A stretch of 64,000 nt of DNA from an uncultured Marinoscillum sp. (lineage in GTDB: Bacteria; Bacteroidota; Bacteroidia; Cytophagales; MED-G16): NCBI GenBank assembly GCA_902634135.1, contig CACPJB010000001.1, positions 100,106 through 164,105 of the forward strand. Reading direction: 5' to 3'. Within the stretch, counting starts at the first letter, position 1; the number at the start of each line of letters is the position of its first letter. Under the pieces are notes generated by a model. That model was not told where the DNA came from, did no database searches, and was given only the letters and a program-made list of their open reading frames with translations. The translations under genes and the position numbers were made by a program. Positions 1 to 64,000 of this stretch are shown here, one piece after another.

Positions 1-564
1 GTAAAAATTTCTCATCTTTCTCTTTTAATTTTATTTATATCATTAAGTGGAGGAATAGCATTATTAATGGGTCAGAGAGGGTATACAGCAATAAGTAGGG
101 TGGAAGACTTTATTAATAAAAAAAATCTACCTTATCAACTTGAGCAAGCCTACATAGCTGTTTCAACTGGTGGATTGTTTGGTAAAGGTCCTGGAAATAG
201 TAATCAGAAAAACTTTTTACCTCAATCATCTTCAGATTTTATTTATGCTATAATAATAGAAGAGTATGGTTTTATTGTTGGTGTTACAATCCTTATTCTT
301 TATTTAATTTTATTATATAGAGGATTAAAAATATTTATTAATTCAGATAGACCATTTGGCGGACTATTAAGTGCAGGTTTAAGTTTTGCACTTGTAATTC
401 AAGCTATAACTAATATGTGTGTAGTAGTTGGATTACTTCCAGTTACAGGAGTTACATTACCACTAGTTAGTATGGGAGGAACATCCCAATTATTTACTGG
501 GATTACAATTGGAATAATTTTAAGTATAAGTAGAGAAAATGAAAGAGAGGTTAGTTATGTATAA
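1..564 (+). CDS. ftsW: Cell division/peptidoglycan polymerase FtsW (SEDS family), 5'-truncated by window edge
   Basis: Frame 1 is open from nt 1 with no stop before 562-564. It carries the SEDS C-terminal motif LPQSSSDFIYAIIIEEYGF plus TM segments and lies directly upstream of murG. Confidence 0.8.
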   Translation, partial: VKISHLSLLILFISLSGGIALLMGQRGYTAISRVEDFINKKNLPYQLEQAYIAVSTGGLFGKGPGNSNQKNFLPQSSSDFIYAIIIEEYGFIVGVTILILYLILLYRGLKIFINSDRPFGGLLSAGLSFALVIQAITNMCVVVGLLPVTGVTLPLVSMGGTSQLFTGITIGIILSISRENEREVSYV

Positions 565-1681
565 ACCAAAAAAAATTATTTTATGTGGTGGAGGTACTGG
601 GGGCCATATCTTCCCAATGTTAGCTCTAGCTCAAGAATTTAAAAAAGTAAATTCTAATAATAAAATTTTATTTGTAGGGTCAAGTGATAGAATGGAAATG
701 GATATAGTTCCAAAGTATAATTTTCCAATTTATGGATTATGGATTTCTGGCATTAAAAGGTCTTCAATTTTATTGAACATATTATTTGTAGGGGTTCCAT
801 TTATTTTAAAAAACTTTTTAATTCCATTTAAATTAACATTTTCTATAATAAAATCACTTTATATTTTATTCAGACATAAACCTGATTTTGTAATAGGTTT
901 TGGAGGGTACTCATCTGGTCCCTTTTTATTAGTCTCCAACTTTTTAAATTTTAAGACTGCAATACAAGAACAAAATTCTTTTCCAGGTCTAACAAATAAA
1001 ATATTATCAAATAGGGTAAAATATATTTTTACTGCGTATGAAAACTTAAGTGATACATTTAAGAATAATACTGTTTTTAACTTTGGAAATCCAATCAGAA
1101 ATTTAAATTTAAATTCTAATAAAAATTCTCATGAATATTTTGGATTAGATAAAACAAAAAAAACAATTTTGATTTTAGGAGGGAGTTTAGGCGCAAAAAG
1201 TATAAATGAGGGTGTTTTAAATAATATTTCATTAATTAGAGAATCATCATATCAAGTGATTTGGCAAACAGGTAAGTTTTATTATAATAATATTTTATCA
1301 AAGAATATAAATGATAAGCATATTATTGTTAAAGATTTTATTGAAAGAATGGATCTAGCTTATAATGTGTCAGATATTATAATTTCAAGAGCTGGAGCAA
1401 TTGCAATTTCTGAATTATGTATAGTATCAAAACCTTTAATTTTGGTTCCTTCACCTAATGTAGTTGATGATCATCAAACAAAAAATGCAAATGCAATATC
1501 AGAAAAAGGAGGATGTATATTAATTAAAGATTCACAAGCAAAAGATATTATGATAAAAACAGCATTTGAATTATTTGAAAATCAAAATAAAATGGAAAAT
1601 ATGAAGAATTCCTTATCAGAATTAGCTTCACCTAATGCCAGAAAAAATATTGTTAAAAAAATTTATGAAATTATATCATGA
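557..1681 (+). CDS. murG: UDP-GlcNAc:undecaprenyl-PP-MurNAc-pentapeptide GlcNAc transferase MurG
   Basis: GT28 N-terminal motif CGGGTGGHIFP. The ORF track starts at 539, but the ATG at 557 (MYKPKKIILCGGGTGGH) gives the canonical N-terminus and an 8-nt overlap with the ftsW stop. Confidence 0.9.
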   Translation: MYKPKKIILCGGGTGGHIFPMLALAQEFKKVNSNNKILFVGSSDRMEMDIVPKYNFPIYGLWISGIKRSSILLNILFVGVPFILKNFLIPFKLTFSIIKSLYILFRHKPDFVIGFGGYSSGPFLLVSNFLNFKTAIQEQNSFPGLTNKILSNRVKYIFTAYENLSDTFKNNTVFNFGNPIRNLNLNSNKNSHEYFGLDKTKKTILILGGSLGAKSINEGVLNNISLIRESSYQVIWQTGKFYYNNILSKNINDKHIIVKDFIERMDLAYNVSDIIISRAGAIAISELCIVSKPLILVPSPNVVDDHQTKNANAISEKGGCILIKDSQAKDIMIKTAFELFENQNKMENMKNSLSELASPNARKNIVKKIYEIIS

Positions 1682-2406
1682 AAAAAATTAAAAACACTTT
1701 AATTATCTCCCTTCTTTTAGTTTTTTCATATTCATTAATTGTATTTTTTAAAAAAAATGAATTTTCTGAATTTAATAATTTGATAATAGATATAGATAGT
1801 TCTTTCATAGATAAGAATTTTGTTTCTGATTTCTTATCAAAGGAGATTTTATCTGATTCCCAAAATATAAATTTTAATGATCTGGAGAAAAAGTTTTCTT
1901 TAATGTCGCATATTAAAGATATAACAATCCACAAAGATTTAGTTGGAAATTTAAATATTGGAATTGAGCAATATGATCCAATTGCAAGGATTGTTTCAGG
2001 TAAACTTTCAGATAATTATATAAATGATAAAGGACATATTTTCCCTATTTCTTCTAGATACTCGAAAAGAGTTTTACTTATTCATATGAATGATGAAATT
2101 TTATTTGATAATAAATTGATTACTTCTAAATATGGAAATAATTTATTAAAAATGATTAATCTTATTAATGAAGATCAATTTTTTTCTAAAATTATTTCAG
2201 AATTAGAGATAGATTCTCATAAAAATATTATTATTCATCCTCAATTTTCAAAACAAAAAATTATTTTTGGGTATCCTGATAATTTTGAAGATAAATTTGA
2301 AAGAATTATTCTTTTTTATAAAAAAATTGTTCCAGCGAAAGGTTGGAATACTTATAGAACAGTTAATGTAAAATTTAAAAATCAAATTATTTGTGATAAA
2401 AGTTAG
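1678..2406 (+). CDS. ftsQ: Cell division protein FtsQ-like (single N-terminal TM plus POTRA-like region)
   Basis: 242 aa with N-terminal TM LIISLLLVFSYSLIVFF. It sits between murG and ftsA and has an ATGA overlap with the murG stop. The call rests mainly on size, topology and synteny. Confidence 0.6.
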   Translation: MKKIKNTLIISLLLVFSYSLIVFFKKNEFSEFNNLIIDIDSSFIDKNFVSDFLSKEILSDSQNINFNDLEKKFSLMSHIKDITIHKDLVGNLNIGIEQYDPIARIVSGKLSDNYINDKGHIFPISSRYSKRVLLIHMNDEILFDNKLITSKYGNNLLKMINLINEDQFFSKIISELEIDSHKNIIIHPQFSKQKIIFGYPDNFEDKFERIILFYKKIVPAKGWNTYRTVNVKFKNQIICDKS

Positions 2407-2409
2407 TTA

Positions 2410-3720
2410 ATGGAAAAACAAAAAAAATATTATACTGCATTAGATATTGGGACATCAAAAATATGTGCCATAATTGCAGAAAAAACTGGAAATAATAAAT
2501 TAAAAATTATTGGTTTTTCTGAGACAGACTCTGAAGGAGTTTCTGAAGGGATGATACAAAATTTAATTAAAGCAACATCAAAGATCAAAGAGGTAGTAAA
2601 AAACGCTAGTGAAATGGCCCAAGTGCCTATTAAATATGTAAATGTAGGTATTGCAGGCAAACACATAAGAAGTTTTAGTACTCATCATTCAATTGGTCTT
2701 CAAAATAAAGAAAACGAACCTATAGAAATAAATAATTCTCATATTAAAAGATTAAAAGAAAGATCCAAGATGGCTGTTATTCCTACAAATCATAAAATTA
2801 TTCATAGCATGCATCAAAAATTTACTATTGATGAAGATCATGAATCAGTTGATCCAGTTGGTGAATATGGAAAAAAATTAGAGGCTGATTTTCACATTAT
2901 TAGTGCTAATAAAGTTGATATTAAAATAATGGAAGAATCAATAAGAAGATCGTATATTAAGTGTAAAAATTTAATTTTAGAGCCAATTGCCTCAAGCCTT
3001 GCACTTTTAGATGAAAATGATAAGGAAGATGGAATATGTTTAGTTGATATAGGAGGAGGTACAACAGATATATCAATATTTCATGAGAATATAATTAGAC
3101 ATACTGCAGTAATACCATTAGGTGGAGATATAGTTACTCAGGATATAAAAGAAGGACTTGGTCTTCCACGGCATCATGCTGAAGCTTTAAAAATTAAATT
3201 TGGGAAAGCATTATATGTAAAAAGACCACTTAAGGAATATGTTAAGATCAAAGGTGAGGGACAAAGAGAAGATAAAAAAATATTATTAGATAATTTATAT
3301 AAAATCATTGAAGCACGTATGGAAGAAATTTTTGAGAAAGTCCATCAAGAGATTTTAAATAGTGGTATGAGTGAAAAACTATCTGCTGGGATTGTAATTA
3401 CAGGCGGGGGATCTCAACTTTTAAATTTAAAACAACAAGTAAAATATATAACTGGATTGGATGTAAGGAAAGGATATCCTTCATCTTATCTAACTAAATC
3501 AGATATTGTAAACCTTGAATTCCCTAAATATTCAACTTCTGTAGGGCTTTTATTATGGGATTATGTAAATTCTTTTGGAATTTCAGATGAGATTGATAAA
3601 ATGTCATCTTCAACATCCTCACTTCCAAAAGTTAATAATTTTGGTAAATTAGTTACAGAAAGAATCAAAGGGTTTTTAAAAGATGATGATTTAACTGAAT
3701 TTAAAGATGAAAACAAATAA
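2410..3720 (+). CDS. ftsA: Cell division protein FtsA (actin-like ATPase)
   Basis: Phosphate-binding motifs ALDIGTSKICAII and VDIGGGTTDISIF; immediately upstream of ftsZ. Confidence 0.9.
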   Translation: MEKQKKYYTALDIGTSKICAIIAEKTGNNKLKIIGFSETDSEGVSEGMIQNLIKATSKIKEVVKNASEMAQVPIKYVNVGIAGKHIRSFSTHHSIGLQNKENEPIEINNSHIKRLKERSKMAVIPTNHKIIHSMHQKFTIDEDHESVDPVGEYGKKLEADFHIISANKVDIKIMEESIRRSYIKCKNLILEPIASSLALLDENDKEDGICLVDIGGGTTDISIFHENIIRHTAVIPLGGDIVTQDIKEGLGLPRHHAEALKIKFGKALYVKRPLKEYVKIKGEGQREDKKILLDNLYKIIEARMEEIFEKVHQEILNSGMSEKLSAGIVITGGGSQLLNLKQQVKYITGLDVRKGYPSSYLTKSDIVNLEFPKYSTSVGLLLWDYVNSFGISDEIDKMSSSTSSLPKVNNFGKLVTERIKGFLKDDDLTEFKDENK

Positions 3721-3722
3721 TT

Positions 3723-5147
3723 ATGGCATTTGAATTTGATATGCCTTCTCACCATAAATCAATAATTAAAGTTATTGGTGTTGGAGGTGGTGGAAGTAAT
3801 GCAGTAAACTATATGAACTCAATTGGCATCAGAAATGTTGAATTTATTATATGTAACACAGATATTCAAGCATTACATTCTTCAAATGTTAAAAATCAAC
3901 TTCAAATAGGGATGGAGCTGACAAAGGGTCTTGGAGCAGGAGCAAATCCTGAAAAAGGTAAAGAGGCCGCACATGAGAGTAGTCATGAAATAAGAGAAAT
4001 GCTTAGAAATGATGGGACAAAAATGTTATTTATAACTGCTGGAATGGGAGGTGGAACAGGCACAGGAGCAGCTCCAATTATTGCACAAATAGCTAAAGAA
4101 TTAGATATTTTAACTGTTGGAATTGTTACTCTTCCTTTTGATTTTGAGGGTAAATCTAAAATGGAAAAGGCCTTAATTGGGGTTGATGAGTTAAAAAAAG
4201 GTTGTGACAGTGTAATTACGATATTAAATCAAAGACTGATTGAAATTTATGGTGATCTAAGCCAATCTAAAGCATTTCAAAAAGCAGATGATATTATAGC
4301 TACAAGTGCAAAATGTATTGCAGAAATTGTAACTGTACCTGGACAAATAAATGTTGATTTTGAGGATGTAAAAACAGTTATGAAAAATGCTGGCACTTCA
4401 GTTTTAGGCTCTGCAGAGTCATCTGGAGAAGATAGAGCTAAAAATGCAATTGAAAATGCAATTAATTCACCTTTATTAAATGATCAAAGTATATTAGGAG
4501 CAAAAAAAATACTTCTCAATATAGTTTCTGGTGGTGCTGATAATGAATTAACTACTATTGAACTAAATACTATTACAAAATTAGTAAATGAATCATCTTC
4601 AGCTAATGTTGAAATAATTTTCGGAACAGCTATTGATGGGGAATTAGATGATATGGTAAGAGTTACAATTATTGCAACAGGTTTTGATTTAAATAATAAT
4701 TCATTTGAAAATAATAATCTTATTAATGAAATTAAACATAACCAAACAAATTTATTTGAAGAAAATAATGTTGAGTTTATGAAGAGAGTTGATGAACCAA
4801 TAGAAGAGGTTATTCATAATATTGATGATGATTATAAAGAGTATGAAGATAATTTTGATTCAATTAGTGGTGAAAATATTGATATCAATGATAAAAGTGA
4901 TGAAGTTATTATTGAAGAACTTGATTCTTCAGAGCCATTTGACTATGAGAATTCTTCGAATAAAAAGAATGAATATTTAAAAAAAAGAAATAAGAGAATT
5001 AATCATTTTAATGATAAAAATTTTTCAGAAGAAACATATGAACAAAAATTAGCTATTCCAGCTTACAAAAGAAAAAATATAAATTTAGATAATGAAGCTT
5101 CTGATAATGATCAAACTAAAACTCTAGATTTTACTGAGGAAGATTAA
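3723..5147 (+). CDS. ftsZ: Cell division GTPase FtsZ
   Basis: Motifs GVGGGGSNAVN and the tubulin signature GMGGGTGTGAAP. A long acidic/Asn-rich linker is followed by a C-terminal conserved peptide, LAIPAYKRKN. Confidence 0.95.
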   Translation: MAFEFDMPSHHKSIIKVIGVGGGGSNAVNYMNSIGIRNVEFIICNTDIQALHSSNVKNQLQIGMELTKGLGAGANPEKGKEAAHESSHEIREMLRNDGTKMLFITAGMGGGTGTGAAPIIAQIAKELDILTVGIVTLPFDFEGKSKMEKALIGVDELKKGCDSVITILNQRLIEIYGDLSQSKAFQKADDIIATSAKCIAEIVTVPGQINVDFEDVKTVMKNAGTSVLGSAESSGEDRAKNAIENAINSPLLNDQSILGAKKILLNIVSGGADNELTTIELNTITKLVNESSSANVEIIFGTAIDGELDDMVRVTIIATGFDLNNNSFENNNLINEIKHNQTNLFEENNVEFMKRVDEPIEEVIHNIDDDYKEYEDNFDSISGENIDINDKSDEVIIEELDSSEPFDYENSSNKKNEYLKKRNKRINHFNDKNFSEETYEQKLAIPAYKRKNINLDNEASDNDQTKTLDFTEED

Positions 5148-5187
5148 TTATTATTTATAAATTTACTTTCACTAAATTTTTATTTTA

Positions 5188-6318
5188 ATGAATTTTATTG
5201 TTTCATCATCATATTTATTAAAGAATTTAAATGCAATCAGTGGTGTTATAACCTCAAATCCTGTTGTGCCGATTCTTGAAAACGTTTTATTTGAGATTGA
5301 AAGTGGTAATTTATTAATAACTGCCTCAGATCTCCAAACATCAGTTATAGTTGAGTTACAGGTTGAATCAAAAGAAGATGGAAGTATTGCTATTCCTGCA
5401 AAAATATTAATAGAGACATTAAAGAACTTACCTGAACAGCCGGTTACTTTCTCAATTGATGATCAAAATTATAATATTGAAATTAATTCAGATAATGGAA
5501 AATATAAACTTGCTGGTGAAAATTCAGCTGATTTTCCAAAAGTTCCTGGGTTAACTGATGGATTTTCTGCTAATATTAATTCTGATATTCTTAATTCAGC
5601 TATCTCTAATACAATATTTTCAACAAGTACAGATGAATTAAGACCAGCAATGACTGGGGTATTTTTTAAACTATCACAAAATTCTGGTACATATGTCTCT
5701 ACTGATGGTCATAGACTCGTTAAATATATTAGAACAGATATAAATGGTGATGAAGTTGATCATGATATGATTCTTCCGAGAAAATCTTTAAATCTTCTTA
5801 AATCAATTATTCCAACTGATAAAAAATCAGATATTAAATTAGAATTTAATGCCTCTAATGCCTTTTTCACTTTTGAAAATGTAAAAATGGTTTGTAGATT
5901 AATTGATGAGAGATATCCAGATTATGATAATGTAATACCTTCTGATAATTCAAATATTGTAACTCTTGATAAATCAGAAATTTTGGGTTCTTTAAAAAGA
6001 ATATCTATTTATGCTAATAAAACAACTAATCAAGTTAGATTTAAAATTTCAGGTTCTGAAATTTTAATATCTGCTGAAGATTTAGATTTTTCTAATGAAG
6101 CAAATGAAAGAATATCATGTGATCATGATGGTGATGATATTGAAATAGGATTTAATGCTAAATTCTTAATTGAAATGTTATCTAATATTGAATCTGAAAA
6201 AGTTATATTGAAGCTATCTGAACCTAATAGAGCAGGGCTATTAATTCCTGAAAATATGAGTGATAAAGAAGATATCACAATGTTGGTTATGCCAGTAATG
6301 CTTAATGATAATGCTTAA
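5188..6318 (+). CDS. dnaN: DNA polymerase III beta sliding clamp
   Basis: 376 aa, the length of a three-domain clamp. N-terminus MNFIVSSSYLLKNLNAISGVI...PILENVLFEI is typical of DnaN. Confidence 0.9.
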   Translation: MNFIVSSSYLLKNLNAISGVITSNPVVPILENVLFEIESGNLLITASDLQTSVIVELQVESKEDGSIAIPAKILIETLKNLPEQPVTFSIDDQNYNIEINSDNGKYKLAGENSADFPKVPGLTDGFSANINSDILNSAISNTIFSTSTDELRPAMTGVFFKLSQNSGTYVSTDGHRLVKYIRTDINGDEVDHDMILPRKSLNLLKSIIPTDKKSDIKLEFNASNAFFTFENVKMVCRLIDERYPDYDNVIPSDNSNIVTLDKSEILGSLKRISIYANKTTNQVRFKISGSEILISAEDLDFSNEANERISCDHDGDDIEIGFNAKFLIEMLSNIESEKVILKLSEPNRAGLLIPENMSDKEDITMLVMPVMLNDNA

Positions 6319-7006
6319 TCTATTTATATTTATTTTTTTTAATATCAATTATATTTTTTCAAAAGAAATTGAAAACTCATCATGGATAAATGAATTAAAT
6401 GGAGTTTATGAAGTAAGAATATACTCTGATAAATATTATTCTATTGCTAAGTATAATATTATTAATAATGAATTTATTGGTACTTCAGGAGGGATATACT
6501 TTTATGATAATTATTATTATGAAGTGCAAGAATTTAATTCGATGGATTCATCTTTTGTTGGTGATACTATTTTTTATTCTAATGTAAAAATTAATATTAA
6601 AAATGATATTAGCATGATGGAAATAGATGGTAAAACTTTTATCAAAGGTCCTGATGAAGAAAAATTAAGTGGTTCTTGGCTAATGAGTGGAATTGAGAGG
6701 AGAGGTGAAATGAGAATGAGAGAAATTAACAGACCAAGAAAAACAATGAAACTATTGGCAGGTAACAGATTTCAATGGATTGCATACGATACATCCAAAA
6801 AAGGATTTTATGGATCGGGAGGTGGTACTTACACTGCTGAAAATGGTAAATATATTGAAAATATTGAATTTTTCTCAAGGGATTCTAATACGGTTGGTAA
6901 ATCTCTTGAATTTAATTTTGAAATAAAGGAAGGGGATTGGCATCATAAGGGTTTTAGTTCAAAGGGTGATCCAAAATATGAAATTTGGACAAAAAGAAAT
7001 CAATAA
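6305..7006 (+). CDS. Hypothetical secreted protein with two tandem homologous halves
   Basis: Hydrophobic N-terminus. Residues about 30-115 and 145-225 share the pattern F.G(T/S)(S/G)GG.Y...Y.E..EF.S.DS..VG. I recognise no family. Confidence 0.5.
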   Translation: MIMLNLFIFIFFNINYIFSKEIENSSWINELNGVYEVRIYSDKYYSIAKYNIINNEFIGTSGGIYFYDNYYYEVQEFNSMDSSFVGDTIFYSNVKINIKNDISMMEIDGKTFIKGPDEEKLSGSWLMSGIERRGEMRMREINRPRKTMKLLAGNRFQWIAYDTSKKGFYGSGGGTYTAENGKYIENIEFFSRDSNTVGKSLEFNFEIKEGDWHHKGFSSKGDPKYEIWTKRNQ

Positions 7007-7016
7007 AAACTTAATT

Positions 7017-7102
7017 GCGCATGTGGCGAAATTGGTAGACGCGCTAGGTTGAGGGCCTAGTGACTTTAATTAGTCGTGGAAGTTCGACTCTTCTCATGCG
7101 CA
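7017..7102 (+). tRNA. tRNA-Leu (anticodon GAG), type II with long variable arm
   Basis: Folded by hand: acceptor GCGCATG/CATGCGC, anticodon stem CTAGG/CCTAG with loop TTGAGGG, T-arm GGAAG-TTCGACT-CTTCT, discriminator A. No encoded CCA. Confidence 0.9.
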
Positions 7103-7105
7103 CAA

Positions 7106-7405
7106 TCATCCAAAAATTGAGGAAAGTTTCATTGCAACTGTCATATCCCCTTCTATTTTCATTTTTCCACTAATGAACAATTGCATTGAATCAGTTTCTT
7201 TATTCAAAAGTTTTACAAAGTCTGAATTATCAATAATTATAGTACAGTGTGCCTCATTATCTTCATTATTAATTATTGTTGTATTTATTGTATCATCTAT
7301 GAAAATGCATCCATCATTAAATTTAAATTTAATTTTTGATTCAATTTTACCCGAACTACTTTTTGAAAGTTCTTTAACTCTATTTGTTATATCATTTAGA
7401 TTCAT
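7106..7405 (-). CDS. SCP2 (sterol carrier protein 2-like) domain protein
   Basis: 99 aa with an SCP-2-like pattern: ...AHCTIIIDNSDFVKLLNKETDSMQLFISGKMKIEGDMTVAMKL. Confidence 0.65.
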   Translation of the reverse strand: MNLNDITNRVKELSKSSSGKIESKIKFKFNDGCIFIDDTINTTIINNEDNEAHCTIIIDNSDFVKLLNKETDSMQLFISGKMKIEGDMTVAMKLSSIFG

Positions 7406-8465
7406 AGTAATTTTTATTTAATATTTCAATTTCGTACATACTTGGCCACCATTTGCCTGTAACTAAAATTGAATTGTTTTTATTATTATACGCAATTCCA
7501 TTCATAACATCTATTTTATCATTATAATTATTTCTATTAAATAAATTTTCAAGATTTAATTTTCCTTCAACTTTTCCAGAATTAATATTTACAATTAATA
7601 TAATATCTTCCCCATAAACATTACAAAATAATTTATTGTTAATAATTTCTAGCTCATTTATATTTTCTACTTTGCCATTATTATCATAGACTTCTAATGT
7701 TTTAATTATCTCAAAATCTTGTGGATTTCTAAAATAAATTTTTTCTGAACCATCACTCATTAATAATTGATTTTGATAAGTTGATAAACCCCAACCCTCA
7801 GTTTGATATTTAAATTCACCAATTTTTTTGAAAGAATTTATATCATAAATAAATCCTTTATTACTTTTCCATGTAAGCATAAATAGTTTATTATTATATA
7901 TTGTAATTCCTTCTGCAAAGTAATTATCTTCAATCATTATTTTATTTAAAGTTGAATTATCGGATATACTACTTTTTCTTAGAAATGATTTTCCATATTG
8001 TCCAGAGCTTTCAAATAAATTATTTTCATGAATTAGTAATCCCTGAGTGTAATTTTCTTTATTGTGAGGTAAAATCTTTAAAACTTTATAATTTATATCA
8101 CTAGGTTTACTACTTGGATATATATAAAATGTTTTGGAAATTGATTCTACTTTTTTATCTAGTAATTCATTTTTTATAATTATTCTTTGTTTTCCATATT
8201 GCATGAATCTATTAGTCGATAGTTTTATTTTATCCTGAAAAATCAAAGTGTCTGATCTAAGGATTAATGTAGATTTCAGAATTTTTTCAGAATAAGATTT
8301 AACTTCTATATTAATTGAATCATTCTCTCTAAAAATTGAATTACTTGATGGGGATATAATTTTAGTAAATGATTTAATTCTTGGCGATTTATTTTTTTTT
8401 TCAATATTATTATCACATGATAATAATATTAATAAACTAAAAAATAAAATTTTATTTGATTTCAT
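7392..8465 (-). CDS. Glutaminyl-peptide cyclotransferase (beta-propeller, plant/bacterial type), predicted lipoprotein
   Basis: The C-terminal ~235 aa carry YTQGL...ESSGQYGKS...AEGIT...LTWKSNKGFIYD...EGWGLS...SDGSEKIYF...NELE...NGIA...TGKWWP. The N-terminus has lipobox LLILLSC followed by an extra ~110-aa region. Confidence 0.8.
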   Translation of the reverse strand: MKSNKILFFSLLILLSCDNNIEKKNKSPRIKSFTKIISPSSNSIFRENDSINIEVKSYSEKILKSTLILRSDTLIFQDKIKLSTNRFMQYGKQRIIIKNELLDKKVESISKTFYIYPSSKPSDINYKVLKILPHNKENYTQGLLIHENNLFESSGQYGKSFLRKSSISDNSTLNKIMIEDNYFAEGITIYNNKLFMLTWKSNKGFIYDINSFKKIGEFKYQTEGWGLSTYQNQLLMSDGSEKIYFRNPQDFEIIKTLEVYDNNGKVENINELEIINNKLFCNVYGEDIILIVNINSGKVEGKLNLENLFNRNNYNDKIDVMNGIAYNNKNNSILVTGKWWPSMYEIEILNKNYYESK

Positions 8466-9042
8466 TGACTAATTTTACGCCTTTTTCAGTGAGATTAAAT
8501 CCAATTCCAATTTCTTTATTATCATAATCTATCAAAGATATTTTTCTAATTAATTTTTTTCTAATTAAAGTTGAAAATGATCTGCTTAATGATGCTTTAG
8601 ATCTTTTAAGATCTTTACATTCTCCTCTTATAATACCTCTTTTATGATTACCATCTTTACGAATATATTTTCTTTTTTTTATTTCAAAATTTTTTCTTGA
8701 CTCACTTAAGTTTCCAAAAATTGATAGGTTTTGGTTTATAAAATCCTCTTTAGGTTTAATCCCAAAAAAGCCAATAATAGGTTCATAGAAATAAATATGA
8801 GCATGGGAGTTTGAATCATATTCAATAAATCCATATTTAATTTCAAAATCATTATAAGTTTTTGAGGAAGAATTTTTTTTTATTGATAAAAGCTCATCTA
8901 TAGATGAGTTAATTAAATCAATTTCGATTTCTTTTTTTTGTATGAATTTTTCTATACCATCAGAACCTAATTCTAAATTCTCATTTTCTAAGTTTTGAAA
9001 TGACTTACTTAAAATAAATTTTTGAAGTTTGGATAAGTACAA
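8452..9042 (-). CDS. Hypothetical protein, possible C-terminal winged-helix DNA-binding region
   Basis: 196 aa with no signal peptide. The basic C-terminal segment SKASLSRSFSTLIRKKLIRKISL...GFNLTEKGVKLV resembles a wHTH recognition helix plus wing. It overlaps the cyclotransferase start by 14 nt. Confidence 0.45.
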   Translation of the reverse strand: MYLSKLQKFILSKSFQNLENENLELGSDGIEKFIQKKEIEIDLINSSIDELLSIKKNSSSKTYNDFEIKYGFIEYDSNSHAHIYFYEPIIGFFGIKPKEDFINQNLSIFGNLSESRKNFEIKKRKYIRKDGNHKRGIIRGECKDLKRSKASLSRSFSTLIRKKLIRKISLIDYDNKEIGIGFNLTEKGVKLVNEIK

Positions 9043-9080
9043 TTTTATACTGTTATCGTATAAAAATATTTTTTTTACTA

Positions 9081-11597
9081 TTAATTTCCAAATATTCCAC
9101 TTCCTCCTTCAAATTCTGAAGAATCAAAATTACCTCTTTCTGCACTTCTCCTTTTATTCTGATTAATTCTATATTGAAGTGATAACCTAAATTCTTGAGT
9201 TCGTCTCCAAGCATATTCTCCAATTGTAAAATAATTATCTTGTGGCTTTCCACCTCTTTCGTACCTTCTTATTCTTGTTTTCATTAGGTCTCTCACAGTA
9301 AAGCTTATTGTTCCTTTTTTATTTTTAAATATATCCTTAGAAAGACTCAAATCAATTCCATATGAGGATAGATTTTTTCCTTGAGGTGAATCAGATGGCC
9401 CTCTATAATCAAATGTTACTTGTCCTTCAAGGTTATTATTAAACATTTTTATATTATTGCTAATACGCGTTCTCCAACTATAATCTTTAGAGTAAAAGTT
9501 TTGATTTTTATATTCACCTTCTGTTTCAGAATTAAAGAAATTAAAAGATCCAGTTGTTCTAAAATTTTTAGAAAACTCAACTGATCCATTCAATTCAATT
9601 CCGTATGCATTAGTATAACCTAAATTAACTGGTTTAAAAACAGAATATCCTTCATCATTAACATCAAAAATTCTTTCTATTTCATCTTCCGTATGCCTAT
9701 AATAACTACCGATGTATATGTTGCCTGAATTAAATTCTTTTAAAAATCCCAATTCATATGAGTCTGTCAATTCTGGTTCTAAAAATGGGTTTCCTTCAAA
9801 ATTAAATCTCCCATCACTTAATCCCCAAAATGGATTTAGGTCCCAAAATCTTGGTCTTCTTAGTCTTTTACTATAACTAAGTTGGAAAGATGTATTTTTA
9901 GATATTTCATATGTTATGAATGCTGATGGAAACCAATTTGAATATTTTAGACTAGTTTCTTGGCTATCACTCTCCATATTAGCATAAAAGTCTGTATCCT
10001 CAAACCTTATGCCAAGTTGGTAGGAAAGGTTTCCTGATTTATTTCCAGCTTGTAAATAGAAAGCATTAACGTCTTGATAATAATCATAATTATTTGAAGG
10101 TGGAATATTAATCCAATTATTATCAAATAATTGTTCAGCATAATAATCGCTAGCCATCTCATCATAATCTCTTTTATATCCTAATTCTATTTTACCATTA
10201 TTTTTATTGAATGGGTATGTATAGTCTAATCTTATGTTTTGATCATATCTTGAACCTTCTTGGAAAGATCTTTGTTCTTGCCTTGGTTCATTATAATTGC
10301 TGCTATTTTCAGAATCATTATCACTCCATGAATAATCTAACTTTAAATTATGTCCCCTTTTCTTAAAATTCTTAGTATATGAAAAACTATAGCTAATATT
10401 ATTGCTTAAATCATCAGAGGTTTCAATTCTATTATTTCTTGCAATTTCATTGTCTAGTATATCGTAATCAATATAACTATTATTCTCTTCAGAATTTCTA
10501 TCACTATATCTAGAACCGAATGAAAAAGTAAATATGTTATTTTTATTAGGGAAAAAAGATATTCCAGCTCTCCCACCAAATGACAAGCTATTATTTAAAT
10601 TATTTCTATCAATATATGAGGAGTATGTTGTATCAGATAGAAAATAATCAGAATCACTAAAACCTCCACCTTTAGTTTCTCTTTGATTTAAACTTACAGA
10701 GGCAAATACTGAAAACTTAGATTTTCTATAATTAAAATTTGTCGATATACCATTTTGTGTTGGATATCCAGTATTTAAATTAATAGATCCATTTAAACCT
10801 TTAAGTCTTTCTTTTTTTAATATAATATTCAATATGCCAGAAGATCCTTCTGCACTGTATCTTGATGATGGGTTTGTTATAATTTCAACTTTATCAATTT
10901 CACTACCCTGTAATTGTTTAAAAGCATTAGGTCCATCAAATCCCATCATACTTGCTGGTTTACCATCTATAAGAATTCTAACACTCTGAGAACCTCTTAA
11001 ACTTATATTTCCTTCAATATCTAGATCTATAGACGGAATATTTTCTAAAATTTCTTCTGCAGTACCGCCTTTGTTGCTCAAGTCTTTGCCAACATTAAAT
11101 ACTCTTTTATCTAATTTTAATTCAAGACTACTTTTTTCAGCTCTTACAGTAACTTCACTAAGTGCAGTTGCATCAGATTCTAATTCAATATCACCTAAAT
11201 CAATTTCTCTGTTATCTCTAGAAAATGGCAGATTAATAATTTTAGTTTTATATCCAATATAAGTAACTTCAGCTACTAATGACATTCCAAGACCTTTAGA
11301 TGATATATTTCTTTCAGCTCTTATTTTTTCCATCATCTTTTTAGAATCTATTTCTATTTTAAATTTTCCATTATCATCTGAAATACCTCCAGAAACTAAT
11401 ATAGAATCAACTGTATTTATTGAAACAGTTGCATAAGATAAAGCATCTCCAGATTCTAAATCCTTTAGTTTTCCTTTTAAAATCATAGGGGGTATTTGAA
11501 TATTTTGGGATCCAGATCCTCTGCTCCATTGTGATCTTTCCTGTGAAGAAAGATCTAATGAAAAAAACATTATAATAAATAAAAGTAAATTCTTCAT
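9081..11597 (-). CDS. TonB-dependent-receptor-like outer membrane beta-barrel protein with N-terminal carboxypeptidase-regulatory-like domain
   Basis: 838 aa with signal peptide MKNLLLFIIMFFSLDLSS/Q. It has a CarbopepD_reg-like segment (LKGKLKD..SGDALSYATVSI...DDNGKFKIEI) and long alternating beta-strand sequence rich in Y/F/N/S. Confidence 0.75.
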   Translation of the reverse strand: MKNLLLFIIMFFSLDLSSQERSQWSRGSGSQNIQIPPMILKGKLKDLESGDALSYATVSINTVDSILVSGGISDDNGKFKIEIDSKKMMEKIRAERNISSKGLGMSLVAEVTYIGYKTKIINLPFSRDNREIDLGDIELESDATALSEVTVRAEKSSLELKLDKRVFNVGKDLSNKGGTAEEILENIPSIDLDIEGNISLRGSQSVRILIDGKPASMMGFDGPNAFKQLQGSEIDKVEIITNPSSRYSAEGSSGILNIILKKERLKGLNGSINLNTGYPTQNGISTNFNYRKSKFSVFASVSLNQRETKGGGFSDSDYFLSDTTYSSYIDRNNLNNSLSFGGRAGISFFPNKNNIFTFSFGSRYSDRNSEENNSYIDYDILDNEIARNNRIETSDDLSNNISYSFSYTKNFKKRGHNLKLDYSWSDNDSENSSNYNEPRQEQRSFQEGSRYDQNIRLDYTYPFNKNNGKIELGYKRDYDEMASDYYAEQLFDNNWINIPPSNNYDYYQDVNAFYLQAGNKSGNLSYQLGIRFEDTDFYANMESDSQETSLKYSNWFPSAFITYEISKNTSFQLSYSKRLRRPRFWDLNPFWGLSDGRFNFEGNPFLEPELTDSYELGFLKEFNSGNIYIGSYYRHTEDEIERIFDVNDEGYSVFKPVNLGYTNAYGIELNGSVEFSKNFRTTGSFNFFNSETEGEYKNQNFYSKDYSWRTRISNNIKMFNNNLEGQVTFDYRGPSDSPQGKNLSSYGIDLSLSKDIFKNKKGTISFTVRDLMKTRIRRYERGGKPQDNYFTIGEYAWRRTQEFRLSLQYRINQNKRRSAERGNFDSSEFEGGSGIFGN

Positions 11598-11644
11598 TTG
11601 AGTTTATACGATGTTAGATGTCAATTGTTTTTAAAACTTGTTTA

Positions 11645-12955
11645 TTACCCAAATATGCTAACTAATAATAAAATAAAGCAAAATGTTCCTAAACTTTGAA
11701 AAATTGTCATTAGGCTAAAATATTTTAACCCATTTGGTAAACTTAATTTTGATTTTTTAATAACAATCCAAAAATATGAATCATTTACATGAGATATCAT
11801 CATTGATCCAGTACCTATTGACAAAATAATCATTGATAATTCAAATAAATCAAATCCAAAATTGTTTACAATGGGGAACAATATTGAACTTACTATAATT
11901 ATTGATGAAGTACTTGAACCTTGAGAAGTTTTAATAAGTGAACTACATAAAAAACTGATTATGCATACATAAATCAAACTATTAGTTTGAATATTTACAA
12001 GACTTGGTAGTAACTCTGTTAATTCAGAATTTTTAATGATATTTCCAAACGCTGAACCCATTGATGTTAATAAAATAATTGGTAAAAAATCATAAAATGA
12101 ATTTTTAAATATTTTAATATCATCCCTTTCATTTCTAGGAATAAAATATGAAAGTAATACCCCTAAAAATAAAGCAGTAATTGGATTACCTATAAATTTG
12201 ATGTAATCATATATAAAAAATAATTGATCTTTAGATACTAAGTTTGTTAAGGTATTTAAGCTTATTAATAATAATGGAACAATTATACTTAGATAAGCTA
12301 AATTATGAGGCTTATCTAAATTTCTTACCTTATTTGAATCTATAAAATTATGATTACTAATTAAATTTTTTGCAAAAAAGAAAGAAATTAAAGATGATGG
12401 TATAGAAACAATAATTCCAAGAGTCATAATAGTTCCAATTTTATCAATAAGATTAAAGTTATTTATAGCTGCCATTGGTCCAGGTGTTGGTGGTATTAAG
12501 TTATGTGAAGCATAAAGACCACCTGATAGGGAAAGATTAAGACTATTTAAAGATAATGCTGAAGAAGATGCAATTGATTTTGATATTCCATTTAAAATTA
12601 AAAATGCAGAATCGCAAAAAACAACTGTTCCTATAAATAAACCAAGAAAATTCAATGATAATAATGATTTATTTTTTAAGTTTATTAATATTAAATTTCC
12701 AAAATTTTTAATCGAGTTACTTTCTTTTAGTAGTTGACCAATTATGCAACTAAATAAAATAATTAATCCAATTCCTTTTATTGAATTCCAAATACCCTCT
12801 ATTATTAAATATATTACTCTAAAAAATTCCATTTTAAGAATTAATCCTAGGAAAATAGAACCAATAATTAAACTTGCAGCGGGATATATTTTAAATCTTG
12901 ATGTTAGTAATATTATTAATAAAACAGATATTATTAGATATAGAAAAACGATCAT
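11645..12955 (-). CDS. GntP-family permease (substrate unknown)
   Basis: 436 aa, polytopic. The conserved motif HNLIPPTPGPMA is typical of the GntP/DsdX family. ATGA overlap with the pyrB stop. Confidence 0.7.
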   Translation of the reverse strand: MIVFLYLIISVLLIILLTSRFKIYPAASLIIGSIFLGLILKMEFFRVIYLIIEGIWNSIKGIGLIILFSCIIGQLLKESNSIKNFGNLILINLKNKSLLSLNFLGLFIGTVVFCDSAFLILNGISKSIASSSALSLNSLNLSLSGGLYASHNLIPPTPGPMAAINNFNLIDKIGTIMTLGIIVSIPSSLISFFFAKNLISNHNFIDSNKVRNLDKPHNLAYLSIIVPLLLISLNTLTNLVSKDQLFFIYDYIKFIGNPITALFLGVLLSYFIPRNERDDIKIFKNSFYDFLPIILLTSMGSAFGNIIKNSELTELLPSLVNIQTNSLIYVCIISFLCSSLIKTSQGSSTSSIIIVSSILFPIVNNFGFDLFELSMIILSIGTGSMMISHVNDSYFWIVIKKSKLSLPNGLKYFSLMTIFQSLGTFCFILLLVSIFG

Positions 12956-13881
12956 TGAAGCTTATTAAGAGAGAGTAAATACATTACAGCCATTCTAATT
13001 GCAACTCCATTTTCAACTTGCTCTAGTATCAAAGAATTATTTGAATCTGCAATGTCACTACTTATTTCAACTCCTCTATTTATTGGTCCAGGGTGCATAA
13101 TTATTATATCTCTATCAATTTTATCCAATAATTTTTTATTGATCCCAAAATATTGACTATACTCCCTCAAAGAAGGAAATTTATTACTTCCCTGTCTTTC
13201 TAATTGAATTCTTAAAACGTTTGCAACATTACACCATCTAAGAGCATTCTCTACATTATTTTCAATTAATACATTCAAAGAACTGATATGTTTAGGTATT
13301 AGAGTACTTGGCCCACATATCATAACTTTTGCTCCTAGTTTTTGAAGAGCATATATATTAGAAATTGCTACTCTTGAATGTAAAATATCTCCAATAATAG
13401 CAATTTTTTTATTTTTTATGTTACCCAACCTCTCTTTAATAGTATAAGAGTCTAGAAGAGCTTGAGTAGGGTGCTCATGAGTTCCATCCCCTGCATTTAT
13501 AACTGATGCTTTAATATTTTTAGATATAAAATGAGGGGCTCCTGGATCAGGATGTCTCATTACAATCATATCAACTTTCATGACTAAAATATTATTAATT
13601 GTATCTAGAAGAGATTCCCCTTTTTTAATAGAACTTAATGAAGATGAAAAATTAATTATGTCTGCAGATAATCTTTTTTGAGCTAATTCAAAAGATAATT
13701 TAGTTCTAGTACTATTTTCAAAAAAGACATTAGCTATTGTCATATGCCTTAAAGAAGGAACTTTTTTAATTGGTCTTTGTAAAACTTCCTTAAATTTGTC
13801 AGCTGTTTCAAAAATTAAATTCATTTCTTCAACAGTTAAGTCTTTAATACCTAATAAGTCTTTTGATAATAATTTTTCCAT
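12952..13881 (-). CDS. pyrB: Aspartate carbamoyltransferase catalytic subunit
   Basis: Motifs FFENSTRTKLSFE, HPTQALLD and MHPGPINRG; 309 aa. Confidence 0.95.
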   Translation of the reverse strand: MEKLLSKDLLGIKDLTVEEMNLIFETADKFKEVLQRPIKKVPSLRHMTIANVFFENSTRTKLSFELAQKRLSADIINFSSSLSSIKKGESLLDTINNILVMKVDMIVMRHPDPGAPHFISKNIKASVINAGDGTHEHPTQALLDSYTIKERLGNIKNKKIAIIGDILHSRVAISNIYALQKLGAKVMICGPSTLIPKHISSLNVLIENNVENALRWCNVANVLRIQLERQGSNKFPSLREYSQYFGINKKLLDKIDRDIIIMHPGPINRGVEISSDIADSNNSLILEQVENGVAIRMAVMYLLSLNKLQ

Positions 13882-14421
13882 TTATTTATTAATTATCCAA
13901 ATATTATCTTTTTCAAACCCTTGCTCTGCTAATTTAACTTCAATTCTGTCTGATGTTATCGTATTAATTTTAATTCCACAATATGTCGGTTCTACCGGTA
14001 TATCTCTACTATATTTTCTATCAACTAAAACTAATAACTCTATTTTTTTTGGTCTTCCAAAGTTCATAATCCCATCCATTGCTGATCTTACTGTTCTTCC
14101 AGTAAATAATACATCATCAATTATCACTACATTTTTTCCATCTACTAAAAAAGGAATTAATGTTTCTCTAGCTCTTGGAATTTCATTTGATCTAAAGTCG
14201 TCTCTATAAAAGGTTGTATCTAAAACACCGGTTTTTATCTCTTTTTTTAAGAGATTATTTATTTTTTTTTTAATTCTATCGAGAAAAAAAATTCCTCTAG
14301 GTTGAAGACCAATTAGAACTGTATTATCAAAAGTTTTATGATTTTCTATTAATTGATGACATAAACGATTGATTGTTATTTCAAGTCTTTCTTCATTGAA
14401 CAACCTAGATTTATTTGTCAT
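13882..14421 (-). CDS. pyrR: Bifunctional pyrimidine regulatory protein / uracil phosphoribosyltransferase PyrR
   Basis: 179 aa with PRPP-binding motif VVIIDDVLFTGRTVRSAMD. The stop codon directly abuts the pyrB ATG. Confidence 0.9.
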   Translation of the reverse strand: MTNKSRLFNEERLEITINRLCHQLIENHKTFDNTVLIGLQPRGIFFLDRIKKKINNLLKKEIKTGVLDTTFYRDDFRSNEIPRARETLIPFLVDGKNVVIIDDVLFTGRTVRSAMDGIMNFGRPKKIELLVLVDRKYSRDIPVEPTYCGIKINTITSDRIEVKLAEQGFEKDNIWIINK

Positions 14422-14428
14422 TTATTTG

Positions 14429-14436
14429 CAAATATA
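14429..14436 (-). promoter_or_regulatory. Candidate Bacteroidetes -7 promoter box (TATATTTG) for pyrR
   Basis: Exact match to the TAnnTTTG consensus on the minus strand, 7 nt upstream of the pyrR ATG. Confidence 0.4.
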
Positions 14437-14465
14437 ATTTGTATTTAATAATAAGTAAGAATCTA

Positions 14466-16073
14466 TTAATTAATTTCATAATTAGATATAAAAAAAACTC
14501 TATCATTAGAAACTTTATTTGTATTTCTTTTTTTTATTTTTTGAATTCCATATGACAAGTAATTATTATTATACCAATGTATTGTGCCTTCAGGATTGGT
14601 TTCATTAGTTAATACTATAAACTCTTTTTCTGAATTTAAATCTAATACTGCTTTATCCATTTTATCTTTATTAAATAATTCTTTCTTTGATAATGTTATT
14701 TTTCCTTTATTAACATAAAAATCAATTATTTGATCATTTTTAAGAATATAATTTTTATAAGGCTTTTTATAAAAGGTATTTAAATCATTAATCTTATTGA
14801 TTGATGCCCATTTAATATTAGCACTTAAATCTAATATTAAATAAACACTTATATCATGAGAAAATCCCGCAAATTTTGGATTAATTTTATTATCATACCT
14901 TCCAGAATAAGAATTATAAAATGGCATATAAGAATAATTACTAAATCCATCATTAGTAAAGTTTGCTTTCAAAGTTTCAAATGCAAAGTGGATTTCGTCA
15001 TTTAAAATAAATAAAGTATCAATAAAGAATTCATATCCTAATTTTATGTTTTCAATATTTTTATTTTTAATTTTTTTTTGAAAAATTTTATTTTCATTAC
15101 TGAAAAAATTAATCAAATCAGGTATTTGTAAAAAGTTTATCTCCTTATTCTTAGACAATGAATCTTTATTTAATATATCAATTTGAAATCCATTTGCTTC
15201 ATTAGAATTTTTTTTTCCTACTAAAGAAACATAATAATCACTATCATTATGAGATAATAATTTTGAATGAATTACACTCTTATTAGATGATTGAATAACA
15301 TATTTATTTAAACTTTTGTTATTTAATGTGTAATCTTTTCTTTCTATAACTTTAAAATTATTTTCATCTGCTTTTGATAAAAGTACATAGAAAGATGAAA
15401 GTTGACTTTTATAAATATTTATAATTTCATTATCATAGTATAAATATTCATATATATTATTTAATTGCCCTGAAATTGTATTATAAATACTAACTAGATT
15501 TTTTCCATTTTTTAAATTACTTAATAGTATGATTTTTTCATCAATAAATAAGATATTTCTTATAGATAAACTAAGTGGTAATTTAATTTCTTTTATTATA
15601 AAGGAATTAGATAATGTATTATATCTTATAAATAAATACTCCTTTTCATTCGAATAATTTTTTTTGAAAAACAAATTATAATTGTTTTTATCTGAGGATA
15701 TTTTTATAACTGTATATGATCTGTCTAATGAAATAGTAGTATCATTGATTAGATTTAGCTCTTTATTGTATAATTTAAAAATCCAATTTAAATATTTGCC
15801 ATTTTCAACATCTTTTAATATTAAAAAGTTTAGTTTATTTTCTTTTACCCAAAAATTTCTATCTAAATCTTGTATTTTAAATTCAATTCTTTTTTTTTGA
15901 TAAACTATACTATCTAAATTACTTTGACCTATTAAATTTAAATTTGAAAAAATAAAAACAAACAGAATGAAAATTTTAGTAATTAGATTTTCTTCATTGG
16001 GGGATGTAGTTTTATCTACACCAGTTCCTAGGTTATTAAAAAATAAATTTCCAAAATCAGAAATACATTTCAT
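14466..16073 (-). CDS. Hypothetical secreted protein (535 aa), start codon uncertain
   Basis: A long ORF in a very AT-rich stretch. A signal-peptide-like segment KIFILFVFIFSNLNLIG/Q begins only at residue 33. The first 35 codons are antisense to the GT9 gene's 5' end. I recognise no family. Confidence 0.5.
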   Translation of the reverse strand: MKCISDFGNLFFNNLGTGVDKTTSPNEENLITKIFILFVFIFSNLNLIGQSNLDSIVYQKKRIEFKIQDLDRNFWVKENKLNFLILKDVENGKYLNWIFKLYNKELNLINDTTISLDRSYTVIKISSDKNNYNLFFKKNYSNEKEYLFIRYNTLSNSFIIKEIKLPLSLSIRNILFIDEKIILLSNLKNGKNLVSIYNTISGQLNNIYEYLYYDNEIINIYKSQLSSFYVLLSKADENNFKVIERKDYTLNNKSLNKYVIQSSNKSVIHSKLLSHNDSDYYVSLVGKKNSNEANGFQIDILNKDSLSKNKEINFLQIPDLINFFSNENKIFQKKIKNKNIENIKLGYEFFIDTLFILNDEIHFAFETLKANFTNDGFSNYSYMPFYNSYSGRYDNKINPKFAGFSHDISVYLILDLSANIKWASINKINDLNTFYKKPYKNYILKNDQIIDFYVNKGKITLSKKELFNKDKMDKAVLDLNSEKEFIVLTNETNPEGTIHWYNNNYLSYGIQKIKKRNTNKVSNDRVFFISNYEIN

Positions 16074-16956
16074 TACAAAAAAAGAATTTAGCTCAATTTA
16101 CTTTAACAATAAAAATGTTGATAAGGTAATAGAATTTAATAATAAATTATATCAAACATTATTTAAATTAAAAAAAGAAAATTATGATTTAATAGTTGAT
16201 TTGCATAATAATTTAAGATCTAATTTTCTAAAATTTTTTTTAATGAAATCTAGCTATACTTATGATAAACAGGTAATTAAAAGGTGGTTATATACTAATT
16301 TTAAAATATTAACAAAAATTAATCATATATCAGATTCATATATAAATACATTGTCAAATTTAGGTATAGAGAATGATCAAAAGGGTTTAGATTTTAAATT
16401 AGATTATGAAGAATTTCAAAAAGTAAAAGATCTTTCAATTAATTTTAATAATTATTCTGCACTTGTTATTGGGGCAAAACATTATACTAAACGATTACCA
16501 TTTAAAAAATTAATTGAATTATGTGATAAAATTAATGGTGATGTTGTTTTAATTGGAGGAAAAGATGAAGTTAAAGTTGCAAAAAAAATAGAAAATTTTT
16601 TTAGTTCCTCTGGTGATAAAGATGATAAGATTAAAAATAAACTAAATAAAAAAACAACTATATACAATTTGTGTGGAAAACTTTCAATTCAAGGCTCAGC
16701 AAGTGTAATTAAATTATCAAAACAGGTTTTTTCACATGATACAGGTTTTATGCATATAGCAGCTGCTTTAAATAAAAAAATATTTGCTGTTTTTGGATCT
16801 ACTCATCATAATTTGGGATTTTATCCTTATAAAACCTCTTTTGCGGTTATAGAAAATAAAAACTTAGAATGTCGACCATGTACTAAAATTGGATTGTCAA
16901 AATGTCCTGTTAACCATTTTAAGTGTATGAATGAAATTAAATTTGATATTATATAA
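15967..16956 (+). CDS. Glycosyltransferase family 9 (heptosyltransferase-like)
   Basis: Canonical GT9 N-terminus MKILVIRFSSLGDVVLSTP and C-terminal SHDTGFMHIAAAL. Confidence 0.8.
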   Translation: MKILVIRFSSLGDVVLSTPVPRLLKNKFPKSEIHFITKKEFSSIYFNNKNVDKVIEFNNKLYQTLFKLKKENYDLIVDLHNNLRSNFLKFFLMKSSYTYDKQVIKRWLYTNFKILTKINHISDSYINTLSNLGIENDQKGLDFKLDYEEFQKVKDLSINFNNYSALVIGAKHYTKRLPFKKLIELCDKINGDVVLIGGKDEVKVAKKIENFFSSSGDKDDKIKNKLNKKTTIYNLCGKLSIQGSASVIKLSKQVFSHDTGFMHIAAALNKKIFAVFGSTHHNLGFYPYKTSFAVIENKNLECRPCTKIGLSKCPVNHFKCMNEIKFDII

Positions 16957-16958
16957 TT

Positions 16959-17456
16959 ATGAAAAAATTGATAATAATAAGGCATTGTAAATCTAGTTGG
17001 TTAGACCCCTCATTAAGTGATTATGAAAGGCCTCTTAATAAAAGAGGTAGGAATGATGGATATAAAATGTCAAATGAATTATCAAAAAAAATTAAACATG
17101 TGGATTTATTAATATCTAGTTCATCTAAAAGGACGAAATTAACATCAAACATTTTTATTGATAAAATTAATATTAATGAAATAGAATATAGAGATGATTT
17201 TTATCACTCAAGTTCTGAAAATATAATTTCTATTCTAGAAAAAATTAATAATTCATTCAAATCAGTTATCATAATCGGACATAATCCTGGTTTTACTGAT
17301 TTAGTTAATAAATTAACAAATATTAATTTATTCAATCTTCCAACAACTGGTGTTGTTATTGTTAATCTTAACATTAAAAATTGGGATCAGATATTAACAA
17401 AAAATACTGGATATGAAATAAGTTGGATTAAATTTCCTAAAGAATTAAAGTTATAA
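16959..17456 (+). CDS. sixA: Histidine phosphatase family protein (SixA-like phosphohistidine phosphatase)
   Basis: 165 aa with catalytic motif IIRHCKS, ERPLNKRGRND and GHNPG. Confidence 0.65.
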   Translation: MKKLIIIRHCKSSWLDPSLSDYERPLNKRGRNDGYKMSNELSKKIKHVDLLISSSSKRTKLTSNIFIDKININEIEYRDDFYHSSSENIISILEKINNSFKSVIIIGHNPGFTDLVNKLTNINLFNLPTTGVVIVNLNIKNWDQILTKNTGYEISWIKFPKELKL

Positions 17457-18836
17457 TATATATTCGCTAAGATCTTTATTTTGAGTTATTGAGTCTAATT
17501 TCTCCTCAACCATTTTCTTAGTTATAACAATTTTTGCGTTTGGACCTATCTTTTCAGGGATATCAAATAATATTTCATTTAATAATTTACTCATAACAGT
17601 ATGTAATCTTCTTGCTCCAATATTTTCAATTTCAGAATTAATAATAAATGCTTTATGAGAAATTTCCTCAAGAGCATCTTTATTGAAAATTATTTCAACA
17701 TTTTCTGATTTAATTAAAGCTTTATATTGTTTTGTTAATGAATTTTTAGGTTCAGATAAAATTTTTAGAAAGTCCTCTTGAGTCAAATTGTCTAATTCAA
17801 CTCTAATTGGAAACCTCCCTTGTAATTCAGGGATTAAATCAGATGGTTTAGATAAGTGAAATGCTCCAGCTGCAATAAATAAAATATGATCTGTTTTAAT
17901 TATCCCATATTTAGTTGTTACTGATGTTCCTTCCACAATCGGTAGTAAATCTCTTTGAACTCCCTCTCTACTTACATCTGGTCCACTTCCTTTATTTGAA
18001 TTGCCACTTATTTTATCAATCTCATCAATAAAAATGATACCAGTATTTTCAGCTTTTTTAATAGCTTCTTCTTTCACCTCATCCATATCAATTAATTTAG
18101 ATACTTCAGATTCTAAAAGTATTTTTTTTGCTTCCCCAATTGAAACTTTTCTTTTTTTATTTCTTTTAGGCATCATATTGCTTATCATATCTTGAAGATT
18201 GATCATAGATGATTCATCCATCATTCCACCACCAACCATTCCAATTCCAGAATTTGAAGGTTTTTGAACTACTATCTCAATTTTTCTATTATCTAATTCA
18301 CCACCATTAATTTTTTCTTTAAATTTTTCTCTAGTTTTTTCATTAATTTCTTTATCCTGGTTATTACTATTTTTTTCTAGACTTAAATTAATATTAGATT
18401 GTACTTTATTAATAGGTGGAATAAGAATGTCAAGGATTATATTATTAACACTTTCTTGAGCCTTTAATTTAACTTCTTCTTTCTTTATTGTCTTAACAAG
18501 ATTGACTGATTGCTCAACAAGATCTCGAACCATACTTTCTACATCTCTTCCAACATAACCCACTTCAGTAAATTTTGAAGCTTCTACTTTAGTAAATGGA
18601 GCGTCAGAGAGTTTAGCAAGTCTTCTGGCAATTTCAGTTTTCCCAACTCCAGTTGCACCAATCATTAGAATATTATTAGGAATAATTTCATTTCTAATCT
18701 CATCCTCGACATTCATTCTCCTCCATCTATTTCTTAATGCTATTGCCACATTTCTTTTTGCTTCAGCTTGTCCAATTATATATTTATCTAACTCACTTAC
18801 TATTTCTTGAGGTGTCATATTTTTAATTTTTTGCAT
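17451..18836 (-). CDS. hslU: ATP-dependent protease ATPase subunit HslU
   Basis: N-terminus TPQEIVSELDKYIIGQAEAKRNVAIALRNRWRR, Walker A GATGVGKTEIARRLA, an inserted I-domain, and C-terminal tail DLSEYIL. Confidence 0.95.
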   Translation of the reverse strand: MQKIKNMTPQEIVSELDKYIIGQAEAKRNVAIALRNRWRRMNVEDEIRNEIIPNNILMIGATGVGKTEIARRLAKLSDAPFTKVEASKFTEVGYVGRDVESMVRDLVEQSVNLVKTIKKEEVKLKAQESVNNIILDILIPPINKVQSNINLSLEKNSNNQDKEINEKTREKFKEKINGGELDNRKIEIVVQKPSNSGIGMVGGGMMDESSMINLQDMISNMMPKRNKKRKVSIGEAKKILLESEVSKLIDMDEVKEEAIKKAENTGIIFIDEIDKISGNSNKGSGPDVSREGVQRDLLPIVEGTSVTTKYGIIKTDHILFIAAGAFHLSKPSDLIPELQGRFPIRVELDNLTQEDFLKILSEPKNSLTKQYKALIKSENVEIIFNKDALEEISHKAFIINSEIENIGARRLHTVMSKLLNEILFDIPEKIGPNAKIVITKKMVEEKLDSITQNKDLSEYIL

Positions 18837-18846
18837 TTTTAAAAAT

Positions 18847-19785
18847 TTATTTTCTTTTAAGATTATAATTTATGGATATATTATTTGTATTAGTAATTGA
18901 ATTCAAAATTAATCTAGAATAGTTTAAATTAAACCTTTTTAATATTAATTCTAATCCGTAAGAAATACCATTTAATTTATCAAAATTATTTATTTCAAAT
19001 CCTTTTTCAATTTTATGATTATAGCCAAACATAATATTTAAATATTTTGATAATAAAACTTCAATTCCCAATGAAAAGTTTTGAAAATTTATTTCTTTTT
19101 CTTTTTTGAGATATGTAAAGGAGAATCGAAATGGCATATATTCTGGTTTGAAGGATGATCCAATTTTTAAATTGGATTTTATATTTGTGATATTTTGATT
19201 AAATGTGAAGCCAAGGTTAGCAATTACTATTCCAATTGTAAAATCTTTATTATCTAAAGGTTTATAAATACTACCTATATCTATTAAAAATGCTGAATTT
19301 GATTCTTCATATAATTTTGAATAAAAATATTTAATATTTGTTCCTATTGAAAATTTTGAGAAAGTATGAGATTTCCCAAAATTTAAAATATACTCTTTCG
19401 GATAAAAATTTCCATTGAAATTTCCATTAATATCATAACCTTCAAATTCTCCATGAGAAAGATATTTTATTGCTAATCCGTAGTTTCCTAAAAATTTGCT
19501 ACTATCAGTATAGAGTATACTAGATGAATTAATATCAATTATATAATTCATATAATTCATTGTTAATGATTTATAATTAATTAATGATGGGTTTAAAATA
19601 AAATAATTATGTTTTGAAGAAATATTATTTCCTCCTAGCGCATTTACTTTTGCATTATCACTTAAATCAGTAAAATAAAAATTTTTTGTTTGAGAAAATA
19701 TTTCAGTTAAAAAAAATTGGAGGCATATAAATTGAATAAAAAATAGATATTTCAAATTTTTAAATAAATAATTTATATATATCAT
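18847..19785 (-). CDS. Outer membrane beta-barrel protein, possibly PorQ-like (T9SS-associated family)
   Basis: Signal peptide, then FTDLSDNAKVNALGGNNIS...NPSLI, which resembles the F.L..SAR.AALGG...NPA pattern I recall for PorQ-type proteins. An alternative TTG start at 19755 would give a 21-aa signal peptide (MKYLFFIQFICLQFFLTEIFS/Q) and remove the overlap with rseP. Confidence 0.4.
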   Translation of the reverse strand: MIYINYLFKNLKYLFFIQFICLQFFLTEIFSQTKNFYFTDLSDNAKVNALGGNNISSKHNYFILNPSLINYKSLTMNYMNYIIDINSSSILYTDSSKFLGNYGLAIKYLSHGEFEGYDINGNFNGNFYPKEYILNFGKSHTFSKFSIGTNIKYFYSKLYEESNSAFLIDIGSIYKPLDNKDFTIGIVIANLGFTFNQNITNIKSNLKIGSSFKPEYMPFRFSFTYLKKEKEINFQNFSLGIEVLLSKYLNIMFGYNHKIEKGFEINNFDKLNGISYGLELILKRFNLNYSRLILNSITNTNNISINYNLKRK

Positions 19786-21073
19786 TTAGAATAACATAAG
19801 TCATTAGACCTAATAATATTATAACTCCAAACTTTGTAGAATATTCTAAAAATTTTTCTGTAGGTTTTTTACCTGAAATAATTTCATAAAATATAAACAT
19901 AACATGTCCGCCATCTAATGCAGGAATTGGTAATAGATTCATAAAGGCCAAAACCATTGATAACAGACCAACTATTCTCCAAAAATTACCCCAATCCCAT
20001 TCATTTCCAAATATCTGAGCAATACCAATAGGGCCACTAATATTTTTAGAAGGGTCAATATCACCCGAAAACATTTTTCCAAACGTTTTAATATTTAAAA
20101 AAACAATACCAAAAGCCTTTTTAGTGCCAATTATAAAAGATTGGGATAAATTGTAATCTTTTTTTGAAAAAACCAGAGGATCTTGTAATACTTTTATCCC
20201 AATTGTAGCTTCTTTTGATATCTCAACAACCTTATCAATTAAATTTTTATTTCTTTCAATAGTCAATTGAGCAATTGAACTTTTGTTATTTTCTAAAATA
20301 GTTTTTAATTCATATAAATCAACTATAAATTTTTCATCAATTTTAACAATTTTATCTCCTTTCACTAAACCTGCTTTTTGAGCATTAGCATAGACACTAT
20401 CGATTATAAAAGGAGTTCTTGCCTTAAGAAATGAAGACATAGCTTCTCTACTATTCATTCTATTTATGAAATTATCAGGAATATTAATGTTAACTTCTTG
20501 ATTTTGTCTTAATACGGTAAATGTTGTGTTATCTTCAAAAAATAAATTAGGATCAAAAAGCTCAGCATCTCTTTCCCAGTCTTTCCCATTAATTAATAAG
20601 ATTTTATCTCCAGTTTCAAATCCAGCTTCAATTCCCAATTCTAAAGCTAATACACCATTTTTGTTTATTTCTTCCTTTGATAAAAATGTTTCGCCATTAT
20701 TATATGTAGTTATTGTGAAGATTATCAATCCGGTTATCACATTAAAAATTATTCCACCTAGCATAACAATTAATCTTTGCCAGGCTGGTTTTGATCTAAA
20801 TTCCCATGGTTCAGGATCTTTATTAATATGAGAAGTATCCATAGATTCATCAATGATTCCAGATATTTTTACAAATCCTCCTAAAGGGATTGACCCAAAT
20901 CCATATTCAGTTCCTTTATAAATAAAACTCCAAATTTTAGGTGGAAATCCAATGAAATATTGTTCTACTCTCATTCCAAACATCTTTGCTGTTAGAAGGT
21001 GACCAAATTCATGAATTCCAACAATTATAGAAAGAGCTAGAATCATTTGAGCTGCCATTATTATCGCATCCAT
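19760..21073 (-). CDS. rseP: RIP metalloprotease RseP (site-2 protease)
   Basis: HEFGHLLTAK zinc motif, a central PDZ-like region, and NLLPIPALDGGH. Confidence 0.9.
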   Translation of the reverse strand: MDAIIMAAQMILALSIIVGIHEFGHLLTAKMFGMRVEQYFIGFPPKIWSFIYKGTEYGFGSIPLGGFVKISGIIDESMDTSHINKDPEPWEFRSKPAWQRLIVMLGGIIFNVITGLIIFTITTYNNGETFLSKEEINKNGVLALELGIEAGFETGDKILLINGKDWERDAELFDPNLFFEDNTTFTVLRQNQEVNINIPDNFINRMNSREAMSSFLKARTPFIIDSVYANAQKAGLVKGDKIVKIDEKFIVDLYELKTILENNKSSIAQLTIERNKNLIDKVVEISKEATIGIKVLQDPLVFSKKDYNLSQSFIIGTKKAFGIVFLNIKTFGKMFSGDIDPSKNISGPIGIAQIFGNEWDWGNFWRIVGLLSMVLAFMNLLPIPALDGGHVMFIFYEIISGKKPTEKFLEYSTKFGVIILLGLMTYVILNDIYKLFI

Positions 21074-22227
21074 TATATTTTCTTTACTTTATTTATTGAA
21101 TACTCTCTAGTTTTTAAATCAGTTTCTATCAACTGATCTAGATTTGGATTTGCAATATATGATATTTTATTTAAAGATTCTTCAATAATTTTTGTCATGT
21201 CTAAGTATGCTATTTTTTCTTTTAAAAATGCATCTACTACTATTTCATTTGCAGCGTTCAAAACACAAGGCATATTACCTCCACTTTTACCTGCTTCAAA
21301 TGCTAATTTGAGATTATTAAAAGTTTTCATACATGGTTCATCAAATGTTAGTTCATTATTTTTTGAAAAATCAAATCTCTTATAATTATTTTTAATTCTT
21401 TGAGAAAATCCAAGTGCATATTGGATAGGTAACTTCATGTCTGGTTCTCCTAATTGTGCTTTAATTGAACCATCATTAAATTCTACCATAGAATGAATTA
21501 TGGATTGAGGATGGATAACAACATCAATCATATCAATATTAAAATTAAATAGAAATTTAGCTTCTATTACTTCTAAACCTTTATTCATTAAGGTAGAAGA
21601 ATCAATGGTTATCTTATCACCCATATTCCAATTAGGATGATTCAATGCTTCTTTTTTTGTAATTCTTTTTAATTCATTTAATTTTTTATTTCTAAAGGGA
21701 CCTCCAGATGCTGTTAAAATTATTTTTTCAATTGATTCATATTTTTCTCCAATTAGACATTGATATATAGCAGAATGCTCAGAATCAACAGGATATATAT
21801 TTACATTATATTTTTTGCAGAGTTTCATAATAATTTCACCAGCTACTACAAGAGTTTCTTTATTTGCTAATGCTATATCTATATTATTTTTTATTGCATT
21901 AATAGTAGGAATTAATCCTGATTTTCCAACTAAAGCTGTCAAAACTTGATCAGGATTACAAAATTGCATAAAATTATGAAGAGCCATTTCTCCATAATGA
22001 ATTTCAATTTTTTCATCTTTCAATTCATTTTCTATAATTTTTTTTTCTTTTATATCTCCAAAAATGATAGCTCTTGGTTTATATTTTTTTGCTTGTTCAA
22101 TTAATAATTTATAATTTTTATTTGCTGTAAGTAATTCAACTTTGAACTTATCTTGATTTTCGGAAATTACTTCAAGGGATTGAGTTCCTATTGAACCTGT
22201 AGATCCTAAAATTGCAATATTTTTCAA
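21073..22227 (-). CDS. dxr: 1-deoxy-D-xylulose 5-phosphate reductoisomerase
   Basis: NADPH motif ILGSTGSIGTQSL; DSEHSAIYQC; 384 aa. Confidence 0.95.
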   Translation of the reverse strand: MKNIAILGSTGSIGTQSLEVISENQDKFKVELLTANKNYKLLIEQAKKYKPRAIIFGDIKEKKIIENELKDEKIEIHYGEMALHNFMQFCNPDQVLTALVGKSGLIPTINAIKNNIDIALANKETLVVAGEIIMKLCKKYNVNIYPVDSEHSAIYQCLIGEKYESIEKIILTASGGPFRNKKLNELKRITKKEALNHPNWNMGDKITIDSSTLMNKGLEVIEAKFLFNFNIDMIDVVIHPQSIIHSMVEFNDGSIKAQLGEPDMKLPIQYALGFSQRIKNNYKRFDFSKNNELTFDEPCMKTFNNLKLAFEAGKSGGNMPCVLNAANEIVVDAFLKEKIAYLDMTKIIEESLNKISYIANPNLDQLIETDLKTREYSINKVKKI

Positions 22228-22229
22228 TT

Positions 22230-23735
22230 TTAATTTAGTTTTAGTATTTGATTAATTAATTTATCATCATTAGATAATCTTGGAACTTTATTTTGACCTC
22301 CTAATTTACCTATTGATTTCATAAAATTAATGAATGATTTTCTTTTTACTTCTTTTATTTTTAAAGTGCTCAATACCTTATCTTCAATCAAATCTTTATA
22401 ATACGTATTGCGTTTTTGAAGATTTATATCAATCTCTTTTTCAAACAATGCTAAATTTTTTGGTTTAGTTTTAAATTCAATTAACCATTGATGGTGTGAC
22501 CTTCCTTTTTTATTTATAATTTTTGGTCCTACTGTATATTCTACAATTTGAACTTCTTTAAATTTTTCACAAGCTTTTTTTAATGATAAATCAACCTCTT
22601 CAACAATTACATGTTCTCCAAATGCAGAAATAAATTGTTTAGTTCTCCCAGTAACTCTAATTTTTAAAGGATTTAAAGATGTAAACTTTATAGTATCTCC
22701 TATCATATATGACCACAAACCAGCATTTGAAGTAATTATTAAAGCATAATTTACATTTAACTTTACCTCTCCAACAGTTATTCTTTTAGGATTTTTTTTA
22801 TTTAAATTTTTGATTTCAATAAATTCATAGAATATCCCTGAATTAATTTGAAGTAAAAGATCAGCATCTTTTATTAAATTTTGATATGCGAAAAACCCCT
22901 CTGATGCTGGAAAAGTTTCTAATGTATCTATTTTTTTCCCAATACTATCAAATAAGTTTTCTTTATAAGGTTCAAAATTTACACCTCCATGACATATTAA
23001 TGAGAGATTTGGAAAAATATCTTTAATTTTTTTTCCAGTTCTTTTTATTATAACATCAAAATACATTTGAATCCAAGGTGGGATCCCTCCTAAAATTCTT
23101 AAATCTTTTCCTATTGTATAGTCAACAATATTTTCAATCTTTTTTTCCCAATCCTCTATTTTATTAATTTGTTTAGAAGGTAGTATCATATGTTTCAAAT
23201 ATTGTGGCGTATGATAATTTACTATTCCTGAGAGCCTTCCAACTTTAATTCCATTTTCCTCAATTAGATTAGGTGATCCTGAAATAAACATAACTTTTCC
23301 ATTGACTGATTGCAATGAATTTTTATTTACTAGGTAGCTTAATAGAAGATAAGTAGCTGAATTAATTTGATTTTTTAATGATTCATTTGTTATTGGTATA
23401 AATTTTGAACCAGAAGTTGTTCCAGATGTTTTTGCAAAATATTTAGGTATTCCAGGCCATAGAATGTTTTTTTCTCCTTTTCTTATTTTATCAATATATT
23501 TTTTAATCGTTTCATAATCCCTAACTGATACATTTTTAATGTAATCTTCATAATTTTTTATTTTTTCAAAATTATGTTTAATTCCAAATAGGGTTTTATC
23601 TGATATTTTGATAAATTTTTTTAATAATTTTTTTTGAATAATATCAGCTTCATATTGGGTTTTATTTTGAATTGAATATGAAGTATCTAAGAGTTTATAT
23701 ACTTTATTTAAATAGAATAACAATTTAGAAACCAT
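22230..23735 (-). CDS. GH3 (auxin-responsive promoter) family protein
   Basis: 501 aa with adenylate-forming-like motif FAKTSGTTSGSKFIP, typical of bacterial GH3-family proteins. Confidence 0.75.
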   Translation of the reverse strand: MVSKLLFYLNKVYKLLDTSYSIQNKTQYEADIIQKKLLKKFIKISDKTLFGIKHNFEKIKNYEDYIKNVSVRDYETIKKYIDKIRKGEKNILWPGIPKYFAKTSGTTSGSKFIPITNESLKNQINSATYLLLSYLVNKNSLQSVNGKVMFISGSPNLIEENGIKVGRLSGIVNYHTPQYLKHMILPSKQINKIEDWEKKIENIVDYTIGKDLRILGGIPPWIQMYFDVIIKRTGKKIKDIFPNLSLICHGGVNFEPYKENLFDSIGKKIDTLETFPASEGFFAYQNLIKDADLLLQINSGIFYEFIEIKNLNKKNPKRITVGEVKLNVNYALIITSNAGLWSYMIGDTIKFTSLNPLKIRVTGRTKQFISAFGEHVIVEEVDLSLKKACEKFKEVQIVEYTVGPKIINKKGRSHHQWLIEFKTKPKNLALFEKEIDINLQKRNTYYKDLIEDKVLSTLKIKEVKRKSFINFMKSIGKLGGQNKVPRLSNDDKLINQILKLN

Positions 23736-23792
23736 TTTTTAAATGCAAAATTCAAATATGCATAATAATATTAATATCTATAAATTATAATA

Positions 23793-25124
23793 TTATCCTA
23801 TTAATATTCTTCTATTGATTTCTTCAATATTTTTTTTAAAAAAATTATCAGTATCAATCATATCATTCACAGATTGTACGGCATGAATTACAGTGCTATG
23901 ATCTCTTCCCCCAAAATGGTATCCAATCGATTTTAAAGAATTATTAGTAAAGTCTTTAGAAAAATACATAGCAACTTGTCTTGCAATAACTATTTCTTTT
24001 CTTCTGGCTTTATCTTTCATATCTTCAATGCTAATTTGAAAATACTTTGATACTATTTCTTGAATGTATTTAATATCAATTTCTCTATTTGTGTCCTTAA
24101 CAATCTTTGAGATTATGGACTTAGTTAATTCAATTGATATATCTTCTTTTGTAATCGTAGAATGAGCAAGTAAAGAAACAAGTACCCCTTCAAGTTCTCT
24201 AACATTAGTATCAACTTGGAAAGCAATGTATTCAATTATTTCTGAATCAATCTTTATATTTTCCATCTTAATTTTATATTCAAGAATATCTAATCTTGTT
24301 TTATAATCTGGTTTTTCAAGTTCTACAGTTAATCCTGATTTGAATCTACTAACTAATCTCTTTTCAAGGCCTTCTAATTCTACAGGAGATTTATCTGCAG
24401 CAAGTATAATTTGCTTATTATTTAAATTTAATTGATTAAAAATATGGAAAAATACTTCTTGAGTTTTTTCTTTTCCTTTAAAAAACTGAACATCATCAAT
24501 AATTAGACAGTCAATATTTATATAGAAGTTTATTAAATCTTTTAATTTATTTTCTTTTAGTGAATCAATAAATTGATTTGCAAATTTTTCAGAAGTTACA
24601 TAGTAAACAGATGAGTTTATTTTTTTTGAAATTTTATTTCCTATTGATTGAATCAAATGAGTTTTTCCAAGTCCAACACCTCCATAAACCATTAATGGGT
24701 TAAAAGGATTTCTACCAGGATTTTCAGAAATTCTTTTTCCTGCTGCTTTTGCAACACTATTACACTTTCCTGGTATAAAACTTTTAAATCTATAATTTTT
24801 ATTTAGGTTATTAAAAAACACTTTTGATTTTGTCTCACTTATTTCCTGTGACTTATTATTTCTATTTTTAGAATTATTTTTTTTATCAGATATTAGGTAT
24901 TCTATCTTTCCATCTTTTCCTAGGACTTTTATAATAATTTTATTTAATAATTCTAAGTAGTGGTTTTCAATCCATTCATAAAAGAACTTATTAGGAACAA
25001 TTAACGTCAAAGTTTTATCCTTATATGATTTTGGAATAATTGGTTTAAACCATGTTATAAAACTTTGTGAGGTTATATTATTCTTAATTATAGACAAACA
25101 GTTTTCCCAATGCTTTTCGTGCAT
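23793..25124 (-). CDS. dnaA: Chromosomal replication initiator DnaA
   Basis: Walker A GGVGLGKTHL, AAA+ core, and a C-terminal DNA-binding domain (...GGRDHSTVIHA). Confidence 0.95.
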   Translation of the reverse strand: MHEKHWENCLSIIKNNITSQSFITWFKPIIPKSYKDKTLTLIVPNKFFYEWIENHYLELLNKIIIKVLGKDGKIEYLISDKKNNSKNRNNKSQEISETKSKVFFNNLNKNYRFKSFIPGKCNSVAKAAGKRISENPGRNPFNPLMVYGGVGLGKTHLIQSIGNKISKKINSSVYYVTSEKFANQFIDSLKENKLKDLINFYINIDCLIIDDVQFFKGKEKTQEVFFHIFNQLNLNNKQIILAADKSPVELEGLEKRLVSRFKSGLTVELEKPDYKTRLDILEYKIKMENIKIDSEIIEYIAFQVDTNVRELEGVLVSLLAHSTITKEDISIELTKSIISKIVKDTNREIDIKYIQEIVSKYFQISIEDMKDKARRKEIVIARQVAMYFSKDFTNNSLKSIGYHFGGRDHSTVIHAVQSVNDMIDTDNFFKKNIEEINRRILIG

Positions 25125-25318
25125 TTAAAAATATTTAAGTGGTTTATAAAATTTGCTATTGTTTCAAATAGGGACTCAAATATTAATCATTTTATTTAAT
25201 TAAAAAAATATTTTTTTTATTGACTTTTTGAAACCTTCTATTTTGTACAAATTATCAACATAAGATTTTAAAATTCTTTGAAAAGTACAATAAGTTTTTT
25301 TTCTAATATATAAGAGAT

Positions 25319-25326
25319 TAAATTTG
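25319..25326 (+). promoter_or_regulatory. Candidate -7 promoter box (TAAATTTG) upstream of the FNR-like gene
   Basis: Exact TAnnTTTG match 16 nt upstream of the ATG at 25343. It overlaps the small palindrome AAATTTG-N6-CAAATTT (25320-25339). Confidence 0.35.
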
Positions 25327-25342
25327 GCTTTTCAAATTTAGT

Positions 25343-26032
25343 ATGTGGTCACAAGCAACTCTTATTTCAATAAAAAAAGAAACTGAATTGACATGGAGAT
25401 TTTTTATTAAATCTGAAGAAAATTTTGATTTTATAGCTGGTCAATTTGTTCGGATAAAAATTAATGATATAGTTAGAAGTTACTCAATTGCATCTTTCAA
25501 ATCATCTAATAAAACTTTTGAGCTATTAATTGTAAAATTAGATGGTGGAAAAATGACAAATATCCTATTTAATAATTTAAATATTGGAGATAAATTAGAA
25601 ATTAAAGGTCCTTTAGGAAGATTTATTTTGCCTGAAAAAATTGATGGTGATTTATTATTTATATGTACAGGAACAGGTCTTGCTCCATTTAGAAGTATAT
25701 TACAAAGTATTGCATTAAATAATATTGTTCACAATAAAATCTATTTGATATTTGGGACAAGAACCTCAAAGGATTTATTATGTTATGATGAAATGATAAA
25801 ATATCAAGATAATATTGTTGGATTTAAATATATTCCTGTTTTGTCTAGAGAAAAATGGAATGGCAAAATTGGATATGTTCACAATCAATATCTTGAAATA
25901 ATTAAATCTAATAATCTTGTTAATCCAACTTTTTATTTATGTGGTTGGAGAGATATGATTAAAGAGGCAAGAATTAATTTTAAAGAGTTAGGATTTGATT
26001 CAAAAAAGATTAAACTCGAAATTTACGGATGA
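25343..26032 (+). CDS. Ferredoxin-NADP reductase-like FAD/NAD(P)-binding oxidoreductase
   Basis: FAD-binding motif RSYSIAS and NAD(P)-binding motif CTGTGLAPF; 229 aa. Confidence 0.75.
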   Translation: MWSQATLISIKKETELTWRFFIKSEENFDFIAGQFVRIKINDIVRSYSIASFKSSNKTFELLIVKLDGGKMTNILFNNLNIGDKLEIKGPLGRFILPEKIDGDLLFICTGTGLAPFRSILQSIALNNIVHNKIYLIFGTRTSKDLLCYDEMIKYQDNIVGFKYIPVLSREKWNGKIGYVHNQYLEIIKSNNLVNPTFYLCGWRDMIKEARINFKELGFDSKKIKLEIYG

Positions 26033-27912
26033 AAAATAAAATAAAGCACGAGTGTGGTATTGCTTTTTTGAGATTAAGAAAACCTTTGCAATATTTTTTA
26101 GACAAATATAATACTCCATCATACTCTGTTAATAAGATGTTTTTAATGATGCATAAACAAAGAAACAGAGGTCAGGATGGATCCGGAATAGCTTCATTGA
26201 AATTAAATAGTTCCCCAGGTAAAAAATATATCAGCAGGTATAGATCTGTAAAAAAAGATTCTATTCAAGATATTTTTAATAAGATTAATAAAAAGATTGC
26301 TTCTGCAAAAGAAAATTCTGACTATAAACTTGATGAGAAATGGCTCAAAGATAATATAGCTTTTACTGGAGAATCATGGTTAGGTCATTTAAGATATGGT
26401 ACTTTTGGCGGGAATTCTATTGAAAACTGTGCGCCTACATTGAGGCAAAATAATTGGAGATCTAAAAATCTAATTTTTGCTGGTAATTTTAATATGACTA
26501 ATTTGGATGAATTATTTAATGTTCTTGTTGATTTAGGTCAAAGTCCTAAAGAAAAATCAGATACTGTTACTATTCTAGAGAAGGTAGGTCATTTTTTAGA
26601 TGAAGAAAATAATAGAATTTATGGTAAGTATTCTTCTAAATATGATAAAAAACATATTTCATTAAAAATAGAAGAGGAACTTAACGTGATTAATATTCTA
26701 AAAAATTCATTTAAAGATTTTGATGGCGGATATGCTTTAGCAGGAATGATTGGTAATGGTTCATCTTTTGTTGCCAGAGACCCTAATGGAATACGTCCAT
26801 TATATTATTATATAAATGATGAAGTTATAGTAGCAACAAGTGAAAGACCTCCAATTAAAACTGCTTTTGGTTGTGATTTTAATGAAATAATAGAATTACA
26901 TCGGGGGAATGCGCTAATTGTTAATAAAGATGGAAGCTATTCTATTGAAAAGTTTATAGAACCTAAAGAAAATAAAGCCTGTTCTTTTGAAAGGATTTAT
27001 TTTTCTAGAGGAAATGACCCGGAAATTTATAAAGAAAGAAAAAAACTTGGCGAACTTCTTATACCTCAAGTTTTTGATGCTATAGATAATGATTTAAAAA
27101 ATACAATTTTTTCTTACATACCAAACACTTCAGAAACTTGTTTTTATGGAATGATAGATGGTATCAAAAATCATCTAACTTTAAAAAAGAAAGAAATTTT
27201 TATTGATAAGAAGTCTTATGATGATTCACCAGAAGATTTAATTTTTTTAAAAACAAGAATTGAAAAATTGGTTAGTAAAGATGTAAAGATGAGAACTTTC
27301 ATAACTGATGATAACAAGAGAAATGAATTAGTTTCAAATGTTTATGATACAACTTATGATATTGTTGAAAAAAATAAAGATTCAATTGTTATTATTGATG
27401 ATTCAATAGTAAGAGGGACAACTCTTGAAAAGAGTATTTTAACTTTATTATCATCCCTTGAGGCAAAGAAAGTAATTTTTGTTTCATCCTCACCGCAGAT
27501 TAGATATCCTGACTGTTATGGAATAGACATGAGTAAAATGAATCAGTTTGTTGCATTTAGAGGTTTAATAAGATTAATTAAGCTTAACAATAAAGATCAT
27601 TTGATTCAAGATATTTATAATAAGTGTAAAAAATCCTTATATGACACTAATCCAAAAAATCATGTAAAAGAGTTATACGATTTATTTACATATGAAGAGG
27701 TATCAGACTCAATATCGGATATTGTAAAACCTAAGGGATTTAAATCTGAACTTAAAATTATATATCAGAAAATTGAAAATTTAAATAAAGCTTGTCCAAA
27801 TAATTTAGGAGATTGGTATTTTACAGGTAATTATCCTACTCCTGGAGGAAATAAAGTTGCAAATCAGTCATTTATTAATTATTGTGATGGAAATAGTGGG
27901 AGAGCATACTAA
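26029..27912 (+). CDS. purF: Amidophosphoribosyltransferase (long Bacteroidetes-type PurF)
   Basis: N-terminal class-II GATase nucleophile context HECGIAF and PRTase motif VIIDDSIVRGTT. ATGA overlap with the upstream gene. Confidence 0.85.
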   Translation: MKNKIKHECGIAFLRLRKPLQYFLDKYNTPSYSVNKMFLMMHKQRNRGQDGSGIASLKLNSSPGKKYISRYRSVKKDSIQDIFNKINKKIASAKENSDYKLDEKWLKDNIAFTGESWLGHLRYGTFGGNSIENCAPTLRQNNWRSKNLIFAGNFNMTNLDELFNVLVDLGQSPKEKSDTVTILEKVGHFLDEENNRIYGKYSSKYDKKHISLKIEEELNVINILKNSFKDFDGGYALAGMIGNGSSFVARDPNGIRPLYYYINDEVIVATSERPPIKTAFGCDFNEIIELHRGNALIVNKDGSYSIEKFIEPKENKACSFERIYFSRGNDPEIYKERKKLGELLIPQVFDAIDNDLKNTIFSYIPNTSETCFYGMIDGIKNHLTLKKKEIFIDKKSYDDSPEDLIFLKTRIEKLVSKDVKMRTFITDDNKRNELVSNVYDTTYDIVEKNKDSIVIIDDSIVRGTTLEKSILTLLSSLEAKKVIFVSSSPQIRYPDCYGIDMSKMNQFVAFRGLIRLIKLNNKDHLIQDIYNKCKKSLYDTNPKNHVKELYDLFTYEEVSDSISDIVKPKGFKSELKIIYQKIENLNKACPNNLGDWYFTGNYPTPGGNKVANQSFINYCDGNSGRAY

Positions 27913-28235
27913 ACAGAAAAACTTTCTCCACAGCCACAGGTCCTAGATGCATTAGGGTTTTTAAACTGAAATCCTTTACCATTTAATCCATCACTAAAGT
28001 CAAGTTCGGTTCCTAAAACATAAAAAAGGCTTTTTTTATCAACTATAATTTTTACACCTCTATCTTCAAAAAATTCATCTGAATCTGAAATAATATTATC
28101 AAAGTTTAAATCATATAGTAACCCTGAACATCCACCTCCTTTGACTTTTACTCTTACATTATGATCATTAGAGAAATTTTCTGAATTTCTTAATTCCTTT
28201 AGTTTTTTTGCTGCCTTATCAGTAATTTTTATCAT
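27909..28235 (-). CDS. Iron-sulfur cluster insertion/assembly protein (IscA/ErpA/HesB family)
   Basis: 108 aa with GGGCSG and the C-terminal CGCGESF motif. Confidence 0.85.
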   Translation of the reverse strand: MIKITDKAAKKLKELRNSENFSNDHNVRVKVKGGGCSGLLYDLNFDNIISDSDEFFEDRGVKIIVDKKSLFYVLGTELDFSDGLNGKGFQFKNPNASRTCGCGESFSV

Positions 28236-28293
28236 CTTACTTTATTGATTACAAAAGTATATATTAATACCTATTTTTTAAAATAATTTTTTA

Positions 28294-29316
28294 GTGAAAA
28301 GAACTGAAATTAATGAATTAGGAGAATTTGGAATTATTAAAAGAATAAATTCAAAATTTGAAAATGTGCATAAAAGTACTGTATTGGGAATTGGAGATGA
28401 TGCTGCGATAACATCTTCAGATAAAGAATTAATACTAATATCATCAGATATGTTAATTGAAGGTGTCCATTTTGATTTATCATATACACCATTAATACAC
28501 TTAGGTTATAAATTAGTTGTAATTAACCTTTCGGATATTTTTTCTATGAATTGTTATCCGAATCAGATATTAATTAATTTAGCAATCAGTAATAAATTTT
28601 CAATTGAAGCAATTGATGAGATTTATAAAGGGATAAAATATGCATGTGATGATTATAATATAGATTTAATTGGTGGAGATACAACTTCTTCAATGTCTGG
28701 TTTAGTGATGTCATGCACAGTTATTGGTTATGGACATAAAAAACAGATCTCATATAGAGATAAAGCTAAAGTTGATGATATTATTTGTGTGTCTGGGGAT
28801 TTGGGTAGAGCTTTTTTAGGTTTATTAATTTTACAAAGAGAAAAAAGCAAATATTTAGATGAGCCAAAAAATCAGCCTGATCTTTCTAAATATAAAAAAT
28901 TAGTTGAAAAACAATTAAGGCCTGAAGCAAGAAAAGATATAATTGACTATTTTAAATCTTATAAAATTGTTCCAAATAGTATGATAGACATTTCAGATGG
29001 GCTTTCTTCTGATTTATTACATATCTCAAATTCATCAGATTTAGGTTTTAAAATTTTTGAAGAAAAATTGCCAATAGAATTAGATACTTATTCAGTTTCT
29101 AGGGAATTAAATATAGATTATTTGGAAGCAGTTTTAAATGGTGGAGAAGAATATGAGCTTTTATTTTCAATTCCAGTAGATAAATTCGATAGTTTAAACC
29201 TTGATAATATAGATATTACTCCTATAGGACATTTTACAAAAAATAAAAAAAGGAGTATAGTTCAAAAAAATGGGAAGGAAATAGAATTAAATTCAAAAGG
29301 TTGGAAGCATTTTTAA
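28294..29316 (+). CDS. thiL: Thiamine-monophosphate kinase
   Basis: GTG start. N-terminus ELGEFGIIKRI and GIGDDAA, with AIR-synthase-related domain architecture. Confidence 0.8.
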   Translation: MKRTEINELGEFGIIKRINSKFENVHKSTVLGIGDDAAITSSDKELILISSDMLIEGVHFDLSYTPLIHLGYKLVVINLSDIFSMNCYPNQILINLAISNKFSIEAIDEIYKGIKYACDDYNIDLIGGDTTSSMSGLVMSCTVIGYGHKKQISYRDKAKVDDIICVSGDLGRAFLGLLILQREKSKYLDEPKNQPDLSKYKKLVEKQLRPEARKDIIDYFKSYKIVPNSMIDISDGLSSDLLHISNSSDLGFKIFEEKLPIELDTYSVSRELNIDYLEAVLNGGEEYELLFSIPVDKFDSLNLDNIDITPIGHFTKNKKRSIVQKNGKEIELNSKGWKHF

Positions 29317-30113
29317 TTTATAATATCTACAGAGTAAGAATCAAATTGTAATTTTTCATTAGGTAAATTATTATTATCAAATATTCCATAGATGCAAGAA
29401 CCACTTCCTGAAAGACTTACAAATTTTGCGCCTAAATCTATTAGATATTGTTTAATATTCTTTGAAATTTTAATTTTTGAAAAAACATAATTTTCAAAAT
29501 CATTTTTAACATATTTTTTCCAATTTTCAATATTTTCATTTTCTAAAACTTCTTTCAAATCATATTTTGATTTTGATGATGAAATGTTTTTAAATGCTTC
29601 ACCGGTATTTATTGGTTTTTTAGGATTAATGATAATTATGCTTTTTTTTGATAAATCAAGATTTATATTTTCAAATATATTACCAGTGTTAGTAACATAT
29701 TTTGATTTATTTGTAATAAAAAAAGGACAGTCACTACCAATTTTATTTGCTATAAATAATAATTTATCATTATTAAATTGATTTAATTTTTTATTTAAAT
29801 ATTTTAGAGTAAATGCTGCATCAGAGGATCCACCTCCTAAACCTGCTCCAACAGGAATGTTCTTATGTAGGTGAATTTTAAATTTTTTATTTGAACTAAA
29901 TAAATCTAATGTTTTGAAAATAACATTTTCAGATATATCACATTCTATATTTATTCCTGATATGTTTAATCTATTTTCTTCATTTTCATGAATTTCAATA
30001 ATATCATATAATGATACAGGAACAAAGCACGATTCTATTTTATGGTATCCGTTATCTAATTTTTCAACAATATTAAGACCAATATTAATTTTAGCATTTG
30101 GATATATAATCAT
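29313..30113 (-). CDS. ispE: 4-diphosphocytidyl-2-C-methyl-D-erythritol kinase
   Basis: N-terminus AKINIGLNIVEK and GHMP kinase motif PVGAGLGGGSSDAA. Confidence 0.85.
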   Translation of the reverse strand: MIIYPNAKINIGLNIVEKLDNGYHKIESCFVPVSLYDIIEIHENEENRLNISGINIECDISENVIFKTLDLFSSNKKFKIHLHKNIPVGAGLGGGSSDAAFTLKYLNKKLNQFNNDKLLFIANKIGSDCPFFITNKSKYVTNTGNIFENINLDLSKKSIIIINPKKPINTGEAFKNISSSKSKYDLKEVLENENIENWKKYVKNDFENYVFSKIKISKNIKQYLIDLGAKFVSLSGSGSCIYGIFDNNNLPNEKLQFDSYSVDIIN

Positions 30114-30115
30114 TC

Positions 30116-30916
30116 TTAACTGAATTGATCAATTATATCTTCAGAAATTCCTGTATTAGAAAACCCTCCATCATGAAATAAATTTTGCATAGTAATTTTT
30201 CTACTTAAATCTGAGAATAGAAAAATACAATAATTAGCACATTCAGATGCATCTGCATTACCAAGTGGAGACATTTTTTGAGCATAATTATAAAAAGCTT
30301 TAAATCCTTCTATGCCGGATCCTGCAGTTGTAATTGTTGGTGATTGTGAAATTGTATTTACACGAGTTTTACAGGTTTTTCCTAATCTATAACCATAACT
30401 TCTAGTTATTGATTCAAGCAAAGATTTTGCTTCAGCCATATCGGAGTAAAAAGGAAAAGTTCTTTGTGCTGCAATATAGGATAATCCAACAATTGATGAC
30501 CATTTGTTTAATATTTGATTTTTTTCTGCAATTTGCATCATCTTATGAAATGATATTGCAGAAACATCTAGAGTTTTCATTAGCCAGTCATAATTTAAGT
30601 TCCCATACTCTTTACTTTTACGTACATTAGGAGACATACCAACAGAATGAAGAATAAAATCAACTTTTCCATTGAGAAAATCATTAGATTCATTATATAA
30701 GTTTTGAATATCTTCTATTGATGTTAAGTCTGCAGCTACAACTCTTGATGAACATTTTTCAGATAACTCATTAATTTTACCCATTCGTAAAGCAATTGGT
30801 GCATTTGTTAAAGTAAATTTTGCACCTTCTTCAAAACATCTTTCAGCGACCTTCCAAGCAATTGAATTTTCATCTAATGCACCAGATATAATTCCTTTTT
30901 TCCCTTTTAATAACAT
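30116..30916 (-). CDS. fabI: Enoyl-[acyl-carrier-protein] reductase FabI
   Basis: 266-aa SDR-type protein with N-terminus LLKGKKGIISGALDENSIAW, typical of FabI. Confidence 0.85.
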   Translation of the reverse strand: MLLKGKKGIISGALDENSIAWKVAERCFEEGAKFTLTNAPIALRMGKINELSEKCSSRVVAADLTSIEDIQNLYNESNDFLNGKVDFILHSVGMSPNVRKSKEYGNLNYDWLMKTLDVSAISFHKMMQIAEKNQILNKWSSIVGLSYIAAQRTFPFYSDMAEAKSLLESITRSYGYRLGKTCKTRVNTISQSPTITTAGSGIEGFKAFYNYAQKMSPLGNADASECANYCIFLFSDLSRKITMQNLFHDGGFSNTGISEDIIDQFS

Positions 30917-30918
30917 AT

Positions 30919-31116
30919 CTAAAAACTAAAGATTCCTTTCATAGCAAAGTAAGGAATAATAATATAAAGAATAGAGTCTCTAATCAAATAAAAAATAAAA
31001 ATTGTAATGACTAATTTCCAACCAAATTTTTTAATTGTCTTCTTAAATCCATGATTTCGATAATAAATTACATATTTATAAAGAAAATTTGGAATAAGTT
31101 TTTCTTTAATTTTCAT
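30919..31116 (-). CDS. Small hypothetical membrane protein (65 aa)
   Basis: One or two hydrophobic segments, packed tightly between fabI and the DUF4835 gene. I recognise no family. Confidence 0.35.
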   Translation of the reverse strand: MKIKEKLIPNFLYKYVIYYRNHGFKKTIKKFGWKLVITIFIFYLIRDSILYIIIPYFAMKGIFSF

Positions 31117-31117
31117 T

Positions 31118-32005
31118 TTATTCTAAAATTTTATTGAATAAATCTCTATTAGATGGTGATAATTCATTCATGATATTAAATGCATCTCTTTTAACATTTA
31201 ATGATGCATTTTTAAATATACTAGTAATCTCATTTGCTTTTGCATTAATAAAGAGATTAATTATAGAAGAATTAAAATTTTTAGAATTTACATCATTGAT
31301 CTTAGATAGGTTATTCAAGATAATGTTTTGAGATTCAACAGGTTCTGAATGAAATATATCCATTCCTAACAAATGATAATTGTAATAAGCTTCTCTAATT
31401 GCACGAAACTCAGGGTTCAAAAAATTTTCACATATCCAATATCTATTATTTTTAGATCCAAACTGATCCCATCCTTTATATCCAGAGTTTTGAGAATCAT
31501 TCAGTATTTTCCATGCTTTCTGAAAATTTTCTTCACCACCTAATTTTTCAAAAGTATCATAATCTATTCCTAAAATTATATATGAATAAAAAGCTAAAAG
31601 AGATGTTAAATTATCATTAAACCCATTTTCTGTGTATTCTAAATTTTGAGATGGGAAAAACTCATAGGTCCACTCTCTATCACCATGATTAAATAATACT
31701 GTTTCATATGAAGAGTTGTATATAGGCCTAGAAGAAACTATTTGAACAGTTGCTTCATATACATTTGGAGAGGGTTCGTTTAAAATATTGATAATAAAAT
31801 TACAATTTATTCTTTCTTCAGAATTGTATTTGTCTTCGGTCCAGATATTATTATTTAAAAACTGCTCAATTGAAGTTTGCATTTCATTAAAAATCAGTAC
31901 TTCGGAGGATTGAAGTTTTTCTGTATTTATTACAACTTTAGAATTCAGCTCTTGAGAATATAAAGAACTTGAAAATATAAAATAAAAAAGAACGATTCTT
32001 ATCAT
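31118..32005 (-). CDS. DUF4835 family protein (Bacteroidetes-specific, secreted)
   Basis: Signal peptide ending LYS/QELN. Conserved blocks ERINCNF, QIVSSRPIYNSSY, SGYKGWDQ..SKNNRYW and AYYNYHLLGMD match my recollection of DUF4835 proteins. Confidence 0.7.
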   Translation of the reverse strand: MIRIVLFYFIFSSSLYSQELNSKVVINTEKLQSSEVLIFNEMQTSIEQFLNNNIWTEDKYNSEERINCNFIINILNEPSPNVYEATVQIVSSRPIYNSSYETVLFNHGDREWTYEFFPSQNLEYTENGFNDNLTSLLAFYSYIILGIDYDTFEKLGGEENFQKAWKILNDSQNSGYKGWDQFGSKNNRYWICENFLNPEFRAIREAYYNYHLLGMDIFHSEPVESQNIILNNLSKINDVNSKNFNSSIINLFINAKANEITSIFKNASLNVKRDAFNIMNELSPSNRDLFNKILE

Positions 32006-32019
32006 TGAAAAAAGATAAC

Positions 32020-32370
32020 TTAATCTAAGTTAAGATCTTCTTCTTCTTCTTCTTCTGGATCTCTGAAAAACAATTCATCGTTTACCAATTCTTCTGAAGC
32101 TACAGTTGTTGATTTAGGAAGTCGCTCAAAATATCTGGATATTTCAATTTGTTCTCTATTTTCAAAAACTTCCTCGAGATTATCAACATCTGAAGCAAAT
32201 TCAGCTAATTTTTCATTTAATTCCTCTTTTTGAGCAGCAGATAGTTGTCTAGCTCTCTTACCTATAACTCTAACAGACTTATAAATATTTCCTGTTTTTG
32301 AAGCTATTTCATCAACATTAAGATGAGTTATTTTAGATTTAATTTTCATATTTATTTTTTTACTCGGCAA
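32020..32370 (-). CDS. rpoZ: DNA-directed RNA polymerase omega subunit (Bacteroidetes long form) with acidic tail
   Basis: 116 aa with NIYKSVRVIGKRARQL and an acidic C-terminal tail, EEEEEED. Confidence 0.7.
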   Translation of the reverse strand: MPSKKINMKIKSKITHLNVDEIASKTGNIYKSVRVIGKRARQLSAAQKEELNEKLAEFASDVDNLEEVFENREQIEISRYFERLPKSTTVASEELVNDELFFRDPEEEEEEDLNLD

Positions 32371-33160
32371 ATTTAGTTAATAAATTTAAACTTTCAACAT
32401 ACATTTTTTCAGCTTCTGCAAGAAAAGAACTTTTTGGATATTTATCAACAAAATTAAGGTACAAATTAATAGTTTCCTTATGTCTTTCTTCTTGTAAATC
32501 TTCGAAGCTATTAATCGATATTAAGTATTGTGATAATATTTTTAGATATGAACCTTCTTCATTAAATGATGAATCTGGAAAATCACTTTCAAAATTGTCT
32601 AATGCAATTATTGCAGATTTATAATTTCTGGTTTTGTAGTACTGCTTTGCATTTTCAAAGTTTTTTGTTTCTAATTTAATTTGAAGTTCATCAATAATTG
32701 TATTTGCATCTTTTGAATAATCTGAATAAGGGTATTTATTTATAAAATTTTGCATAGCTGATATTGCTTCTAATGTACTTGATTGATCTAAATTAGAATT
32801 TGGAGACTCTTTATATAATGAAATAGAGTACAAATATTCAGCTTCGGTAACATTATCACTTCTTGAAAAAAGTTCTATGAATCCTTTGAAATATTTTGCA
32901 CTTAAATCATATTGTTTTAGGTTATAAAGTGAGTAAGCAAAATAAAAATCAACAATTTCTGATTCTTCACTTCCTTTAACTAAAGGTTTAATATCCTTAA
33001 ATAATGTGCTTGCTTTGAAATATTCTTCTTCTTTATAATACTTAATTGCAGCTTCTAATTTTTCTTCATACCCTTCTTTTTTTAAAATTTTTCTATATTC
33101 ACTACAAGAGAATAATAGAAGTAATACTAAAGAAAGATTATATCTAAATAATTTAATCAT
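32360..33160 (-). CDS. bamD: Outer membrane protein assembly factor BamD (TPR lipoprotein)
   Basis: Lipobox LLLLFSC, TPR-like repeats, 266 aa, located upstream of rpoZ as in other Flavobacteriia. Confidence 0.7.
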   Translation of the reverse strand: MIKLFRYNLSLVLLLLFSCSEYRKILKKEGYEEKLEAAIKYYKEEEYFKASTLFKDIKPLVKGSEESEIVDFYFAYSLYNLKQYDLSAKYFKGFIELFSRSDNVTEAEYLYSISLYKESPNSNLDQSSTLEAISAMQNFINKYPYSDYSKDANTIIDELQIKLETKNFENAKQYYKTRNYKSAIIALDNFESDFPDSSFNEEGSYLKILSQYLISINSFEDLQEERHKETINLYLNFVDKYPKSSFLAEAEKMYVESLNLLTKFAE

Positions 33161-34682
33161 TTCGCAAATATATCTTATTTCTAAAATAAAAAACTATATC
33201 ATTTATACTAGGTTTTTCATCTTCTCTCCATTGAAAAGATTTAATATAAAGATCATTTTCTTCTATTTCATGAGGTGGTATCATCTTGGCAATAGGATTA
33301 TTATAGAAAATGATATTATTAATTTCATTATTTTCAAAATTTAATTTTAAATCACTACATATAATATAATTTAACCCAATGATTGTCTTATAATCTTCAT
33401 TTAACCCAAAATATATAGTTTCTCCATTACCTGATACTTCAATAGTTTCTAAATAATTATTTTCAGAAAAAGAAGCTTTCATATTTCTGCCTTTTATTTG
33501 ATTGAAATTACCTAATGTATCCATTGAAATTATAAATGAATTTTTAATTAAATTCATTTCATCCACTTGATTATCATATAATTTAAAAATTATTGTATCA
33601 GATGTAATTTGATTTGAATAATTCCAAATGATGGGATTATTGTACATACTTATAATTGAATCTTCTATTAAAAAGATGAGTGAGTCAGATTTCCCAATAA
33701 AATCCTGCTTATAAAATTTTACATTATTATAGGCAAATAATTTATTTATATTTTCTTTATCATCAATTGCTAAAATTGTATCAGAAGAAAGGTAAAAAGT
33801 GTCATTTTCTATATTTTTTTTAAGTAATGAATTCCCGAAAATTTTAGTTGAATTATTTGATTTTTTATATATTCCTTCATCTCCATAAACAAAATAATCT
33901 GACTCTTTAATATTTAAAATAACATTATTTTTCGCATAATAAATGGAATTTTCTTCATCAAAGTTTATATAATCTGCTTCCAGAATATATTTTTTAGTTT
34001 CTATTTTACTGGACTTGAGTTTAGAGTTATTAGTTTCTTGTCTAAAAGTCCCTCCAAGGCTTTCAATGTATGTGCTGTCTTTTGATATGATTTTAGTATA
34101 TCCATATGTTATTGCTTCTTTTAATAATGTATAATATGACATAGAATCAGATTTTAAAGTATAATTTTCACCAATTAAATTGACATCATCATAAAATATA
34201 GATAAATCACTATTTCCATAAAAAATCCCAAATTCACTTTTTAAAGTATTTACATTATCTTTAAGTTCTCCGCTATTAAAAAAAAATCCTTTTTTTTCAT
34301 TAAAATCATAGTCTAAATTATTTGTTTTGATTTGTTCATCTCCTTTGATATAAACTACATTATCTCTGAGTTTTGCTATTTTGGTCTCGCCATTATATAC
34401 AAGTTTTCTTGCTTTAATAACTGATGAGTCAGGGTTTGTTATAATTATATTACCAAAAGCTTCAAGTATACTTCTTCTGTTATAAAAGTTAGCAGAATCA
34501 CATTTGATCTCTGTTTCGCCTTGATTGAATATGACATTATTAATTAATTTTCTTACAGGTTCCTTATTAATTCTTCTGAATTTTAATTCATCAGCTTTAT
34601 AAGATATTTTATCCTTTTTTTGAGCTATTATTTCAAAGCTTGTTAAGCAAAATAAAACTATATTAAAATAGATAAATTTCAT
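33153..34682 (-). CDS. OstA/LptD-N-like domain periplasmic protein
   Basis: 509 aa with a signal peptide ending EIIA/Q. It has repetitive beta-jellyroll-like sequence (repeated N..V......G). The call is by resemblance to flavobacterial OstA-like proteins. Confidence 0.45.
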   Translation of the reverse strand: MKFIYFNIVLFCLTSFEIIAQKKDKISYKADELKFRRINKEPVRKLINNVIFNQGETEIKCDSANFYNRRSILEAFGNIIITNPDSSVIKARKLVYNGETKIAKLRDNVVYIKGDEQIKTNNLDYDFNEKKGFFFNSGELKDNVNTLKSEFGIFYGNSDLSIFYDDVNLIGENYTLKSDSMSYYTLLKEAITYGYTKIISKDSTYIESLGGTFRQETNNSKLKSSKIETKKYILEADYINFDEENSIYYAKNNVILNIKESDYFVYGDEGIYKKSNNSTKIFGNSLLKKNIENDTFYLSSDTILAIDDKENINKLFAYNNVKFYKQDFIGKSDSLIFLIEDSIISMYNNPIIWNYSNQITSDTIIFKLYDNQVDEMNLIKNSFIISMDTLGNFNQIKGRNMKASFSENNYLETIEVSGNGETIYFGLNEDYKTIIGLNYIICSDLKLNFENNEINNIIFYNNPIAKMIPPHEIEENDLYIKSFQWREDEKPSINDIVFYFRNKIYLRND

Positions 34683-34732
34683 AATGTAAAAATAGATAGA
34701 TAATTAATTTTATTTTGCAATTTTCAAATTCT

Positions 34733-34740
34733 TATTTTTG
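34733..34740 (+). promoter_or_regulatory. Candidate -7 promoter box (TATTTTTG) for tilS
   Basis: Exact TAnnTTTG match 9 nt upstream of the tilS ATG. Confidence 0.35.
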
Positions 34741-34749
34741 TATATATAA

Positions 34750-36081
34750 ATGGAAAAAATAGAAAAAAAATTTATTTCGTATTTTAAAGAAAATAATTTA
34801 AGCTTAAATGATAAAAAATATCTTTTGGCTGTAAGTGGTGGTGTTGATTCAATGGTAATGCTTAATCTTTTTTTAAAATTTAAATTAAATTTTTCTGTAT
34901 GTACTTGTAACTTCAATTTAAGAGGAATTGAATCCGAAAAAGATATTTTACATGTAGAAAAATTTTGTAAAAAAAGAAATATAAGTTTTTTTTCTAAAAA
35001 GTTTAATACATCAGAATATTCCAAAAAAAATAAAATTTCAATCCAGATGTCATGTAGAAATTTAAGATATAGTTGGTTTAGAAGTCTAATAGAAAAAAAA
35101 GACTATGATTATATTGTAACAGCTCATCATAATGATGACAATATTGAAACTATTTTATTTAATTTCATAAAAACTACAGGTTATAAAGGTATGGTAGGAA
35201 TTCCTAAGTCTTCAAATAATATATTAAGGCCTTTACTTGATATTAGGAAGAAAGAAATTTTATTATATGCAAAAAATAATGAAATAGATTGGAGAGATGA
35301 TATCTCAAATAATGATAATAAATATATTAGAAATAAAATAAGAAATAAATTAATACCAATTATTTCAGAAATAAATCCATCTTATGATAATTCAATCAAT
35401 AAATCATTTAAAAGGTTAGAAAAATTAGAGAATTTCATTAATTATCATATAAAGAAATTTGTCTCTCAATTTGTGTATGAAAATAAGAAATATGTTGAAG
35501 TAAGTAAAAAGTTTTTAAACCAAAATTATGATCAATCTGTTATTATTTATGATTTTTTGGGAAGTTATGGATTTAACTATGATCAGGTATCACAAATTAT
35601 TTTAGCTATTAATAAGAAAAATAACAAAAAGTTCTTTTCTGAAGAATATATGCTTATTAATGATAGGAAATCATTTTACATTTTTAAAAAAACATCTTTT
35701 CAAAAAGAGTCTAAAGAAATAAAGTCATTAGAGAAAGTTTTTATTGGATCAAAAAGAATTTCATTGACTAAATATAATATTGAAAATTTTATACTTAATA
35801 AAAACAAAAATAATGCTCAGTTGGATTATGATAAAGTCAGTTTTCCTCTTGTTATAAGAAATTTTAAAAATGGAGAAAAATTTTCACCACTAGGAATGAG
35901 TAATAATAAAAAAATCTCAAGTTATTTATCAGATAATAAAATTTCAATTATAGATAAAATTAATCAATTCGTAGTTGAAGATTCTTCTAAAAGTATCATA
36001 TGGTTAGTTGGCCAGCAAATTAATGATAAATTTAAGGTAGATTCAAAAACAAAAAATGTATTGGAATTTGAAATAATTTAA
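34750..36081 (+). CDS. tilS: tRNA(Ile)-lysidine synthetase
   Basis: PP-loop motif LLAVSGGVDSMV; 443 aa. Confidence 0.85.
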   Translation: MEKIEKKFISYFKENNLSLNDKKYLLAVSGGVDSMVMLNLFLKFKLNFSVCTCNFNLRGIESEKDILHVEKFCKKRNISFFSKKFNTSEYSKKNKISIQMSCRNLRYSWFRSLIEKKDYDYIVTAHHNDDNIETILFNFIKTTGYKGMVGIPKSSNNILRPLLDIRKKEILLYAKNNEIDWRDDISNNDNKYIRNKIRNKLIPIISEINPSYDNSINKSFKRLEKLENFINYHIKKFVSQFVYENKKYVEVSKKFLNQNYDQSVIIYDFLGSYGFNYDQVSQIILAINKKNNKKFFSEEYMLINDRKSFYIFKKTSFQKESKEIKSLEKVFIGSKRISLTKYNIENFILNKNKNNAQLDYDKVSFPLVIRNFKNGEKFSPLGMSNNKKISSYLSDNKISIIDKINQFVVEDSSKSIIWLVGQQINDKFKVDSKTKNVLEFEII

Positions 36082-36111
36082 TTTAAAATTTAAACTTTAT
36101 TTCTCATTATC

Positions 36112-36119
36112 TAATTTTG
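36112..36119 (+). promoter_or_regulatory. Candidate -7 promoter box (TAATTTTG) for mdh
   Basis: Exact TAnnTTTG match 14 nt upstream of the mdh ATG. Confidence 0.35.
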
Positions 36120-36133
36120 TAGAAAATATAAAT

Positions 36134-37060
36134 ATGAAAGTAACAGTAGTAGGAGCAGGAAATGTAGGTGCAACATGTGCTGATGTCTTAGCTCAAAAAG
36201 AAGTTTGTAATGAAGTTATTTTAGTTGATATTAAAGAAGGACTATCTGAGGGAAAAGCTTTAGATATTTTTCAAAAATCACCTATAAACTTATATGATAC
36301 TAGAACAATTGGTTCTACGAATGATTATACTCTTACTAAGGACTCAGATGTAGTTGTTATAACGTCGGGATTACCAAGAAAGCCTGGTATGTCTAGAGAT
36401 GACCTAATTGGAACAAATGCTAGGATAGTTGAGTCTGTAACTCAGAATATTGTTAAATATTCACCGGATTCAATTATAATTATTGTTTCTAATCCATTAG
36501 ATGTTATGACATATCAAGCTCACTTAACCTCAAATTTTGATAGAAATAGAGTAATGGGTATGGCAGGAATTTTGGATACAGCTAGGTATAGAGCTTTTAT
36601 TGCTGATGAATTAAATATTTCTACTAAAGATATTCAAGCTGTTTTGCTTGGTGGCCATGGAGATACAATGGTGCCATTACCAAGATATACTACTGTAGCT
36701 GGGATACCTGTAACGGAGTTAATAAATAAAAACAAGCTTAATGAAATAATCGAAAGAACAAAGTTTGGTGGTGGAGAACTAGTTAAATTAATGGGGACAT
36801 CTGCTTGGTATGCTCCTGGTGCCGCCGCAGCTCAAATGGTTGAATCAATAATAAAAAATCAAAAAAGAATTTTTCCAGTTTGTGTTAAACTTGAGGGTGA
36901 ATATAATATTGATGATTGTTACCTTGGTGTTCCTGTTATACTAGGTTCAAATGGTATAGATAAAGTTATAGAACTTGATTTAAATTCTGAAGAAACAACT
37001 TTGCTTCAACAATCAAGAGAACATGTTAAAGAAGTAATGTCTGTTCTTGAAAATCTTTAA
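36134..37060 (+). CDS. mdh: Malate dehydrogenase (LDH-like family)
   Basis: MKVTVVGAGNVGAT Rossmann motif, GLPRKPGMSRDDL, and catalytic LGGHGD. Confidence 0.95.
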   Translation: MKVTVVGAGNVGATCADVLAQKEVCNEVILVDIKEGLSEGKALDIFQKSPINLYDTRTIGSTNDYTLTKDSDVVVITSGLPRKPGMSRDDLIGTNARIVESVTQNIVKYSPDSIIIIVSNPLDVMTYQAHLTSNFDRNRVMGMAGILDTARYRAFIADELNISTKDIQAVLLGGHGDTMVPLPRYTTVAGIPVTELINKNKLNEIIERTKFGGGELVKLMGTSAWYAPGAAAAQMVESIIKNQKRIFPVCVKLEGEYNIDDCYLGVPVILGSNGIDKVIELDLNSEETTLLQQSREHVKEVMSVLENL

Positions 37061-39153
37061 TGAATTCTATTTCAATCAATCAAAGTAATTTAATTAGTAG
37101 AGACTTAAGTTGGCTTAACTTTAATTATAGGGTATTAGATCAGGCTAAAAATAATTCTCGAAAAGTTCTTGATAAGTTAAAATTTCTTTCAATAGTTGCT
37201 TCAAACTTTGATGAATTCTTTGAAATTCGAGTAGGCAGTTTATATAATTACATTGATAATGATAAAACTAGGGTGGATTACTCTGGTATGAGAGAAAAAC
37301 CTTTTAGAGAGTATCTACTAAATAAAACAAAAATTTTTTTTGATGATTATAATAAATGTTTTTCAGGTGAAATTTTGAAATCTTTAAAAAATGATAAAAT
37401 AATAATAGGTGATATTGAGGATTTAGATGATGAAGGTAGAAAGAGAGTAAAAAAATATTTTAAGAAAACAATATTTCCAATGATTACTCCAATGGTTTTT
37501 GATAATCTTCATTCATTTCCAATTTTGATGAATAAGGTTTTAATTTTTGGTGTTGTTACTAAAACTAAAACTGATTCAAATAAAAAAAAGATTTCATTTA
37601 TTCAAGTCCCTATCAATCTTCCAAGATTTTTTGAATATAAAATAGATGATAGGTTATTTTTCATCCCTATTGAAAAAATTATTTCTAAGTATATAACCAA
37701 ATTTTTTAGAAGTGTTTTTATTGAAAGTGTTAGTTTATTTAGAATAATTAGAAATGGTGATTTTACATTAGAGGAATCTGAGGATATTGATACAAATTTT
37801 CTTGAAGAATTAAAACAAAAACTGAAAGATAGAAAATTTAGTAGAGTAGTTAGAATTGAAATAAGTAGTTTATTTGATGATTTCCTATTAGATTCTCTTA
37901 AATCAAGATTTAAATTAGATGATTTTAATATCATGAAATTACCATCTAATTCAATAATGGACCTTACATCTTTAAATCAAATTTATGAGTATGAGGAGTT
38001 TTCTGAATTTTTTAATGAATATCCATCACCTATTGAGCCATTTGATATGGAAGGAGATTATGATAAAAGTATTTTTGAGATCTTATCCGAAAAGGATATT
38101 TTTCTTCATCATCCATATAATTCTTTTGATCCTGTTATTAGATTCTTAAATGAAGCAGCAGAAGATCCTAATGTTCTATCAATAAAAATTACGCTATATA
38201 GAACAGCAAAAAATTCAAGAGTCATTGATGCGCTTTTGAAAGCTGCTGAAAATGGTAAGCATGTATCTGTTCTTTTTGAGGTTAAAGCGAGATTTGATGA
38301 AGAAAATAATTTAAATAATGGATATAAACTTGAGAAGGCAGGATGTTATGTGATTTATGGAATTGGTTCATTAAAAACTCATACAAAGCTGTTATTAATT
38401 GTCAGAAGGGAAGGGAAGAAAGTCAAAAATTATGCTCATATGGGTACTGGAAATTATAATGAGACAACTTCTAAATTATATACTGACTTAAGCCTTATGA
38501 CATCTAATCAAAAATATACAAAAGATGCTCTTGAATTTTTTAATGTAATTACAGGTCATTCAGTTCCAGATGACTATGAGAACTTAATTACTGCTCCTAT
38601 ATATATGAGAGATAAAATTTTGAATTTAATAGAAAATGAAATTGATAATTCTAAATCAGGGTTAGATGCAAAAATTTGTATAAAAATTAATTCACTTCAA
38701 GATAAAAATGTAATTAATAAATTATATGAAGCAAGTAATAATGGAGTCAAAATTTCTTTGATTGTAAGAGGAATTTGTTGCTTACGTCCAGAGAGAAAAA
38801 ATCTCAGTCAAAATATTCAAGTTATATCAATTGTAGGTGATTATTTAGAACATAGTAGAATTTACTATTTTCATAATGCTGGTAATCCAATTATATATTC
38901 AGGGAGTGCTGATGTTATGATTAGAAGTTTTAAAAGAAGAATTGAGTCATTATTTAAAATAAATGAAGATTTTATTAAAAAACAGGCAATTACTATTTTA
39001 AATTTTAATTTAAAAGATAATTGTAATTCATATATTTTGAAAGAAGATGGAAATTATATTAAAAGAGAAATTGGATCTAATAAAAAATTTGATTTATTTA
39101 AAAAATTTTATTCTCTGAAAAGAAAAAATTTAGAAGATTCAATTATTCTATAA
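37060..39153 (+). CDS. ppk1: Polyphosphate kinase 1
   Basis: 697 aa with N-terminus RDLSWLNFNYRVL and a phosphohistidine context, SLKTHTKLLLIVRRE. Confidence 0.9.
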   Translation: MNSISINQSNLISRDLSWLNFNYRVLDQAKNNSRKVLDKLKFLSIVASNFDEFFEIRVGSLYNYIDNDKTRVDYSGMREKPFREYLLNKTKIFFDDYNKCFSGEILKSLKNDKIIIGDIEDLDDEGRKRVKKYFKKTIFPMITPMVFDNLHSFPILMNKVLIFGVVTKTKTDSNKKKISFIQVPINLPRFFEYKIDDRLFFIPIEKIISKYITKFFRSVFIESVSLFRIIRNGDFTLEESEDIDTNFLEELKQKLKDRKFSRVVRIEISSLFDDFLLDSLKSRFKLDDFNIMKLPSNSIMDLTSLNQIYEYEEFSEFFNEYPSPIEPFDMEGDYDKSIFEILSEKDIFLHHPYNSFDPVIRFLNEAAEDPNVLSIKITLYRTAKNSRVIDALLKAAENGKHVSVLFEVKARFDEENNLNNGYKLEKAGCYVIYGIGSLKTHTKLLLIVRREGKKVKNYAHMGTGNYNETTSKLYTDLSLMTSNQKYTKDALEFFNVITGHSVPDDYENLITAPIYMRDKILNLIENEIDNSKSGLDAKICIKINSLQDKNVINKLYEASNNGVKISLIVRGICCLRPERKNLSQNIQVISIVGDYLEHSRIYYFHNAGNPIIYSGSADVMIRSFKRRIESLFKINEDFIKKQAITILNFNLKDNCNSYILKEDGNYIKREIGSNKKFDLFKKFYSLKRKNLEDSIIL

Positions 39154-39193
39154 TTAGATTCTATCATTTAAAATAATATTATATATTTCAAAT

Positions 39194-40342
39194 ATGAAAA
39201 AATTAAAAATGGGAATGATTGGAGGAGGAGGAGGATCATTTATTGGAGCTATCCATAGAAACGCTGCTCTATTAGATAATTGCATCGAATTAGTTTGTGG
39301 TTCATTTAGTTCAGATTACCAAAACTCTTTAGATACTGGAAAGAAATTATTTTTGGATGAAAATCGAATTTATGAAACATATGATGAAATGATATCAATT
39401 GAATCTCAAAAAAAAGAAAATGAGAAAATGGATATCGTTTCAATTGTTACTCCTAATCATCTTCATTTTGATCCAGCAATGAAAGCGTTAGATAATGGTT
39501 TCCCAGTTATCATAGATAAACCCTTAACTTTTAATTCAGACCAGGCAAAAAAATTAGTTGAAAAAGTAAATGAAACAAATTTACCATTTGCAGTGACGCA
39601 TACTTATACTGGATACCCTATGGTAAAGGAAGCCAAATATTTAATTAAATCTGGTAAAATTGGTAATATTAGAAAGGTTGCTGTAGAATATCCTCAAGGA
39701 TGGCTTACATCTAATCTTGAAAATACTGATAATAAACAAGCTTCATGGAGAACAGATCCTAAAAAGTCTGGTAAGGCGGGAAGTATGGGAGATATTGGAA
39801 CCCATGCTGCTAATATGGTTGAATATTTAACTGGAAAAAAAATATTGAAGTTATTTTCAAAGGTAAATACATTTGTAAAAGGTAGATTATTAGAGGATGA
39901 TGGAAATGTTTTAATTTCTTTAGAAGATGGTATAGAGGGTAATTTAATGACTAGCCAAATAGCAACTGGAGAAGAAAATGATTTAAAAATAAGAGTTTGG
40001 GGTGAATTAGGAGGTATTGAGTGGAAACACTCAATGCCAAATACTTTATTGTTAAAATTAAACGGTAATCCTAATCAGATTTTACGTGCAGGTGTTGATA
40101 ATTCATATTTATCAGATTTTGCTTTATTACATTGCAGAACTCCATCTGGACATCCTGAAGGTTTCATTGAGGCTTTTGCAAATATTTATAGAAATTTTTC
40201 TTATGCCGTAAATAATCATATTAATTCTATTAATATAGACCCAATGTATGACTTTCCTACAGTAGATGAAGGGTATAGGGGAATGAAATTCATAGATGCT
40301 GTTATTGAGTCATCTAAATATTCAAAATGGATAAATATTTAA
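39194..40342 (+). CDS. Gfo/Idh/MocA family oxidoreductase
   Basis: N-terminal Rossmann motif MGMIGGGGGSFIG plus EKPL-like IIDKPL; 382 aa. Confidence 0.8.
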   Translation: MKKLKMGMIGGGGGSFIGAIHRNAALLDNCIELVCGSFSSDYQNSLDTGKKLFLDENRIYETYDEMISIESQKKENEKMDIVSIVTPNHLHFDPAMKALDNGFPVIIDKPLTFNSDQAKKLVEKVNETNLPFAVTHTYTGYPMVKEAKYLIKSGKIGNIRKVAVEYPQGWLTSNLENTDNKQASWRTDPKKSGKAGSMGDIGTHAANMVEYLTGKKILKLFSKVNTFVKGRLLEDDGNVLISLEDGIEGNLMTSQIATGEENDLKIRVWGELGGIEWKHSMPNTLLLKLNGNPNQILRAGVDNSYLSDFALLHCRTPSGHPEGFIEAFANIYRNFSYAVNNHINSINIDPMYDFPTVDEGYRGMKFIDAVIESSKYSKWINI

Positions 40343-40343
40343 A

Positions 40344-41396
40344 ATGAGAACAATTAAAGGACCAGCTATTTTTCTTGCACAGTTTATGGATGATAAACCC
40401 CCATTTAATGATATTAAATCAATTTGTAAGTGGGTATCTAATCTAGGTTATAAAGGAGTCCAGATACCTACATGGGATTCTAGATGTATTAACCTTAAGA
40501 AAGTTGCTGAAGATAAGGTTTATGCACAAGAATATAAGTCAATGATAGAATCATGTGGTGTGGAAATCACTGAATTAAGTACGCATCTTCAAGGTCAACT
40601 AGTTGCTGTTAACCCTGCTTATAATACTATGTTTGATGGTTTTGCACCTGTTGAATTTAGAAATAACCCTAAAAAAAGAACTGATTGGGCTATCAATCAA
40701 CTTTTATATGCTGCAAAAGCAAGTAAAAATTTAGGCTTATCTGCTCATGTGACATTTTCAGGAGCCTTAATCTGGCCTTATGTTTATCCATGGCCGCAAA
40801 GACCTAAAGGGTTAGTTTCAACAGGATTTAATGAGTTAGCAAAAAGATGGGGCCCAATTTTAGATGAATTTGATAATAATGGAGTCGATTTATGTTTTGA
40901 AATTCATCCAGGTGAAGATCTGCATGATGGACTTACTTTTGAAAGATTTTACTCTGCAACTAATAATCATTCAAGGGTTAAAATGCTATATGATCCAAGT
41001 CATTATATTTTACAACAAATGGACTATTTAAGTAACATAGATATTTATCATGATTTTATTAAGATGTTTCATGTTAAAGATGCAGAATTTAATCCTTCTG
41101 GAAAAGCTGGTGTTTATGGAGGCTATGCTGACTGGATTGAAAGACCAGGGAGATTTAGATCTCTTGGAGATGGTCAAATTGATTTTAAGTCAATTTTTTC
41201 AAAATTAACTCAATATGGATTTGATGGTTGGGCAGTTTTAGAATGGGAATGTTGTATAAAAAATAATAAACAAGGTGCCAAAGAGGGAGCAAAATTCATT
41301 AATGATCATATAATCCAAGTTACGGAGAAGACTTTCGATGATTTTGCAGATTCAGGTTCCGATCAAGAAGGTATCAATAAAATTTTAGGAATTTAA
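40344..41396 (+). CDS. Sugar phosphate isomerase/epimerase (xylose isomerase-like TIM barrel)
   Basis: 350 aa. Pattern FEIHPGE...HVKD...EWE is typical of the AP_endonuc_2/TIM-barrel family. Paired with the upstream Gfo/Idh/MocA gene. Confidence 0.75.
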   Translation: MRTIKGPAIFLAQFMDDKPPFNDIKSICKWVSNLGYKGVQIPTWDSRCINLKKVAEDKVYAQEYKSMIESCGVEITELSTHLQGQLVAVNPAYNTMFDGFAPVEFRNNPKKRTDWAINQLLYAAKASKNLGLSAHVTFSGALIWPYVYPWPQRPKGLVSTGFNELAKRWGPILDEFDNNGVDLCFEIHPGEDLHDGLTFERFYSATNNHSRVKMLYDPSHYILQQMDYLSNIDIYHDFIKMFHVKDAEFNPSGKAGVYGGYADWIERPGRFRSLGDGQIDFKSIFSKLTQYGFDGWAVLEWECCIKNNKQGAKEGAKFINDHIIQVTEKTFDDFADSGSDQEGINKILGI

Positions 41397-41397
41397 T

Positions 41398-41727
41398 TTA
41401 AATTTTATTTTTAATCCCAATTAGCTTTTCTTTTACTTTTTCAAGCTGATTTATTATTTTCTTGTCAGAGGAAATATTTTTTCTTGTTAGCTCTTTTTTA
41501 GCTCCTTCAATTGTAAATCCATCTTTCTTTAATAAATCATGAATCTTTTTTATTATCTCAATATCATTTAATCTATACTTTCTTGATCCTTTTTTATTTT
41601 TTTTTGGATTTAATATTTCAAACTCAGATTCCCAGAATCTTAACTGAGAAGTATTTATTTCAAATTTTTGCGCTACTTCTCCAATAGTAAAATATTTTTT
41701 TGTTATTTCCTTTTCTTTGTAAGGCAT
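41398..41727 (-). CDS. MerR family transcriptional regulator
   Basis: HTH segment YFTIGEVAQKFEINTSQLRFWESEF; 109 aa. Confidence 0.8.
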   Translation of the reverse strand: MPYKEKEITKKYFTIGEVAQKFEINTSQLRFWESEFEILNPKKNKKGSRKYRLNDIEIIKKIHDLLKKDGFTIEGAKKELTRKNISSDKKIINQLEKVKEKLIGIKNKI

Positions 41728-41729
41728 AA

Positions 41730-42716
41730 TTAAAATGTTGAACCAAGAGCTTGATTTTCAACAGAGGCTAATTTTATAACTTCTTCATATTCATTAGGTG
41801 TTAAATCGTTGAAGAAAAAGTTAATTGGATTAACTTTTTTGCCATTTTTATGTACTTCATAATGAAGGTGCGGTGCTGTTGATCTTCCAGAATTACCACT
41901 ATAAGCAATTAATTCGCCTCTTTTAACCTTTTGACCTCTTCTTACATTAAACTTGTCCAAGTGTCCATAAACAGTCTTATAGCCATTACCGTGATCTATA
42001 TAAATATATTTTCCTAAACCACCAAATGAAGATTTTAAAATACTAACCCTTCCATTAGCTGTAGCATAAACAGGAGTCCCTTTTGGTAGAGAAAAGTCTT
42101 GGCCATAATGCATCCTTTTAACTTTAAGAAAGGGATCTATTCTAGTTCCATATCCTGAAGATACTCTTTTCAGATCCTTATTAGAAACAGGCTGAATTGC
42201 TGGTATTGATGCAACTAATTCTTCTTTATTGTTTGCCATATCTAATAGTTCATCATATGACTTCGTTTGGATATATAATTTTCTCTTAAGTTCATCTATT
42301 TTTGCATAATTATCTATTATTATATCTTCTCTCTCTAAATTACCCTCAATCAATTCTTTATATCTATTAATACCACCTATACCAGCTTGTCTAATTGTAT
42401 TTGGAATTGGTTCTGCCTCAAATATTATTCTGTATACATTATCATCTCTCTCCTCCAAATTATTAAGCATTTTGTAGGCAACATTTACTTCTTTATTTAA
42501 TATTTCATAATGGGTTAGTAGTTCTTGATTTTCTTTTTTGAGTTGAATTATTTTGGGAGATTCAAAATATCTATCATAAATATTTAAAAAAATAAAACTT
42601 GATAACAAAACGATAGATAAAAATCCAATTATTTTAAGGAATATATCTTTATTTGTCTTCTTTATCTTTTCGAACCTACAAGTTTCTGGGTTATAATAAT
42701 ATTTATGTTTGCTCAT
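41730..42716 (-). CDS. M23 family metallopeptidase (membrane-anchored)
   Basis: N-terminal TM and coiled-coil region, with M23 motifs HYGQDF and GNSGRSTAPHLHYEV. Confidence 0.85.
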   Translation of the reverse strand: MSKHKYYYNPETCRFEKIKKTNKDIFLKIIGFLSIVLLSSFIFLNIYDRYFESPKIIQLKKENQELLTHYEILNKEVNVAYKMLNNLEERDDNVYRIIFEAEPIPNTIRQAGIGGINRYKELIEGNLEREDIIIDNYAKIDELKRKLYIQTKSYDELLDMANNKEELVASIPAIQPVSNKDLKRVSSGYGTRIDPFLKVKRMHYGQDFSLPKGTPVYATANGRVSILKSSFGGLGKYIYIDHGNGYKTVYGHLDKFNVRRGQKVKRGELIAYSGNSGRSTAPHLHYEVHKNGKKVNPINFFFNDLTPNEYEEVIKLASVENQALGSTF

Positions 42717-42788
42717 AATTAGATTAAAATAGCCTAATTTAGTTTATTAGTTATGCAAAAATAAAAATATTCGTCAATTTTAGTTTAA

Positions 42789-45422
42789 ATGAACTCTAAA
42801 AAAATAAGAAAAATATTTTTTGATTACTTTAAAAGTAAAAATCATAAGATAATTCAATCAGCACCGATTACTATAAAAGATGATCCAACACTTATGTTTA
42901 CTAATGCTGGCATGAATCAATTCAAAAATATTTTTTTAGGAAATGAATTGCCTTCAAATAAAAGAATTGCAAATACACAAAAGTGTCTTAGAGTAAGTGG
43001 GAAACATAATGATCTAGAAGAAGTTGGAATTGATAAATACCATCATACTATGTTTGAAATGTTGGGGAATTGGTCTTTTGGAGATTATTTTAAAAAAGAT
43101 GCAATTAACTGGGCATGGGATTTATTAGTAAACCATTATAATCTTGATAAAAATAGATTATTTGTCACTGTTTTTGGTGGTGATAAAAAAGATAATCTAA
43201 GTAGAGACCATGAAGCGGTAGAAATATGGAAGAATATTTTAGAAGAGTCAAAAATAGTTGATGGATCAAAAAAAGATAATTTTTGGGAAATGGGTGATTC
43301 GGGTCCTTGTGGTCCATGTTCCGAAATTCATATAGATTTAAGAAGTGAATCTGAAATAAATAAAAATCCCACAAAAAATTTAATCAATAAAGATCATCCA
43401 GAGGTTATTGAAATATGGAATTTAGTATTCATTGAGTTTAATAGGAAAAAGGATGGTTCTTTGGAGCCTCTTCCAAATAAACATGTAGATACAGGTATGG
43501 GGCTAGAAAGACTTTCTATGGCTATAGAGGGTTTACATTCAACCTATGATACAGATTTATTCACGAAAATTTTAGATGATATTTCAAATATATCAGATCT
43601 AAAATACGCAAAAAACGAAATGCATGATATAGCTTTTAGAGTGATTTCTGATCATGTTAGAGCTATTGTATTCACTATTTCTGATGGAGCAATACCCTCA
43701 AATAATAAGTCTGGATATGTAGTAAGAAGAATTTTGAGGAGAGCTGTTAGGTATGGATATTCCTCATTAAATCTTAAATCCCCTTTTTTAAATATTCTTG
43801 CTAAAACTGTTATCAATGAGTATAAGAGTGTTTTTTATAATCTTTCAGATCAAGAAGATTTTATTGTCAATGTTATTTTGGAAGAAGAAAAAACATTTTT
43901 AAAAACTCTTGCAAAAGGATTAAAAAAAATTAATACTATAAAAAAAGAGATCAAAAAAACTAATAAAGAGATACCAGGTGAGTTAGCATTTGAATTATAT
44001 GATACATATGGTTTTCCATTTGATTTGACTGAATTAATTGCAAGAGAAAGTGATTTACTTGTAAATAAAGATGATTTTGATAAATACCTTAATAAACAAA
44101 GAAATAGGTCAAGAACTAATTCAATAAATAGTTCAGAAGATTGGATAAATATTAAAGATGATCAAGAAACAAATTTTGTAGGGTATAATAATTATGAGAC
44201 AGAGTCTTCAATTATTAAATATAGAGAAGTTAAAGATAATGATAAATTAAATTTTCAACTTGTTCTTAATAAAACTCCTTTTTATCCTGAATCTGGAGGA
44301 CAGGTTGGTGACACTGGGAAACTAAAAAATGATATTGAGGAAATTAATGTTTTAAATACCTTTAAGGAAAATGATTTAATAATACATTTAGTAGATAAAC
44401 TTCCTAAAAATTTAAAGTCGAAATATTTTGCTGAAATAAATAGTTTTAGAAGAAATCTTATATCAAAAAATCATTCTGCTACTCACTTACTTCATTCTGC
44501 CTTAAGAGAAGTTTTAGGAGATCATGTAACTCAAAAGGGGTCATTAGTTAATGATAAGCTTTTAAGATTTGATTTTTCTCATTTTTCAAAGATATCTGAA
44601 GAAGAACTTACCAAAATTAATAGTATAGTAAACAACAAAATTTATGAAAATATTAATGTAGATATTTTAGAAAATATAACAATTGACAAAGCAAAAAAGA
44701 TGGGAGCTATGGCTCTTTTTGGTGAAAAATATGGTGAAAAAGTTAGGATTGTTATTATTGATGATACTTTTTCTATTGAACTATGTGGAGGCACTCATGT
44801 ATCTTCAACCTCAGAAATTGGATTATTTAAAATAATTTCTGAAAGTTCTATTTCTTCTGGTGTTAGAAGGTTAGAAGCACTTACTTCTTTAGAATTAAGT
44901 AATTTTTCTGATCACGAATTTAATAATATTAAAAAAATAAAAGACTTATTAAAATCAAATGATCCTTTAGAATCAATTAAAAATCTTTTAAAGAAAAATA
45001 AGTCTATAGAACAAAGAATTGATAAAATTAATTTAATTAGAAAAAAACAAATTAAAGATCAGTTAAAGAATAATATTGAAAACTTTGGTAGTTCTAAATT
45101 TATTTTCAAACACTTTAAGGACGAAGAAATGGATTTAGTTAAACAAATTGCTTTTGAATTAGATAAAGATTTAAAAAATCTTATTTTTTTAGCAACGATA
45201 GAAAACTCTTTTAAGCCTTTTATAATTATTCTTATTTCTAAAAATTTAGTTAATGATAATGAAATGGATGCTAGAAATATTATAAAAACATTATCAAAAA
45301 ACATAGATGGTTCGGGGGGTGGTCAGAATTTCTTGTCTACTGCAGGAGGTAAGAAAGTTGAAGGATTAGAAATTGTAAAAAAAGAAGGCATAGCCTATTT
45401 TAAAAAGGTATTAAACAATTAA
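42789..45422 (+). CDS. alaS: Alanine--tRNA ligase
   Basis: 877 aa with HHTMFEMLGNWSFGDYFK and editing-domain motifs HSATHLLH and CGGTH. Confidence 0.97.
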   Translation: MNSKKIRKIFFDYFKSKNHKIIQSAPITIKDDPTLMFTNAGMNQFKNIFLGNELPSNKRIANTQKCLRVSGKHNDLEEVGIDKYHHTMFEMLGNWSFGDYFKKDAINWAWDLLVNHYNLDKNRLFVTVFGGDKKDNLSRDHEAVEIWKNILEESKIVDGSKKDNFWEMGDSGPCGPCSEIHIDLRSESEINKNPTKNLINKDHPEVIEIWNLVFIEFNRKKDGSLEPLPNKHVDTGMGLERLSMAIEGLHSTYDTDLFTKILDDISNISDLKYAKNEMHDIAFRVISDHVRAIVFTISDGAIPSNNKSGYVVRRILRRAVRYGYSSLNLKSPFLNILAKTVINEYKSVFYNLSDQEDFIVNVILEEEKTFLKTLAKGLKKINTIKKEIKKTNKEIPGELAFELYDTYGFPFDLTELIARESDLLVNKDDFDKYLNKQRNRSRTNSINSSEDWINIKDDQETNFVGYNNYETESSIIKYREVKDNDKLNFQLVLNKTPFYPESGGQVGDTGKLKNDIEEINVLNTFKENDLIIHLVDKLPKNLKSKYFAEINSFRRNLISKNHSATHLLHSALREVLGDHVTQKGSLVNDKLLRFDFSHFSKISEEELTKINSIVNNKIYENINVDILENITIDKAKKMGAMALFGEKYGEKVRIVIIDDTFSIELCGGTHVSSTSEIGLFKIISESSISSGVRRLEALTSLELSNFSDHEFNNIKKIKDLLKSNDPLESIKNLLKKNKSIEQRIDKINLIRKKQIKDQLKNNIENFGSSKFIFKHFKDEEMDLVKQIAFELDKDLKNLIFLATIENSFKPFIIILISKNLVNDNEMDARNIIKTLSKNIDGSGGGQNFLSTAGGKKVEGLEIVKKEGIAYFKKVLNN

Positions 45423-45476
45423 TATTTTTTAACGTTTTACTATTTTGTAATAGATAATATAATATTTTATTTACAG

Positions 45477-46589
45477 GTGAAAGTTCTCAATATCATATAT
45501 CCTTTATTATTATTTATATCATGCACGACCTCATATGATTCTTCAAATGAAATCTCAGTTGTTTTAGAAATATATGGTGAAGATAATAACGGTGAAGTTA
45601 GACTTCAAAAAGTAAATTCTGATTATTCAATAGAACTTATACAAACTTCAAATTTTGTTGATAATAAAATTGAATTTATAGTTTTTAATTCTGAAGTATC
45701 TTTATACAGAGTTGACATTTTGGGTAAAAGTAGTTTAGATCTAATATTAAATAAGAGTAATATTAATATTAAAATTAATGATATTAAGTCATCTACTACT
45801 TATACGATTGAAGGTTCAAATGACACCGATATCTTGAATCAAATAGGAAGTAAAATAACTTCCTATCGAAACGAAGTCAGAGAATTAAATAGAGCTTTTT
45901 TTGATGCTAATGAAGAAAAAGATATTTCTAAAATTAATAGTTTGAGAGAAGAAGCATCATTTAAAAAAAACCAATTTGAAATATCTTTAAAAGAATTTTT
46001 GAACAAATTAAATAATTCACTTGCAGTTATTTTATCAGCAAGTTATTTGCCGATTGGTGATAATATAAATTTTTGGGAAGGAATTTATAATAAGTATTAT
46101 GATGAATTTAATTCAAATACATATTTTCAAAAATTTGAAGAAAATTTTCTTAAGTTAAAAGCTGTTTCAGTTGGTAGTATTGCACCTGAAATAATATTAA
46201 ATGATACGATAGGAAACCCTATATCTTTATCTTCTCTCAGGGGAAAATTTGTTTTGCTTGATTTTTGGGCTGCTTGGTGCAGACCATGTCGTGAGGAAAA
46301 CCCAAATATTGTAAAAAATTATAATTTATTTAAAGATAAGGGCTTAGAAATTTATCAGGTTTCTTTAGATAGAAAAAGAGAGGATTGGGTAAGAGGTATA
46401 AAACAAGATAAACTTCCTTGGATTAATGTTTCTGACTTAAAATATTATCAATCTGAAGCAGCTTTATTATATAATATAGATAGAATTCCTAGTGTTTTTT
46501 TATTGGATCCACAGGGTAAAATAATTGCAAAAGACATTGAATTAAGGGGCCCTAATTTATTAATTAAACTAAATGAAGTTCTTAATTAA
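45477..46589 (+). CDS. TlpA-like thiol:disulfide oxidoreductase lipoprotein (thioredoxin fold, N-terminal extra domain)
   Basis: GTG start, lipobox LLFISC, and a C-terminal thioredoxin motif, WAAWCRPC. Confidence 0.8.
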   Translation: MKVLNIIYPLLLFISCTTSYDSSNEISVVLEIYGEDNNGEVRLQKVNSDYSIELIQTSNFVDNKIEFIVFNSEVSLYRVDILGKSSLDLILNKSNINIKINDIKSSTTYTIEGSNDTDILNQIGSKITSYRNEVRELNRAFFDANEEKDISKINSLREEASFKKNQFEISLKEFLNKLNNSLAVILSASYLPIGDNINFWEGIYNKYYDEFNSNTYFQKFEENFLKLKAVSVGSIAPEIILNDTIGNPISLSSLRGKFVLLDFWAAWCRPCREENPNIVKNYNLFKDKGLEIYQVSLDRKREDWVRGIKQDKLPWINVSDLKYYQSEAALLYNIDRIPSVFLLDPQGKIIAKDIELRGPNLLIKLNEVLN

Positions 46590-47097
46590 AAATTGATTTT
46601 AGTTCATCGGCTTCTTCAGGCTTCATTTTACCTGCTAAAATTAATCTAAGCTGTCTCCTCCTTAAGGCTCCATCATAGAGTTTTCTTTCCTCTTCAGTTT
46701 TAGGTTGAACTTCAATAGATTTTACTGGTTTGCTATTTTTATCTAAAGTCACAAATGTGAAAAAAGCATTATTGCTTATAATAGATTTTCCTGTTTTTCT
46801 ATTTTGTGTTGTTACTTCTAAATATATTTCCATAGATGAATTAAAAACTCTAGTTATAAAAGCATTAATTGTGACAATATCTCCCTTATAAACGGGAGAT
46901 TTAAAAGATATATTATCAACTGATGCAGTAACTGCTATTTTTTTTGTGTTCTTATATGCACATATTCCTGCAGCCATATCCATCCAATACATTAACTTTC
47001 CTCCAAATAATGTGTTTAAGTTATTAGTATGATTTGGTAGAACCATTTCACTAATACTTACCTTTGTTTTACTACAATCAATTTTTTTATCTTTCAT
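46582..47097 (-). CDS. Acyl-CoA thioesterase (hotdog fold)
   Basis: 171 aa with MVLPNHTNNLNTLFGGKLMYWMD, as in YciA/Acot-type thioesterases. Confidence 0.8.
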   Translation of the reverse strand: MKDKKIDCSKTKVSISEMVLPNHTNNLNTLFGGKLMYWMDMAAGICAYKNTKKIAVTASVDNISFKSPVYKGDIVTINAFITRVFNSSMEIYLEVTTQNRKTGKSIISNNAFFTFVTLDKNSKPVKSIEVQPKTEEERKLYDGALRRRQLRLILAGKMKPEEADELKSIFN

Positions 47098-47127
47098 AAA
47101 TTAATTTTTTGTCACAAATTTAACTTA

Positions 47128-47135
47128 TACTTTTG
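47128..47135 (+). promoter_or_regulatory. Candidate -7 promoter box (TACTTTTG) for ribE
   Basis: Exact TAnnTTTG match 22 nt upstream of the ribE ATG, with a TTG at 47109-47111 (16-nt spacer). Confidence 0.35.
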
Positions 47136-47157
47136 CAATCTAATATTATTTAAAAAA

Positions 47158-47742
47158 ATGTTTACAGGAATAATTGAGTCAACAGGTGTTGTAAAATCGA
47201 TTAAACATAATAAAAAAAATCTTGATATTATTATATCTAGTTCTTTAAGCTCTAAACTTAAAATTGATGAAAGTTTGAGTCATAACGGAGTATGTTTAAC
47301 AATAACTAATTCTAATAGTAAAAATCATTCTGTAACTGTTATAAATGAAAGCATCAAAAAATCAAATTTCTCTGAAATCAAAATTGGTTCTTTAATTAAT
47401 TTAGAGAGAAGCATGAAAATTGGTGATAGACTAGATGGTCATATAGTACAAGGCCATGTAGATGAAACTGCCAAATGTGTTGAAAAAATAGATCAAGAAA
47501 ATAGTTGGATTTATGTTTTTGAATATCCTAATAAGTTTAATGATTATATAATTGAGAAGGGTTCAATTTGTATTAATGGGGTTAGTCTAACCTGTTTTGA
47601 TTTAAGAAATAATACTTTTTCTGTTGCAATAATTCCACATACTTATCATAAAACAAATTTTAACTTATTAGACGTAGGGGACATCGTAAATTTAGAATTT
47701 GATATGATAGGAAAATATATAAATAAAATATCTAGGAGATAG
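47158..47742 (+). CDS. ribE: Riboflavin synthase alpha chain
   Basis: N-terminus MFTGIIESTGVV and two lumazine-binding repeats (SHNGVCLT / CINGVSLT). Confidence 0.9.
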   Translation: MFTGIIESTGVVKSIKHNKKNLDIIISSSLSSKLKIDESLSHNGVCLTITNSNSKNHSVTVINESIKKSNFSEIKIGSLINLERSMKIGDRLDGHIVQGHVDETAKCVEKIDQENSWIYVFEYPNKFNDYIIEKGSICINGVSLTCFDLRNNTFSVAIIPHTYHKTNFNLLDVGDIVNLEFDMIGKYINKISRR

Positions 47743-48361
47743 TTTCAAGTAATAAAGCAATATCCTTGATTAGTCTATTTATTTCTTCTTCAATTGTTCC
47801 ATCATAAACACCTCTAATTTTCTTATTATTATCAACTAACAAAAATGCTCCGCTATGAAGGAACCCTCCTGGTTCGTTTTCATCTTCTATAGCTGTTACC
47901 ATATAGCTATTCATAGCAATACTATATATCTCATCAATATCACCTGTTACAAAATGCCATTTATCAGATGTTACATTTAATCTATCAGAATATTCAGATA
48001 ATACATTTACATTATCATATTGAGGATTAATAGTATGAGATAAGTATTTTACATTATTATTATCTATATACTTATTATAAACTTTAATTAAATTACTTTT
48101 CATCACCGGGCATATTGTAGGGCAAGTTGTAAAGAAAAAATCAGCAACGTAAATGGAGTTTTTAAAAGTCTCATTATTTACTTTAATACTATCTTGATTT
48201 AAAAATTCAAAATCTTTGACACTATGAGGTATTGTATCATATATATACCCATTATCAGTTTCTATTTTTATTATTTCTGATCTTCCATATACAGGTAACT
48301 CTTTATATTCATTAATACATGAAAAATTAAATATGAAAAAAGTTATAATTAAATATTTCAA
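47732..48361 (-). CDS. SCO1/SenC family copper chaperone / thiol-disulfide protein
   Basis: Lipobox FNFSC and CxxxC motif FFTTCPTICP, plus the conserved His (LHSGAFLLVD). Confidence 0.85.
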   Translation of the reverse strand: MKYLIITFFIFNFSCINEYKELPVYGRSEIIKIETDNGYIYDTIPHSVKDFEFLNQDSIKVNNETFKNSIYVADFFFTTCPTICPVMKSNLIKVYNKYIDNNNVKYLSHTINPQYDNVNVLSEYSDRLNVTSDKWHFVTGDIDEIYSIAMNSYMVTAIEDENEPGGFLHSGAFLLVDNNKKIRGVYDGTIEEEINRLIKDIALLLETIS

Positions 48362-48900
48362 ACTATATATTTTTTTGATATACGATAAATTAAAAATGAA
48401 GTTAAGAATCCAACTAAAAATCCAAAAATCACATCTAAAAAGAAATGAACTCCTAAATAGATCCGACTATATCCTACAATAATACTCCAAAGGAAAAGTA
48501 ATTTTAACTTTCTTTTAGAGATCATAAAAAAAATACTTGCTAGAGAAAAAGTAGTTGAGGCATGTGAGGATGCAAAACTAAACTTATTACCACAACCAGA
48601 GACTATATTAATTAATCCAATCATAGTATTATCTTGACATGGTCTCAGTCTTTCAAAATAAGGTTTCATAAAAGAACTAGTAATATGATCAGATATTATA
48701 ACAGATGCTATACAAAGGATAATATTAAATTTAAAATTTTTTGGATCAAATTTCCATAGCCAGTAAATAAGAAATATATAAAGTGGAATCCAAACATATT
48801 TATTACTAATAACTATCATTAAATTATCTAAATAATTAATTGATAGATTATTAATAAATATTGTTATCTCTCTATCTATATTTTCAATATGTTTGAACAA
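48358..48900 (-). CDS. PAP2 family lipid phosphatase
   Basis: PAP2 motifs KPYFERLRP, SFASSHA and SRIYLGVHF. ATGA-type overlap with the SCO1 gene. Confidence 0.8.
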   Translation of the reverse strand: MFKHIENIDREITIFINNLSINYLDNLMIVISNKYVWIPLYIFLIYWLWKFDPKNFKFNIILCIASVIISDHITSSFMKPYFERLRPCQDNTMIGLINIVSGCGNKFSFASSHASTTFSLASIFFMISKRKLKLLFLWSIIVGYSRIYLGVHFFLDVIFGFLVGFLTSFLIYRISKKYIV

Positions 48901-48918
48901 TATGACTAAATTTAATAT

Positions 48919-49650
48919 ATGATATCTAAAACTAAACTTAAATTAATTAAATCACTTAAATATAAGAAGACAAGAGACGATTTAAATCTTTTTTTAGTTG
49001 AGGGTTTAAAAGGTATTCTAGAAGTAAATAATTCTAAATATAAAATAATTTTTACTGTTGTCTCAAACGAAATTTTCAAAAAACATAAGAATGATCTACC
49101 AAAAAGTAATCTTTATGTAGTAGATGCTGAAGAAATAAATAAGTATAGTCTTTTAAAGAAAAATAATATAGGTTTTTGTGTGGTAGAGTTAATTCCTCAT
49201 AAATTTTCTTTAGAAAAATTAGAGAATATTACTATAGCTCTAGACTCAATAAGTGATCCTGGTAATTTAGGAACTATAATAAGGAATGCAGATTGGTATG
49301 GTATTAAAAATATTATTTGTTCAAGAAATACTGTTGATTTTTATAATCCTAAAGTCATTCAATCAAGTATGGGGTCTTTTACAAGGGTTAATGTTTTTTA
49401 TGAGGATTTGGATAAAGTTTTTAATAATAATATATATGTTATAGGAACTACATTGGATCAGAATAAGGTAAATAATTTTAAAGGAATTAAAACTGGAGTA
49501 ATTTTATTTGGTAGTGAATCGAAAGGAATCAGTAAGAAATTAGAAAATTATATTAGTGATTGGATTTCAATAGAAAGGATAGGCAGTGCTGAGTCATTAA
49601 ATGTTTCAGTATCTTCAGGTATAATATTGGAGAAGTTATTAAATAGCTAA
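48919..49650 (+). CDS. TrmH/SpoU family RNA 2'-O-methyltransferase
   Basis: 243 aa with SPOUT motifs DSISDPGNLGTIIRNA, LFGSESKGIS and ESLNVSVSSGIIL. Confidence 0.8.
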   Translation: MISKTKLKLIKSLKYKKTRDDLNLFLVEGLKGILEVNNSKYKIIFTVVSNEIFKKHKNDLPKSNLYVVDAEEINKYSLLKKNNIGFCVVELIPHKFSLEKLENITIALDSISDPGNLGTIIRNADWYGIKNIICSRNTVDFYNPKVIQSSMGSFTRVNVFYEDLDKVFNNNIYVIGTTLDQNKVNNFKGIKTGVILFGSESKGISKKLENYISDWISIERIGSAESLNVSVSSGIILEKLLNS

Positions 49651-49889
49651 GCTTCTTTATTTTTAAACCAAGGAATTTGAAATATTATCAAATAGGATAG
49701 TATTATTGAAGCTATTATAGGTATTAAACTTTTTTCATATTTATTTTGAAGAATTCCCGATTCATCAATAAAAGATTGAGTGTTATTTTCAATCATTATA
49801 GTTTCAATAAATACAAAAAGTGTACCTAATAAAAAAAATAGAATTATAAATCCAACTAGTTTATAGATCAGTCTAAAAGTACTTTTCAT
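49647..49889 (-). CDS. Small hypothetical membrane protein (80 aa)
   Basis: Two hydrophobic segments; downstream of the YhhQ-like gene on the same strand. I recognise no family. Confidence 0.35.
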   Translation of the reverse strand: MKSTFRLIYKLVGFIILFFLLGTLFVFIETIMIENNTQSFIDESGILQNKYEKSLIPIIASIILSYLIIFQIPWFKNKEA

Positions 49890-49906
49890 TTTGTAAATAT
49901 AAAATT

Positions 49907-50662
49907 TTAATTTTTTAGAGCTACTTCCTTAGCTTTTTTTGAAAGTTTTTCACCAAGATAAGTATCAATAAGAAAATGAGAAAGGTATATTAATGGAGTT
50001 ATTAAAATTGCAACAATAAATTTGAATGTATAGTTATCAAACCCAACATTTAAAACTTGATTTATAGACCAAGCTTTACCTTCAGGTGCCAAAAAATAAA
50101 AAGCAATAATAAGTACAATAAAACTATCTATAAACTGTGAGATTAGTGTTGAGCCAGTTGCTCTCAGCCAGATTAATTTTCCTTTTGTAATTTTCTTTAT
50201 TTTTTGGAAAATAAATACATCAAGTAATTGAGCAATTAAAAAGGCAATTACTGATCCAATTATTATACCAGTACTTTGAAGAAAAATAATATTATATGCA
50301 AAGTTTATATTAAATGGATTCCCAGTGTTATCTATTTTATTAATGTCAATCCAATATGAATTAGGAGTTAGTTTAGTTGATAAATAAATAATAAGAAATA
50401 CATATAATATCAATATAATGGTGAAATAACTTATCCTTTTTACTCCTTTTTTCCCAAAATATTCATTAATTATATCAGTAGTAATAAAAACAACGGGCCA
50501 AATTACAACTCCAACAGATAAACTAAATTCTTTAAAAAGCGAAATATCAAAAATTTTTGTACCTAGTATTTCCGCAATTATGGCATTAGTTATAAATACT
50601 CCAGATAGGACAACAAATATCTTATTTAATTTATTACTTTCGATTGAACTAAAGTTATTCAT
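49907..50662 (-). CDS. Queuosine precursor transporter (YhhQ/DUF165, VUT family)
   Basis: 251 aa, polytopic, with VIWPVVFITTDIINEYFGKK and LRATGSTLISQFIDSFIV blocks typical of YhhQ. Confidence 0.75.
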   Translation of the reverse strand: MNNFSSIESNKLNKIFVVLSGVFITNAIIAEILGTKIFDISLFKEFSLSVGVVIWPVVFITTDIINEYFGKKGVKRISYFTIILILYVFLIIYLSTKLTPNSYWIDINKIDNTGNPFNINFAYNIIFLQSTGIIIGSVIAFLIAQLLDVFIFQKIKKITKGKLIWLRATGSTLISQFIDSFIVLIIAFYFLAPEGKAWSINQVLNVGFDNYTFKFIVAILITPLIYLSHFLIDTYLGEKLSKKAKEVALKN

Positions 50663-50670
50663 TATACAAC

Positions 50671-51036
50671 TTAATTCATGCCTTTTTCTATTTCATCAAG
50701 CTGAATAGAGTCTATTGATTCTTGAAGACTTGGTAGTATATCCAAGACAGTATCTAGTTTTGAAATTTTTAATATTTTCTCAATATGATTACTAACATTA
50801 CAGATAATAAAAGAAGAATTTTTCTCTCTAAATGTTCTATTCCCAACTAACATCGCACTTAAACCAGATGAATCCATAAATTTTACATTTTTAAGATCTA
50901 ATATTATATTTTTTGCTCCCTCTACTTCATATGTAACAAGATCTGCTTTTAAAGATGGAGCAAGTACTGAATCTATTTTTTCTTCCTTTGGAGTTAAAAT
51001 ATAGTATAAGTCGTTTTTTTCTATTTCGTATTTCAT
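50671..51036 (-). CDS. STAS domain protein (anti-sigma-factor antagonist, SpoIIAA-like)
   Basis: 121 aa with a conserved phosphorylatable-serine context, FMDSSGLSAMLVG. Confidence 0.75.
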   Translation of the reverse strand: MKYEIEKNDLYYILTPKEEKIDSVLAPSLKADLVTYEVEGAKNIILDLKNVKFMDSSGLSAMLVGNRTFREKNSSFIICNVSNHIEKILKISKLDTVLDILPSLQESIDSIQLDEIEKGMN

Positions 51037-51968
51037 AATGCAATTTTAATATTCGATTCTATATCATTCAACATATTTTCAGTATTTCTTTTATGAAATT
51101 TCTCTCCTATTATATTTTCATATAGTTCAATGTATCTATTTGATATAGAATTTATTTTTTCATCAGTAATATGAGGAATTTTTTGACCGTCTCTTCCTTG
51201 AAATCCTTTTTTGATTAGCCACTCTCTCACAAATTCTTTTGAAAGTTGTTTTTGCTTTTCTTTTTTTTCCTGAAGTTCTTTGTAAGTATCAGCATAGAAA
51301 TATCTTGAAGAATCCGGTGTATGTATTTCATCTATTAATACAATTTTTTCATTCAATTTGCCAAATTCATATTTTGTATCAACTAATAATAAATTTTTTG
51401 AATTAGCATAGTTGCTTCCTCTTTCATAAAGCATTCTTGTATAATCTTCAAGTTTTTCATATTCTTCTTTAATAACTATTCTTGAAGAAATTATATCCTC
51501 TTTAGATATATCTTGATCATGGCCAATTTTTGCTTTAGTTGTTGGAGTAATAATTGGTTCTGGAAATTTATCATGTTCATTCATTCCTTCAGGTATCTTA
51601 ACCCCACAAATTTCTCTTTTTCCTAACTTATATTCTCTCCACGCATGACCTGTAAGGTAACCTCTTATGACCATTTCAATAGGAAAAGTTTCACATTTTT
51701 TTCCAATTGTAACATTTGGATCTGGAATGGATTCTACCCAATTTGGCAATATATCTTCTGTCATTTTTAAAAATTTTTGAGCGATTTGATTCAATATTTG
51801 ACCTTTAAATGGAATTGGTTTTGGAAGAACTACATCAAATGCACTTAGTCTATCAGTAACAACCATCACGAGTTTATTATCAAAATGATATACATCTCTA
51901 ACCTTTCCCTTATATTTTTTAATTAGGTTATTAAATTTATAATCTGTATTAAATATGGCCTTCTCCAT
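51033..51968 (-). CDS. purC: Phosphoribosylaminoimidazole-succinocarboxamide synthase (long form)
   Basis: 311 aa with YKGKVRDVY, VVTDRLSAFD, and LVDTKYEFG...IVLIDEIHTPDSSRY. Confidence 0.9.
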   Translation of the reverse strand: MEKAIFNTDYKFNNLIKKYKGKVRDVYHFDNKLVMVVTDRLSAFDVVLPKPIPFKGQILNQIAQKFLKMTEDILPNWVESIPDPNVTIGKKCETFPIEMVIRGYLTGHAWREYKLGKREICGVKIPEGMNEHDKFPEPIITPTTKAKIGHDQDISKEDIISSRIVIKEEYEKLEDYTRMLYERGSNYANSKNLLLVDTKYEFGKLNEKIVLIDEIHTPDSSRYFYADTYKELQEKKEKQKQLSKEFVREWLIKKGFQGRDGQKIPHITDEKINSISNRYIELYENIIGEKFHKRNTENMLNDIESNIKIAL

Positions 51969-52711
51969 TACCAGTCTGGTTTATTCTTATTTGATTTCTT
52001 ATTTGATTTTCTTTTTAACTGTTGGATATATTGAAATTCATTATTATTTAAAGCATTTAAAATCATTTCTGCTTTTTTCTTACTCATGTTTATTTTTTTG
52101 AGTTTATCTTCTAGAGATTCCTCTGAATTTTTTTGATTTTGATCATTACTATTATTTTGTTCTTTATTCTCATTTTGATTTTTTTCATCTTCTTTACCTT
52201 TTTCGTCATTCTTTTTGTTTTCTGATGACTTATCTTTGTTTTTATCTTTTGAGTTCTGTTTTTGCGAGTTTTCTTCTTTATTCTCTTTTTGATTATCTAT
52301 TTTTTTTTTGACTAACTCGAAATTAAATTTTGAGTCATTATTAGTATTATCGGCAATAATTGATTCTTTATAAAAATTCAGTGCTTCTTCTAACTTATTT
52401 TTTTTTACATTGATGTTACCAAGCTGTTGTAGAGCTATTGATTTAATTTTCATATTATCTGTAAGAGATGCATAATTATAATTTTCTATAGCGTTTAAAG
52501 TATCTTTAGAAAGAAGATGAGAATGTGCTAAATTTAAATATAACTTTTCATTAGAATAATTAAATGAATCAATTAGAAGTCTGTAATTTATAATTGATTC
52601 ATTATAATTTTCTTTTCTAAAAGATTCTTCAGCTGATTTTGTCAAACTATTTATTTTATCAATTCTATTAGAAAGAATAATAGATAAAATAATCTTTATT
52701 AAAAGAATCAT
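51968..52711 (-). CDS. BatC-like TPR protein with K/E/N/Q-rich low-complexity region
   Basis: N-terminal TM, TPR-like repeats, a charged low-complexity segment (about 52080-52330), and C-terminus ...KNKPDW as in BatC proteins. ATGA overlap with the upstream VWA gene. Confidence 0.55.
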   Translation of the reverse strand: MILLIKIILSIILSNRIDKINSLTKSAEESFRKENYNESIINYRLLIDSFNYSNEKLYLNLAHSHLLSKDTLNAIENYNYASLTDNMKIKSIALQQLGNINVKKNKLEEALNFYKESIIADNTNNDSKFNFELVKKKIDNQKENKEENSQKQNSKDKNKDKSSENKKNDEKGKEDEKNQNENKEQNNSNDQNQKNSEESLEDKLKKINMSKKKAEMILNALNNNEFQYIQQLKRKSNKKSNKNKPDW

Positions 52712-53685
52712 ATTTTTATAGTTTTTAGATTTATTGAAAAATCAATGATCATCAAAATTAATGCAGTAAATAAAAAATAAAAATATTTATTTTCGGTAAC
52801 ATCAATAATTTTTGATTCAATTACATCACCTGTAATATTATTTATTTCATCAATAAGTTCATCTGTTTGATTATTATTATTTGTTATCTCAAAGTATTCC
52901 CCCCCTGTTTTATTTGCTGTTTCTTTTAAAGAGACTGGATTAAGTTTAGTTATTACTTCTTTACCTTCATTATCTTTTTTATAATTCCCATTTTTTAATA
53001 AAATTTTACTTCCTTTTTCACTGCCGATACCAATGGTAAATAGCTTGTAATTAGATTCAATAATTTTATTTAAAGACTCTTCAGTATTATCACCAAAGTC
53101 CTCTCCGTCAGATATTAATATTATAACTTTAGAATTAATCTCTTTATTATTAGAATTTTCATCTTCTAACTTTGATAAGCTTAATTCTAGAGGTGGTCCA
53201 AAGTCTGTTCCCGTATTAGGGACTAAGCCGGTATTTAATGTTTCAGTAAATAAATTGAGTGCATTTTTATCATATGTCATAGGACATTGGACAAATGCTT
53301 CACCAGAAAACATAATGATACCTATTCTATCAGTTGAAAATTCATTAATAATTTTTTTCATTTCAAATTTTACTTTTTCTAATCTACTTGGCTTTATATC
53401 ATCTGCATTCATTGACTCAGATAAATCAACCAAAATCATTATATCTTTCCCTATGATGTTAATTTCTTCTTTATTTTCACCAAAAGATGGACCTAGTAAT
53501 GAAAAAATCAATAGGCTAAAGTATGTTGACCTTAAAATAATTTTATAAAAGACATTGCTTTTACTGACTTTAATTTTTTTATTGATTCTGTATAATCTAA
53601 TTAAATAGATACAATAGAAAATTACAAAGCATAAAATTATGATTGCTTCTAATGATCCAAAGGGTTTTAAAAAATTCATATGCAA
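52708..53685 (-). CDS. VWA domain membrane protein (BatA/BatB-like)
   Basis: N- and C-terminal TM segments and a VWA MIDAS motif, ILVDLSESM...; 325 aa. Confidence 0.75.
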   Translation of the reverse strand: MHMNFLKPFGSLEAIIILCFVIFYCIYLIRLYRINKKIKVSKSNVFYKIILRSTYFSLLIFSLLGPSFGENKEEINIIGKDIMILVDLSESMNADDIKPSRLEKVKFEMKKIINEFSTDRIGIIMFSGEAFVQCPMTYDKNALNLFTETLNTGLVPNTGTDFGPPLELSLSKLEDENSNNKEINSKVIILISDGEDFGDNTEESLNKIIESNYKLFTIGIGSEKGSKILLKNGNYKKDNEGKEVITKLNPVSLKETANKTGGEYFEITNNNNQTDELIDEINNITGDVIESKIIDVTENKYFYFLFTALILMIIDFSINLKTIKI

Positions 53686-53788
53686 AGCTAATTATTAGAT
53701 TTTTTTTTAGACCAAATATGAGATCGATTTAACCCTTTTTCACAAATAGAAAAAGTTGAAAATATATATATCAAAAAAATGATGTAAC

Positions 53789-53796
53789 TATATTTG
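53789..53796 (+). promoter_or_regulatory. Candidate -7 promoter box (TATATTTG) for tRNA-Ser
   Basis: Exact TAnnTTTG match ending 11 nt before the mature tRNA 5' end. Confidence 0.45.
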
Positions 53797-53807
53797 CCAT
53801 TCAAATA

Positions 53808-53897
<90 letters not shown>

Positions 53898-53899
53898 AT

Positions 53900-54403
53900 T
53901 TACAATACAATTGCACTATTGTAATCAGTGTCACATTTCACTTCAAATTGAGATAATTCTACTAGGAAAAGTGAATAAACTGGTGTGTATCCACCTAAAT
54001 TTAATACTTTAAAAGCTCCATTTGCTGTACCTCCCGTTGCAAGCACATCATCAAAAATTAAAACTTTACCTTCTCCTTCTTGTACCTGCATTATCGCCTC
54101 ACCATATTCGAGTTTGTGTCTAACTGTCTGTATTTTCCCTGGTAACCTGTCCTTTTTACTTCTACAGAGTATAATCCCTTTTTTAAGTTTATCAGCTATA
54201 ATGGACCCTATAAGAAAACCTCTAGACTCTATAAGAGCTAAGTAATCAAAATCTAAGTCATTTATTAGTTCAATACACTTATCTACAAGTATATCTCTAG
54301 CCTTTGAGTCCTTATATATAGGATTTAAGTCAATATATTCAACACCGTCAATTGGAAAGTCTTGATAAAACTCAATTTTATTTTTTACGTAATCTAAACT
54401 CAT
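53900..54403 (-). CDS. apt: Adenine phosphoribosyltransferase
   Basis: 167 aa with PRPP motif VLIFDDVLATGGTA and FPIDGVEYIDLNPI. Confidence 0.9.
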   Translation of the reverse strand: MSLDYVKNKIEFYQDFPIDGVEYIDLNPIYKDSKARDILVDKCIELINDLDFDYLALIESRGFLIGSIIADKLKKGIILCRSKKDRLPGKIQTVRHKLEYGEAIMQVQEGEGKVLIFDDVLATGGTANGAFKVLNLGGYTPVYSLFLVELSQFEVKCDTDYNSAIVL

Positions 54404-54460
54404 AATTTTCTTTAAATTTGCACAATCTAAACAAAAAGATAAACATATATTTTTTCCTCT

Positions 54461-55384
54461 ATGATTAAAATTTTTTTTATTATTATAATTTCTAGTTTTA
54501 TATTCATTTCATGTTCTGATGATAATGAAGAAATATCTGGTGATACAGGTTTATTTTATCAGTCTACCTTTTTTGATGAACTATCAAGAGACTATATTTT
54601 GTTTGTTCCTGATTCTTATGATGAAAATGAAAATACACCCATAGTATTTAATCTTCATGGAGGTAGTAGTACTGCTGAGGAGCAATTAAATTATATAAGT
54701 GATATGAGAAGCCTTTCAGATAATGAAAAATTTATTTTAGTTTATCCTCAGGCATCAAGTGATGCGAATGGAATTCCAATTTGGAATTTAGGTGGTGTTA
54801 ATTCTAAGGCTACTGATGTAGATGACGTAGGATATATATCACATCTTATAGATAGAATTTCTGAATTCTACTCCGTAGATAGAGATAGAGTTTATGTTAC
54901 TGGGTTTTCAAATGGAGGATATCTTTCATTTGAGTTGGCTTGTAAGCTGAGCTCAAAAATTGCTGCTTTTGCTTCAGTAGCAGGACACATGTTTATAGAT
55001 ACTTATAATGAGTGTTCACCAACTCATCCAACACCATTTTTATCTATCAACGGAACTGAGGATAATTATGATGGTATTTCAGAATATTATTTATCTGTTG
55101 ACAGCTCAAATAATTATTGGATTGAGTATAACAATACAGATCTTAATGCTAATATTGTTGACCTCGAAGATGTAAATACATCAGACGGTTCAACAGTTCA
55201 ATACCATTCTTGGAAAAATGGATCTAATGGTGTTGAAATAGATCATTATAAGGTAATTGGAGGTGAACACTCATGGCCATCACTAAATAGCAATTTAGAC
55301 AAAGAGAAGTCAAACGGGGACATAGATTCGGATAGAATAATATGGGAGTTTTTCTCAAGATTCGATATCAATGGTTTGAGGTAA
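54461..55384 (+). CDS. Alpha/beta-hydrolase esterase lipoprotein (PHB-depolymerase/CE1-like family)
   Basis: Lipobox FIFISC, oxyanion-region FNLHGG, nucleophile elbow GFSNGG, and C-terminal GGEHSWP. Confidence 0.7.
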   Translation: MIKIFFIIIISSFIFISCSDDNEEISGDTGLFYQSTFFDELSRDYILFVPDSYDENENTPIVFNLHGGSSTAEEQLNYISDMRSLSDNEKFILVYPQASSDANGIPIWNLGGVNSKATDVDDVGYISHLIDRISEFYSVDRDRVYVTGFSNGGYLSFELACKLSSKIAAFASVAGHMFIDTYNECSPTHPTPFLSINGTEDNYDGISEYYLSVDSSNNYWIEYNNTDLNANIVDLEDVNTSDGSTVQYHSWKNGSNGVEIDHYKVIGGEHSWPSLNSNLDKEKSNGDIDSDRIIWEFFSRFDINGLR

Positions 55385-55400
55385 TTTTTAATATCTCATA

Positions 55401-56303
55401 ATGCTTAAAATATCATTTGATCAAAAATATATTTATCCACTTGATGAAAATCATAGATTTCCTATGGTTAAATATGAACTTTTACCCGAACAGTTAATTA
55501 GAGAAAATACATGTTCTCAAGAAAATTTTTTTTCTCCTAATCAGATTTTAGATAATGATGTACTATTAACTCATGATCCTGAGTATTATAGAAAATTAGT
55601 TTCTCAGAAACTTTCAAAGAGTGAACTAAGACCTATTGGATTTCCAATGAGTAAAAAGCTTGTTGAAAGAGAAAAGATAATTTCTCAAGGTACTATTGAT
55701 GCTTCTTTGTACTCATTAAAACATAAAGTTTCAATGAATATAGCTGGAGGAACTCATCATGCATTTTATGATAGAGGGGAGGCTTTTTGTATGTTAAATG
55801 ATCAAGCAATTGCTGCTAATTATCTTTTAAATAATAAATTATGTCAAAAAATATTAATTGTTGATCTTGATGTTCACCAGGGTAATGGTACGGCATCTAT
55901 TTTCTCCAATTGTAAAAATGTATTTACTTTATCTTTCCATGGTAAAAATAATTATCCATTTAAAAAAGAAGTTAGTGATTTAGATGTAGAGTTTCAGAAT
56001 GGTGCAGATGATAAATTTTATCTAGAATGTTTAAAAAAAAAATTACCTAAAATTATCGATGATTTTCAGCCTGATTTTATATTCTACTTATCAGGAGTTG
56101 ATATAATGGAAAATGATAAGTTAGGTAAATTGGCTTTAACTCTTGAAGGCTGCAAAGAGAGGGACAGATATGTTCTTAATCTATGTAAATTAAATAATAT
56201 ACCCGTTCAAATTAGTATGGGTGGAGGATATTCTTTAGAATTAAAAAATATAATTGAGGCTCATGCTAATACATTTAGACTTGCTCAAGAAATTTATTTT
56301 TGA
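55401..56303 (+). CDS. Histone deacetylase family protein (class II HDAC/acetoin-utilisation-like deacetylase)
   Basis: Motifs AGGTHHAF, DLDVHQGNG and SGVD...D.LG; 300 aa. Confidence 0.85.
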   Translation: MLKISFDQKYIYPLDENHRFPMVKYELLPEQLIRENTCSQENFFSPNQILDNDVLLTHDPEYYRKLVSQKLSKSELRPIGFPMSKKLVEREKIISQGTIDASLYSLKHKVSMNIAGGTHHAFYDRGEAFCMLNDQAIAANYLLNNKLCQKILIVDLDVHQGNGTASIFSNCKNVFTLSFHGKNNYPFKKEVSDLDVEFQNGADDKFYLECLKKKLPKIIDDFQPDFIFYLSGVDIMENDKLGKLALTLEGCKERDRYVLNLCKLNNIPVQISMGGGYSLELKNIIEAHANTFRLAQEIYF

Positions 56304-56385
56304 AGCGATTTCAATATTAATTGTTATTTTTTTATATGAGTTTAAAGAGTAAAATTAATTTTTTATTTAATACATTGTGTTACTT

Positions 56386-56589
56386 ATGAATAATAAACAA
56401 AAAGTTACCTTACTTTTAGTTTGTGACACAAGCTTATTTGTGGTCCTATTATACCTCTTATTTCAGGCGATGTGGGTTGAGGCATTGATCCCTTTTTTAT
56501 TATCTCCTGCAATTAATTTTTGGTATTTTGATTCGTTTAAAGAATATCTCGATACATATGAAGAGTACTTTTCAAGAAAAAAAAAATAA
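56386..56589 (+). CDS. Small hypothetical membrane protein (67 aa from the ATG; ORF track uses GTG at 56377)
   Basis: Two hydrophobic segments and a basic KKK tail. I recognise no family. Confidence 0.3.
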   Translation: MNNKQKVTLLLVCDTSLFVVLLYLLFQAMWVEALIPFLLSPAINFWYFDSFKEYLDTYEEYFSRKKK

Positions 56590-56630
56590 ATTAATTTTAT
56601 CGAAACAATTAAACTTTTAAATCATTAGTT

Positions 56631-57095
56631 ATGAAAAATATTTTCCTTTTCACTTTCTTTATTTTTTCTTGCAATTCATTTAATCAAACTCAGATTACTG
56701 AACAAGAAGTAAAAGATAAATTCTATGAGTTTTTTGAAGTTCTATCTGTTAATAATCCTGATAAAAATAAACTTTATGAATTGGTGACAGATGATTACTT
56801 CATTTTTGAAAATCAGAAAAAATACTCCATGGAAGAATTTATTCAATTTGTAAGCACCTTTAAAACTATAGAGGATGAATGGCAATTATCTGAATTTGAA
56901 ATTGATATTGACCAAAATTCTGCTCATGTATCACTAAGAAATGTTGGAAAATTTTTAGTTGAAACTGATTCTGGAAATGTAATTATGGATTTTGATTGGT
57001 TAGAAAGTGCTTATTTAGTACGAGAAGATGGTGAATTAAAATTTGATTTTTACTTTTCAGATGCTATTAAACAATCTATTACAAAAGTGGAATAA
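56631..57095 (+). CDS. NTF2-like (SnoaL/DUF4440-like) lipoprotein
   Basis: Lipobox FIFSC. The length and spacing (F..F...........L..L..DD....) resemble SnoaL/DUF4440 folds. Weak, pattern-level only. Confidence 0.4.
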   Translation: MKNIFLFTFFIFSCNSFNQTQITEQEVKDKFYEFFEVLSVNNPDKNKLYELVTDDYFIFENQKKYSMEEFIQFVSTFKTIEDEWQLSEFEIDIDQNSAHVSLRNVGKFLVETDSGNVIMDFDWLESAYLVREDGELKFDFYFSDAIKQSITKVE

Positions 57096-57113
57096 TTACA
57101 TAAAACATTAACT

Positions 57114-57581
57114 ATGAAAAACAAATTACTTATCACTTTAACTTTATCCATCTTTTTATCTTGCGATCCAGTAAGTAAATCTTCTAGTTTTAATAATCCA
57201 TTTGTTGAAAATGAAATTATTTATGTTGTTACTATGCAGTCGAATGACAAAACATCTGAAGAGATAGCTGAATTTTCTAGACTATATACAGCTTTAGTTG
57301 AATATAACGAGCCGGAAACTTACGGTTGGGGTTTTTTCCAAAAAGGAGAAAGCATAATGCTGATAGAAAGATATAAAAATGAGAATGCTGTAATAAATCA
57401 TATAAACAATATATCTCCAGGTGGGCTTTTAGAGAAGCAGTTTGGACAATTTATAAATCATTTTGAAATTGTAGAAATTAATATCTATGGTAACATTTCA
57501 GATGAATTAAAAACTATCATTGATGGTTTTAATTTCCCAACTTCTTACAATTCTACTATAGCTAAATATAGTAGAGATTAA
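57114..57581 (+). CDS. ABM (antibiotic biosynthesis monooxygenase-like, ferredoxin-fold) domain lipoprotein
   Basis: Lipobox IFLSC. The segment IIYVVTMQ...EFSRLYTALVEYNEPETYGWGFF..GESIMLIERYKNENAVINH parallels the YgiN/ABM pattern (...EPG...Y......IVMIEQW.S..A...H). Confidence 0.45.
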   Translation: MKNKLLITLTLSIFLSCDPVSKSSSFNNPFVENEIIYVVTMQSNDKTSEEIAEFSRLYTALVEYNEPETYGWGFFQKGESIMLIERYKNENAVINHINNISPGGLLEKQFGQFINHFEIVEINIYGNISDELKTIIDGFNFPTSYNSTIAKYSRD

Positions 57582-57601
57582 GTATCCTAAACTATTTTAA
57601 A

Positions 57602-58804
57602 TTGATTTTAAATAAATTACACTTTTTATTTTTTTTCATTATTTCAAATTCGCTTCTTTCACAGAATTTCAATAAAAATAATTCCTTAAAAAGTTATTCA
57701 AAATCTACTATTTTAACTTCTCAAGTTAGATCAGAAGGTAATAAAGCTATTCTTCGAGGAACAGAAGCTAGTAATAATAGAAAATTTGTGTTAGAAAACT
57801 ATTCTGGAATTCAAATGTCAGTTTATCCTGCATGGGACTTTGGATTTTGGCCAAAGTCCAAACCAAAAAGAATTAAAGATTTTAATTATAATCCTGACGG
57901 ATTAAATGAGTTAGTAAACTGGGGTGTAAAAAATAACATGTATTTAATTCATCACTGTTTATTCTTTCCAAATAAATATTACCCTCAGTGGTTTTGGGAT
58001 TCAGATTATACTAAAGAGGATTTAAATTTTATTTTAGAAAAATTTATAGAGTCAGTACTTACATCAAATGAGAATAATAAAAAGATTGATGCATTCAATT
58101 TGATTAATGAAATTTTTGTGATGAATAAAGGTTATTACAGAAGCTCTGGGAATGGATCTGAAGATGTAAAGTGGATGGATATGGGTTATGAAACTGATAA
58201 TTCAGGCCTAGAAGGAGAGCAAAAAATAAATGAAAAGCATCCGAGATTCGTTAGGTATGTACTAGATAAAGCTAGATCATTAACAAATTCTAAACTCGAA
58301 ATTAGAGATTTTAATATTGCTTTTGGAGGACATAAATCAGATGGCTTATATCAACTTATAAAACACCTTAGAAACTCAAAGGTTCCTATTGACGCTATAG
58401 GATTTCAATGTCACCTTAACTATAATGTAAAATATAATTATAAAGATTTATTTGAGAATATTAAGAGGTTTCAGGAATTGGGTGTTGAAGTCTTTATAAC
58501 AGAATTAGATGTTGGAATGAATTTATGGGGAGGAAATGGAAAGCCTCGTAAAAAAGTAAGTGATGTGATGAAATCTAAATCTGATTGGGATGATTATTTT
58601 TATAAACAAAATGATATTTATTATAATGTTATTAAAACTGCTAGAGAAGCGGGGGTTACTTTAATTAGTGATTGGGGCTTTAGAGATGATGTTCCTTATG
58701 GTAATTGGAGAAAAGATCAAAAAGCGTGGCTGGTCAATAAAGACTATTCAAAAAAAGAAGCATTCTACTCAGTTTTAAAGGCTTTGTATGAAACCCAAAA
58801 ATAA
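57602..58804 (+). CDS. Divergent GH10-like glycoside hydrolase (candidate xylanase family)
   Basis: TTG start and a signal peptide ending LLS/Q. It has a candidate acid/base in FNLINEIF and a nucleophile in VFITELDV (GH10 ITELD signature). The rest is too divergent to judge by eye. Confidence 0.5.
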   Translation: MILNKLHFLFFFIISNSLLSQNFNKNNSLKSYSKSTILTSQVRSEGNKAILRGTEASNNRKFVLENYSGIQMSVYPAWDFGFWPKSKPKRIKDFNYNPDGLNELVNWGVKNNMYLIHHCLFFPNKYYPQWFWDSDYTKEDLNFILEKFIESVLTSNENNKKIDAFNLINEIFVMNKGYYRSSGNGSEDVKWMDMGYETDNSGLEGEQKINEKHPRFVRYVLDKARSLTNSKLEIRDFNIAFGGHKSDGLYQLIKHLRNSKVPIDAIGFQCHLNYNVKYNYKDLFENIKRFQELGVEVFITELDVGMNLWGGNGKPRKKVSDVMKSKSDWDDYFYKQNDIYYNVIKTAREAGVTLISDWGFRDDVPYGNWRKDQKAWLVNKDYSKKEAFYSVLKALYETQK

Positions 58805-58805
58805 T

Positions 58806-59021
58806 TTATTTAGGTAACTTAAATAAGTCCTCAACCTTACACTTTAGTGTTTTTGAAATTTTCAATGCAAGTACTGTAGATGGTACATAAATTCCATTCT
58901 CAATTGCGTTGATGCTTTTTCTTGAAACTCCAGCACTCTCAGATAAATCTTGCTGAGTCAGACCAGCAGATTTTCTAAGTTCTTCAAGATTATTAAGAAG
59001 ATTTTTGTGGTCTCTACCCAA
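58806..59021 (-). CDS. XRE family helix-turn-helix transcriptional regulator (71 aa)
   Basis: HTH_XRE pattern LRKSAGLTQQDLSESAGVSRKSINAIENG. It lies 2 nt downstream of the membrane-protein gene. Confidence 0.85.
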   Translation of the reverse strand: MGRDHKNLLNNLEELRKSAGLTQQDLSESAGVSRKSINAIENGIYVPSTVLALKISKTLKCKVEDLFKLPK

Positions 59022-59023
59022 AA

Positions 59024-59455
59024 TTATTTCTTTTCAAAGCTTTCAACAGCATTGTTTATTTCATCGGCTTGATTTGGATATACATATCCTGCTATCATTT
59101 GTCCAACTCCTATAAACATAACAAGTAAACCTACACCAAATACTATATCTGTTCTAAGACCATAATAATCAAAAGCAGCAAGACCAACTCCAGTGAAAAT
59201 TGTTACTAGACCTGTTTTTCTATAGTCAGTATTTGATTTTTTTCCTTGTCTAAAAGAATTTAAAAGATCTTTTACCTCATCTGAATCTTTTATATTTTTA
59301 GATACTTCGATAAGAGCATTATATTTATTTTTTTTATTTTTTGACTCATAAAAAAATACTATAAATATTATTAATACTGGTAATAGGATACCAAATATTG
59401 GAATTAATAAACTTAAATTTACTAGGTGTTGTGAATGTAATAGAATGGTTAACAT
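59024..59455 (-). CDS. Hypothetical membrane protein (143 aa), co-operonic with the XRE regulator
   Basis: An N-terminal TM (LSLLIPIFGILLPVLIIFIVFFY), a charged loop, then two more TMs (GLVTIFTGVGLAAF, VFGVGLLVMFIGVGQMIAG). I recognise no family. Confidence 0.55.
   Translation of the reverse strand: MLTILLHSQHLVNLSLLIPIFGILLPVLIIFIVFFYESKNKKNKYNALIEVSKNIKDSDEVKDLLNSFRQGKKSNTDYRKTGLVTIFTGVGLAAFDYYGLRTDIVFGVGLLVMFIGVGQMIAGYVYPNQADEINNAVESFEKK
59429..59440 (+). repeat. 12-mer TTGTGAATGTAA, copy 1 (inside the 5' end of the membrane-protein CDS)
   Basis: Exact copy of the 12-mer also found at 59589-59600, and 11/12 identical to 59604-59615. Confidence 0.6.
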
Positions 59456-59478
59456 ATTTTTTATATTTAATTTTTTTA

Positions 59479-59527
59479 AATGTAACGCAAACTTATCATA
59501 ATTTAAATGAGAAGCAAAGGTTACATT
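59479..59527 (-). promoter_or_regulatory. Bacteroidetes-type promoter (TTG-N19-TAAGTTTG) bracketed by inverted repeat AATGTAAC / GTTACATT: candidate operator of the membrane-protein/XRE operon
   Basis: On the minus strand: -33 TTG at 59517-59515, a 19-nt spacer, and -7 TAAGTTTG at 59495-59488. The 8-bp inverted-repeat arms at 59479-59486 and 59520-59527 flank both boxes. The operon ATG is at 59455. Confidence 0.45.
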
Positions 59528-59583
59528 GTTTTTTTTAAAAAATACTGAATTTGTATATAAATATTTTTTTTTACCTTTAGTAT

Positions 59584-59652
59584 ATGAATTGTGAATGTAA
59601 AAATTGTGAATGTACTAATACTTGCAGCGATTGTAATTGCTGTGATTGTTAG
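59584..59652 (+). CDS. Unannotated micro-ORF: 22-aa cysteine-rich peptide MNCECKNCECTNTCSDCNCCDC
   Basis: ATG at 59584 and TAG at 59650-59652, read directly. 9 of 22 residues are Cys, in CxC/CxxC/CC arrangement. It is below the ORF-track length threshold. Coding status is unproven, because an alternative +1 frame and a DNA-repeat explanation both exist. Confidence 0.3.
   Translation: MNCECKNCECTNTCSDCNCCDC
59589..59615 (+). repeat. Tandem direct repeat TTGTGAATGTAA / TTGTGAATGTAC (15-bp period) inside the micro-ORF
   Basis: 59589-59600 and 59604-59615 are 11/12 identical, and both match the copy at 59429-59440. Confidence 0.6.
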
Positions 59653-59703
59653 TTAGCTAATCTTAGCTTTTGAAAATAAAATTTCTGTTTGTTTTTTTAT
59701 GTT

Positions 59704-59850
59704 ATGGATCCACTTGGTATTTTTTTTATTTTATTATTTATAATATTCTTCACTTGGTTGTTTTATAAGGGGTATAAAGCCTATAAAAAAAATGGTTGGA
59801 ATGATCCTTTTTTCAATGGAGATAATGGAGGATTTAATAATTTCGGTTAA
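59704..59850 (+). CDS. Unannotated micro-ORF: 48-aa single-TM peptide MDPLGIFFILLFIIFFTWLFYKGYKAYKKNGWNDPFFNGDNGGFNNFG
   Basis: ATG at 59704 and TAA at 59848-59850, read directly. An N-terminal hydrophobic helix is followed by a basic patch and a G/N/F-rich tail. It is below the ORF-track threshold. Confidence 0.3.
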   Translation: MDPLGIFFILLFIIFFTWLFYKGYKAYKKNGWNDPFFNGDNGGFNNFG

Positions 59851-59946
59851 TTAGGGAATTGATTCAATCTTATGTTGATATTTATCATGCTTTGAATGAT
59901 AGGAAAACCTACAGAATCAGCTCTTGCAATAGTAAATTAATAGATT

Positions 59947-59954
59947 TACATTTG
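59947..59954 (+). promoter_or_regulatory. Candidate -7 promoter box (TACATTTG) for tRNA-Arg
   Basis: Exact TAnnTTTG match ending 12 nt before the mature tRNA 5' end, nearly the same spacing as at tRNA-Ser. Confidence 0.45.
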
Positions 59955-59966
59955 CCAACATTATCT

Positions 59967-60040
59967 GGTTCCGTAGCTCAACTGGATAGAGCAACTGCCT
60001 TCTAAGCAGTAGGTTGAAGGTTCGAGTCCTTCCGGAATCA
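59967..60040 (+). tRNA. tRNA-Arg (anticodon TCT)
   Basis: Folded by hand: acceptor GGTTCCG/CGGAATC (one G-U), D-arm GCTC-AACTGGATA-GAGC, anticodon stem ACTGC/GCAGT with loop CTTCTAA, T-arm GAAGG-TTCGAGT-CCTTC, discriminator A; 74 nt. Confidence 0.9.
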
Positions 60041-60044
60041 CAAA

Positions 60045-62054
60045 TCAATTATAATTAGGTAGAGTAGTATACTTTTTTGCGTAATCAAGCATCTGAGTTG
60101 CAAAGTCTTTTGGTTGTACTACTGTAATATCAATTATTTCATTTGATTCATTATATACTGGTACTAATTCAGGATTTATAAATCCACTGTAAGGCGCAGT
60201 ATTAAATTTCTCATTTCTTTTCAAAATTTCTTCGTGTAACTTCTGATCTATTTTTACACCATAATTTTCGATCAAGTTTTTACCAGCCTCATAATCACCT
60301 TCAGATTTTATTCTTTGAACTTCTCTCAATAACTCTCCAAAAAGCTCTCTAAGTTTTTTATAGTCATTAATTACAAAATATGTCTTTCCATTTTCAACTA
60401 TTTTTTCAATTACATTTTCAGACTTTCCTTTTTCATATACCCACTTAGACACTGTCTGTCTGTTTCTCATATGAGACTGTTCTATGTCATCACCTAGTTT
60501 TATTCTAATTAACTGAGTCATGAGACCATTTCTTATGTAGTCATCATAACTTACTCTTCCCATCTCTTCTGATGAGTGAGCAACACCTAATTCTTCCATT
60601 TTTTTATCTGGAATAAAGTATAATCCTACAAGGTCAGCTCTAGCTTCTTCTAAAGTTGAAGCATAACTTTTTAATGTCTCTTTAGGAGTACCTACACCTT
60701 CAACTAATTGACCTGAGGCGTGACCAATAACTTCGTGTAATGAGGTATGAAGATTGTCTGCTTCTTTACCATATTTTTTTTCTAGCTCGATCCCCTCTTT
60801 ATCATAACCAAACTCTTCTAATCTTCCTGACGACCCTGCTTGTCCATAAGCAAATAGTATATTTCCTAATGAAATAGATTTTGAACCGTGATTTGCTCTA
60901 ATCCAGTTTGCATTTGGAAGATTAATACCAATTGGAGTAGAAGGAGAAGCATCACCTGACTCTCCTGCAACATTAACGGTGTTATATGAAATTCCAACAA
61001 CGTTTTTCTTTTTATGTTCGTCCATTATTGTGGAATTATCTTCAAACCATTGAGCATCTTCTGAAATAGCAAACATTTTTCTGCTCATTTCAAAATCTTT
61101 TATCTGGACAACAGACTCATATGAACCTCTATACCCCTTTGGATCGTTATAAACTTCGATGAATCCATTAATGTAATCGACATCACCTTCTGTAGTTTCA
61201 ACCCATGCAATATTATAATCATCCCAAATTTTTAAGTCACCTGTCTTATAGTATTCAATAAGTAGATCAAATGCTTTTTTTTGTTTTTCATTCTCAGCAA
61301 CTTCTTTAGCTTTTTCAATCCATAAAATGATTTTTTCAATGGAATTTGAATACATACCACCTACTTTATATGTTTTTTCAATTAATTCTCCATTTTCTCT
61401 TACCAATTTCGAGTTAAGTCCAAATGAGAGAGGTTTATTAGGGTCTGGTGATTTTTTATTTGCATAAAAATCATCAACATCTTTTTCTTTAACGTCTTCT
61501 CCATAAAAGTTAACAGCAGAGCCTATTACAAGTCCTTTGCTTTGGTCTCTATTTACTTTTTTGGAGTCGTTGTCATTAAAAATAACTTCAAAAGCTTCTT
61601 TATTTAATTCTGTTTTAGTTTCAGATAGCAAGTATTTTAGGTATTCTGAAGAGAAGTTTGGATCAAATTTATCATTTGAGTAATGGTGGTGAATTCCATT
61701 TGCAAACCATATTCTTTTTAGATAGATCTCAAAATTTAACCATTCTTCTGACTTTTTATCTCCATCATAATTTGAGTAAATTTTTTCAAGAGCTCTTCTA
61801 ATGGAAAGATTATGTCTATAATTTTGGTCGTACATGATGTCTCTTCCAGCGAGTCCTGCTTCTGTAAGAAAGTATACTAGTTTTTTTTGTTTTAATGTCA
61901 GCTCATCAAATCCTGGAATTTGATACCTCAAAACCTGTATATCTTTAAATTTTTCTCCAAAAAAATCAAAATTTAATTTTTCTACTTCAGGAGTTGAGCA
62001 GGAATAAGAACTAATTATTAATAGTATTATTATGAATATTTTCTTTTTTAACAT
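60045..62054 (-). CDS. Dipeptidyl-peptidase III-like M49 family metallopeptidase, lipoprotein
   Basis: 669 aa with lipobox SSYSC and M49 zinc motifs HEVIGH and EEARAD. Confidence 0.8.
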   Translation of the reverse strand: MLKKKIFIIILLIISSYSCSTPEVEKLNFDFFGEKFKDIQVLRYQIPGFDELTLKQKKLVYFLTEAGLAGRDIMYDQNYRHNLSIRRALEKIYSNYDGDKKSEEWLNFEIYLKRIWFANGIHHHYSNDKFDPNFSSEYLKYLLSETKTELNKEAFEVIFNDNDSKKVNRDQSKGLVIGSAVNFYGEDVKEKDVDDFYANKKSPDPNKPLSFGLNSKLVRENGELIEKTYKVGGMYSNSIEKIILWIEKAKEVAENEKQKKAFDLLIEYYKTGDLKIWDDYNIAWVETTEGDVDYINGFIEVYNDPKGYRGSYESVVQIKDFEMSRKMFAISEDAQWFEDNSTIMDEHKKKNVVGISYNTVNVAGESGDASPSTPIGINLPNANWIRANHGSKSISLGNILFAYGQAGSSGRLEEFGYDKEGIELEKKYGKEADNLHTSLHEVIGHASGQLVEGVGTPKETLKSYASTLEEARADLVGLYFIPDKKMEELGVAHSSEEMGRVSYDDYIRNGLMTQLIRIKLGDDIEQSHMRNRQTVSKWVYEKGKSENVIEKIVENGKTYFVINDYKKLRELFGELLREVQRIKSEGDYEAGKNLIENYGVKIDQKLHEEILKRNEKFNTAPYSGFINPELVPVYNESNEIIDITVVQPKDFATQMLDYAKKYTTLPNYN

Positions 62055-62132
62055 CTTATCTATTTTTTATCTAAAAAAATCATTCTGTAAATTTATATAT
62101 ATTGAGTTATATATCACTTTAATTTAAAAATT

Positions 62133-62957
62133 ATGAAAAACCTTATACTATCTGTAATCATTATCCTCTATTCTTTGAATGTAGAAGCTCAAATTGGATT
62201 TAAGACAAAGAAATTAAATGATAAAATGACTGGAAAATTTTTAGATAAAACTTCACAGGTAATTGGAATAGATGATAATCTTATATTTAGAAAGAAATTT
62301 GATTTTGAGAATTATCACTACAAATATGAGAATGACACTATCAGCATTACTCTTGATTTTATCTCTACACCAAATAGAGGTCTAAAGTCAAAAAATGAAT
62401 GTGAAAACTTTGATGCTGTACTTTCCATAAGAAATAAGGGAGGGACAGATATTAAATTTAGGCAAGCATTTGCAGGGACAAATCGTCTTATAAATAAAAA
62501 GAAGTTAGAAGATAACTTAGCACCACCTCTAAGCGGTATCTATCAAATATCATTAGCAGATAATGTAATTCTTCAAGCAATATCTGATAAAAAAGGAAAA
62601 ATGTATGGTACTATTGACGGAGGTTGTGAATTTAAAAACAGAATATATGCTGCAGGAGACCCGAATAGTATCGGTGATATTGAGGCGTCTACACTATATA
62701 TAAGATACAAGGTTGAGCTTTATGGTTCTAATGCAATTAATAATTCTCTTGATTTTGAATTTCAAGATGAATTCACTCTAAATTTATTTGACTACGAACC
62801 AAGTTATGTTAAACTAGCTGCTAACTCTAACTGGACTAGAAATTGGAGGGATTCTGACCAAGACTATAATACTAGATTATCGGAATACTTAACTGAAAAT
62901 AATGTGGGAGGTGTCTTCGGCAATAAAAAGAATAAAAAGGACAAGAAAAAAAATTAA
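62133..62957 (+). CDS. Hypothetical secreted protein (274 aa) with lysine-rich C-terminal tail
   Basis: Signal peptide ending NVEA/Q and a C-terminus of NKKNKKDKKKN. I recognise no family. Confidence 0.5.
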   Translation: MKNLILSVIIILYSLNVEAQIGFKTKKLNDKMTGKFLDKTSQVIGIDDNLIFRKKFDFENYHYKYENDTISITLDFISTPNRGLKSKNECENFDAVLSIRNKGGTDIKFRQAFAGTNRLINKKKLEDNLAPPLSGIYQISLADNVILQAISDKKGKMYGTIDGGCEFKNRIYAAGDPNSIGDIEASTLYIRYKVELYGSNAINNSLDFEFQDEFTLNLFDYEPSYVKLAANSNWTRNWRDSDQDYNTRLSEYLTENNVGGVFGNKKNKKDKKKN

Positions 62958-62960
62958 TAA

Positions 62961-63737
62961 TTAGTAAGACTTAATTTTTGCCTTTCTAGCTGAATCTTTT
63001 TGTAAATTATTATAATTCATACCTTCGTATATCCCGTTTGACTCCCAGTCTCCGTAGTTAGGGTTAGGTAATACAATTAGTCTAGTCCCAAAATCATTAC
63101 TTAATTCATCGGTATAATTTGTTCTTTCCTCAGATAATTTTATTTCAAACTCATCATTAAAATCAGCTAAATTATCACCAATCAACATAATCACTTTATA
63201 TTTATCATATACTGATTTTCTTCTTTCACTTTTACTTCTACTATCATTTCTAAGAAGGACATTAGATTTTTTTGCATCTGGAAACCCTAGCTTTTCAAGA
63301 TTATTAACAGTAGCTTCTAGTTGTTCAGCGTATCTATTTGATATATAAAAAATTTCAACATTTTTTTCTGATGCATAATGTAAAAACTCAAGAGATCCTG
63401 GAATAGCTTCAGCCTTTTCTAAATTTCCCCAAAATACCCAGCTCTCTCTATTATATGATATATTATTTAGAATCAGTTTTCCATCATAAGGACTATTATC
63501 TAACACTGTTTCATCTACATCAGTAATAATGGCAAGAGGTTTATCAAACTCTTTTTTATTTAAGAAAAATAAATCTAAATTTATTTTTGCAGCATTAAAT
63601 GCTTGATAGCATAATGCTCTATATTCAGCAGAATTTTGAGTCCAGACCTGTGCTTGTATTTTATATTCATTGTTATTATTAACTAATTGATTACATGATA
63701 ATAAGGTGATTAAAAAAATTGTTATATATTTTTTCAT
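62961..63737 (-). CDS. 5'-nucleotidase / class C acid phosphatase, lipoprotein e(P4) family (HAD superfamily)
   Basis: Lipobox TLLSC, HAD motif ITDVDETVLDNSPY, and a later GDNLADF. Confidence 0.85.
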   Translation of the reverse strand: MKKYITIFLITLLSCNQLVNNNNEYKIQAQVWTQNSAEYRALCYQAFNAAKINLDLFFLNKKEFDKPLAIITDVDETVLDNSPYDGKLILNNISYNRESWVFWGNLEKAEAIPGSLEFLHYASEKNVEIFYISNRYAEQLEATVNNLEKLGFPDAKKSNVLLRNDSRSKSERRKSVYDKYKVIMLIGDNLADFNDEFEIKLSEERTNYTDELSNDFGTRLIVLPNPNYGDWESNGIYEGMNYNNLQKDSARKAKIKSY

Positions 63738-64000
63738 AGTTTTCCGTGTTCTCTTACATTCATTCCTTTCTTTCCTGTTAAATTATCTCCCATATCTTCT
63801 CTTGCAACTTCTGCTAACTTAGTTAATTCACTTGCTATATCGGGATATAGCTTTATTACGTCATACTCTTCTCCGGGATCTCTTCTTAAATTATAAAGTT
63901 CAAGTCCCGTTTCAATTCTTTTATAAGGCCCTGGATGTCCATCATTTTTTGGTAGAACACCCTTATATGATCTTGATGAATGTGGAAGAATAAGTTTCCA
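63734..64000 (-). CDS. Sulfatase family protein, C-terminal 88 codons only (5' part beyond window edge)
   Basis: My own minus-strand translation is WKLILPHSSRSYKGVLPKNDGHPGPYKRIETGLELYNLRRDPGEEYDVIKLYPDIASELTKLAEVAREDMGDNLTGKKGMNVREHGKL*. ELYNL..DPGE followed by P....L..L is typical of sulfatase C-termini. The TGA overlaps the e(P4) ATG (ATGA). Confidence 0.55.
   Translation of the reverse strand, partial: WKLILPHSSRSYKGVLPKNDGHPGPYKRIETGLELYNLRRDPGEEYDVIKLYPDIASELTKLAEVAREDMGDNLTGKKGMNVREHGKL

Follow-up and report, generated by a model that had tools for sequence, protein, structure and literature searches.

A conserved 22-residue cysteine-rich microprotein, possibly metal-binding, with relatives in marine Bacteroidota and uncultivated marine phages

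Introduction

Is a reading frame of 22 codons, nine of which specify cysteine, a gene, and if it is, what might so small a product do? The question is raised by an ORF in the DNA analysed here, a single stretch of 64,000 nucleotides that we call the window. A first-pass annotation, made from the letters of the window, had pointed out this ORF at 59584-59652, proposed a metal-thiolate peptide as its product with a RiPP core or a Cys-codon-rich leader peptide as alternatives, and left coding unproven. We approached the question by collecting relatives of the ORF, following its codons and its neighbours through them, and comparing the peptide with known families of small Cys-rich proteins.

Results

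A 22-codon ORF of high cysteine density

Both the sequence and the ORF list contain the ORF exactly as it had been described. It lies among the following features:

59584-59652, plus strand: Cys-rich ORF, 22 codons and a TAG stop codon, product MNCECKNCECTNTCSDCNCCDC
59024-59455, minus strand: gene for a DUF6249 membrane protein (Pfam E=6.7e-18)
58806-59021, minus strand: gene for an XRE/HTH_3 regulator (domain match)
Downstream of the Cys-rich ORF: hydrophobic ORF of 48-53 codons
59967-60041, downstream of the Cys-rich ORF: tRNA-Arg(TCT)
Downstream of the Cys-rich ORF: gene for an M49 peptidase

The two minus-strand genes bear out the earlier statement that the ORF diverges from an XRE-regulated operon. 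The ORF starts with the ATG at 59584 and ends with the TAG at 59650-59652, and an in-frame TAG at 59578-59580 excludes an N-terminal extension or a longer product. Nine of the 22 residues (41%) are Cys, encoded by seven TGT and two TGC codons and arranged as C-x-C-x2-C-x-C-x3-C-x2-C-x-C-C-x-C. The peptide also carries an internal duplication of 15 nt, or five codons, read as NCECK and NCECT. Across the six frames of the 64 kb, this ORF is the only stop-free stretch of 22 codons with more than five Cys, and 200 first-order Markov simulations of the window reached a maximum of six. The Cys density of the ORF is far beyond chance.

Relatives in bacteria and phages

One scan of DNA for the Cys spacing and two samplings anchored on neighbouring genes gave relatives at about 48 loci in bacteria and 11 in phages. 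In all of them the Met and the nine Cys are kept, and the ninth Cys is followed at once by a stop.

The first version of the Cys-spacing pattern returned 97 viral stretches, nearly all of them low-complexity CxC/CCx repeats, and led to three IMG/VR contigs, each with an ORF of 23 codons in which the Cys are spaced identically. In the refined version T was barred from the first base of most filler codons. Applied to metagenomes, it returned 93 stretches, about half of them noise of the (TG)n type and the remainder stand-alone micro-ORFs. The pattern demands neither a start nor a stop codon. Every genuine match nonetheless has a Met one or two codons before the first Cys (GTG in one case) and a stop right behind the ninth, both of which are missing from every low-complexity false match.

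Typing was carried out on the genuine scan matches together with the window, its closest neighbour-anchored relative (L001, below) and the three contigs from the viral scan. The bacterial type (n=28), in DNA of 26-36% GC, reads M[ND]C[EN]C[KQ][ND]C[EDQ]C[TV]xxCxxCxCCDC-stop, and the phage type (n=11) reads MSECGC[KE][DN]CxCNGGCM[ND]CxCCxC-stop, as in the form MSECGCKDCICNGGCMNCKCCKC.

Loci found by the pattern are preselected for intact Cys codons. Only the 21 neighbour-anchored loci, close relatives of one another, are free of this bias. A search with the DUF6249 neighbour in one-genome-per-species contigs gave two loci, L001 (98% identity in DUF6249), from a contig labelled as a Flammeovirgaceae MAG, and L002 (70%), from one labelled as a Flavobacteriaceae MAG; the taxonomy in these labels is approximate. 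L001 carries the ORF and L002 does not. Between L001 and the window there are three synonymous changes (GAT>GAC, TGT>TGC and AAT>AAC), a change of stop codon from TAG to TAA and two conservative replacements, N12S and T13S, while the DNA 3' of the L001 stop cannot be aligned with the window. The DUF6249 homologues P0008 (97% identity) and P0098 (86%) gave another 20 loci in different samples, some of them on contigs of 1.3-1.5 Mb. An intact 22-codon ORF occupies the same divergent position in all 20, where no gene had been called, so that with L001 the ORF is intact in 21 of 21 neighbour-anchored loci of these three kinds. They add the new filler variants T11N, D16E and N18S/K.

The Cys frame evolves as a coding sequence

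The earlier proposal for settling whether the ORF is coding was to look in syntenic relatives for codon-level conservation, with Cys positions kept through synonymous TGT/TGC changes. Such changes are found throughout: in a codon table of 23 distinct bacterial-type DNA sequences, each of the nine Cys columns contains both TGT and TGC. Codons of both the AGY and the TCN families are used for Ser12 and for Ser13, and D21 is invariant yet encoded by either GAC or GAT. The stop alternates between TAA and TAG among bacterial-type sequences, and the only kind of change at the start codon is ATG>GTG, seen once. Variable sites of the bacterial type are distributed over codon positions 1, 2 and 3 as 11, 5 and 20.

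Summed over all pairs, pN/pS in the Cys frame comes to 0.15 in bacterial-type and 0.13 in phage-type sequences, whereas each of the other five frames is either interrupted by stops or has a pN/pS of 1.1-5.2. No internal stop interrupts the Cys frame in any of 31 distinct sequences. In the neighbour-anchored set pS is 0.12-0.88 against a pN of 0-0.09, and in comparisons of the more diverged loci the first 100 nt beyond the stop are for the most part only 26-50% alignable. Frame-specific purifying selection and a kept start and stop, the marks of a coding gene, are both found in the ORF family. The comparison clearly favours a translated gene where coding had been left unproven, and we regard the ORF as very probably a real protein-coding gene. 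That it is also translated in vivo we infer.

Could the region be no gene at all? Its TGT-rich repeats might act as operators for the XRE regulator or as an RNA motif, or a product might come from the +1 frame. An 11-mer, TTGTGAATGTA, has just three exact copies in the window, all within 190 bp, the local RNA fold reaches a z-score of -3.1 through an internal hairpin at 59622-59645, and a hydrophobic ORF of 21 codons lies in the +1 frame at 59591-59656. However, the two copies of the 11-mer within the ORF follow from the NCECK/NCECT peptide repeat, while the third falls within the coding sequence for DUF6249, and only 5 of 30 related loci have it exactly. Lineages without any ORF still keep the real operator-like inverted repeat, at 59479-59527, and with the third 11-mer unconserved we rejected the repeats of the ORF as XRE operators. 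A TGT/UGU motif would be lost by the frequent TGT>TGC changes, which keep the Cys. A conserved RNA structure inside the ORF was rejected as well, because the hairpin is lineage-specific and the RNAalifold consensus is -1.1 kcal/mol; Rfam matched only the tRNA in this region and nothing at the ORF. The +1-frame ORF, finally, has a pN/pS of 1.74, internal stops in 17 of the 23 sequences over the full 69 nt and a GTG start that is lost in some of them, and was discarded as a real product on its pN/pS and its stops. A reading without a gene in the Cys frame is already largely refuted, and we give it next to no credence.

The ORF is independent of the DUF6249-XRE operon

In three loci (L110, L160 and L169) the DUF6249-XRE genes have been deleted down to a remnant while the Cys-rich ORF is retained. 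Conversely, two DUF6249 lineages, P0117 (84% identity) and P0105 (87%), keep the operator-like inverted repeat and have no trace of the ORF. In other clades the ORF is found upstream of a DUF285 lipoprotein gene or near a gene for an ion channel or a 73-aa membrane protein, and in one locus it sits between DoxX and thioredoxin-rhodanese genes. We considered and rejected a functional tie to DUF6249-XRE, as the ORF outlives deletion of the operon and three DUF6249 lineages, with identities of 70%, 84% and 87%, are without it. Because it is kept without DUF6249-XRE and recurs in other contexts, the ORF is an independent gene outside the XRE module, and its association with the operon in the window is incidental. 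Across its contexts, the ORF has no constant neighbour among metal-sensing regulators, metal transporters and recognisable metal-responsive operators.

Phage-type ORFs occupy a variable slot

Relatives (71-100% identity) of the 430-aa protein upstream of the phage-type ORF are encoded at 59 IMG/VR loci. About half have a Cys-rich micro-ORF just behind the 430-aa gene and the others are without one. The micro-ORFs in this slot vary from 12 to 43 residues and from 4 to 17 Cys; MCDCCGCDCNCNCGK, MCECNGTCSCDCCDCCK, MCECKNCKCNESCGCGNCNC, MCNCNDCSCDKCLSGCTCTSCDC and MKKCDCCDCCNCGCGC are examples, along with a 43-residue form and, among the shortest variants with four Cys, MCECENCQCGKK. One variant, beginning MCECKNCKC, has the string CECKNC in common with the window peptide. 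Such variation in length and Cys number is typical of modular metallothionein evolution.

Most of the phage micro-ORFs are preceded at 7-9 nt by a GGAG Shine-Dalgarno site, and most of their stop codons overlap the Shine-Dalgarno site of the next gene or abut its ATG. A thioredoxin-like gene is found near the Cys-rich micro-ORF in phage contigs. The neighbouring phage genes gave no informative domain in Pfam or PHROGs, and tblastn found no relative of the 430-aa neighbour in isolated phages. A tblastn search of GenBank phages with two of the peptides had no match, probably owing to the low-complexity filter, and the 43-aa variant had two matches in the protein database, both unnamed.

Candidate flanking signals and a probably short transcript

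Around the ORF of the window the following signals can be proposed, all on the plus strand:

59526-59528, plus strand: possible -33 element TTG, 17 nt upstream of the TGAATTTG box
59546-59553, plus strand: candidate Bacteroidota-type -7 box TGAATTTG, conserved as TTTG(G/T)ATA about 35 nt before the ATG
59564-59579, plus strand: T-run and, behind it, TACCTTTA, which stops 5 nt short of the ATG
59655-59671, plus strand: hairpin AGCTAA-TC-TTAGCT followed by TTT, with a weak 6-bp stem

The -7 consensus of Bacteroidota is TAnnTTTG. The box at 59546-59553 resembles it and is, we suggest, a candidate -7 promoter element; the TTTG(G/T)ATA block is common to the window-like clade and a second clade. 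A sigma-70 consensus scan of the region gave nothing above shuffle expectation. When 26 distinct upstream regions were aligned, the sole block common to all bacterial clades was TTTTTT-N-TA(C/T)(C/A)TTTA-N4-6-ATG. The corresponding stretch of the window, 59564-59579, may provide the context for initiating translation or serve as an alternative -7 box, in which case the mRNA would be nearly leaderless.

On the 3' side, the hairpin noted earlier at 59655-59668, with TTT behind it, is indeed present and is a possible weak terminator. It is intact in L110 and has mismatches in its arms in L160, L169 and L185. Another bacterial clade has a different hairpin and T-run beginning from the stop codon, the stem of which varies on both sides. 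The mRNA of the ORF is probably very short and essentially monocistronic.

The hairpins bear on whether the ORF is a regulatory leader or uORF, in which the speed of the ribosome over nine Cys codons would sense Cys-tRNA and control a hairpin or coupled translation. The very high density of Cys codons is what such a leader would have, as are the hairpin and T-run at or just after the stop with the covarying stem of that one clade. The overlap of phage stops with the Shine-Dalgarno site or start codon of the next gene fits coupled translation, and the phage micro-ORFs are highly variable in length, as leader peptides can be. However, no gene related to cysteine, sulfur or tRNA-Cys lies downstream, where the genes differ by clade (a small membrane ORF and tRNA-Arg, a DUF285 lipoprotein gene, an ion channel gene or a convergent gene). 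Nor was an antiterminator identified, and the ORF contains no conserved structure, the RNAalifold consensus reaching -1.1 kcal/mol. The bacterial and phage types also share the Cys spacing, the C-terminal Cys-stop and a filler of polar residues only, none of which is needed for counting codons. The Cys-codon leader put forward as an alternative is weakened by the lack of a cysteine-related operon behind the ORF and by the conserved spacing and filler, and we hold it to be improbable.

The peptide has the composition of a metallothionein

Peptides of the family are 41-45% Cys, with CxC, CxxC and CC motifs and no Pro. Not one Phe, Trp, Tyr or His occurs in the 29 peptides with the nine-Cys spacing, bacterial and phage types together, and 13 variants from the phage slot contain two Tyr in total as their only aromatics. 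The filler residues are nearly all N/D/E/K/S/T/G, and neither a signal peptide nor a hydrophobic segment was found in the family. The low mass, very high Cys content and near absence of aromatics that characterise metallothioneins are all present, as are their C-x-C, C-x-x-C and C-C motifs, in a framework that is invariant in the members with this spacing. Net charge ranges from -5 to -2 in one subfamily and from -3 to +1 in another, so a partner surface common to both is not obvious.

Searches of curated collections agreed with the earlier impression that the peptide belongs to no recognisable bacterial family. The window peptide had no match at E<=1 in Pfam or NCBIfam. Of all members, one phage variant came closest to a Pfam model, matching Metallothio_Euk with E=0.49 and a score of 10.8 bits, where the cutoff is 22. 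PHROGs gave no significant match and a profile search of the PDB gave 0 matches, and none of ten representative peptides occurs in a collection of about 15 billion proteins. In the literature, we found no paper with any of four sequence strings of the family, and nothing on bacterial or phage metallothioneins in Bacteroidetes or on marine small proteins that describes it.

Small Cys-rich cores are known in some sactipeptide, ranthipeptide and methanobactin precursors, and the peptide resembles them in being a small Cys-rich core. By this likeness it might be a precursor whose final form is modified or secreted, for instance a RiPP core, a chalkophore-like metallophore or a disulfide-rich toxin. 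Against this, leader, follower, signal peptide and GG motif are all missing, and the first Cys is already residue 3; no RiPP-precursor model of NCBIfam matched. Of the first-pass statement that no maturase, radical-SAM or transporter gene is adjacent, a scan of six neighbouring proteins found nothing to the contrary. In at least four unrelated bacterial contexts, and in the phage operons, the ORF has no neighbouring gene of the radical-SAM, cyclodehydratase, MbnB/C-like, protease or ABC exporter kind. The RiPP core offered as an alternative loses ground with the missing leader and with neighbourhoods that never include a maturase, and we think a precursor very unlikely indeed.

More weight is due to an intracellular Cys-rich microprotein with a role other than metal storage: a thiol or redox buffer, a carrier of Fe-S or persulfide, or a zinc-knuckle-like inhibitor or modulator of a host protein. 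The coding evidence serves this reading equally well, and a modulator of host proteins would suit a gene common to bacteria and phages. The locus between DoxX and thioredoxin-rhodanese and the thioredoxin-like gene near phage copies are suggestive of redox chemistry, and the four-Cys phage variants such as MCECENCQCGKK suffice for a single Zn site, not for a cluster. However, no redox or Fe-S partner gene is consistent across contexts, and the ferredoxin-type motif CxxCxxCxxxC is absent. From what is known of metallothioneins, moreover, a metal cluster is the simplest way to stabilise nine tightly spaced Cys in a peptide that lacks a hydrophobic core, as this one does. A role of this kind is possible and, in our view, unlikely.

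We return to the metal-thiolate peptide. Since the chain has 22 residues, nine thiols and no hydrophobic core, a metal cluster would be its simplest stabiliser. The earlier proposal stands in that it gives the best fit to the composition and anatomy of the peptide; support from family membership did not follow, no metallothionein family being matched significantly, and it is still from composition and anatomy that we infer it. That the ORF encodes an intracellular, metallothionein-like metal-thiolate peptide has, in our estimate, an even chance of being right.

Discussion

The ORF is conserved, under purifying selection in the Cys frame, independent of its neighbours and missing from databases. 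All sampled genomes of one abundant marine lineage have kept it whole, and it recurs in marine phages. Together with its relatives it appears to define an undescribed family of Cys-rich microproteins in low-GC (26-36%) marine Bacteroidota and uncultivated marine phages. At 22 codons these ORFs are shorter than the standard cut-off of gene finders, and the family goes unseen by gene callers. Where protein databases lack a conserved microprotein family, scanning DNA for the spacing of residues can bring it to light.

How might the product work? We propose that the ORF is a stand-alone gene with its own upstream signals, encoding a cytoplasmic microprotein of 22 residues with nine invariant Cys. 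The nine thiolates would wrap soft metal ions, Zn(II), Cd(II) or Cu(I), into a single metal-thiolate cluster analogous to the Cys9 M3 beta-domain of animals or to the fungal Cu-metallothioneins of about 25 residues. Such a peptide could buffer, store or detoxify trace metals, and might have a secondary role as a thiol or redox sink. At this size the peptide is within reach of chemical synthesis, which makes the metal hypothesis directly testable.

If the peptide does bind metals, it would be an unrecognised part of trace-metal buffering in ocean bacteria and a new kind of auxiliary gene in phages. We extend this only tentatively, and with rather more doubt than for the peptide of the window, to a new ocean-wide family of metal-thiolate microproteins of 12-43 residues in abundant low-GC marine Bacteroidota and their phages. 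Should that be true, these would be the smallest prokaryotic and the first phage-borne metallothioneins, a hypervariable auxiliary gene in the phages, and they may matter for the handling of Zn, Cd and Cu in surface seawater and during infection.

Comparison with known systems

Attenuator leader peptides are likewise tiny and unannotated and enriched in one type of codon, and in some clades a hairpin follows the ORF here as it does there. They differ from the ORF in having a cognate biosynthetic operon downstream, and the ORF conserves the spacing, C-terminus and filler chemistry of its peptide. The Cys-rich RiPP precursors (SCIFF/ranthipeptide, sactipeptide and the methanobactin precursor MbnA) are also short and gene-encoded, whereas the ORF peptide is without a leader, an adjacent maturase or a match to an NCBIfam precursor model.

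Among bacterial metallothioneins, SmtA/BmtA (Metallothio_Pro) and the mycobacterial MymT are Cys-rich cytoplasmic metal buffers too, and SmtA has nine Cys. SmtA/BmtA have about 55 residues, a zinc-finger-like fold and His ligands, and MymT has about 53 residues. In contrast to SmtA/BmtA, the ORF peptide has 22 residues, no His and no match to Pfam Metallothio_Pro, and we know of no bacterial metallothionein as short.

The fungal Cu-metallothioneins of Neurospora and Agaricus, with about 25 residues and seven Cys, are similarly tiny and Cys-rich, with no aromatics and a polar filler. The signature of fungal family 8 is C-G-C-S-x4-C-x-C-x3,4-C-x-C-S-x-C, and the phage-type start, C-G-C...C-x-C-x3-C, looks alike. 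We rejected membership of family 8 on the basis of this signature, because the ORF peptides have x2 rather than S-x4 after the first CxC, and an extra CC. The Cys9 beta-domain of animal metallothioneins has the same number of Cys as the ORF peptide, nine being the ligand count of the M3Cys9 beta-domain described in PMC10243857. Compared with the fungal and animal proteins, the ORF family has a different Cys spacing, bacterial and phage hosts and a putative metal-binding function. The peptide fits the metallothioneins by composition and lies outside every curated metallothionein sequence family.

An inverted repeat shared with and without the micro-ORF

Between the nine-Cys micro-ORF and the divergent minus-strand operon, which encodes the DUF6249 membrane protein and an XRE regulator, lie the following elements:

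59479-59527: inverted repeat AATGTAACGCAAAC...GCAAAGGTTACATT
59488-59495: -7-like box TAAGTTTG for the minus-strand operon, overlapping the inverted repeat

The inverted repeat is kept in L001, a related locus that carries the micro-ORF, in L002, which lacks it, and in DUF6249 lineages without it, and is probably the operator through which the XRE regulator controls its own operon. Two further features were noted on either side:

59429-59439: TTGTGAATGTA, present here as a third perfect copy, in the 5'-terminal part of the DUF6249 coding sequence
59622-59645: 10-bp hairpin TTGCAGCGAT-TGTA-ATTGCTGTGA, within the 3' half of the micro-ORF

Of 30 related loci, only 5 have this third copy without mismatches, so it is probably coincidental. 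The hairpin has a local fold z-score of -3.1, and was not kept in the other members of the micro-ORF family that were compared.

A CobW/COG0523-type GTPase gene adjoins the DUF6249-XRE module in one lineage without the micro-ORF (L272 1249-2484; L274 700-1935); this GTPase family is frequently linked to zinc homeostasis. At ~3290-3900 of L002, an element of ~21 nt resembling GAAGAAGATAGCTATGGTTTA occurs three times: several small genes follow one another upstream of the DUF6249 homologue, and the copies lie where these genes end.

The region beyond the micro-ORF

Downstream of the micro-ORF lies a second small reading frame:

59704-59850, + strand: small hydrophobic ORF, MDPLGIFFILLFIIFFTWLFYKGYKAYKKNGW..., 48 aa from the ATG at 59704

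Its counterparts in three related loci (L001, L137 and L175) share 81-85% amino-acid identity with it, and are found there after an inserted gene, ~880 nt from the micro-ORF. This ORF likely encodes a genuine small membrane protein.

Past the micro-ORF (window ~59650-60045), the sequence varies among strains whose DUF6249 protein is identical (L193-L202). There, the micro-ORF is followed by unnamed ORFs of 80, 119 or 143 aa, and beyond these by acid phosphatase and sulfatase genes, an M49 peptidase gene or DUF6090. The micro-ORF appears to border a variable, possibly phage-scarred region adjoining tRNA-Arg. Some loci, e.g. L189, contain ORFs (cluster c0) that, on reading the sequence, look like pieces of a family-A DNA polymerase, although a Pfam search detected no domain there.

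Cysteine-rich micro-ORFs in a phage slot

In related phage contigs from IMG/VR (L213-L271), a hypervariable slot lies directly 3' of a 430-aa gene. The next gene after the slot is, in several contigs, a lipoprotein-like ORF with acidic residues immediately behind the lipobox Cys. About half of the contigs hold a Cys-rich micro-ORF of 12-43 residues in the slot, the 430-aa gene being followed in the remaining ones by the next gene without a micro-ORF; most of these phage micro-ORFs have a Shine-Dalgarno site.
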